Assembly (NCBI GenBank): GCA_015486685.1
Contig: WFRC01000349.1
Span: 1 to 27,783 of the forward strand
Origin: a candidate division WOR-3 bacterium
GTDB taxonomy: Bacteria; Hydrothermota; UBA3072; WFRC01
Direction of reading: 5' to 3'
Length of the DNA stretch: 27,783 nt
Below the pieces are notes generated by a model, which was not told where the DNA came from, made no database searches, and worked only from the letters and a program-made list of their open reading frames with translations. This document shows, piece by piece, positions 1 to 27,783 of this stretch (positions are counted from its first letter, which is position 1; every line of letters starts with the position of its first letter). The translations under genes and the position numbers were made by a program.

Positions 1-2
1 AA

Positions 3-1433
3 AGAACCATAAGTTTTTTGTTATCTTATGCGGCAAAAGCCCTTTATCCTGATAGCACATTAAAAATAGAACATTCTTATGGGGATACGCTCTACGGAGA
101 AATTGAACCTATTCCGGAACCCTCTTTCGTTGAAGGAATAAAAGCATTCGTGAATGATTTAATCATTAGGGAAAAAGTGATTGAGAAAGAAGAAATGTCA
201 AAGGAAGATGCTATAAATCTAATGAAAAAAGAAGGAAGATTTGGGGATGTGAAACTTCTCAGGTATTTTTCGCGAGACACAATTTCTATATATAGGATTG
301 ATGATTATTTTGCATACTTTGCAGGTCCATTACTCCCCTCTACAGGTTGGATAAAGGTTTACCACATCATTCCGGAAGACGAAGGTTTTTTGATTGTTTT
401 ACCGCAGAGAGAAGACCCATTGAAACTTGCAGAAATTGATAAAAGGCCTAAATTATTTGAAATATATAAAGAATCAAGGGATTGGGCTGAAATCTTAAAA
501 GTTTCTTATGCAGGAGATGTAAATGAACTTGTCGTTAAGAATCAGATGTCTGAAATGATAAAAATATCAGAGGCACTTCATGAAAAAAAGATCGCTACCA
601 TCTCCGATAAGATAAAACAGCAAATAGATAGGATAAAGGTAATAATGATTGCAGGCCCATCTTCATCAGGGAAAACTACTTTCTCTAAAAGATTAGGTAT
701 CCAGTTAAAAGTCAATGGTATTGAACCATTTACAATTTCTCTTGATGACTATTTTAAGGACAGAGAAGATACACCCAAGGATAAGGCAGGTAAGTATAAT
801 TTTGATAAGTTGGAGGCAGTAGATATTGAGAGATTTAATAGAGATATACAGGAACTTATTCAGGGAAATGAGGTAGAACTTCCTAAGTTTGATTTTGCAC
901 AGGGGAAAAGGTTTAATTCTGGCATAAAAAAACATCTTACGGACAAAGAAATACTAATTGTTGAAGGTATTCACGGACTAAATCCATCCTTGACAATAAA
1001 CATTCCGGGCGATGTAAAGTTTAAGATATATGTAAGTGCTTTAACCCAGATAAATTTAAATGAAATAAACAGAGTGCCAACAAGGGATACAAGACTAATT
1101 AGAAGAATAGTCAGGGATAAACTTTTTAGAGGTAACAGTCCGGTGCAAACTATAGACCGATGGAAAAGTGTAAACAGAGGCGAAGAGATATATATATTTC
1201 CATATCAGGAAGAGGCAGATGAGATGTTTAATTCATCTCTTGTATATGAGTTAAATGTGCTAAAACTGTATGCAGAACCCTACCTTCGTGCCATTGACAG
1301 CAGCGCGCCAGAATATGCAGAGGCACTAAGGTTGATAAACTTCTTGTCCCATTTTATCGGTGTATTCCCGTCTGAGGTCCCCCCAACTTCCATATTAAGA
1401 GAATTTATAGGAGGTAGCAGCTTTGAATACTGA
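3..1433 (+). CDS. Nucleoside (uridine/cytidine) kinase-family protein with N-terminal ThrRS-editing-like domain; 5' end lies outside the window
   Basis: Frame is open to the window edge (RTISFL precedes the TTG at 18). Walker A GPSSSGKTT, SLDDYF and LIVEGIHGL kinase motifs are present. GPLLPSTGWIK resembles ThrRS GPHVPSTG. Confidence 0.85.
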   Translation, partial: RTISFLLSYAAKALYPDSTLKIEHSYGDTLYGEIEPIPEPSFVEGIKAFVNDLIIREKVIEKEEMSKEDAINLMKKEGRFGDVKLLRYFSRDTISIYRIDDYFAYFAGPLLPSTGWIKVYHIIPEDEGFLIVLPQREDPLKLAEIDKRPKLFEIYKESRDWAEILKVSYAGDVNELVVKNQMSEMIKISEALHEKKIATISDKIKQQIDRIKVIMIAGPSSSGKTTFSKRLGIQLKVNGIEPFTISLDDYFKDREDTPKDKAGKYNFDKLEAVDIERFNRDIQELIQGNEVELPKFDFAQGKRFNSGIKKHLTDKEILIVEGIHGLNPSLTINIPGDVKFKIYVSALTQINLNEINRVPTRDTRLIRRIVRDKLFRGNSPVQTIDRWKSVNRGEEIYIFPYQEEADEMFNSSLVYELNVLKLYAEPYLRAIDSSAPEYAEALRLINFLSHFIGVFPSEVPPTSILREFIGGSSFEY

Positions 1434-1779
1434 ACCGCCAAAGATTGAAAAATACAATTTTGGGACTATTGTTATCGATGGAATCTCGTATCATCAGGAT
1501 ATAATTATTTACCCTGAAGGTGTTTATCACCCCTGGTGGAGGAAAGAAGGGCATAAACTTTTTATGCAGGATATCTCCCCTATCCAGGATATTCAACTAA
1601 ATGTATTAATTATTGGAACAGGCGCATTCGGAATGATGAAGGTACCAGAAAATGTGCAAAACGAAATTAAAAAAATGGTAAAGGAGTTAAAAATCCTGAA
1701 AACAGGAGAAGCAATAAAGTTGTATAATAAAATAAAAGACCAGCAGAGGGTTTCTGCCGCACTCCACTTAACCTGCTAA
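1423..1779 (+). CDS. Mth938-like domain protein
   Basis: YNFGTIVIDG, WWRKEGH, LIIGTG and C-terminal AALHLTC motifs. TTG start with AGGAGGT at 1409-1415 inside the upstream gene, 7 nt before the start. Confidence 0.85.
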   Translation: MNTEPPKIEKYNFGTIVIDGISYHQDIIIYPEGVYHPWWRKEGHKLFMQDISPIQDIQLNVLIIGTGAFGMMKVPENVQNEIKKMVKELKILKTGEAIKLYNKIKDQQRVSAALHLTC

Positions 1780-1782
1780 AAT

Positions 1783-2721
1783 ATGCCTAAAACACCTGTT
1801 ATAGACCTACATTGCGATGTTCTAACAAAATCCCTGTTAATATTCAGGAAAAGATTAACAGTGACACCTGAATCATTGAAAAAAGGAAATGTAGGTGCTC
1901 AGGTTTTTGCATTATTTGTGCATCCAAAGATAAGAAAAACTAAAAATCTTGTATTCAGAGAGATAGCAATCTTCCAAAGGATTATGGAAAGAAACCAAGA
2001 AACCCTGAAATATATAATTAAAACTCAGGACATTGAAAGAGTTTATAAAGAAGGGAAAACTGCCGCAATCCTTGCAGTTGAAGGCGGCAATATTATTGAG
2101 AATCTGGATGATTTAAGATTTTTTGCAAATATGGGGATTCTATATCTCACTATTACATGGAATTATCATAATAGATGGGCAGATGCGGCATTCCCAAAAA
2201 TACCCGAACACAATGGATTAAGCAATGAAGGTAAAAAACTCATAATGGAAATGGAAAGATATAGGATTTTACCTGACGTCTCCCATTGCTCGGAAAAAAC
2301 ATTTTATGATATAATTGATAATACTAATATGCCTGTAATTGCAAGCCATTCAAATGCTCATAAACTTTTCAATCATTTCAGAAACCTAAAAGATAGGCAA
2401 ATTAAAGAGATTGGTAAGAAAGGAGGAATAATTGGGGTAAATTTCTATTGTGGGTTTCTTAATGGAAGGAAAAAATGCACTATAGATGATGTTGTTGAAC
2501 ATATAAAATATATTGCTGATATGGGTGGAATAGAAATTGTTGGCATTGGCTCTGATTTTGATGGAATAACCGCAGTTCCGGAAGGTCTGGAGTCTCCGGA
2601 GAAATATCCTCTATTGGCAGAAAAATTGCTGAAAAATGGGTTTTCAGAAGGAGATGTCTCTGAAATATTCTATAAAAATGCATTAAGGGTGTTCAAAAAG
2701 GCAAAAAAGATAAATGGGTAA
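1783..2721 (+). CDS. Membrane dipeptidase (peptidase M19, amidohydrolase fold)
   Basis: IDLHCD, AVEG, DVSH, ASHSNA, RNL and GIGSDFDG motifs. Confidence 0.9.
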   Translation: MPKTPVIDLHCDVLTKSLLIFRKRLTVTPESLKKGNVGAQVFALFVHPKIRKTKNLVFREIAIFQRIMERNQETLKYIIKTQDIERVYKEGKTAAILAVEGGNIIENLDDLRFFANMGILYLTITWNYHNRWADAAFPKIPEHNGLSNEGKKLIMEMERYRILPDVSHCSEKTFYDIIDNTNMPVIASHSNAHKLFNHFRNLKDRQIKEIGKKGGIIGVNFYCGFLNGRKKCTIDDVVEHIKYIADMGGIEIVGIGSDFDGITAVPEGLESPEKYPLLAEKLLKNGFSEGDVSEIFYKNALRVFKKAKKING

Positions 2722-2806
2722 ATTAGTTAAAAAAACAGGTTAAGGTTGAGGTTAAGAAAAGATTAGTGAATGAGTAGACGAGAGAAAGAATAGGGGCTTC
2801 CAATAT

Positions 2807-2843
2807 TGTCATTGCGAGCGACCAACGGGAGCGTGGCAATCTC
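2807..2843 (+). repeat. GTCA/CGTC-type REP-like palindrome
   Basis: TGTCATTGCGAGCGACCAACGGGAGCGTGGCAATCTC. The first 30 nt are identical to 13840-13869, and ATTGC/GCAAT form an outer stem. Confidence 0.85.
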
Positions 2844-2941
2844 ACAGGTGGGGTTGAGTAGTTTGGAGTGCATTCACCGTGCGAATGCGTTGTTGTCTGT
2901 TAAATCCGCATTCTCACTTCCGCATTCCGCATTAGTTTGAA

Positions 2942-3047
2942 CACGAGACACGGTCACGAAACACGGTTTTTATTACTTCCCATTTTTCAGTTCCTACTTC
3001 TTACTTCCCAGTTTATCTGGGAGTAGGAGGGGCTTCCCAGCCCCGAT
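2942..3047 (+). repeat. 106-nt dispersed repeat, copy 1 (ends in a GTAG-type palindrome)
   Basis: 99/106 identical, gap-free, to 24876-24981 by manual count. A partial inverted copy lies at 13497-13559. Confidence 0.92.
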
Positions 3048-3206
3048 GATTCCTTAATTTCCTTCCCTCTAAAATCGGGGAAGGATAAAGGGAGGGTGTC
3101 TTATGTTTCTTGAATTTTGTAATTTGTAAGACTGACCCCGATGTTCACTCTCATTAGTTCTTTCTTGTCATTCTGAGCCATCGGCGAAGAATCTCTGCTG
3201 AACCTG

Positions 3207-3260
3207 TTTCAACATCTTATTATTACCATAGTGTCACAGAGTCAAGCACCGTCCCCATTT
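3207..3260 (+). repeat. 54-nt dispersed repeat ending GTCAAGCACCGTCCCCATTT
   Basis: 51/54 identical to 8434-8487. The neighbouring block 3146-3195 is 43/50 identical to 8312-8361. Confidence 0.9.
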
Positions 3261-3294
3261 TTCAAAATATTTCACATTGCCAAGCCAAAAATGC

Positions 3295-3355
3295 AAAAAA
3301 TACAAATATATGGTAAAAAAATACATAAATATGAAAAAAAATACATAAAATATTG
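3295..3355 (+). repeat. Triple direct repeat AAAAAATACA upstream of the TPR/ATPase operon promoter
   Basis: TACA cores at 3301, 3322 and 3342 (spacing 21 and 20), ending at TTGACA 3353. Confidence 0.7.
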
Positions 3356-3393
3356 ACAAAAGGACTTGATTTTTTTTTAAATTATCTTATCTT
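3353..3393 (+). promoter_or_regulatory. Candidate sigma70 promoter(s) of the TPR/ATPase operon
   Basis: TTGACA at 3353-3358 with TAAATT at 3378-3383 (19-nt spacer), or TTGATT at 3366-3371 with TATCTT at 3388-3393 (16-nt spacer). Confidence 0.5.
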
Positions 3394-3411
3394 AGATTAA
3401 GATGGTGAAAT

Positions 3412-4416
3412 ATGGATAATAAGAAGATTGAAAAAATTATAGAATTAAAGAAAAGGCTTATTGCAAAGCCTGATACCAACGATTTGTTAGAACTTGCTTG
3501 CCTATGGAGAGATGTAGGATTAAACAAAAAGGCAACTCAATGTTTTCTTGATTACCTTGATTCAGTCAAAGAATTAAAAAAAACCAGTGTTTTAAGTTTT
3601 TTTGATGGCACATTAGGAAAATATAAAGATGAAATAGCCCAATTTTTTGCACAGGGTGGAAAAGCAGGCAAAGAGGATGAATTTGACGGTGAATCACTAC
3701 TTGAAATGGCAAACCTTCTTTATGAGATTGGTTCACCTGAAGAGGCGAAACAAAATTATATAAGGTCTTTTGATGCATTTATTCAAGAGAGAAATGAGGA
3801 TGGGGCAAATAAAACACTTAAAATATTAAAAGATAGATACCCAGATGAAAAAGAGGTTCAAAAGATGAAAATCACCATATCTCCCGAAGTAGATAAAGAA
3901 AAACTTACATATTTTGTAAAGGCGTTGGACGAAAAAGACAAAATTGATAATAGTGGAGAGCTTTATTATATTGCAGGGATTCTTTTCAGAGATAATGGGT
4001 TAAGAGATGACGCAATAGAACAATTAGAGCAGGGTATCTCAATAGACTCTCCTTTCAGGGTTAAATCCGCTATGGCTCTTGCCCAGTTATATGAAGATAT
4101 GGACGATATAATCAGCAGTAAACAAATTTTAGAAAAAGCCTTGAATTTTCCTGTTACTGAAAAGGAGAAACTTCCTTTATATTATAAAATGGCAAATATT
4201 CTGGAAAAAGAAGGAGATATTGAGGGTGCAAAAAAATATTATCAAATAATATATAAAATGAACCCTGCATATCTCGATATAAGAGAAAAAATTGAGGTAA
4301 AAAAACCAGAAGAAGTAGTGAAAAAGATTATTCCGCAAGAAGTGGAAGAAGAACCTGAGCCTGTAACTGCTGGTGTTGAATCTATTCCACAAAAAGAAAG
4401 AATAGAATTTCTATAG
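3412..4416 (+). CDS. TPR protein, short paralog of the 654-aa SgmX-like protein
   Basis: TPR-like helices. YYIAGILFRDNGLRDDAIEQLE aligns with HYDLGITYKEMGLIDEAIHEFE of 5249-7213. Ends KERIEFL. Confidence 0.8.
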   Translation: MDNKKIEKIIELKKRLIAKPDTNDLLELACLWRDVGLNKKATQCFLDYLDSVKELKKTSVLSFFDGTLGKYKDEIAQFFAQGGKAGKEDEFDGESLLEMANLLYEIGSPEEAKQNYIRSFDAFIQERNEDGANKTLKILKDRYPDEKEVQKMKITISPEVDKEKLTYFVKALDEKDKIDNSGELYYIAGILFRDNGLRDDAIEQLEQGISIDSPFRVKSAMALAQLYEDMDDIISSKQILEKALNFPVTEKEKLPLYYKMANILEKEGDIEGAKKYYQIIYKMNPAYLDIREKIEVKKPEEVVKKIIPQEVEEEPEPVTAGVESIPQKERIEFL

Positions 4417-4424
4417 GGGGATAA

Positions 4425-5246
4425 ATGGATTACGAAAGATTTTATGGATTTACGCGAGAACCATTCTCAGATATTCCTGACCCATCTCTTTTCTACAGTG
4501 GTCCCGAACATACACGGGCTTTTATAAAAATATTACATATTGCAAAAAGGAACAGGGGATTGGGTGTTCTTATAGGGGATGTAGGTACGGGGAAAACAAC
4601 CCTTTCAAGGAAGATATTAAAAGAACTTCAGTCAGATGGTAAATTTGAGGCAGGACTCCTTGTTCTTACGCACTCTGATTTCACAATGGTATGGTTTTTG
4701 AAAAAAATTTCCGCCCTGTTAAATATAGAAACAAATTCAGAGGATAAAACTGCATTGATGTCTTTAATTACGAAAAAACTCTATGAAGTTTATGAAACAA
4801 ACAAGAGGGTTGTCCTTATTGTGGACGAAGCAAATAAAATTAAGAGTGAAGCACTACTGGAAGAAATCAGAGGACTATTAAACCTGGAATTGTCTACGGG
4901 AAGGCTGGTCACATTTATAATGAGCGGTATGCCTGAACTTTTAACAAATTTGAAACAAAATGAATCAATGGCACAAAGAATTTCAACGGTAGTTAAACTT
5001 GTTCCACTTTCAGCCACCTCGGCAAAGGAGTATATTAGATATAGAATCAAGAATGTAGGAGTAAATAACGATATATTTTCAGATACCGCCTATGATTTGA
5101 TATATAAATTTAGCAAAGGAAGACCCAGAATTATAAATGTAATATGTGATAATGCTTTATTGGAGGGGGCATTAATGAAAAAGAAAAACCTTGATGCCGC
5201 AGTTATCGAATCAGTGGTAGGAGAAATGGGAATTGAAGGAGGATAA
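4425..5246 (+). CDS. ExeA/GspA-like AAA ATPase (short form, no peptidoglycan-binding domain), copy 1
   Basis: N-terminal F..EPFS..PD, Walker A GDVGTGKTT, Walker B LIVDEAN, QRI and G.PR.IN.ICDNALL motifs. Confidence 0.9.
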   Translation: MDYERFYGFTREPFSDIPDPSLFYSGPEHTRAFIKILHIAKRNRGLGVLIGDVGTGKTTLSRKILKELQSDGKFEAGLLVLTHSDFTMVWFLKKISALLNIETNSEDKTALMSLITKKLYEVYETNKRVVLIVDEANKIKSEALLEEIRGLLNLELSTGRLVTFIMSGMPELLTNLKQNESMAQRISTVVKLVPLSATSAKEYIRYRIKNVGVNNDIFSDTAYDLIYKFSKGRPRIINVICDNALLEGALMKKKNLDAAVIESVVGEMGIEGG

Positions 5247-5248
5247 GG

Positions 5249-7213
5249 ATGGCTAAAGCAGATACTGTATCTTCTCTCAAAATTAAGGCAAAGGCATCAA
5301 TCTCAAAAGGAGATTATAAAACAGCAATTGCCTTATATGAAAAGATTATAGGTATCGCCTCTGATGACCCAAATATACTTAATGAAATGGGGGAATTATA
5401 CAGGAAAGCAGGAAAAAGCGAAAAAGCAAAAGAAACCTTCTGGAAGGCACTCGAACAGTATAAAAAACTTGATTATTACACAAACGCAATTGCCATTGCC
5501 CAAAAACTTTTGAAATTAGGTGCAGACCAATTAGAACTGTATTCTACCCTTGGTGAGTTATACGACAAACAGGGATTAATAGGTGATGCATTATCTTCAT
5601 ATAACGAACTTGCAGAAAGGTTTAGGCTCGAAGGGGATATGGGAGGGGTTCTGGAAACATACAAAAAGATGGTCAATCTTACACCAAAAAAGATTGATAT
5701 AAGAATGAAATTAGTAGACCTATTCCTTGCCCAGAAGATGCAAGACAATGCAATAGACCAATTAGAACAAATAGAGAAGATATTCAGAGAACAGGGCAGA
5801 GTTGATGATGCAGATGGCATTAGAATGAGAATTTCTTCATTATCAGGAAAAGCCCCAAAGGTTGAAGAAAAAACAAAACCGAAGAAACAAGCACCTGTTA
5901 AAGAAGAAAAAACGCCTGAACCCGAAGAAATCGTTTTTGAACAGACAGCAGGACCAGAGATATTTGAAGAGACACTTACATCCGAAGAAATCCAGGAGTC
6001 TCTGGAACAAGCAATATCTACATCTGCTTCTGAGAAAGCAGAAAAGGAAGCAGAAGAAAAGGTCCCTGTACCCCAGAGTGAATTAACAGAAAACTTATCG
6101 GATTGGTCAAATTGGGTAGGACTTGCTGACCTCTATATGTCTGTTGGCTCTCTGGATGAAGCAATTGAATATTATTATAAGGCTGCGGATGCCTATTTTG
6201 ATGAAAAGGATTATGAAAATGCACTCCCTATATATAATAAAATTGCAGAATTGAAACCATTTGAATTAATGCCGAGGCAGAAGATTATTCAGATAGCCAC
6301 GAAACTAAACAATAGAAAACTTGCAGTAGAAGGATATATAAGTCTCGCTGATTGTTTAAGCAGAAGGGGTGCAAAGATTGAATCTATAAATGCATTAAAT
6401 AGGGCATTAAAACTTGCTCCAAAAAATACAGAGATAAGGGAAAAAATTAGAGAATTAGAAGGAAAAGCACCCTCTCCACCACCACCTAAAAAAACAGAAA
6501 AGCCTGAACAAAAAAAGAAAGAGAAAGTTGAATCCATTATAAGTTTTGATGATTTGCTTAAAGAAGAGGTTAAACCGAAACCGAAATTTACTGTTGAAGA
6601 TAAGAAGGAAGTAAAGGCAGGAGAGCAATTTTATGATTTAAACGAATTACTTGATGAATTTAAGGAAGGCGTTTTCCAGAACATTTCAAAAGAGGATTTT
6701 ACAAGCCACTATGATTTAGGAATTACTTACAAAGAAATGGGATTGATTGATGAAGCAATTCACGAGTTTGAAATTGCGTCTGCCGGGAAACGAGAAAAAT
6801 TAAAATCACTTGAAATGCTGGCTGTATGTTTTGAAGAAAAGGGGAATATAGACAAGGCAGAAAAACTTTACTTAAAAGGACTTGCAACCGAAGGATATAA
6901 ACCCGAGGAATATTTAGGGTTTCACTATCGTTTAGGTGTTTTATATCAAAATCAAAAAAGGTTTGAAGAGGCATTAAAAGAATTTGGAAAAGTCATTGAA
7001 ATTGAGCCAACATTTAGAGATATCAAAAAGAGATTGCAAAATATAAGGTCTCAGGTACCTCCTAAAATTGAGAAGAAAAAAGAAGTGCAAGAAACTCCAG
7101 AAGAGAATATTTTAGAACAAATGAGAGAAGAAATTGCAGAAGGTCTAGATGAAAAGAAAGAGGAAGGTAAGACTAAAAAGAAGTCCAAAAAAGATAGAAT
7201 TTCCTATGTATAA
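5249..7213 (+). CDS. Large TPR protein, SgmX-like (three TPR clusters joined by charged linkers)
   Basis: N-terminal, middle and C-terminal TPR clusters separated by Glu/Lys/Pro-rich linkers. HYDLGITYKEMGLIDEAIHEFE matches the motif I recall from SgmX-type proteins (not database-checked). Ends KDRISYV. Confidence 0.75.
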   Translation: MAKADTVSSLKIKAKASISKGDYKTAIALYEKIIGIASDDPNILNEMGELYRKAGKSEKAKETFWKALEQYKKLDYYTNAIAIAQKLLKLGADQLELYSTLGELYDKQGLIGDALSSYNELAERFRLEGDMGGVLETYKKMVNLTPKKIDIRMKLVDLFLAQKMQDNAIDQLEQIEKIFREQGRVDDADGIRMRISSLSGKAPKVEEKTKPKKQAPVKEEKTPEPEEIVFEQTAGPEIFEETLTSEEIQESLEQAISTSASEKAEKEAEEKVPVPQSELTENLSDWSNWVGLADLYMSVGSLDEAIEYYYKAADAYFDEKDYENALPIYNKIAELKPFELMPRQKIIQIATKLNNRKLAVEGYISLADCLSRRGAKIESINALNRALKLAPKNTEIREKIRELEGKAPSPPPPKKTEKPEQKKKEKVESIISFDDLLKEEVKPKPKFTVEDKKEVKAGEQFYDLNELLDEFKEGVFQNISKEDFTSHYDLGITYKEMGLIDEAIHEFEIASAGKREKLKSLEMLAVCFEEKGNIDKAEKLYLKGLATEGYKPEEYLGFHYRLGVLYQNQKRFEEALKEFGKVIEIEPTFRDIKKRLQNIRSQVPPKIEKKKEVQETPEENILEQMREEIAEGLDEKKEEGKTKKKSKKDRISYV

Positions 7214-8028
7214 TGGATTATGAATCTTTTTTTAGTCTAAAAGAAAAACCATTCTCTACCTCCCCTGATGAAAGATTTTATTATGATAGTCCTCAACATT
7301 CAAAAGTAATCTTAAAACTTTTACACACAGCTGAGGAATCCCTCGGGTTAGGCGTACTTATTGGTGATATAGGCGCAGGAAAAACCACTATTTCAAGAAG
7401 GATGCTGGATATCCTCTCATCCAAGGATAATTTTGAGGTAGCCTTACTGGTAATTATTCATTCAGAGATTACTTCTGTATGGTTTTTAAAAAAGATTGCG
7501 TTTCAATTGGGGGTTGAAAAGAATTCGGACAATAAAGTCTCACTTGTTACGATGATTTATAAACAACTATCTCAAATATATGAAAATAATAAAAAAACAG
7601 TAGTAATGATAGATGAAGCCAATATGTTAAAGAATAAAGAGATTTTTGAAGAAATGAGGGGGCTATTAAATATTGAAGTGGAAGGAAAACACCTCATTAC
7701 ATTTATACTCTTTGGTTTAACTGAACTTGAAGAAAATCTAAAATTGGATGAGCCTTTACATCAGAGAATAGCCATCCGATGCAAATTGGAGCCATTGGAT
7801 TTAGAATCTACTAATGCATATATTAACCACAGATTGAAAGTGGCAGGCAGAGAAGAACTACTTTTTGAAAAAGGTGCCGTGCAAAGTATTTATCAATATT
7901 CTGATGGAAAGCCAAGACTGATAAATATAATCTGTGAGAATGCACTTCTTGAAGGATTTTTAACAAAGAAACACATCATAAACGAAGATATAATAGAATC
8001 TGTTGTTCAGGATTTGGGTCTAAAATAA
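7213..8028 (+). CDS. ExeA/GspA-like AAA ATPase (short form), copy 2
   Basis: Walker A GDIGAGKTT and Walker B MIDEAN. The start overlaps the upstream stop (TAATG). Collinear with 4425-5246. Confidence 0.9.
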   Translation: MDYESFFSLKEKPFSTSPDERFYYDSPQHSKVILKLLHTAEESLGLGVLIGDIGAGKTTISRRMLDILSSKDNFEVALLVIIHSEITSVWFLKKIAFQLGVEKNSDNKVSLVTMIYKQLSQIYENNKKTVVMIDEANMLKNKEIFEEMRGLLNIEVEGKHLITFILFGLTELEENLKLDEPLHQRIAIRCKLEPLDLESTNAYINHRLKVAGREELLFEKGAVQSIYQYSDGKPRLINIICENALLEGFLTKKHIINEDIIESVVQDLGLK

Positions 8029-8063
8029 ATCTTATGATTTTTTATTTTATCTTCATTTTTTTC

Positions 8064-8093
8064 TTGACAAAATTTTAAAAAACTTTATATATT
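8064..8093 (+). promoter_or_regulatory. Near-consensus sigma70 promoter with no adjacent ORF
   Basis: TTGACA at 8064-8069, 18-nt spacer, TATATT at 8088-8093, AT-rich upstream sequence. Confidence 0.65.
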
Positions 8094-8099
8094 AGAAGA

Positions 8100-8175
8100 A
8101 GAGTAATTTTTTTCTCTCGGTGGAGGGCTTTTTTCTCCTACCAGATACAAATCAGGAGAACCCTCCACCATTATT
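8100..8175 (+). ncRNA. Candidate small structured RNA (family unassigned)
   Basis: GGTGGAGGG (8119-8127) pairs with CCCTCCACC (8161-8169), TTCTCCT (8133-8139) pairs with AGGAGAA (8154-8160), and GAT/ATC closes an ACAA loop. It lies just downstream of the promoter at 8064-8093. Confidence 0.35.
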
Positions 8176-8230
8176 CTAAAATTCAGGAAAGCCAAAATCC
8201 ATAAAACAGCCGTTGGCAGTTAGCTGAATC

Positions 8231-8715
8231 TGGGTCAAAAAAACTATTTTGTCATTACGAGGAGCAAAACGAGCGAAGAAGCCGAAGATGTGAGAGACCC
8301 AAGCGAATGAACACTCTCATCAGTTCTCTTCTGTCATTCTGAGCCGCAGGCGAAGAATCTCATCCTGTCATATTACCCCTTCAACAACCCTGAAATAAGT
8401 TCAGGATGACATTGTTCAGGGTGATATTACTTATTTCAGCATCTCATTATTACCATAGTGTCACAGAGTCAAGCATCGTCCCCATTTCTTTTCCGATAAT
8501 TCGTGTTTATTTTTTTCGTTTATCCAGTTGGTTTCGTTTTTTACACTCTCAACTTTTACCCCCGTAATTATCGGGGCTGGGAAGCCTCACAATGACATTC
8601 GCAGGCTAAAGCCTTCGCCTACCGATTCCCATTTTTTGGTTTATATCTTTTGTCGTTCTAGGAATTTATAATGTTAATCCTGTTCATCCTGTCAGATAAT
8701 TTTATAATTTGTAAT
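8231..8715. repeat. Intergenic repeat mosaic
   Basis: GTCA-type elements at 8251, 8333-8361 (+), 8387-8411 (-) and 8587-8597 (-, partial). GTAG-type fragments at 8566-8586 (-) and 8599-8622 (-). 8278-8321 is 39/44 identical to 13869-13912. Degenerate 9-mers at 8500-8538. Confidence 0.88.
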
Positions 8716-8787
8716 GTAAAATGAGGGAAAAAACGAATTTTGTTCTACCCTGTGTCTGAATTTTCCCAACAATCCTTAAAAAATTAC

Positions 8788-8815
8788 TTGCAATTTCCCT
8801 GCAAAAGTATATATT
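8788..8815 (+). promoter_or_regulatory. Candidate sigma70 promoter of tadA, possibly leaderless
   Basis: TTGCAA at 8788-8793, 16-nt spacer, TATATT at 8810-8815. The second in-frame ATG (8823) is 7 nt downstream and no SD is visible. Confidence 0.55.
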
Positions 8816-8816
8816 T

Positions 8817-9275
8817 ATGAAAATGGATGATACAAGATGGATGCAGATAGCTCTAAAAGAGGCTGAGAAGGCATACCGAGAAAAAGAGGTACCCGTAGGG
8901 GCAATAATCGTACTTGACGATGAAATTATAGGTAGAGGTTATAACAGGGTTGAAGCACTGCAAGACCCCACTGCACATGCCGAAATCATAGCAATATCCT
9001 CAGCAGTAAATAAGATGGGGAACTGGCGTTTAAGTGGTGCTACTCTTTATTCTACTATTGAACCTTGCTTAATGTGTGCAGGTGCAATAATCTTATCAAG
9101 AATTAAAAAAGTGGTATTTGGGGCAAGAGATAAAAAATTCGGTGCATTTGGTTCTATTCTGGATATAACAAAATATAAATGGAATCATAAAATTGTTGTC
9201 GTTCCAGATATTTTAGGCAATGAATCGGCAACACTAATGAAAAAGTTTTTTGCAGAAAAAAGAAGAAAAAGATAG
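8817..9275 (+). CDS. tadA: tRNA adenosine(34) deaminase; true start may be 8823
   Basis: EVPVGA, HAE and PCLMC zinc-deaminase motifs, VVFGARD and C-terminal FF..KR. Confidence 0.92.
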   Translation: MKMDDTRWMQIALKEAEKAYREKEVPVGAIIVLDDEIIGRGYNRVEALQDPTAHAEIIAISSAVNKMGNWRLSGATLYSTIEPCLMCAGAIILSRIKKVVFGARDKKFGAFGSILDITKYKWNHKIVVVPDILGNESATLMKKFFAEKRRKR

Positions 9276-9512
9276 GTTAAGGTAGAAAAAGATTGGTTAA
9301 TTTGCCTTCGGCGTTATTACGCTTCGCTGTGTATTTGCCTGCGGTGTTATTTATTGCAAATAAGATTTTTGGTAATGGGTAATAGGAAGTTGAGAGTTGA
9401 GATACTGAAACCAGTTCAGCATGACAGAAAAGAACCAGATAAACGAAACAAACGAGAAAAACGAAATAAACGAAACAGACCAAATAGACGAAACCAACGA
9501 GATTAACGGTTT
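9276..9512. repeat. Repeat mosaic between tadA and tRNA-Ser
   Basis: 19-nt direct repeat (9300-9318 / 9333-9351, 17/19 identical), 7-mer run at about 9371-9400, GTCA-type palindrome at 9399-9426 (-), and eight 9-nt units (AACGAAAYA-like) at 9433-9504. Confidence 0.88.
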
Positions 9513-9515
9513 GAT

Positions 9516-9600
9516 GGAGGGATGGCCGAGTGGTTGAAGGCGCACGACTCGAAATCGTGTTTCCCTCAGGGGAACGGGGGTTCAAATCCCTCTCCCTCCG
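9516..9600 (+). tRNA. tRNA-Ser(CGA), CCA not encoded
   Basis: Acceptor stem GGAGGGA/TCCCTCC with discriminator G, anticodon arm CACGA-CTCGAAA-TCGTG, long variable arm TTCCC-TCAG-GGGAA, T-loop TTCAAAT. Followed by AAAAAC. Confidence 0.97.
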
Positions 9601-9628
9601 AAAAACTAACTAAAACAAAAGGAGAAAA

Positions 9629-12600
9629 ATGCTTTTTTTATCATTATTATTCGCTTTTGATGCACCATTTTCGATCCCCGAACTAAAAAAATTGGGGAAT
9701 GAAATTGGACAAAGTGCACACAAAAAAACAATAGAAATCTTAAAAAAACATCCGGAATATAGAAAATATTTCTGGAGACCTGCAAAAAAGCCTTTTAAGA
9801 TTTCCAAAAAAAATCTTAAATTGATGGAACCTGAAACCCTGAATGTGCTTGTTTTAAGGGTACAGTTCTTGCTTGATGATTCAACTGACCCGCTGGATAG
9901 TCTGACAACAGGGAATGGAAAAATGCAGTATACACCGCAAGGGCATCCTTGCGATACAGTTGTAGATTCTACTACGGGAGATACATCATACACAAGGAGT
10001 TTGTATTATGACCCGCCTCACGATTCACTGTATTTCCACCATTTAATGGAATACCTTCATAATTATTACTGGGAGGTCTCTCACCACCTGCTTTATATCA
10101 AGTATAAAATTTATCCGGAAGGGGCTGAAACGGCATATACTGTTCCGCATAAAGCAAGTTATTACGGAAATCCCAATATGTGGACTTTTGGATTATTTAG
10201 TATATTAAAAGATGCCATTCAGGTAGCAGACCAGGACCCTGTGAATATTGATTTTTCTGATTTTGACAGGGTGATTCTATTCCATGCAGGTTCAATGTGG
10301 CAAACAGATGTAGCAGGCAATACCCCCTATGATTTACCTGCTGTTTATATAGAAGGGGCAGATGAAATATTTGGCGAACCCATTTATGCAAATAACAGAA
10401 CAGATTCGATAAACTCCGGTGTAATATATGCTGAAACAGCATTTCAGGATGGTTATCCTGCCTTTCTTCAGGGTGGATTGTGCCACGAATTTGGGCATAC
10501 ATTGGGGTTTTTGGATTTGTATGATGTATCAGGTGAATCAATGGGTATGGGAGGATGGGCAATAATGGGAACTGGAAACTGGAATATGGATGGACTCGTG
10601 CCTCCAAGGGCATCAGGATGGCATAGATTACTTGTCGGTTTTGATGATACTCTAGTCATAAATCATGACACAACAGGTGTAAAAATTCACTGGACAGGCT
10701 CTTCAAATACACCAAGATTAATAAAAATTCCTATTAACGCACATGAGTATTTTCTCATTGAAAACAGGTATACATATATGAATTCTGACACTGTCAGAGA
10801 TTTTGACCCCTGTCAATCCTGTGGGGTAGATTCCAATGGATTCAGGGTATGGAAGGACAATGTTCTGACAAAGGTTAATGACTATGAAGTTTCATTACCC
10901 CCTGACCCAAATAGTGGTGGACTTGCAATCTATCATATTGATGACAATAAGATTGCCAGAGACGATACATTTAATATGATAAATGCAGGTTATCCAAAAG
11001 GTGTCGCGATGGAAGAGGCTGATGGTATTCAAGATTTTCAAAGACCATTTAGTGAAGGTATATATAGCAATAAAGAATTATGGGAAACATTTTACGGAAG
11101 CCCCTATGATGTATTTTCAAGTTATGGTAGATTGGATTCATTTACAGAATCTTCCCGACCGAATACAGATGATAATGACTCAGGAAAAACTTATATAGCC
11201 ATTACAAATATTAGTCATCCAGGAGAAATAATGCATTTTGATGTCCACTTTCGCAACAGGATAACGGGCTTTCCTGTTTATGTTGACCATCCCAGCGATG
11301 TGATTTCACCAATGCCTGTTCACATTGGAGATTCGTTATATATACTTCAGGGCACATATTATGGGGATTTATTTCTCATTTCTCCTGATGGCGAAAGACC
11401 ATATTTTGGGAAAATAGACAATAATACATATTCAACACCTGCAATAGGAGACCTGGATGGAAATGGAACAGATGAAGTTGCATCCGCAGATTTGAACGGT
11501 ATTGTTTATGCATGGGAATTAGACAGTACACATCAAAAATTGGCAGAATATCAAACAAATGGTCCTATATATGGAAGTCCATCTATCGCCGACATTGATA
11601 ATGATGGTAAGGCTGAAATTCTGGTAGGTACCGATGATAATTATCTATATGCACTTTCTTTGCCAGATACCGGAACACATAGAACACTCGTCGCAAAACC
11701 AGGCTTTCCTGTTTATCTGGGCCAATCTATATGGAGTGTCCCTCTTTTTTATAAGGGTTATATCTATGCCCTTACCGCTGATGGCACTGTCTATAAGATT
11801 TCACCCACAGGAAAAATAATATGGAGAAGGGGTAAAGAAAATCTTGCATTTACTACCTCATCGCCTGTGATTGGTGATATTGATAGAGATGGCACAGATG
11901 AAATTATGTATATCACTGGCGGAGGCAAAGTATGGTGTATATCCACAAAAGATTCTGTATCGGATTCAATTAAATGGGTATACCAGATGCAAGACACAAC
12001 ATTTGTTTCTTCTCCTGCACTTGGTGATATAGATGGAGACGGCTATCCTGATATTGTTTTTGCGGGAAAAGATAAAATTTATGCCCTGAATAAAAATGGT
12101 GTATTACTGGATAATTTCCCTGTGGATATGAAATTTGGAGACTGGATTCAATCCTCCATTGTGCTTGCAGACTTAAATGATGATGGAAAAGAGGATATAA
12201 TATTTGGGAGCCCTGTGGCAGGTGTACATATTCTGAATTATCAGGGAAAAGATATTGACCTCTCCCCTATTTCTACAGGTGCAACAGTTTGGGCAACTCC
12301 GCTTATCTATGATTTGAACAATGATAGTAATACCACAGAAATCCTATTTGGCGCCGAAGATTCAATGATTTATGGATATAAATTTATCAGCAAAATTAAA
12401 AGCAACTGGCAAATGGAGTTTAAAAATCCTGCTCACCAGATGATATATTCCGACAGTCTGCTGCCTCCGTCGCAAACACCTGACACACTCTTTTACCATA
12501 GAAAATTTTATATATACCCGAGCCCCATAACGAAAAATTCCGCAACAATCAGGTATTATCTGGGGGATAAAGCAAAATCTGTAAAGATTAAAATATTTAA

Positions 12601-12781
12601 TATTGCAGGCGATTTAATAAAGGATATGGATGGCACTACTGAAAACGGAGATAATGACAATTCCGTTGATTTTACAAATATTGCTAATGGGGTTTACATA
12701 TTAACCATTAATGTAAAATTCACAAATGGAAAAATTATCCAGGATAAAAAAAGATTCGCCATTATGAAAGGAGGTTTTTAA
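9629..12781 (+). CDS. Secreted M6 (immune inhibitor A-like) metalloprotease with FG-GAP repeats and a T9SS/FlgD-Ig-like C-terminal domain
   Basis: HEFGH zinc motif with LDLYD and Met-turn IMGTGNW. About six S.P.(I/L)GD(I/L)D.DG repeats. C-terminal YIYPSP...IKIFNIAG...NGVY. SD AAGGAG at 9619-9624. Confidence 0.85.
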   Translation: MLFLSLLFAFDAPFSIPELKKLGNEIGQSAHKKTIEILKKHPEYRKYFWRPAKKPFKISKKNLKLMEPETLNVLVLRVQFLLDDSTDPLDSLTTGNGKMQYTPQGHPCDTVVDSTTGDTSYTRSLYYDPPHDSLYFHHLMEYLHNYYWEVSHHLLYIKYKIYPEGAETAYTVPHKASYYGNPNMWTFGLFSILKDAIQVADQDPVNIDFSDFDRVILFHAGSMWQTDVAGNTPYDLPAVYIEGADEIFGEPIYANNRTDSINSGVIYAETAFQDGYPAFLQGGLCHEFGHTLGFLDLYDVSGESMGMGGWAIMGTGNWNMDGLVPPRASGWHRLLVGFDDTLVINHDTTGVKIHWTGSSNTPRLIKIPINAHEYFLIENRYTYMNSDTVRDFDPCQSCGVDSNGFRVWKDNVLTKVNDYEVSLPPDPNSGGLAIYHIDDNKIARDDTFNMINAGYPKGVAMEEADGIQDFQRPFSEGIYSNKELWETFYGSPYDVFSSYGRLDSFTESSRPNTDDNDSGKTYIAITNISHPGEIMHFDVHFRNRITGFPVYVDHPSDVISPMPVHIGDSLYILQGTYYGDLFLISPDGERPYFGKIDNNTYSTPAIGDLDGNGTDEVASADLNGIVYAWELDSTHQKLAEYQTNGPIYGSPSIADIDNDGKAEILVGTDDNYLYALSLPDTGTHRTLVAKPGFPVYLGQSIWSVPLFYKGYIYALTADGTVYKISPTGKIIWRRGKENLAFTTSSPVIGDIDRDGTDEIMYITGGGKVWCISTKDSVSDSIKWVYQMQDTTFVSSPALGDIDGDGYPDIVFAGKDKIYALNKNGVLLDNFPVDMKFGDWIQSSIVLADLNDDGKEDIIFGSPVAGVHILNYQGKDIDLSPISTGATVWATPLIYDLNNDSNTTEILFGAEDSMIYGYKFISKIKSNWQMEFKNPAHQMIYSDSLLPPSQTPDTLFYHRKFYIYPSPITKNSATIRYYLGDKAKSVKIKIFNIAGDLIKDMDGTTENGDNDNSVDFTNIANGVYILTINVKFTNGKIIQDKKRFAIMKGGF

Positions 12782-12782
12782 G

Positions 12783-13388
12783 ATGATAGGTATACTATTT
12801 ATTTTTTCCAGTCTCACTCAACCACAGACGATTGTATATTCAGCGGTCTTACCCGGAAGTGCAGACTTAATAAACGGACAAAAGGTTAAGGGTGTTATAC
12901 ACCTTACGGCTGAAGGTATTATCTGGGGAGGTGCAATGTGGTATAACTGGAATGCAGGAAAGGTAAAACAATCATATCGTGCCTATGCATATCTCAAGGC
13001 TGGCGCATCTCCCAAAAGAGAAGATGAAGAATATCTCAATGCTGTTGAAAGATACAGAACTGCAAAGGAATATAATGATTATATAGAAAATACCGCAAGG
13101 GATTTATACGGTGATGATTTAGCCCAAAGGGATGCATATATTCAAAAACATTCAATACCTCCTGATGAGGCATGGGAATGGAAAGATGACAGCACATTTA
13201 ACGAATATATCAATTTAAGAAAATCAGAGAGATTTGATAAACATATGGTAGTAAATACATTTGGTCTGGCAGTTTTTAATAGAATTATTGCGGTATTTAG
13301 TAATGCTATAATTAAGAAAAAAAATGTAGATATGGGAATTACACCAATGAATGATGGATATAGATTTGTAGTAAACTGGAAATTTTAG
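12783..13388 (+). CDS. Hypothetical envelope protein (DUF5683-like SAVLPG motif; C-terminal aromatic beta-strand)
   Basis: SD AGGAGGT at 12769-12775, hydrophobic N-terminus, SAVLPGSADLINGQKVKG, ends YRFVVNWKF. Confidence 0.6.
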   Translation: MIGILFIFSSLTQPQTIVYSAVLPGSADLINGQKVKGVIHLTAEGIIWGGAMWYNWNAGKVKQSYRAYAYLKAGASPKREDEEYLNAVERYRTAKEYNDYIENTARDLYGDDLAQRDAYIQKHSIPPDEAWEWKDDSTFNEYINLRKSERFDKHMVVNTFGLAVFNRIIAVFSNAIIKKKNVDMGITPMNDGYRFVVNWKF

Positions 13389-14010
13389 CTAATGGGGGAC
13401 GGCCCTTCTGAAAGTTAAGAGGAAACTATCCCACCCATCCTGTGAGATTGCTTCGGGACTTCGTCCCTCGCAATGACGGTCAATGCACACCATACTTCCA
13501 GATGAACTGAGAAGTGGGAAATAATAAAAACCGTGTTTCGTGACCGTGTCCCGTGTTCACTTTTTTTGTCTCTTTCGTTTTTCACGAATTACCACCACGA
13601 ACACGTTTGTTGTTTCTTTTATTTTTTTCGTTCCTCTCGTCATTTTCATTTTTTGCCACAGACCCTCGGCTGTCTTTTTGAGACCCTTCGCTCAACTCAG
13701 GGTGACAAAAAAGCGTGTCATTGTGAGGGACGAAGTCCCGTGGCAATCTCATTTGTCTTCTCTTTTCCCTATATACTCGCTACTCATACCTCGCTACTGC
13801 TTTTTCCACTCATCTGCTCATTCACTTCTCACTTCTCCGTGTCATTGCGAGCGACCAACGGGAGCGTGGAAGCCGAAGGCGTGAGTGAGCGAAGCGAATG
13901 AACACTCTCATCTTCTTCCCATTACCTCTTGCCTCTTACCCCTGACCTTTTTTCAACTAAGCACCACGCACGAAGCACAAAAGCACTATTCCTCATTTAC
14001 CTATTCACTC
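13389..14010. repeat. Intergenic repeat mosaic
   Basis: Inverted GTCA-type pair at 13444-13477 (-) and 13717-13750 (+), 31/34 identical. Further elements at 13682-13707 (-) and 13841-13869 (+). Inverted partial 106-nt block at 13497-13559. 7- and 8-mer runs. Confidence 0.9.
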
Positions 14011-14038
14011 TTGACAATTAGATATTTATACCTATATT
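14011..14038 (+). promoter_or_regulatory. sigma70 promoter of lysS, likely leaderless
   Basis: TTGACA at 14011-14016, 16-nt spacer, TATATT at 14033-14038, 6 nt, then ATG at 14045. No SD. Confidence 0.7.
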
Positions 14039-14044
14039 CTCGGT

Positions 14045-15502
14045 ATGAGTGAAAGAGAATTAGACCAGATAAAATCAAGGGAAAACAAATTAAACGAATT
14101 GAAGAAGAAGGGGATAAATCCTTATCCATATCAATATGAGAGAACCCATTATTCATCGGTTATCAGGAAAAATCTGGATAATCTGATTGAATCGTCTGTA
14201 AGTATATGTGGAAGGCTCATATCAAAAAGGATTCATGGTAAAGCAGGATTTGCCGATATAAGGGATGAATTCGATAAAATCCAGGTCTATTTTAAGTATG
14301 ATACACTAAAAGAAAATTATGAACTGGTAAGTTTGATTGATGTCGGGGATTTCATCGGAGTTTCGGGAAAGGTATTCAAAACAAAAACGGGTGAACCAAC
14401 TATATGGGTAGAAAAACTTACTATGCTTTCCAAATCTATCCACCCTTTGCCTGAGAAATGGCACGGTTTACAGGATATAGAGGCAAGGTATAGATATAGG
14501 TACCTGGATTTATTGATGAATCAAGCGGTAAAAGAAATTTTCAGAAAAAGGACTAAAATTATCCATCTTATAAGGGCATTTTTTGACAAAATGGGCTTTC
14601 TTGAAGTAGAAACCCCTATCCTGCAAAATGTCTACGGTGGAGCATTCGCAACCCCATTCCTCACCCATCACAAAATGCTTGATATGGAATTTTACCTTCG
14701 CATCTCCGATGAACTTTATCTAAAACGACTCATAATTGGGGGATATGAAAGGGTATATGAAATGGGAAAGGATTTCCGAAATGAAGGATTGGACAGATTC
14801 CATAATCCGGAATTCACTATGCTCGAGGCATATATGGCTTATGCAGATTATACAGATGTAATGACACTTGTAGAGAATCTATTTCTGGAACTCGCAAAAG
14901 CATTAAACGATGGGAATGAATCCATTGATTATCAAAATAATAAAATCTCATTCTCTCTCCCATGGAAAAGGATAGGATATTTTGATGCAATAAAAGAAAA
15001 AACAGGGATTGACTTTATTCAGATGGACTTTGGAGAAGCATCCTCTGCCGCATCAAAATTGGGCATAGATGTAAAGAATAAATTTTCTCGTGGTAAGATA
15101 CTGGATGCGGTTTTCAGTAAATTTGTCGAACCCAGCATAATTCAACCCACATTCGTAATGGATTATCCGAAGGATATATCTCCCCTCACAAAGGAAAAGA
15201 GGGAAAATCCTGAACTTGTTGAAAGATTTGAGCCTTTTATTGCAGGTATGGAAGTCGGAAACGCATATAGTGAACTTAATGACCCTTCTGAGCAGGAGAA
15301 AAGATTCTTAGAACAGCAAAAATTGAGGGAAAGGGGTGAGCAAGAGGCACAGGCATTTGATAAAGATTTTCTCGAGGCGATGCGATACGGGATGCCTCCA
15401 TTGGGCGGATTAGGATTGGGTATAGATAGGATAGTAATGATTTTTGTAAATGCCTCATCTATAAGAGATGTGATATTTTTCCCCCAGATGAAAAATGTTT
15501 GA
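14045..15502 (+). CDS. lysS: Lysine--tRNA ligase (class II)
   Basis: OB-fold N-terminus, RYRYRYLDL, EVETPIL, LYLKRLIIGG, FRNEG, HNPEFT and YGMPPLGGLGLGIDR. Confidence 0.98.
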   Translation: MSERELDQIKSRENKLNELKKKGINPYPYQYERTHYSSVIRKNLDNLIESSVSICGRLISKRIHGKAGFADIRDEFDKIQVYFKYDTLKENYELVSLIDVGDFIGVSGKVFKTKTGEPTIWVEKLTMLSKSIHPLPEKWHGLQDIEARYRYRYLDLLMNQAVKEIFRKRTKIIHLIRAFFDKMGFLEVETPILQNVYGGAFATPFLTHHKMLDMEFYLRISDELYLKRLIIGGYERVYEMGKDFRNEGLDRFHNPEFTMLEAYMAYADYTDVMTLVENLFLELAKALNDGNESIDYQNNKISFSLPWKRIGYFDAIKEKTGIDFIQMDFGEASSAASKLGIDVKNKFSRGKILDAVFSKFVEPSIIQPTFVMDYPKDISPLTKEKRENPELVERFEPFIAGMEVGNAYSELNDPSEQEKRFLEQQKLRERGEQEAQAFDKDFLEAMRYGMPPLGGLGLGIDRIVMIFVNASSIRDVIFFPQMKNV

Positions 15503-16706
15503 GTTTCTGATTGCCAAAAGGTATCTAAGACCCAAAAAAGGCAATATCTTTAAATCACTTATCACAATCTTTTCCATCGGTGGAGTTGCTATTGGTGTTG
15601 CTGCCCTACTAATTGTTCTATCGGTAATGAATGGATTTAAGAAGGATCTAATGAACAAGATTCTCGGAGTAAACGCACACCTGATGCTATTGAAATTCTA
15701 CAATGAACCCATTGAACGCCCTGATACACTTATATCTGAATTGACATCCAAAATAACGGAATTGAAAGGTGCTTCTCCGTTTATCTATACAAAAATGCTT
15801 ATTAAACACAATAGTTATGTAGATGGTATAGTTGTAAGAGGGGTTGACCAATCCACGCTACCGCTCGTAAGTAATATAGGCAGCAAAATCACCCTGGGAA
15901 ATTTCAATGTAAAAAATAAGGGTATTGTATTGGGAGTAGACCTCGCTGATAAATTAAGGGCGCATATCGGGGATACAATAACACTTTCTACACCATTTGG
16001 CGGGACAAAAACCCCTTTTGGATATATCCCCCACCTCCAGGACTTTATCCTGAATGGTATCTACGATGCAGGTATGTATGAATACAACAGCGGGCTCGCA
16101 TATATTTCAGTAAAGGATGCACAAAAATTCCTGGGTATAAAAGGCGTTACAGGCATTGAATTTACCGTCAATGATATATATAAGGTAAAAGAAATCGGAG
16201 AAAAAATCATACTCACAGTTGGATATCCATTTAGAACCACAAACTGGATAGAATTAAATCACAGCCTTTTTAGCGCCCTACAATTAGAAAAGGAAACAAT
16301 GTTCATAATCCTTGTGCTTATTATAATTGTAGCCGCATTTAACATTATTAGCATCTTGATAATGATTGTACTGGAAAAAACAAGGGAGATAGGTATCTTA
16401 AAGGCAATAGGTGTAAATAATAAAAGGATTAAGAAAATTTTTATGCTTGAAGGCACGCTTGTAGGATTTATCGGAACAAGTATCGGCGTATTTCTCGGAT
16501 ATATACTTTCCTTTTTATTGAAAAAATATCAGTTTATTTCACTTCCCAGTGATGTATATTTCATAGACAAACTCCCCGTGCATATGCAAATATCCGATTT
16601 TGTGATTGTTGCATTCTCCGCCATTATTATTTCATTCCTTGCGACACTATACCCTGCATCAAAGGCGGCAAATCTTGACCCCGTGGAGGCAATAAGATAT
16701 GAATGA
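15495..16706 (+). CDS. lolE: Lipoprotein-releasing ABC transporter permease LolC/E family
   Basis: LSVMNGF, MacB-like periplasmic domain, REIGILKAIG, YPA.KAA.LDPVEAIRYE, four transmembrane segments. Confidence 0.85.
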   Translation: MFEFLIAKRYLRPKKGNIFKSLITIFSIGGVAIGVAALLIVLSVMNGFKKDLMNKILGVNAHLMLLKFYNEPIERPDTLISELTSKITELKGASPFIYTKMLIKHNSYVDGIVVRGVDQSTLPLVSNIGSKITLGNFNVKNKGIVLGVDLADKLRAHIGDTITLSTPFGGTKTPFGYIPHLQDFILNGIYDAGMYEYNSGLAYISVKDAQKFLGIKGVTGIEFTVNDIYKVKEIGEKIILTVGYPFRTTNWIELNHSLFSALQLEKETMFIILVLIIIVAAFNIISILIMIVLEKTREIGILKAIGVNNKRIKKIFMLEGTLVGFIGTSIGVFLGYILSFLLKKYQFISLPSDVYFIDKLPVHMQISDFVIVAFSAIIISFLATLYPASKAANLDPVEAIRYE

Positions 16707-17376
16707 AATCTTAAAGGTAAACAACATTCACAAGATATATGAAACACCTGGTGAGAAACTTTATATATTAAAGGGATTGAACTTTATTCAAAAGAGGGAA
16801 GAAATATCACTCATAATAGGACCCTCCGGGGTTGGGAAAAGCACATTCCTACATATTGTTGGTGGACTAAATAAGCCTTCGCAGGGTGAAGTCTTTATTG
16901 ATAATACTCCATTTTATAGAGTAAATGAACCCAAAAGGGCATTTTTAAGAAATAAATACATAGGTTTTGTATTTCAATTCCATTACCTTCTATCAGATTT
17001 TACGGCAATTGAAAATGTTATGATGCCCCTATTGTTAAATGGAGTACCCGCTGTATCTGCTAAAAAAAAGGCTCAGGAAATGCTGTCCATCTGTAAAATT
17101 ACCGGGAGGTGGAATCATCTTCCATCTGAACTGTCCGGGGGAGAGAAACAGAGGGTAGCAATCGCAAGAAGTATAGTAAACGATCCACTTGTCCTGCTTG
17201 CCGATGAACCAACAGGGGACTTAGACCCTGAGCATCAGGAGGATATTATTACCCTATTTCAATCTCTAAATCAAGAAAAAAAAATGAGCATAATTATAGT
17301 TTCTCACAATAAAGGACTTGAAAAAATTGCAAATAATGTTTATATTTTAGGTGATGGAAAACTGGAGAAAATATGA
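16699..17376 (+). CDS. lolD: Lipoprotein-releasing ABC transporter ATP-binding protein
   Basis: GPSGVGKST, FVFQFHYLL, LSGGEKQRVAIAR, LADEPTGDLD. Adjacent to lolC/E. Confidence 0.85.
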   Translation: MNEILKVNNIHKIYETPGEKLYILKGLNFIQKREEISLIIGPSGVGKSTFLHIVGGLNKPSQGEVFIDNTPFYRVNEPKRAFLRNKYIGFVFQFHYLLSDFTAIENVMMPLLLNGVPAVSAKKKAQEMLSICKITGRWNHLPSELSGGEKQRVAIARSIVNDPLVLLADEPTGDLDPEHQEDIITLFQSLNQEKKMSIIIVSHNKGLEKIANNVYILGDGKLEKI

Positions 17377-17828
17377 AGTGTGATATGTGCGGTGAAAATG
17401 ATGCCATATATCATTTCACAGAAGTTGTAGATGGTAAAATAAAGGTGTATCACCTTTGTGCTGAATGTGCGGCAAAAAAGGGTGGTATCCCCTATCCTGT
17501 TATTAAAAAAGAAAAGGAAACAGAAGATATAAAGTGTCCTGAATGCGGTCTTACATATAAAGAATTCACACAGACAGGTAAATTTGGATGCCCTGAGTGT
17601 TATAATACATTTAGAGAAAGGATTAAACCCCTTTTAATCAAGATTCATAACAGTTCACAACATTCCGGTAAAATCTTAATTAAAGACGAAAGAACAATCA
17701 CCCTGAAAAGAAATATCAGACAATTAAGAAAAGAGTTGAAAAAGGCACTGGAAACGGAATCTTATGAGAACGCCGCAAAAATAAAAGAGGAGTTAAGCCA
17801 TTATGAAAAGGATTTGAAAGAATTATGA
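17373..17828 (+). CDS. mcsA: McsB activator McsA (CXXC motifs + UVR domain)
   Basis: Four CXXC motifs, FGCPECY, C-terminal E.YE.AA.IK UVR motif. Lies upstream of mcsB. Confidence 0.9.
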   Translation: MKCDMCGENDAIYHFTEVVDGKIKVYHLCAECAAKKGGIPYPVIKKEKETEDIKCPECGLTYKEFTQTGKFGCPECYNTFRERIKPLLIKIHNSSQHSGKILIKDERTITLKRNIRQLRKELKKALETESYENAAKIKEELSHYEKDLKEL

Positions 17829-18880
17829 TTCCTGAATATCTTATTAGTGAAACACCATTCTGGCTTAAGGAAGAGGGATTATTTTCCGAGATTGTGCTTT
17901 CTTCAAGGGTAAGGATTGCAAGAAATTTGGAAGATACCTTCTTTGTGCAGAGGGCATCCGCTGATATCCTTCAGGAAACGATGGAAAAGATAAAAGAGTC
18001 TATCTTGAATATGAAAAATATCAGGAGTTTTATATATATGGGTAGTTTGAACCCCGTTGAAAGGCAATTTTTAATGGAGAGAAGAATCGTATCACATGAT
18101 ATTGTGGAAAAGGTCAAATATGCGGGAGTTGGAATAAGCAATGATGAAAAAGCAGGTGTAATGGTTAATGAAGAAGACCATATCCGTATATACGGTATAA
18201 TGCCGGGATTAAATTTCACAGAGGCTTATGAATCTGCTGATGATATTGACAACTTTATCTCCAAAGAACTCGATATTGCTTACGATAAAGAGTTCGGATA
18301 CTTAACTGCCTGTCCTACAAATGTGGGGACAGGGATGAGGGCATCTGTTCTAATCCATCTGCCTGCACTTGTTTTAACAAAAGAGATAGATAAGGCATTA
18401 AGAAGTTTCTCTCAGATGGGATACCTTATTAGAGGATTATATGGCGAAGGCACACAGGTTCAGGGAAATATGTTTCAAATAACAAATCAAAGGACACTGG
18501 GTATATCAGAGGAAAAAATCATCCAGAATCTTTCGAAAATGGTCAGGGAACTCATAAACTATGAACTAAATGCCCGAGAAATACTTGTAAAAAATGCAAA
18601 ATATGAAGTAGAAGATAAAATCTGGAGGGCATATGCAATACTCTCAAGTGCAAGGTTATTAACCTCAGAAGAGGTAATAAATCTGGCATCGGCAGTAAGG
18701 TTTGGCATAGGGTTAGGAATTATTACAAGTATCCCTATCAAAACCCTGAATAAACTTCTTGTCCTCACTCAACCTGCCCATATTCAAATCATATTTGAAA
18801 AAAATATGCATGCAGAAGAAAGAGATATAACAAGGGCTGAATTTGTCAGAAAAATTTTATCAGGAGGTGAAAATGGATGA
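17825..18880 (+). CDS. mcsB: Protein-arginine kinase
   Basis: [31 protein letters not shown] and RGLYGEG motifs. Confidence 0.93.
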
Positions 18881-21302
18881 TATATACACACCAAGGGTAA
18901 GACGCATCCTTCAAATAGCAAGAGCAGAAGCAAGTAGACTACAAAATGACCATATAGGGCCTGAGCACATACTCCTCGCATTAATTAAAGAGGGCTCAGG
19001 TATTGCCCTCAGAATCTTGAAAGAAATGGGGGTAAACATATTCGACCTGAGAAAGGCTATTGAATCAAGCATCGCCGAGACATCAGGAAGCGTTGTTTCT
19101 TCCGCATTAGAGCTGGATAATGAAGCACAGGAATCAATAAGGGGTGCGGTTGAGGAATCCCGTATGTTCGGGCATTCATATATTGGAACCGAGCACCTCC
19201 TTCTTGGGATATTAAAGGTAAGAGAAAGTCTTGCTGCACAAATGTTGATGAATTTTGGCGTAGATTTCATTGATGCAAAGAGGACAATCATCCAACTTTT
19301 TTCCAAAATGCCTCATCAAGGTGGAATAAGGAGAGAGTCCAAAACACCCGCATTAGATTTTTATTGCAGAGACCTGAACAAACTCGCAGCAGAAGAAAAA
19401 CTTGACCCCATCATTGGAAGGGAAACAGAAATAGATAGGGTAATACAGATACTTTCCAGGAGGAAAAAGAATAACCCTGTTCTCATTGGTGAACCCGGAG
19501 TAGGGAAAACAGCCATAGTTGAAGGATTAGCACAAAGAATTATTGCCAAAAAAGTACCTGAACTATTATTTGAGAAAAGGGTTTTAGGACTTGATTTAGC
19601 CTCTGTGGTTGCTGGAACAAAGTATAGAGGACAATTTGAAGAAAGGCTTAAGGCAATCTTAAACGAAATAAAACAATCAAATGAGGTAATTCTCTTTATT
19701 GATGAACTGCATACAATCGTAGGCGCAGGGGCAGCAGAAGGTGCCATAGATGCCTCTAATATGCTAAAACCTGCTCTTGCCCGTGGCGAAATTCAATGCA
19801 TCGGAGCAACAACAATGGAAGAGTATAGAAAATATATTGAGAAGGACGGTGCATTGGAAAGGAGATTTCAGGTAGTTATGGTTGACCCTCCCGATGTTGA
19901 ACAAACCATTGATATACTGAAAGGTTTGAAAGAAAAATATGAAGAACACCACGGGGTAGCGTATTCAGAAAGTGCCATAGAAGCATCAGCATACCTTTCT
20001 GATAAATATATTACAGACAGATACCTGCCTGATAAAGCAATAGATGTAATAGATGAATCAGGTGCAAGGGTAAAACTGATGAAATCACCACCACCCGATA
20101 AAATAATAGAGAAGGAAAAAGAGCTTGAAGATATAAGGTTAAAATTAAATAAAGCCGTTAATACACAGGATTACAACACTGCTGCCGATTTGAGAGATAA
20201 AAGGGACAAAGTTGCTGCAGAACTTGATGAAATAAGAGAACAGTGGAAGATGGAAAGTTACGAAAAATTAGGGCAGGTTACAGAAGAAGATGTCCGACAG
20301 GTAATTTCAATGTGGACAGGTATACCACTTGTAAAACTCAAAGAACAGGAGACAGAAAAACTTCTCAAAATGGAAAGTGAATTGAAAAAAAGGATTGTGG
20401 GACAGGATGAAGCAATAACCATTATGGCAAAGGCAATAAGAAGAGGAAGGGTGGGATTGAAAGATCCAAAAAGGCCTATTGGCACATTCATATTTTTGGG
20501 GCCCACAGGGGTTGGAAAAACAGAATTGGCAAAACAACTTGCAGCATTTCTATTCAACAGCGAAAATGCCCTTATAAGAATGGATATGAGCGAATATATG
20601 GAAAAATTCAATATATCAAAATTGATTGGCGCACCTCCCGGGTATGTAGGATATGACGAAGGGGGACAGTTAACTGAAAAGGTAAGGAGACGTCCATATT
20701 CCGTTGTGCTATTTGATGAAATAGAAAAGGCACATCCGGATATATTCAATATCTTGCTTCAAATACTTGAAGATGGGGAATTGACAGACGCATTTGGGAG
20801 AAAGGTAAACTTCAAAAATACCGTCATTATACTCACTTCCAATATCGGTTCAAGGGAAATAATGAGTTCATCACGGGTAGGTTTCCAATCAGAAGGCAAA
20901 GAGGTCTCTTATAACACAATGAAAGAAAGGCTCCTCAGCGAAGTAAAAAGAACATTTAATCCCGAATTTCTCAACAGGCTTGATGAGGTAATTGTATTCC
21001 ACTCATTAGGAAAAGAAGAAATGAAAAAGATTGTGGATATTCTATTCAGAGATGTTGCGAAGAGGGTAAAGGAAAAAAATATTGAAATCACTCTGGGCGA
21101 AGATGCCTGTGAATTTTTGATTGAAAAAGGATTTGACCCTGAATATGGAGCAAGACCACTAAGGCGAACTATTCAGAGATATCTAGAAGACCCTCTTACA
21201 GATGAAATATTAAAGGAAAGATGGAAAGAGGAAGATGAAATAATAGTCCATAGAGGAGATACCAATCTGATATTTGAGAGTTTGACACCTGTAAAGGTTT
21301 AG
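18873..21302 (+). CDS. clpC: ATP-dependent Clp protease ATP-binding subunit ClpC
   Basis: Two Clp-N repeats, [11 protein letters not shown] middle domain, [11 protein letters not shown] ClpP-docking loop. Start moved to 18873 because of SD AGGAGGTGA at 18862-18870. Confidence 0.96.
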
Positions 21303-21523
21303 AGACAGTTGGAAGCCGGTGGCAGAAATACGCTAACCGCTTACCGCTAAAAGGATATTTGCCAGGATGATGTAGGAGGGGTTTCCCAGCCCCGATGAGA
21401 AGTGAGATTTAATGCAAAATGAAGATTGCAAAGTGCAAAATCAACGAAACCAACGAGATAAACCAGATAAACGAAACAAACGAAATCAACGAAAGGAACG
21501 AAATGAACGAAATGAACGAAATA
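21303..21523. repeat. Repeat mosaic between clpC and the ROK gene
   Basis: 7-mer runs (CGCTAAC/CGCTTAC; AATGCAA-like), GTAG-type palindrome GTAGGAGGGGTTTCCCAGCCCCGAT at 21372-21396, nine 9-nt AACGAAA.. units at 21443-21523. Confidence 0.9.
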
Positions 21524-22468
21524 ATCTGCGGAATTGATGTTGGTGGCACATTTATAAAGGCTGGGGCTGTTCGGGATGGTAAAATTCTCGCTCAATCATC
21601 TTTACCTACCCCCCACTCCTCAGAAAAGGATATCATGCAGAGCCTGATAGACATTATTAAAGATTTTCAGATTTATAAGATTGAGGCTGTTGGAATAGGT
21701 TTTGCAGGGCTTGTAAATTCCAAAAAGGGTATTGTTTACTCATCTCCAAATTTCCCTGAAATTCACAATTTTAATGTAGTTCGCAAGCTTAAACAGAAAC
21801 TTAATCTGCCTGTTTTTATACACAATGATGCAAGCCTCTATACCCTTGGGGAAGCAATATTTGGTGCAGGAAAGGGCAAAAAATATATATTGGGTTTAAC
21901 ACTTGGAACAGGTGTTGGAGGAGGGATTATTATTAACAAAAAAATATATGGGGGTATAAACGGCTTTGCAGGAGAAATTGGCCATACTACAATAGATATA
22001 AATGGAGAAAAATGCGGATGCGGAAATACAGGATGTCTGGAAAAATATGTTGCAGCAAACGCTATTATTAATAGGGCAAAGAAAGAGATTAAAGAACAAA
22101 ATTCAAAACTGAGAGATATTAAGGAAATTACACCTGAGATTATATCACATTTTGCAAATAAAGGCGATAGAGTTGCTGTAAAGGTAATAAAGGAAACGGG
22201 AAAACTATTGGGCGTGGGAATTGCCTCTCTTATAAATGTCTTAAACCCGGAGATTGTAATTATTGGCGGCGGCATCGCAAATGCAGGAGAAACACTTTTT
22301 GAAAGCATCAGAAAAGAAGTACATAAAAGGTCATATCTGACAAAAATAAATAAAGTAGAAATTGTGCCTGCTCAGCTTGGTTCAGGGGCTGGTATCCTTG
22401 GCGCCTATCAGTTTGTCCTTGAAAAAATGTTCAAATTGGAATTGGGAATTCACAATTCACAAGACTGA
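21503..22468 (+). CDS. ROK-family sugar kinase (glucokinase-like); start 21503 or 21512
   Basis: GIDVGGT, NDA, TLGTGVGGG, GEIGH and CGCGNTGCLE motifs. AAGGA at 21493-21497 lies 5 nt before ATG 21503. Confidence 0.9.
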   Translation: MNEMNEIICGIDVGGTFIKAGAVRDGKILAQSSLPTPHSSEKDIMQSLIDIIKDFQIYKIEAVGIGFAGLVNSKKGIVYSSPNFPEIHNFNVVRKLKQKLNLPVFIHNDASLYTLGEAIFGAGKGKKYILGLTLGTGVGGGIIINKKIYGGINGFAGEIGHTTIDINGEKCGCGNTGCLEKYVAANAIINRAKKEIKEQNSKLRDIKEITPEIISHFANKGDRVAVKVIKETGKLLGVGIASLINVLNPEIVIIGGGIANAGETLFESIRKEVHKRSYLTKINKVEIVPAQLGSGAGILGAYQFVLEKMFKLELGIHNSQD

Positions 22469-22497
22469 CCCCAAAAACTGATAGTTATACAACAAAC

Positions 22498-22525
22498 TTG
22501 ACATTTTATTTTTTTTGTTTATTAT
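22498..22525 (+). promoter_or_regulatory. Candidate sigma70 promoter of the two-component operon
   Basis: TTGACA at 22498-22503, 16-nt spacer, TATTAT at 22520-22525. A second TATAAT lies at 22549-22554. Confidence 0.6.
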
Positions 22526-22576
22526 AACATTATGAGATTAAATAGTTATATAATCTGGGAAAGGAATTAAGAATAG

Positions 22577-23260
22577 ATGAGAATCCTTTTAGTTGAAGAT
22601 GATAAAAACATAGCTGGCTTCATTAAGAAAGGGCTAACTGAAGAGAATTACGCTGTGGATGTGTTTTATGACGGGGAAGATGGAGCATATTGGGCAAAGG
22701 AAAATGATTATGACCTTATTATTTTAGATATTATGCTTCCTAAAAAGGATGGAATAGAGGTGTGCAAGGAGATTCGCAGAAAGAATATTATTACTCCTAT
22801 AATTATGCTCACAGCAAAGGATACAATTGAGGATAAAATAAAAGGGCTTGATGAAGGAGCAGATGATTACCTTACAAAACCTTTCTCCTTTGAGGAACTT
22901 TTAGCAAGGGTAAGGGCACTTCTGAGAAGAACACAGAAGTACAAAACAAAAACCTTAAAAGTAGCAGACCTTGAACTGGACCCTGCTATGCGTAAAGTAA
23001 CCCGTGCAGGAAAAGAAATAACACTCACAGGGAAAGAATACGCACTACTTGAGTATATGATGCGAAATAAGGAGAGAGTATTGACAGAGGTTATGATTAT
23101 AGAACACATTTGGGATATAAATTATGACCCTATGACAAATGTTGTTAATGTATATATTCACCATTTAAGGCAAAAAATAGATAAGGGATTTGAGAAAAAA
23201 CTTATTTATACTATCCGTGGTTCAGGATATGTAATCAAAGAGGGTGATAAGAATATTTAA
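22577..23260 (+). CDS. OmpR/PhoB-family response regulator (CusR/CopR-like)
   Basis: LLVEDD, ILDIMLP (phospho-Asp), MLTAKD, GADDYLTKPF, winged helix ending TIRGSGY. Confidence 0.93.
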   Translation: MRILLVEDDKNIAGFIKKGLTEENYAVDVFYDGEDGAYWAKENDYDLIILDIMLPKKDGIEVCKEIRRKNIITPIIMLTAKDTIEDKIKGLDEGADDYLTKPFSFEELLARVRALLRRTQKYKTKTLKVADLELDPAMRKVTRAGKEITLTGKEYALLEYMMRNKERVLTEVMIIEHIWDINYDPMTNVVNVYIHHLRQKIDKGFEKKLIYTIRGSGYVIKEGDKNI

Positions 23261-24659
23261 TTCAATCAGACTAAAATTAACTCTTTGGTATGTAGTAACT
23301 GTTGGGATATTGATATTAGCCTTTGTTTTTGCACTATATTTAAGTTTAAAGGTAAGTCTTGAAAAAGGTGTAGATATATCCCTTCGCACATTTGAAGAAG
23401 AATTAGAAGATGCTTTGCATAGAAGTGCCTATCGGAAATGGAAAAAAGTTGTCAGTAAAGAAAGCGGAGAAGAAATCCCTATAAATATAATGTATGTTCA
23501 GATTTTAAGAATAGTTGACACAGGTAAACAACCGAGCATCTTTGTAAAATCAGCGGCACTGAAGAGTAAAACCTTACCTATTTCTACCACAGCTTATAAG
23601 ACAGCCCTCAAGAACGGAAGGTCATTTGAGACTGTGGAAGGCTTCCATAAACATCCATTAAGAATACTGACCTCCCTTATTAAAAGTAGATGGGGTACAC
23701 CTTTTGTGCTTCAAATAGGAACCCCCTTGAAAGGAATTTTTAATGCACTGGGAAAATTTCTAATTATTCTACTCGTATCTGTCCCTATATTACTAATTCT
23801 TTCAGCATTTGGTGGATATTTTTTCGTTAAAAGAGCCTTTTTCCCTGTAAAAAAGATTGTGAAAACTGTGAAAAGAATTACAGCAGAGAATCTTTCACAT
23901 CGGGTTGAACCGATTAATAGTAAAGATGAAATCGGCGAATTGGCAGAGACTTTTAACGATATGATATCACGATTAGAAAAGTCTTTTGAACATATAAAAC
24001 AATTCTCCAGCGATGTTTCTCACGAACTTAAAACACCCCTAACCGCCATAAAAGGAGAGATTGAAGTAACTTTAAGAAGGAATAGAAAAAAGGATGAGTA
24101 TAAAAAAACACTTAAAAATTTATTGGAGGATATTAATAGACTGGAAGAAATCATTGAAAATTTATTTTTACTTTCACGGATGGATTCTGAAAATCTGAAA
24201 TTTTTGCCCAAAAAATTCGCCCTTGAAGAAACTTTGCTTGAAGCATTTGAGGATATGGAGGCTATTGCAACAAAGAAAAAGGTGCATCTTATCTTGAAGA
24301 ATATTCAAGAGATGGAACTAAAGGGTGAAAGCACTCTAATCAAAAGGGTTTTTACCAATCTGATTAACAATGCAATAAAATATACGCCTGCGGGAGGAAA
24401 AATAGAAATATCCTTGAAGAAAGAAGGTAACTTTGCTAAATTTATCATTAAAGATACAGGGATTGGTATTCCACAGGAAGAAATTCCACATATATTTGAC
24501 AGATTTTATAGAGTAGAAAAGGCACGGTCTCGAGAAGCAGGGGGAAGCGGATTAGGACTTGCCATTGTAAAATGGATAGTTGAAGCCCATAAAGGAAAAA
24601 TAGAAGTAAAAAGCAAAGCAGGTGAAGGCAGTATTTTTATAGTATCTTTTCCCTTCTGA
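23244..24659 (+). CDS. HAMP-domain sensor histidine kinase (CusS-like)
   Basis: Two transmembrane segments, DEIGELAETFN, SHELKTPL, NLINNAIKYT, DTGIGI, GSGLGLAI. GTG start overlaps the regulator gene. Confidence 0.92.
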   Translation: MIRIFNSIRLKLTLWYVVTVGILILAFVFALYLSLKVSLEKGVDISLRTFEEELEDALHRSAYRKWKKVVSKESGEEIPINIMYVQILRIVDTGKQPSIFVKSAALKSKTLPISTTAYKTALKNGRSFETVEGFHKHPLRILTSLIKSRWGTPFVLQIGTPLKGIFNALGKFLIILLVSVPILLILSAFGGYFFVKRAFFPVKKIVKTVKRITAENLSHRVEPINSKDEIGELAETFNDMISRLEKSFEHIKQFSSDVSHELKTPLTAIKGEIEVTLRRNRKKDEYKKTLKNLLEDINRLEEIIENLFLLSRMDSENLKFLPKKFALEETLLEAFEDMEAIATKKKVHLILKNIQEMELKGESTLIKRVFTNLINNAIKYTPAGGKIEISLKKEGNFAKFIIKDTGIGIPQEEIPHIFDRFYRVEKARSREAGGSGLGLAIVKWIVEAHKGKIEVKSKAGEGSIFIVSFPF

Positions 24660-25195
24660 CCCCAATGTCTATTATGCGTCATGCTGAATTCATTTCAGCA
24701 TCTCTCTTTTCCCTGTCATTGCGAGGCTCAATTTATTGAGCCGTGGCAATCTCATTCAATAGGCATCTTCCTTTTTATCTCCCTCCCTTGACGGGAGGAA
24801 TTAAGGGAGGATGAATCTGGAGTGCATTGACCGTGTCAATGCGTCGTTAATCTGTTAATTCCGCATTATTCTTGTCACGAGTCACGGTCACGCATCACGG
24901 TTTTTATTACTTTCCACTTCTCAGTTCCTACTTCTTACTTCCCAGTTCATCTGGGAGTAGGAGGGGCTTCCCAGCCCCGATAATTTCTCTATTTCCTTTT
25001 CCCTGGAATTAAAGTCTTTTTAATTTTTCATTTTGCACTTTTCATTTTTCACTAAATCTTCTCCCTCCCTTAATGTCTACCTGTGCGTGTCCGCACGCAG
25101 ACAGGGGAAGGATAACCTTCTATTTCTCCCCCTCTGGGGGAGATTAAGAGAGGGTGTCTTCTGTTGTTTGAGTTTTTTAATTTTTATGACTGACC
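24660..25195. repeat. Intergenic repeat mosaic
   Basis: GTCA-type elements at 24677-24704 and 24715-24753, CTCCC/GGGAG palindromes at 24779-24813 and 25126-25156, 106-nt block at 24876-24981, TGCGTG/CACGCA hairpin at 25079-25105. Confidence 0.9.
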
Positions 25196-25216
25196 TTAAG
25201 GATATTATTAAAAACT

Positions 25217-25260
25217 TTTAATTTTTATTTAACCCTGATTTAATAATAAGGGTGTATAAT
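25217..25260 (+). promoter_or_regulatory. Activator-dependent promoter with three 11-bp-phased TTTAA boxes
   Basis: TTTAA at 25217, 25228 and 25239. Perfect TATAAT at 25255-25260. No recognisable -35, and the boxes overlap its position. Confidence 0.6.
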
Positions 25261-25274
25261 CAGGTATGAGAAAT

Positions 25275-25308
25275 AAGAAAACAAATGGCAAGTTGTCCAG
25301 CAAGCGTT
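25275..25308 (+). repeat. Left arm of the long inverted repeat flanking the PepSY gene
   Basis: AAGAAAACAAATGGCAAGTTGTCC-AG-CAAGCGTT is the reverse complement of 26084-26115 apart from the 2-nt AG insert. Confidence 0.95.
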
Positions 25309-25340
25309 ATATGAAACTCAACCTTAAAAAGGAGGTAACT

Positions 25341-26072
25341 ATGAAACAAACAAAACTTACCTTGCAAAGATTGTTGATTGTTACATTGATAGGATTGATA
25401 GCATTTGGCAGCAATCTTTTTGCAGGTGAAAGAACCGAGAAACATTTCAAAGGTAGCATTCGGGTCAAAAGAGGTGTTAATTACACCAGACTTGCTAAGA
25501 TCTCTATCCTTGATGTTAACAGAACCATTATGAATAAATACCCTAAATCCACAGTAAAGAGTATTAGTCTTCAAGAAGAAAACGGGTATCTTGTTTATGG
25601 GGTTTTGTTGATAACGAATGGTAAACATCTTGATGTAAAGGTAGATGCAGGTAATGGAAAGATTGTAAAGGTAGATAATGATATGGAAAACGGGAATGCA
25701 GTAGAAAACGAGAATCAGAATGAAAACAACGATGACAATAACAAACAATCTCCTATGTACAAAAGTTCAATCTCAATTACAGGTTCACAGGAAAGAACTA
25801 TGTATAGTCTTGCCAAAATCTCCATAAATGACGCGATAAATTCCGCTACATCAAAGTTTTACGGAAAGGTAGTAAAGGTTAGTTTGGACAATGAAAATGG
25901 AAGTCTTATCTATAGTGTAGGAGTGGCTGGCTCTAATGGAAAAATAACAGATGTAAAGATAGATGCGGGTAATGGCAAAATTCTATCAAGTGATAGCGGA
26001 GGTGATAAGGAAGAATTAAATCGGAATGAAAAAGGCAATGAGACTAATGAAAATGAAAACAGTGAGGATTAA
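25341..26072 (+). CDS. Secreted protein with two PepSY-like domains
   Basis: SD AAGGAGGT 4 nt before ATG 25341, canonical signal peptide, two LAKIS...(Y/G)L(V/I)Y.V...DVK.DAGNGKI repeats, Asn/Glu-rich linkers. Confidence 0.85.
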   Translation: MKQTKLTLQRLLIVTLIGLIAFGSNLFAGERTEKHFKGSIRVKRGVNYTRLAKISILDVNRTIMNKYPKSTVKSISLQEENGYLVYGVLLITNGKHLDVKVDAGNGKIVKVDNDMENGNAVENENQNENNDDNNKQSPMYKSSISITGSQERTMYSLAKISINDAINSATSKFYGKVVKVSLDNENGSLIYSVGVAGSNGKITDVKIDAGNGKILSSDSGGDKEELNRNEKGNETNENENSED

Positions 26073-26083
26073 GTAAAATGAAA

Positions 26084-26115
26084 AACGCTTGGGACAACTT
26101 GCCATTTGTTTTCTT
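26084..26115 (-). repeat. Right arm of the long inverted repeat flanking the PepSY gene
   Basis: AACGCTTG-GGACAACTTGCCATTTGTTTTCTT, starting 12 nt after the stop codon. Confidence 0.95.
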
Positions 26116-26156
26116 GCATTCCTTAAAGTGAAAACAAAAACTAAAAGGAGGTTATA

Positions 26157-26798
26157 ATGTTTAATCAACAGAAAACAAGGATTATATTGGTTATTGCTGT
26201 AATGTTAATTGTTGCAGGTTTTGTAGGATGCAGTAAGAAAAAAGCATCTTCTAAGAATAGGCCCGCTTCTCCAAAAATGCAGCAACAGACAGCAAGTAAG
26301 TCTGTAGAAAAACCAGTAGCACCTGAGAAGAATCCAATAGGTGATATACCTGATAATCAGGCATTTGTTAAGTATACTTCTTTACAGGGAGGTTATGAAC
26401 TTGTTGCACCCGAAGGTTGGGCACGGACAACAAATGGTATGAATGTTACTTTTATAGATAAACTTGATGGGGTCTCTGTTAGCATTACAAGTTCAGCAAC
26501 AGCACCTAATATAAGAAGTATTCGCACCAATCAGGCGGAAAAACTCAAAAAAACAGGGCGGGCAGTAGTTATTAAGGGTATTAAGGATGTTAAACTTAAA
26601 GGTGGAACTGCAATTCTTATGATGTATGAATCCAATTCAGAACCGAACCCGGTAACCAACAAGCAGGTGCGTCTTGAAAATAATACCTATTTCTACTATA
26701 AAAGCGGAAAGATTGCAGAATTAAGATTGTGGGCGCCTGTGGGTGCAGATAATGTTGATCAGTGGAATAAAATCTCAAATAGTTTCAGGTGGAAATAA
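26157..26798 (+). CDS. Putative lipoprotein (possibly PsbP/DcrB-like fold)
   Basis: SD AAGGAGGT, lipobox-like FVGC after a hydrophobic segment, low-complexity linker, NP.GDIPDNQAFV and PEGWAR motifs. The fold assignment is a guess. Confidence 0.7.
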   Translation: MFNQQKTRIILVIAVMLIVAGFVGCSKKKASSKNRPASPKMQQQTASKSVEKPVAPEKNPIGDIPDNQAFVKYTSLQGGYELVAPEGWARTTNGMNVTFIDKLDGVSVSITSSATAPNIRSIRTNQAEKLKKTGRAVVIKGIKDVKLKGGTAILMMYESNSEPNPVTNKQVRLENNTYFYYKSGKIAELRLWAPVGADNVDQWNKISNSFRWK

Positions 26799-26799
26799 A

Positions 26800-27465
26800 A
26801 TGAGAATAGTAGAGGCTTTTGATATTTATCGTTTTTATCATGTTGAAGAAGAAGAGACCCTTGCCCTCCGCGGAGTTAGTCTCTCTGTAGAATCAGAAGA
26901 GATTGTGGCAGTGCAGGGACCCTCCGGTAGTGGTAAAACTACACTTTTATCCTGTCTTTCCGGATTGGATGAACCTGATGGTGGTTATGTAACGATTATG
27001 GGAAAACATATTACAAGAAAACCTGAGGTAGAACGAGCCAAAATACGCGCACAAATGGTAGGCATTATGCTTCAATCGGGAAATCTTTTCGGGCATCTTT
27101 CAGTAGAAGATAATATAAAATTGCAGATGCACCTATCAGGGAAAATTGATACTGTTTGGTTAGATAAACTGATTGAGGAAGTTGGATTGACAGAACGCAG
27201 GTATGCATTCCCTATGCATTTATCCGGAGGAGAATCAGCCCGGGCGGGTCTTGCAGTTGCAATGGCTGCCAAGCCAGTATTACTTCTTGCAGATGAACCC
27301 ACAGGTGAAGTTGATTTTAATACAGAAAAGCAGATTCTTAGTTTGCTGGATGAATATAGAAAAAAGGGTAATGCAGTGCTGATTGTTACGCATAGTAATG
27401 CAGTAGCAAATTTCGCCAACCGCATTATACATCTATTTGATGGGAGGATTGTAAATAATGAATAA
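26800..27465 (+). CDS. ABC transporter ATP-binding protein (LolD/MacB-like)
   Basis: GPSGSGKTT, LSGGESARA, LLADEPTGEVD, VTH. Start moved to ATG 26800, directly after the lipoprotein stop. Confidence 0.9.
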   Translation: MRIVEAFDIYRFYHVEEEETLALRGVSLSVESEEIVAVQGPSGSGKTTLLSCLSGLDEPDGGYVTIMGKHITRKPEVERAKIRAQMVGIMLQSGNLFGHLSVEDNIKLQMHLSGKIDTVWLDKLIEEVGLTERRYAFPMHLSGGESARAGLAVAMAAKPVLLLADEPTGEVDFNTEKQILSLLDEYRKKGNAVLIVTHSNAVANFANRIIHLFDGRIVNNE

Positions 27466-27783
27466 TATATATGTCAGAATGCAAAAAGTGGGTCGCACAT
27501 ATTTGCAGGGGGAAATAGCAGTTAGAGCATTAACATCAGTTACCTGCAAAGTTGTTTCGGGTGACCGTATTGCAGTTGTTGGACCCTCTGGTAGTGGAAA
27601 ATCCACCCTACTGCACATTATGGGGGGAATTGATAATCCGGGGAAAGGAAGTATCACCTGGCCTGCCTTAGGTAAAAAAGAAAATCTCCGTCCCCGAAAG
27701 ATAGGATATGTTTTTCAAACTGTTAGTTTGGTTGCATCCTTAACTGCACTTGAGAATGTTGAACTACCTCTTTTGCTTATGGG
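27458..27783 (+). CDS. Second ABC transporter ATP-binding protein, truncated by the window end
   Basis: Not in the ORF track. My translation is MNNIYVRMQKV...GPSGSGKSTLLHIMGG...IGYVFQ...TALENVELPLL. GGGAGG SD at 27442-27447; 8-nt overlap with the upstream gene. Confidence 0.88.
   Translation, partial: MNNIYVRMQKVGRTYLQGEIAVRALTSVTCKVVSGDRIAVVGPSGSGKSTLLHIMGGIDNPGKGSITWPALGKKENLRPRKIGYVFQTVSLVASLTALENVELPLLLM

Follow-up and report, generated by a model that had tools for sequence, protein, structure and literature searches.

A doubled TPR scaffold–ATPase cassette in a WOR-3 bacterium as a candidate MglA-linked polarity and pilus module

In a candidate division WOR-3 bacterium, a TPR protein paired with an ExeA-type ATPase is encoded twice in succession, which raises the question of what such pairs do and why there are two of them. 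SgmX-type proteins, which MglA-GTP recruits via their C-terminal TPR block, promote the extension of type IV pili by bringing PilB, the motor, to the base of the pilus; in Myxococcus, SgmX is the central activator of these pili. To our knowledge, SgmX has so far been regarded as a protein of myxobacteria and Bdellovibrio, and we know of no role proposed for the ATPase gene beside sgmX. This gene, MXAN_5765 ('putative Sec system ATPase'), directly follows sgmX in Myxococcus xanthus (PMC3983030), both co-occur in STRING (PMC3983030, PMC11580455), and its inactivation gives no motility or developmental phenotype (PMC7668184; bioRxiv 10.64898/2026.08.28.747804).

The window, i.e. the whole stretch of 27,783 nt analysed here (contig WFRC01000349.1, assembly GCA_015486685.1), carries four co-directional genes at 3412–8028 (+), named TPR1, A1, TPR-L and A2 (Table 1). 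The reading favoured here, at a probability of roughly 0.55, is that they form two cognate pairs, in each of which a soluble AAA+ ATPase partners a cytoplasmic TPR scaffold, and that the cassette is an MglA-linked polarity and pilus scaffold with its own switch ATPases, TPR-L being a local version or distant relative of the SgmX family. Since TPR-L appears to be such a relative, the cassette points to a possible function for a partner ATPase without a known role, and it provides a bench-testable hypothesis for the ATPase beside SgmX-type scaffolds.

The cassette and its surroundings

ORF calls return the four genes at exactly the positions and sizes given in a preliminary description of this DNA, and with the tight coupling noted there, the spacers being 8 nt, 2 nt and then a TAATG stop/start overlap at 7211–7215. 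A hairpin 3′ of the fourth gene may mark the end of the operon; in promoter and terminator consensus scans over 2650–8900, sites are no commoner than in shuffled sequence. The flanking genes are housekeeping genes, and this chromosomal context is stable across the phylum. As already reported, no mglAB, pil or gsp gene lies within the window, and no mglAB, pilus or secretion gene adjoins the cassette in any examined locus. Hydrophobic segments are absent from all four proteins. The doublet, of which the preliminary description knew no earlier account, is not unique to this genome and is the commonest layout among the 40 related loci fetched.

Table 1. Positions of the cassette genes and of features within and next to them
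Feature	Position	Strand	Description	Basis
TPR1	3412..4416	+	334 aa, short cytoplasmic TPR scaffold, opens pair 1	ORF and translation
A1	4425..5246	+	273 aa, ExeA/MshM-type AAA_22 ATPase, probable cognate of TPR1	
TPR-L	5249..7213	+	654 aa, SgmX-like scaffold	
A2	7213..8028	+	271 aa, ExeA/MshM-type AAA_22 ATPase, probable cognate of TPR-L	
N-terminal TPR block of TPR-L	5297..5845	+	SgmX profile positions 13-195	
C-terminal TPR block of TPR-L	6617..7066	+	SgmX profile positions 867-1020	
C-terminal tail of TPR-L	7190..7210	+	KDRISYV-COOH	sequence
TPR1 tail	codons 4393-4413	+	...KERIEFL	translation
Hairpin and T-run 3′ of fourth gene	8114..8137	+	terminator-like	consensus scan; weak evidence

The scaffolds and the SgmX family

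TPR-L consists of three helical-repeat blocks (residues 1–200, 285–405 and 463–603) with E/K/P-rich disordered linkers between them; in its AF2 model the blocks have pLDDT values >90, and the linkers and tail <50. Its match to NF052243 (SgmX) reaches 164.6 bits (E 3.6e-48) against 72 bits for the next TPR family, a score of a kind that TPR repeats inflate and that lies far under the curated 1800-bit cut-off of this equivalog_domain model. The alignment comprises two colinear stretches, N-to-N and C-to-C, namely residues 17–199 (90.4 bits, E 7e-26) and residues 457–606 (77.4 bits, E 6e-22), and the C-terminal block is, by sequence comparison, homologous to the region of TPR12–14 with which M. 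xanthus SgmX binds MglA-GTP (PMC7668184). Ten homologs of TPR-L were checked; all match NF052243 (69–315 bits), which is the top family in nine of them, and a scan of the own genome with this model retrieves TPR-L as the sole SgmX-like gene. Comparison with PDB chains returns generic TPR proteins only (for example OGT, MamA and designed CTPRs).

TPR-L shares with SgmX (MXAN_5766) the organization of a cytoplasmic all-TPR scaffold with blocks split by unstructured regions, homology of both the N- and C-terminal blocks, an ATPase gene directly 3′ and a genome with MglA, MglB and type IV pilus genes. It differs in its length (654 versus about 1060 aa), and its own C-terminus is an I-S-Y-V tail; the WOR-3 unit is doubled and has no tamAB-like genes downstream. 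That the family can also function in a short form is indicated by Bd2492 of Bdellovibrio bacteriovorus, an SgmX homolog of 353 aa that binds MglA and is found at the pilus-bearing pole (PMC3983030); it is likened to TPR-L by description, and its gene is followed by tamAB-like genes and not by an ATPase gene. MXAN_5765 is likewise compared with A1 and A2 by description only ('putative Sec system ATPase', 'SecA-like').

TPR1 has generic TPR matches in Pfam and no NF052243 signal. It matches TPR-L weakly but colinearly, residues 92–166 aligning with the middle block (E 1e-3) and residues 185–316 with the C-terminal block (27% identity, E 2e-7), in agreement with what had been read from the letters. 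The proposed likeness to SgmX therefore stands for TPR-L, which is closer to SgmX than to other curated TPR families, but only at a distance, given its score and length, and does not extend to TPR1. Likening the locus to that of sgmX in Myxococcus was apt in view of the position of MXAN_5765 (PMC3983030) and of a Myxococcota-labelled MAG in which a tailed SgmX-like gene is followed by an AAA_22 gene.

Origin and fold of the ATPases

A1 and A2 match Pfam AAA_22 (73 and 72 bits) and align without gaps (47% identity, E 2e-96). The earlier hand alignment proved accurate: the two share exactly 51 of their first 100 residues, both proteins begin with MDYE, and both keep Walker A (GDVGTGKT and GDIGAGKT, at residue 51) and Walker B (VVLIVDEA and VVMIDEA) intact. 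A1 is 66% identical to its counterpart in locus L011/L110, and its clade (support 100/99) includes the A1 of families f4, f2 and f3, while A2 belongs to a clade (support 98/90) that includes ATPases from Nitrospirota- and Myxococcota-labelled records. As judged from these comparisons, A1 and A2 are members of separate orthologous groups, and the duplication behind the two pairs is ancient. A recent tandem duplication is ruled out because A2 is closer to distant A2 orthologs (59–64% identity) than to A1 (47%), so that the label 'tandem-duplicated' is right for an old event and wrong for a recent one.

The AF2 model of A2 (pLDDT 93.7) shows an AAA+ core plus lid, whose nearest fold group is the switch-type ORC/Cdc6–MuB–TnsC group: the closest Foldseek structures (top 1w5t, 8xvb, 7jgr and 7m99) are found at E 1e-10 to 1e-8, with TM 0.64–0.73 and 14–21% identity, and the A2 sequence retrieves no PDB chain at E ≤ 0.01. 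Proteins of this group, switches and matchmakers, form ATP-dependent oligomers that recruit partners and do not unfold substrates, in keeping with the favoured reading; they bind DNA, which counts against it. That the cassette is itself a DNA-associated system, with a MuB-, TnsC- or ORC-like target selector or loader and TPR adaptors, is suggested by these structural matches; the cassette ATPases share the fold class but have no winged-helix domain, no transposase or integrase is present, and the stable housekeeping context speaks against it. We know of no action on DNA in the ExeA clade, which holds the cassette ATPases, and consider this explanation very improbable.

Equally improbable is an ATPase of a PEP-CTERM/exopolysaccharide system with a PrsT-like TPR partner. 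The XrtA/PEP-CTERM ATPase model TIGR03015 is the best curated NCBIfam match of both ATPases, aligned end to end, and TIGR02917 (PrsT) is a secondary match of the TPR proteins, but the scores are well under the cut-offs of 324.5 and 312.2 (with TIGR03015, whose cut-off is 324.5, A1 reaches 184.5 bits and A2 198.9 bits), exosortase (PF09721) was not found in this 95%-complete MAG, and the TPR proteins are not lipoproteins.

The names given to the ATPase homologs in databases, 'general secretion pathway protein A' or 'ExeA family protein', point to a further possibility, namely an envelope-assembly accessory comparable with ExeA/ExeB or MshM/MshN, in which ATPase and TPR protein would help in building or positioning a secretin or pilus machine without any link to MglA polarity. 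ExeA has both a membrane segment and a periplasmic domain that binds peptidoglycan. The cassette ATPases share with ExeA/GspA the AAA_22 P-loop and intact Walker motifs, but at 271–273 aa they are soluble, have no Pfam match to a membrane segment or peptidoglycan-binding domain (the highest hydropathy window is a core β-strand) and are encoded beside TPR proteins and not beside ExeB/GspB. In the MSHA pilus operon of Vibrio cholerae, mshM (ExeA-like) neighbours mshN (TPR) (PMC4624765), an arrangement that resembles the cassette in placing an AAA_22 ATPase of the 'ExeA' group next to a TPR protein; the order there is ATPase then TPR, inside a pilus operon, whereas the cassette genes run TPR then ATPase with a pilus or secretion gene adjacent in no locus. 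MshN is TadD-like (bioRxiv 10.1101/576694), whereas the cassette TPR proteins have neither signal peptide nor lipobox. The own genome does encode secretins and T2SSE ATPases, but the end-to-end match to SgmX and the co-distribution with MglA orthologs (below) are left unexplained, and an accessory role seems quite unlikely.

Genomic partners, tails and a proposed mechanism

Two refuting outcomes had been set beforehand for the polarity and pilus-control interpretation, a TPR-L no closer to SgmX than to generic TPRs and a genome without MglA and type IV pilus or T2SS genes; neither was observed, and the interpretation is partly supported. MglA, MglB and the genes of a type IVa pilus machine are all present. 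MglA is present in three paralogs, which score 418, 226 and 200 bits against the query; at least two of them (contigs C190 and C142) adjoin MglB, and the C190 copy scores 291 bits to M. xanthus MglA structures. Pilus-related genes comprise T2SSE/PilB/PilT-type ATPases, PilT, PilM, PilC and secretins. A third TPR–ATPase pair, on contig C7, belongs to a chemosensory gene cluster that also encodes an MglA paralog, a PilT-like ATPase and a PATAN-TPR protein, and linkage of MglA to the ATPase is seen again in at least eight related genomes.

Among 151 genomes of the phylum, the 69 with TPR-L have the ATPase in 69, a PilT-family gene in 69 and an MglA ortholog (E ≤ 1e-85) in 61, compared with 16, 60 and 7, respectively, of the 82 without TPR-L; owing to shared ancestry within families these counts represent perhaps 15–20 independent lineages. 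TPR-L is thus found solely in sampled genomes having a PilT-family gene, a co-occurrence that says little since such genes are present in 129 of the 151.

At the C-terminus of both scaffolds, a disordered linker leads into a tail, I-x-[FY]-[ILVM]-COOH, which in TPR-L has the broader form of a basic run followed by [IV]-x-[FY]-[ILVM], kept across homologs. This pattern ends 7 of the 1709 ORFs of the own genome. In a pooled set of 143 SgmX-like genes, an ExeA-type ATPase gene lies directly 3′ of 48 of the 61 tailed genes but of only 3 of the 82 tail-less ones; in most of the 13 tailed exceptions A1 is directly upstream, and in those of family f3 A2 is unlinked, elsewhere in the genome. TPR1, present in 35 related loci, is tail-ended and directly 5′ of A1 in all 35. 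Being disordered in the AF2 model, the tail would be free to bind in trans. The predicted complex of A2 with TPR-L residues 455–654, both given as alignments, has an ipSAE of 0.00 in both runs, a value that, without controls, speaks neither for nor against binding. The C7 pair has no tail, so that the tail is not needed for every TPR–ATPase pairing.

According to the favoured reading, MglA-GTP would recruit TPR-L through its C-terminal TPR block and pilus extension would be promoted, as for SgmX. The short C-terminal peptide on its flexible linker may be recognized by each scaffold's own ATPase, which in the ATP state would assemble and cluster scaffolds and upon hydrolysis release or reset them, adding a second nucleotide-timed layer atop the MglA GTPase switch. 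Pair 1, as an old and diverged copy of pair 2, would probably serve a separate state, partner or site; the preliminary description had thought of two poles or of hetero-oligomeric ATPases. A broader and more tentative version, which we think rather unlikely to hold in full, sees in tail and ATPase a second nucleotide switch, undescribed so far and widespread, that would act in polarity control of the MglA type. SgmX-type scaffolds would be captured at their C-terminal I-S-Y-[ILV] peptide by an ATPase of the ExeA clade, which would ATP-dependently assemble or reset a polar pilus-activating hub, and in WOR-3 two cognate pairs would each use a tail of their own (I-x-F-L with A1, I-S-Y-V with A2). 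If true, this would give the WOR-3 lineage two separately addressable scaffold states and assign a function to MXAN_5765 of Myxococcus.

The same scaffold–ATPase hub could serve another MglA or chemosensory output, such as gliding, cell division or outer-membrane biogenesis through TamAB. The chemosensory, PATAN and MglA setting of the third pair would fit, as would the retention of S-motility in MXAN_5765 mutants (PMC7668184) and the TPR gene at the head of operons with tamAB-like genes in M. xanthus and B. bacteriovorus (PMC3983030). However, neither the window nor the annotated loci of relatives have a tamAB-like gene next to the cassette, TPR-L is confined to sampled genomes with a PilT-family gene and the demonstrated role of SgmX is pilus extension, and we regard a different output as unlikely.

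What is new is that SgmX-like scaffolds occur in records bearing the labels of several phyla (WOR-3, Edwardsbacteria, UBP2, Nitrospirota, Myxococcota, Gemmatimonadota and Acidobacteriota), that a subset has a conserved tail and that the tail tracks an ExeA-type ATPase gene. Full-length homologs of TPR-L come from records that bear, among others, the labels WOR-3, Cloacimonadota and Edwardsbacteria; a cross-phylum claim from the NCBI label 'Cloacimonadota' is tempered by three such contigs that apparently match genomes of the own phylum. In genomes sampled from the phylum of the Myxococcota-labelled G151 no protein exceeds the SgmX cut-off, and none of the homologs found from the best SgmX-like protein bears the name SgmX. 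Lineages with two pairs, one or none provide a natural experiment on how bacterial polarity modules are built: families f2 and f30 have neither A2 nor the TPR-L tail, G052 (family f4, 95% complete) keeps the tail with A2 not detected, and the deviant TPR1 tails FIII[ILY] of families f21 and f30 accompany a separate long-branch A1 clade.

The doubled TPR–ATPase cassette

The cassette encodes, in this order, a short TPR scaffold (TPR1), an ExeA-type ATPase (A1), a long TPR scaffold (TPR-L) and a second ATPase (A2), with spacers of 8 and 2 nt between the first three genes and a TAATG stop/start overlap joining TPR-L and A2; gaps of 690 bp (5′) and about 790 bp (3′) flank it. The neighbouring genes are housekeeping, namely those for an M19 dipeptidase, a TadA-like deaminase, a protease with a T9SS sorting tail, LysRS, a Lol-type ABC transporter, McsA/McsB/ClpC, a ROK kinase and a two-component system. 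The contig (C349) belongs to a 2.36-Mb MAG (385 contigs, 95% complete, 8% contamination), and most of the homologs with a name carry the label candidate division WOR-3. The hairpin located 3′ of a promoter-like match could be the terminator of the cassette.

Coordinates of the cassette and of associated features in the window, its own genome and related loci (L) or genomes (G)
Feature	Location	Strand
Four co-directional ORFs: TPR1 (334 aa), A1 (273 aa), TPR-L (654 aa), A2 (271 aa)	window 3412-8028	+
Sigma-70-like promoter match, 11/12 (TTGACA-18-TATATT), just 3′ of the cassette	window 8064-8093	
Short hairpin with T-run	window 8114-8127 (region 8064-8137)	
1050-aa FG-GAP/M6-peptidase protein with type IX secretion sorting tail	window 9629-12781	
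McsA/McsB/ClpC-type cluster (UVR-motif protein, protein-arginine-kinase-like ATP:guanido phosphotransferase, ClpC)	window 17373-21302	
Chemosensory cluster	own genome, contig C7 = L025:677-14562	minus
Roadblock array	own genome, contig C315 = L009:58-2489, on to 5707	
Four tandem MglA paralogs	G096:C12:208594-211541	
121-aa ATPase-like ORF	L013:7636-8001 (CP070795.1)	
Histidine-utilisation genes	L011:3380-6204; L014:2068-3336; L027:1-5975; L202:1-2760	

The doubling recognized in the preliminary description is confirmed. A1 and A2 align without gaps at 47% identity (51 identical among the first 100 residues), both begin with MDYE and retain intact Walker A and B motifs, and TPR1 matches the middle and C-terminal blocks of TPR-L weakly but colinearly.

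TPR-L comprises three helical-repeat blocks (residues 1-200, 285-405 and 463-603); its E/K/P-rich linkers and C-terminal tail are disordered in the structure model. The expected proximity to SgmX, rather than to generic TPR proteins, is borne out by its best match, the NCBIfam SgmX profile (164.6 bits, versus 72 for the next family), and TPR-L is the sole gene of the whole genome matched by this profile. The match consists of two colinear stretches, the N block corresponding to profile positions 13-195 and the C block to 867-1020; in Myxococcus xanthus SgmX the latter region contains TPR12-14, which bind MglA-GTP (PMC7668184). All ten TPR-L homologs tested (595-1095 aa) match the profile at 69-315 bits; for nine it is the best-scoring family, the exception being a Gemmatimonadaceae protein for which MamA scores higher. 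Because all ten match and the score of TPR-L is far below the cut-off of 1800, we place TPR-L, from profile comparisons, within a broad SgmX-like superfamily as a remote and shortened relative and not as an SgmX equivalog. The preliminary interpretation is supported in part. An NCBIfam search with TPR1 of the window gave no SgmX-profile signal. Its positional equivalents in families f13, f15 and f24 of the phylum are 438-663 aa long, and three of four such proteins tested keep a weak SgmX-type N block (29-55 bits).

Both ATPases are AAA_22 proteins (Pfam), and their top curated match is TIGR03015 (the XrtA/PEP-CTERM-associated ATPase family), end to end and with scores below the cut-off; in public sources, close homologs go by ‘general secretion pathway protein A’, ‘ExeA family protein’ or simply ‘AAA family ATPase’. 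They are soluble, a membrane segment and a peptidoglycan-binding domain having been looked for in both proteins and neither found. AlphaFold2 models A2 with confidence (pLDDT 93.7), and the nearest solved folds are those of ORC/Cdc6, MuB and TnsC, then RuvB, which are AAA+ proteins acting as ATP-driven oligomers and partner recruiters. As modelled, A2 shares the fold class of ORC/Cdc6, MuB and TnsC.

Judged by sequence comparison, the duplication of the cassette is old and its layout is conserved. The ATPases found 3′ of TPR-L in other lineages share 59-64% identity with A2, compared with only 47% between A2 and A1; the A1 counterpart from the nearest family is 66% identical to A1. A maximum-likelihood tree built from 71 ATPases places every WOR-3 ATPase located after a tailed TPR-L in the A2 clade (support 98/90), together with ATPases from records labelled Thermodesulfovibrionales and Myxococcota; A1 of the window falls in a 100/99 clade alongside A1 from families f4, f2 and f3. 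Of the 40 loci retrieved for this phylum, the full order TPR1-A1-TPR-L-A2 occurs in 18, TPR1-A1-TPR-L only in 16 (family f3 having A2 elsewhere in the genome), A1-TPR-L-A2 in two and TPR-L-A2 in one. The order TPR-A-TPR-L is also seen in MAGs labelled Edwardsbacteria and UBP2. Three ‘Cloacimonadota’-labelled contigs (L030, L031 and L033, with the NCBI labels ‘Candidatus Cloacimonadota’ or ‘uncultured bacterium’) equal in size contigs of genomes assigned to the window's own phylum (G023:C67, G002:C20 and G009:C47), in conflict with their record labels; such labels are therefore no proof of cross-phylum spread.

Directly 5′ of the cassette in several WOR-3-type MAGs are genes for histidine utilisation (urocanase, imidazolonepropionase-type amidohydrolase, FTCD), which are also seen 5′ of the SgmX-like gene without a tail in a MAG of Gemmatimonadaceae; the window differs in having the M19 dipeptidase gene at this position. 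At L013, in a closed WOR-3 genome with otherwise a TPR-L-A2 pair only, the 121-aa ORF just 5′ of TPR-L (102 bits to the ATPase profile) looks like the remnant of a lost A1.

Scaffold tails and neighbouring ATPase genes

TPR-L ends in KKDRISYV and TPR1 in KERIEFL. Across homologs, the TPR-L tail consists of a basic run followed by [KR]-[IV]-[ST]-Y-[ILVM]-COOH, while TPR1 tails read N-I-x-F-[LV] or R-I-L-Y-I, and F-I-I-I-[ILY] in families f21 and f30, where these deviant forms coincide with a separate, long-branch A1 clade. The general tail pattern [IV]-x-[FY]-[ILVM] is found at the C-terminus of only 7 of the 1709 ORFs of the own genome.

For 143 distinct SgmX-like ORFs, pooled from three independent samplings and scored for a C-terminal [IV]-x-[FY]-[ILVM], an ATPase gene follows immediately downstream of 48 tailed ORFs and is missing from this position in 13, versus 3 and 79, respectively, for tail-less ORFs, these counts being phylogenetically non-independent. 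In the three ORFs scored as tail-less that do have an ATPase, the C-terminus is a variant hydrophobic tail; among the 13 tailed ORFs lacking one downstream, most are TPR-L genes having A1 directly upstream, with an unlinked A2 elsewhere in the genome for those of family f3. In families f2 and f30, A2 is missing and TPR-L has no tail; in one f4 genome (G052), the tail is kept and A2 is not detectable. No such ATPase was found within about 6 kb of any of the 75 loci without a tail (0/75), which come chiefly from Gemmatimonadota and in a few cases from Thermoanaerobaculia and Longimicrobiales. The combination of tail and ATPase recurs across records labelled as several phyla. In the genome of locus L082 the tailed TPR matches the SgmX profile far better (201 + 141 bits) than does the sole other hit (51 bits), and in a sample of that phylum the ATPase accompanies 10 of 11 tailed genes (the remaining one at a contig end) and none of five tail-less genes. 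A Myxococcota-labelled MAG contains a 1037-aa SgmX-like gene product ending in NKISYI, with an AAA_22 gene directly after.

In M. xanthus, sgmX (MXAN_5766) is the first of four genes in a putative operon (PMC7668184). Second comes MXAN_5765, for which the published descriptions are ‘a putative Sec system ATPase’ (PMC3983030) and ‘SecA-like’ (PMC11580455, Table S1); TamB-like and Omp85 genes lie after it. Inactivation of MXAN_5765 leaves S-motility and development unaffected (PMC7668184; bioRxiv 10.64898/2026.08.28.747804). Like TPR-L, sgmX is directly followed by a gene described as encoding an ATPase. The SgmX-ATPase neighbourhood is already in the literature, without an assigned function; for the doubled cassette, the tail and the tail-ATPase association, no description was found in the literature searched.

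MglA, pilus genes and chemosensory context

The window's own genome encodes the partners that a polarity or pilus role would call for: three MglA paralogs (contigs C190, C142 and C7), of which those on C190 (291 bits to M. xanthus MglA structures) and C142 adjoin MglB, several Roadblock genes, about seven T2SSE-family ATPases including PilT types, PilM, PilC and two secretins. Among 151 genomes of the phylum (MglA ortholog defined by E <= 1e-85), the 69 with TPR-L all possess the ATPase and a PilT-family gene, and 61 an MglA ortholog; for the 82 without TPR-L, the respective numbers are 16, 60 and 7, the 16 ATPases being mostly of a third, weaker type. Presence is almost all-or-none inside each family.

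A third TPR-ATPase pair, namely a tail-less TPR protein of 261 aa and an ATPase of 268 aa that shares 32-37% identity with A1 and A2, lies between cheB and cheW on contig C7. The gene order there is PilT-like ATPase, [biotin carboxylase, ThiE], MglA paralog, 643-aa double-AAA protein, PATAN(DUF4388)-TPR protein, CheR, CheD, CheB, TPR, ExeA-like ATPase, CheW, MCP and CheW, the PATAN-TPR protein bearing an MshEN-type c-di-GMP-binding motif (NF053729, 56.8 bits, cut-off 38). Linkage of the third-type ATPase to an MglA paralog about 7 kb away recurs in at least eight related genomes, and PATAN proteins co-occur with SgmX in STRING (PMC11580455). Through this context, TPR-ATPase pairs are connected with MglA and with chemosensory signalling.

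On the best-supported reading, the cassette encodes MglA-linked scaffolds for polarity and pili together with cognate AAA+ switch ATPases, which would recognise the scaffold tails. Anatomy, homology, fold class, conservation and co-occurrence are established; the scaffolds would bind MglA and act on pilus output, and the tails would dock on the ATPases, which may drive ATP-dependent clustering or resetting.

On contig C315 of the own genome, a PATAN fragment, a TPR+Roadblock fusion, two more Roadblock ORFs and a 1072-aa ORF stand in a row and may form another MglB-type module, no GTPase being seen there. The four tandem MglA paralogs of G096 (family f27), one with an in-frame TGA, are 63-65% identical to the C190 MglA; this family has an A1-like ATPase, with no PilT-family gene or TPR-L detected.

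What the first reader, a model, noticed from the sequence alone, without database searches (positions are those of the whole stretch)
25275..26115. A 32-bp inverted repeat precisely encloses the RBS and coding sequence of the PepSY gene
Seen: 25275-25308 and 26084-26115 pair as a perfect 24 bp, a 2-nt bulge and 8 bp, 775 nt apart. The left arm starts about 15 nt after the -10 box, and the right arm 12 nt after the stop. Neither arm folds well locally or resembles the other repeats, and the promoter and the downstream RBS lie outside. Inference, three options: (a) a long-range 5'/3' UTR stem, like rRNA processing stems, cut by RNase III to release a stabilised PepSY mRNA and set its ratio to the downstream ABC genes; (b) an invertible cassette switching the gene on and off without moving the promoter, with the recombinase acting in trans; (c) a miniature transposon carrying cargo. 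The bulge fits (a) best.
Basis: partly seen in the sequence, partly recalled or inferred. Interest (0 to 1): 0.78.

Follow-up and report, generated by a model that had tools for sequence, protein, structure and literature searches.

The report
RNA helix enclosing a PepSY gene
A perfect 24+8-bp inverted repeat brackets an optional PepSY gene lodged in the leader of a two-component-regulated lipoprotein/ABC-transporter operon; it most likely forms a long messenger-RNA helix that loops that gene out, a known kind of feature, here in a bacterium that appears to lack RNase III.

Summary
The inverted repeat is real. Arms 25275-25298 and 26092-26115 are a perfect 24 bp, followed by an AG bulge and 8 more bp. 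It is far beyond chance and has only these two copies in the 2.36-Mb MAG.

It encloses the RBS and CDS of a two-domain PepSY gene (25341-26072). No terminator is predicted before the downstream lipoprotein/ABC genes. PepSY-less relatives carry the same promoter and short leader directly before the lipoprotein gene, so PepSY plus its arms is an ~850-nt optional module inside a leader.

In the only ortholog with both flanks (L012, 55% aa identity) the arms are alignable and still pair. The sense-strand duplex is -31.6 kcal/mol, with 34 pairs of which 8 are G·U. Shuffles give -20.2±3.2, the antisense strand -18.0 and non-cognate arms about -24.

I favour a sense-strand long-range mRNA helix (confidence 0.5).

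Inversion and transposon readings found no support: one orientation in contigs, no recombinase in the window, unique arms. A relic of the module's insertion remains a serious rival.

The scan has reported similar gene-enclosing helices on other DNA.

The parts
25217..25244 (+). Three direct TTTAAY boxes at 11-nt spacing (25217, 25228, 25239). Likely binding site of the adjacent OmpR-family response regulator, in place of a -35.
   Evidence: Read. The block is conserved in L012, L010, L150, L151 and in L064's lipoprotein promoter. The regulator assignment is inference.
25255..25260 (+). -10 hexamer TATAAT. The predicted transcript start is about 25266-25268.
   Evidence: Sequence. Invariant in the alignment with L012 and L010. 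No experimental TSS.
25275..25298 (+). Left arm, outer 24 nt. Its first 11 nt (AAGAAAACAAA) belong to the ancestral short leader.
   Evidence: Leader homology.
25299..25300 (+). Unpaired AG (bulge) in the left arm.
25301..25308 (+). Left arm, inner 8 nt (CAAGCGTT).
25277..25285 (+). Left copy of the 9-nt direct repeat GAAAACAAA, which marks the edge of the PepSY module.
25331..25335 (+). Shine-Dalgarno GGAGG of the PepSY gene. It is left free by the helix.
25341..26072 (+). PepSY gene: 243 aa, a signal peptide plus two PepSY domains.
   Evidence: Pfam PF03413, E 3e-18, two stretches. Orthologs at 55-57% identity.
26084..26091 (+). Right arm, inner 8 nt (AACGCTTG).
26092..26115 (+). Right arm, outer 24 nt. 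Its last 11 nt are an inverted copy of the leader segment.
26130..26138 (+). Right copy of the 9-nt direct repeat GAAAACAAA. From here the sequence aligns again with PepSY-less leaders.
26147..26151 (+). Shine-Dalgarno GGAGG of the lipoprotein gene.
26157..26798 (+). PsbP-related lipoprotein gene, the first gene of the ABC/FtsX transporter module that follows.
   Evidence: PsbP_2, weak. (homologs named PsbP-related). (conserved lipoprotein, two ABC ATPases and an FtsX/MacB permease).
22577..24659 (+). OmpR-family response regulator (22577-23260) and HAMP/HisKA histidine kinase (23244-24659), the presumed regulators of the promoter.
   Evidence: The same regulator-kinase pair lies upstream in L017, L063 and L150.

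Best explanation
**What it is.** The two arms are the halves of a long-range helix in the sense mRNA.

**Predicted transcript.** Transcription starts at the regulator-dependent promoter (-10 at 25255-25260), with the 5' end near 25266-25268. It runs through PepSY into the lipoprotein/ABC genes without a terminator.

**The helix.** Once the right arm (26084-26115) is made, it pairs with the left arm (25275-25308). This closes the whole PepSY cistron into a loop of about 775 nt. Both Shine-Dalgarno sites stay free. The helix begins 12 nt after the stop codon, close to the expected downstream edge of a terminating ribosome.

**Likely effect (inferred).**
- It buries the 5' end of the message about 8-10 nt from its start. 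That would hinder 5'-end-dependent attack by the RNase E/G-type enzyme and leader cleavage by RNase Y.
- It gives PepSY a structured 3' boundary.
- The optional PepSY cistron would then be expressed and decay as an insulated unit, and its ratio to the transporter genes would be set at RNA level.
- RNase III cutting is unlikely here, because the lineage appears to lack the enzyme.

**Shown versus inferred.**
- Shown: the complementarity, its position, its uniqueness, and its sense-strand-specific persistence in an ortholog.
- Inferred: co-transcription, helix formation in vivo, and every downstream effect.
For: - The helix is exact and far beyond chance. It dominates the MFE and centroid fold of the 881-nt RNA.
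- Neither arm has local structure, here or in L012 (z about -0.1 to -0.3).
- No terminator-like site lies between the PepSY stop and the lipoprotein start.
- More distant PepSY homologs that stand alone (L015, L016, L064) do carry a hairpin-plus-T terminator and show no 5'/3' pairing.
- L012 (55% aa identity) has the promoter, the leader and both arms alignable with the window. In register, 18 of 24 outer pairs are kept, with 4 changes on both sides that restore a pair and 4 A-to-G changes giving G·U. About 7 of the 8 inner pairs are also kept (hand alignment; seen as a 7-bp block).
- The L012 arm-limited duplex is -31.6 kcal/mol against shuffles of -20.2±3.2, with 0 of 500 as good.
- That duplex has 34 pairs, 8 of them G·U. 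The antisense RNA reaches only -18.0.
- Cognate arms pair better than swapped arms, which reach -24.3 and -24.9.
- RNase Y and an RNase E/G-type gene are present.
- Precedents exist. A 14-bp 5'/3'-UTR interaction modulates RNase Y cleavage of B. subtilis hbs mRNA (PMC5737220). [quoted passage not shown]
Against: - There are no RNA data at all.
- Only one ortholog has both flanks.
- Against a null in which a once-perfect repeat decays independently in each arm, its 18 of 24 pairs is only marginal (P about 0.05; compensated doubles P about 0.11).
- The window's helix has 32 Watson-Crick pairs and no G·U. That looks more like a young or DNA-templated repeat than an old RNA helix.
- A roughly 90%-identical relative in another vent metagenome (X2) has unlike sequence where the left arm should be. 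With its visible part of the right arm, it gives no significant duplex: -8.7, z +0.6. This rests on a partly unseen sequence.
- RNase III, the usual reader of such helices, was not found.
Confidence: 0.5

Rival explanations
1. Structural relic. The repeat is a by-product of the rearrangement that put the PepSY module into the operon leader. This could have been an insertion with an inverted copy of the target, or fusion of two paralogous regulator-dependent promoters and leaders. It has no present function.
For: - Close relatives of L012 with the same promoter (88-89% identical over 68-101 nt) lack the module. L151 has a leader of about 40 nt directly before the lipoprotein gene. L150 has about 150 nt of unrelated, repeat-bearing sequence in its place.
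- Removing 25286-26138 from the window gives a leader that aligns end to end with the leaders of L064 and L151.
- The module is flanked by a 9-nt direct repeat. The outer 11 bp of the helix are the leader and an inverted copy of it.
- A perfect Watson-Crick repeat is what a DNA-level event produces.
- The independent-decay null is rejected only marginally for L012.
- X2 seems to do without the left arm, and part of its population has lost most of PepSY.
Against: - The arms are homologous in the window and L012, so the repeat predates a 45% protein divergence.
- An unconstrained repeat should have decayed in both lineages, yet the window has 0 mismatches in 32 pairs.
- L012 keeps a duplex well above shuffles. 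It is sense-strand specific and better with its own partner than with the window's.
Confidence: 0.25
2. Invertible DNA cassette. A recombinase encoded elsewhere flips 25309-26083 between the arms, switching PepSY off while the promoter still reads into the transporter genes.
For: - Perfect arms of 24 bp are in the size range of known invertons.
- Recombination between arms would keep them identical.
- The enclosed segment carries its own RBS but no promoter.
Against: - In run X1, one contig (2330 nt, depth 167) spans both arms with 0 differences in the window's orientation. No strand-changing joint was listed at the arms in any of the four runs. Contigs can miss rare variants.
- No recombinase or invertase is in the 27.8-kb window.
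- In L012 the longest identical inverted stretches are about 7 bp, so the feature persists where recombination could not work.
- The inverted orientation would expose no gene.
Confidence: 0.07
3. Mobile cassette. The arms are terminal inverted repeats of a non-autonomous element carrying PepSY as cargo (MITE- or MIC-like), mobilised in trans.
For: - The module is present or absent at one site among relatives.
- A 9-nt direct repeat lies near its edges.
- The genome is rich in mobile repeats and carries RAYT-like transposase genes.
Against: - The arms occur only here in the MAG and resemble none of its repeat families.
- The layout is not TSD-TIR...TIR-TSD. The left direct repeat lies inside the left arm, and the right one lies 14 nt beyond the right arm.
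- A 9-mer match in this AT-rich context is only marginally unexpected (my estimate, about 0.03-0.05).
- The same module sits at the same site in two lineages 45% diverged in protein sequence, which suggests inheritance and loss rather than repeated insertion.
Confidence: 0.08

Closest known systems
5'/3'-UTR interaction of Bacillus subtilis hbs mRNA (Braun, Durand and Condon 2017, PMC5737220)
   Same: A long-range pairing between the leader and the region after the stop codon of one cistron. It modulates endonuclease (RNase Y) access to the leader. This organism also has RNase Y.
   Different: hbs has 14 bp around a monocistronic gene. Here there are 32 bp around the first cistron of an operon, with transcription apparently continuing. 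No cleavage site is known here.
icaR mRNA 5'-3' UTR interaction in Staphylococcus aureus (Ruiz de los Mozos et al. 2013, PMC3868564)
   Same: The 3' flank of a cistron pairs with its 5' UTR, making a long intramolecular duplex.
   Different: In icaR the 3' UTR masks the Shine-Dalgarno site and the duplex is cut by RNase III. Here the SD (25331-25335) is outside the helix, and no RNase III gene was found.
Long-range intramolecular RNase III targets in B. subtilis mRNAs, and rRNA leader-trailer processing stems (bioRxiv 10.1101/2023.03.12.532304)
   Same: At least two helical turns of duplex formed by segments hundreds of nucleotides apart that enclose a functional unit.
   Different: The defining enzyme is not detectable in this MAG or in its class. 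No cleavage ends are available.
Invertons (phase-variable segments flanked by inverted repeats)
   Same: A perfect inverted repeat of 24 bp flanking a segment of under 1 kb.
   Different: Invertons usually enclose a promoter, lie near or depend on a recombinase, and show both orientations in reads. None of this was seen here.
Helix-bracketed gene cassettes noted earlier by this scan (e1-2574035, e1-2367533; IVS-like modules)
   Same: An exchangeable gene module enclosed by a long-range inverted repeat and dropped into an operon.
   Different: Those carry a four-helix-bundle IVS-family gene and repeat arrays. This one carries a PepSY gene and unique arms. Those notes were not checked here.

Membership tests
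RNase III-processed long-range stem (rRNA-type or mRNA-type) | Continuous or nearly continuous duplex of about 20 bp or more. | tested here: met
   24 bp, a 2-nt bulge, then 8 bp.
RNase III-processed long-range stem (rRNA-type or mRNA-type) | RNase III encoded by the organism. | tested here: not met
   PF14622, PF00636 and TIGR02191 give no match in G000 (95% complete). TIGR02191 gives 0 of 25 same-class and 2 of 5 same-phylum genomes. A tblastn with those two proteins has a best E of 0.14. Caveats: this is a MAG, and one bacterial control genome did not ring.
RNase III-processed long-range stem (rRNA-type or mRNA-type) | Staggered paired cleavage ends in both arms. | not testable with these tools
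   No RNA run is listed for this sequence.
5'/3'-UTR interaction of a bacterial mRNA (hbs or icaR type) | Both segments on one transcript, in the 5' leader and just after the stop codon. | tested here: inconclusive
   Position fits. The left arm is 14 nt after the -10 and the right arm 12 nt after the stop, with no terminator-like site between. There is no transcript map.
5'/3'-UTR interaction of a bacterial mRNA (hbs or icaR type) | Pairing kept in orthologs by changes that preserve base pairs in the sense strand. | tested here: inconclusive
   Only one ortholog is available. Its duplex is -31.6 against shuffles of -20.2±3.2, with 8 G·U and an antisense value of -18.0. The independent-decay null gives P about 0.05.
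5'/3'-UTR interaction of a bacterial mRNA (hbs or icaR type) | Overlap with the ribosome-binding site (icaR type). | tested here: not met
   The SD at 25331-25335 lies 23 nt downstream of the left arm and is unpaired with the right arm.
Inverton / invertible DNA switch | Both orientations present in sequencing data. | tested here: not met
   One orientation only in Logan contigs of X1, and no strand-changing joint at the arms. Rare variants cannot be excluded from contigs.
Inverton / invertible DNA switch | A site-specific recombinase nearby. | tested here: not met
   No integrase, invertase or transposase domain in any ORF of 100 aa or more scanned in the window. 5249-7213, read as a TPR protein by the first-stage reader, was not scanned.
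MITE / mobile insertion cassette | Several copies of the terminal repeats in the genome. | tested here: not met
   Only the two arms are found in 2.36 Mb.
MITE / mobile insertion cassette | Target-site duplication directly outside the terminal repeats. | tested here: not met
   The 9-nt direct repeat exists, but one copy lies inside the left arm and the other 14 nt beyond the right arm.
Known structured RNA family (Rfam) | A match to a covariance model. | tested here: not met
   Only a chance-level mir-593 hit (E 0.44) at 25094-25181, outside the feature.

The most novel reading that the evidence does not exclude
The PepSY unit may be a helix-bracketed, exchangeable gene module that can sit in, or be lost from, the leader of a regulated operon. 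On this reading its long helix lets the cell treat the inserted cistron as a separate RNA domain. The helix would be processed, or shielded, by a double-strand-recognising activity other than RNase III in a bacterial class that has lost that enzyme. That would be an mRNA counterpart of rRNA intervening sequences with a new processing enzyme.
Probability: 0.1. Interest if true: 0.7.

Novelty: new member of a known kind. Interest (0 to 1): 0.36.

Why it matters
If the helix forms and acts in vivo, it shows how an accessory gene can be slotted between a promoter and an operon without disturbing either. The insert is folded out as its own RNA domain.

It would also be a clean natural case for asking what long mRNA duplexes do in bacteria without RNase III. 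The present/absent PepSY module gives ready-made natural controls.

If it is only a relic, it still documents how operon leaders gain and lose whole genes.

Tried and rejected
- **Rfam.** Scan of 24600-26400 at E up to 1 gave nothing relevant.
- **RNA evidence.** No RNA holder is listed for the sequence.
- **Close genomes.** The MAG is alone in its family. 60 class and phylum relatives have no homolog of this PepSY protein, so no genome-level synteny test was possible.
- **Broad duplex test.** A 90 x 70 nt RNAduplex on 17 PepSY loci put only the window out of range (z -9.6). L012 was not significant by that loose measure (z -1.55) and all other loci were near 0. The arm-limited test was used instead.
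- **L010, L011 and L018.** These are the same lineage as L012, but L010 and L011 stop 6 nt after the stop codon and L018 stops inside the gene. I considered that an inverted repeat broke the assembly there and rejected it. A k=31 unitig would run about 30 nt into an arm.
- **L064.** It has a 13-nt perfect inverted repeat around its PepSY gene. The repeat is built from two palindromes (TATATA, GTAC) in two promoters, so I judged it chance.
- **L014.** It shows only a 7-bp complement, which is at chance level.
- **L150 leader.** It shows no remnant long-range stem.
- **ATG 25266.** It is in frame and could start a leaderless, longer protein. It is not conserved in L012, L010 or L151, so I rejected it.
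- **X2.** I could not read its contigs directly. Its arm sequences are inferred from loose ends and indel rows, and most mismatch rows were not shown.
- **First shuffle script.** It timed out.
- **Complex prediction, structure prediction and fold search.** Not used, because nothing in the question turned on them.

Full report
**1. Observation**

The repeat is exactly as described.
- Arms 25275-25298 and 26092-26115 are 24 nt and fully complementary. After an unpaired AG, 25301-25308 pairs with 26084-26091.
- At up to three mismatches the arm occurs twice in the window, against zero in 100 shuffles.
- In the whole 2.36-Mb, 385-contig MAG nothing else resembles it.
- The enclosed gene starts at ATG 25341, with SD at 25331-25335, and stops at 26072. 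It encodes a 243-aa protein with a signal peptide and two PepSY domains.
- Neither arm has local structure. The long-range helix appears in both the MFE and the centroid of the 881-nt RNA.

**2. Context**

- Upstream lie an OmpR-type response regulator and a HAMP/HisKA kinase. About 600 nt of very high-copy repeats follow (depth up to 20,000 in the source-like metagenome).
- The promoter has three TTTAAY boxes at 11-nt spacing and a TATAAT at 25255-25260.
- Downstream, with no terminator-like site in between, come a PsbP-related lipoprotein, two ABC ATPases and, in relatives, an FtsX/MacB permease.
- This lipoprotein-ABC module occurs in many phyla, often with a PepSY gene just upstream.
- No ORF of 100 aa or more scanned in the window carries a recombinase or transposase domain; 5249-7213 was not scanned.

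**3. PepSY plus its arms is an optional module inside a short leader**

- The closest PepSY orthologs (55-57% aa) are L010, L011 and L018 (one lineage, contigs cut at or before the 3' flank) and L012, which has both flanks.
- Two relatives of L012 have the same promoter but no PepSY. Promoter identity is 89% over 101 nt for L150 and 88% over 68 nt for L151.
- In L151 a leader of about 40 nt runs straight into the lipoprotein gene. In L150 about 150 nt of unrelated, repeat-bearing sequence takes the module's place.
- In all of these the shared leader ends at the same point, 7 nt into the left arm.
- Deleting 25286-26138 from the window gives a leader that aligns end to end with L151 and with the lipoprotein promoter and leader of L064, a distant MAG.
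- The module is bounded by a 9-nt direct repeat, GAAAACAAA (25277-25285 and 26130-26138). The outer 11 bp of the helix are the old leader paired with an inverted copy of it at the module's 3' end.
- More distant PepSY homologs that stand alone have their own terminator and no 5'/3' pairing.

**4. Is the pairing maintained?**

- L012's promoter, leader and both arms align with the window's almost without gaps.
- In register, 18 of 24 outer pairs survive. Four were changed on both sides in ways that keep a pair. Four are A-to-G changes giving G·U. By hand alignment about 7 of the 8 inner pairs also survive; one search shows them as a 7-bp block.
- Limited to about 50 nt per arm, the L012 duplex is -31.6 kcal/mol against -20.2±3.2 for shuffles, with 0 of 500 as good.
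- It has 34 pairs, 8 of them G·U. The antisense strand reaches only -18.0.
- Swapped arms (window with L012) reach about -24, less than either cognate pair.
- This points to a helix read in the sense RNA.
- The caveat is real. Under a null in which a once-perfect repeat decays independently in both arms, 18 of 24 has P about 0.05 and four compensated doubles P about 0.11. There is also only one informative ortholog.

**5. A closer relative is discordant**

Run X2 is another hydrothermal-vent metagenome. It holds a PepSY gene about 90% identical to the window's.
- Its contig is unlike the window for the 34 nt before 25306, where it carries an SD-like GGAGGTG.
- Its right flank follows the window only to 26106.
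- With what is visible, no significant duplex forms.
- Its upstream sequence also departs from the leader shared by all the other loci, so its 5' context is probably rearranged.
- A 96-nt contig of higher depth joins 25552 in frame to about 26267, deleting most of PepSY.
- I could not read these contigs directly, so I give this low weight.

**6. Tests of the DNA-level readings**

- In run X1, one contig (2330 nt, depth 167) covers 25244-26500 with no difference. No joint that changes strand was listed at the arms in any run.
- The MAG has 41 perfect inverted repeats of 20 nt or more within 5 kb. Almost all are copies of multi-copy repeat families.
- Three of them flank roughly 305-aa IS200-like Y1 transposase genes, the layout of REP-associated tyrosine transposases.
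- The PepSY arms are the only perfect pair of 24 nt or more with exactly two copies, apart from one transposase-flanking pair.

**7. The enzyme**

- RNase III was not found with PF14622, PF00636 or TIGR02191 in this MAG (95% complete).
- TIGR02191 also finds none in 25 same-class genomes, and in 2 of 5 same-phylum genomes.
- A tblastn with those two proteins gives a best E of 0.14.
- The organism is a bacterium: seven sigma-70 family genes and no TBP.
- It has RNase Y and an RNase E/G-type enzyme. No RNase J scores above cut-off.

**8. Reading**

- I favour a sense-strand mRNA helix that loops out the optional PepSY cistron.
- It would sequester the message's 5' end about 8-10 nt from its start and give PepSY a structured 3' edge.
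- The closest analogue is the 14-bp 5'/3'-UTR interaction that modulates RNase Y cleavage of hbs mRNA (PMC5737220).
- A looser analogue is the set of long-range duplexes of B. subtilis and S. aureus mRNAs (bioRxiv 10.1101/2023.03.12.532304; PMC3868564).
- The perfect Watson-Crick state of the window's helix, the module's insertion-like borders and the X2 relative keep a functionless relic as a serious rival.
- Inversion and active transposition are unsupported.

**9. Verdict**

A real feature of a known kind, in an uncommon setting. The scan has reported similar gene-enclosing helices on other DNA. Interest is moderate.

Noticed in passing
G000 whole genome; relatives G001-G030: No RNase III gene was detectable in this MAG with three family models and a tblastn. 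The RNase III equivalog model (TIGR02191) also found none in 25 same-class genomes, many over 90% complete, while 2 of 5 same-phylum genomes have a clear one. The class may have lost RNase III.
   Followed up: partly
window 24660-25223: The 600-nt spacer between the kinase gene and the promoter is made of very high-copy repeats. Summed contig depth is up to about 20,000, against 167 for the unique flank. Many contigs join, skip or loop back here.
   Followed up: partly
G000:C263:1-1100 (L152), C337:900-1950 (L153), C385:1900-3000 (L154): Three ORFs of about 305 aa with an IS200-like Y1 transposase domain are each flanked by 26-28-nt perfect inverted repeats of multi-copy families. This is the layout of REP-associated tyrosine transposases (RAYTs), and it probably explains the repeat load of this genome.
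   Followed up: partly
G000:C129:1063-3196, C201:1538-3577, C226:4460-7197: Ordinary genes are bracketed by long composite inverted repeats built from repeat-family sequence. They are a PolyA_pol/CCA-adding-type enzyme (118-nt arms, 86% identity), a Band 7 protein, and a three-ORF block (53+43+23-nt arms).
   Followed up: no
window 25552 joined to about 26267, in run X2: A 96-nt contig of higher depth than the full-length path joins PepSY codon 71 in frame to lipoprotein codon 38. This deletes most of PepSY, the right arm and the lipoprotein signal peptide. It may be a population-level deletion or fusion variant.
   Followed up: no
window 25217-25244; L064:2412-2440; L151:4-32: A promoter block with TTTAAY boxes at 11-nt spacing is conserved before the lipoprotein/ABC module in MAGs labelled as different phyla. 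It also appears, in looser form, before stand-alone PepSY genes (L013, L064). PepSY and the transporter may belong to one regulon.
   Followed up: partly
window 26208-26181, minus strand: A near-consensus promoter-like site (TTAACA-16-TATAAT, 11 of 12) lies inside the start of the lipoprotein gene and points back towards the right arm and PepSY. It could give an antisense RNA, but it may be chance in AT-rich DNA.
   Followed up: no
window 25322-25335 and 26120-26151: Each of the two Shine-Dalgarno sites is preceded by a CCTTAAA motif that can pair weakly with it. In both cases the motif lies just downstream of an arm.
   Followed up: no
window 9629-12781: A 1050-aa FG-GAP/beta-propeller protein ends in a Por_Secre_tail (type IX secretion sorting) domain, which hints at the lineage's affinities.
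   Followed up: no
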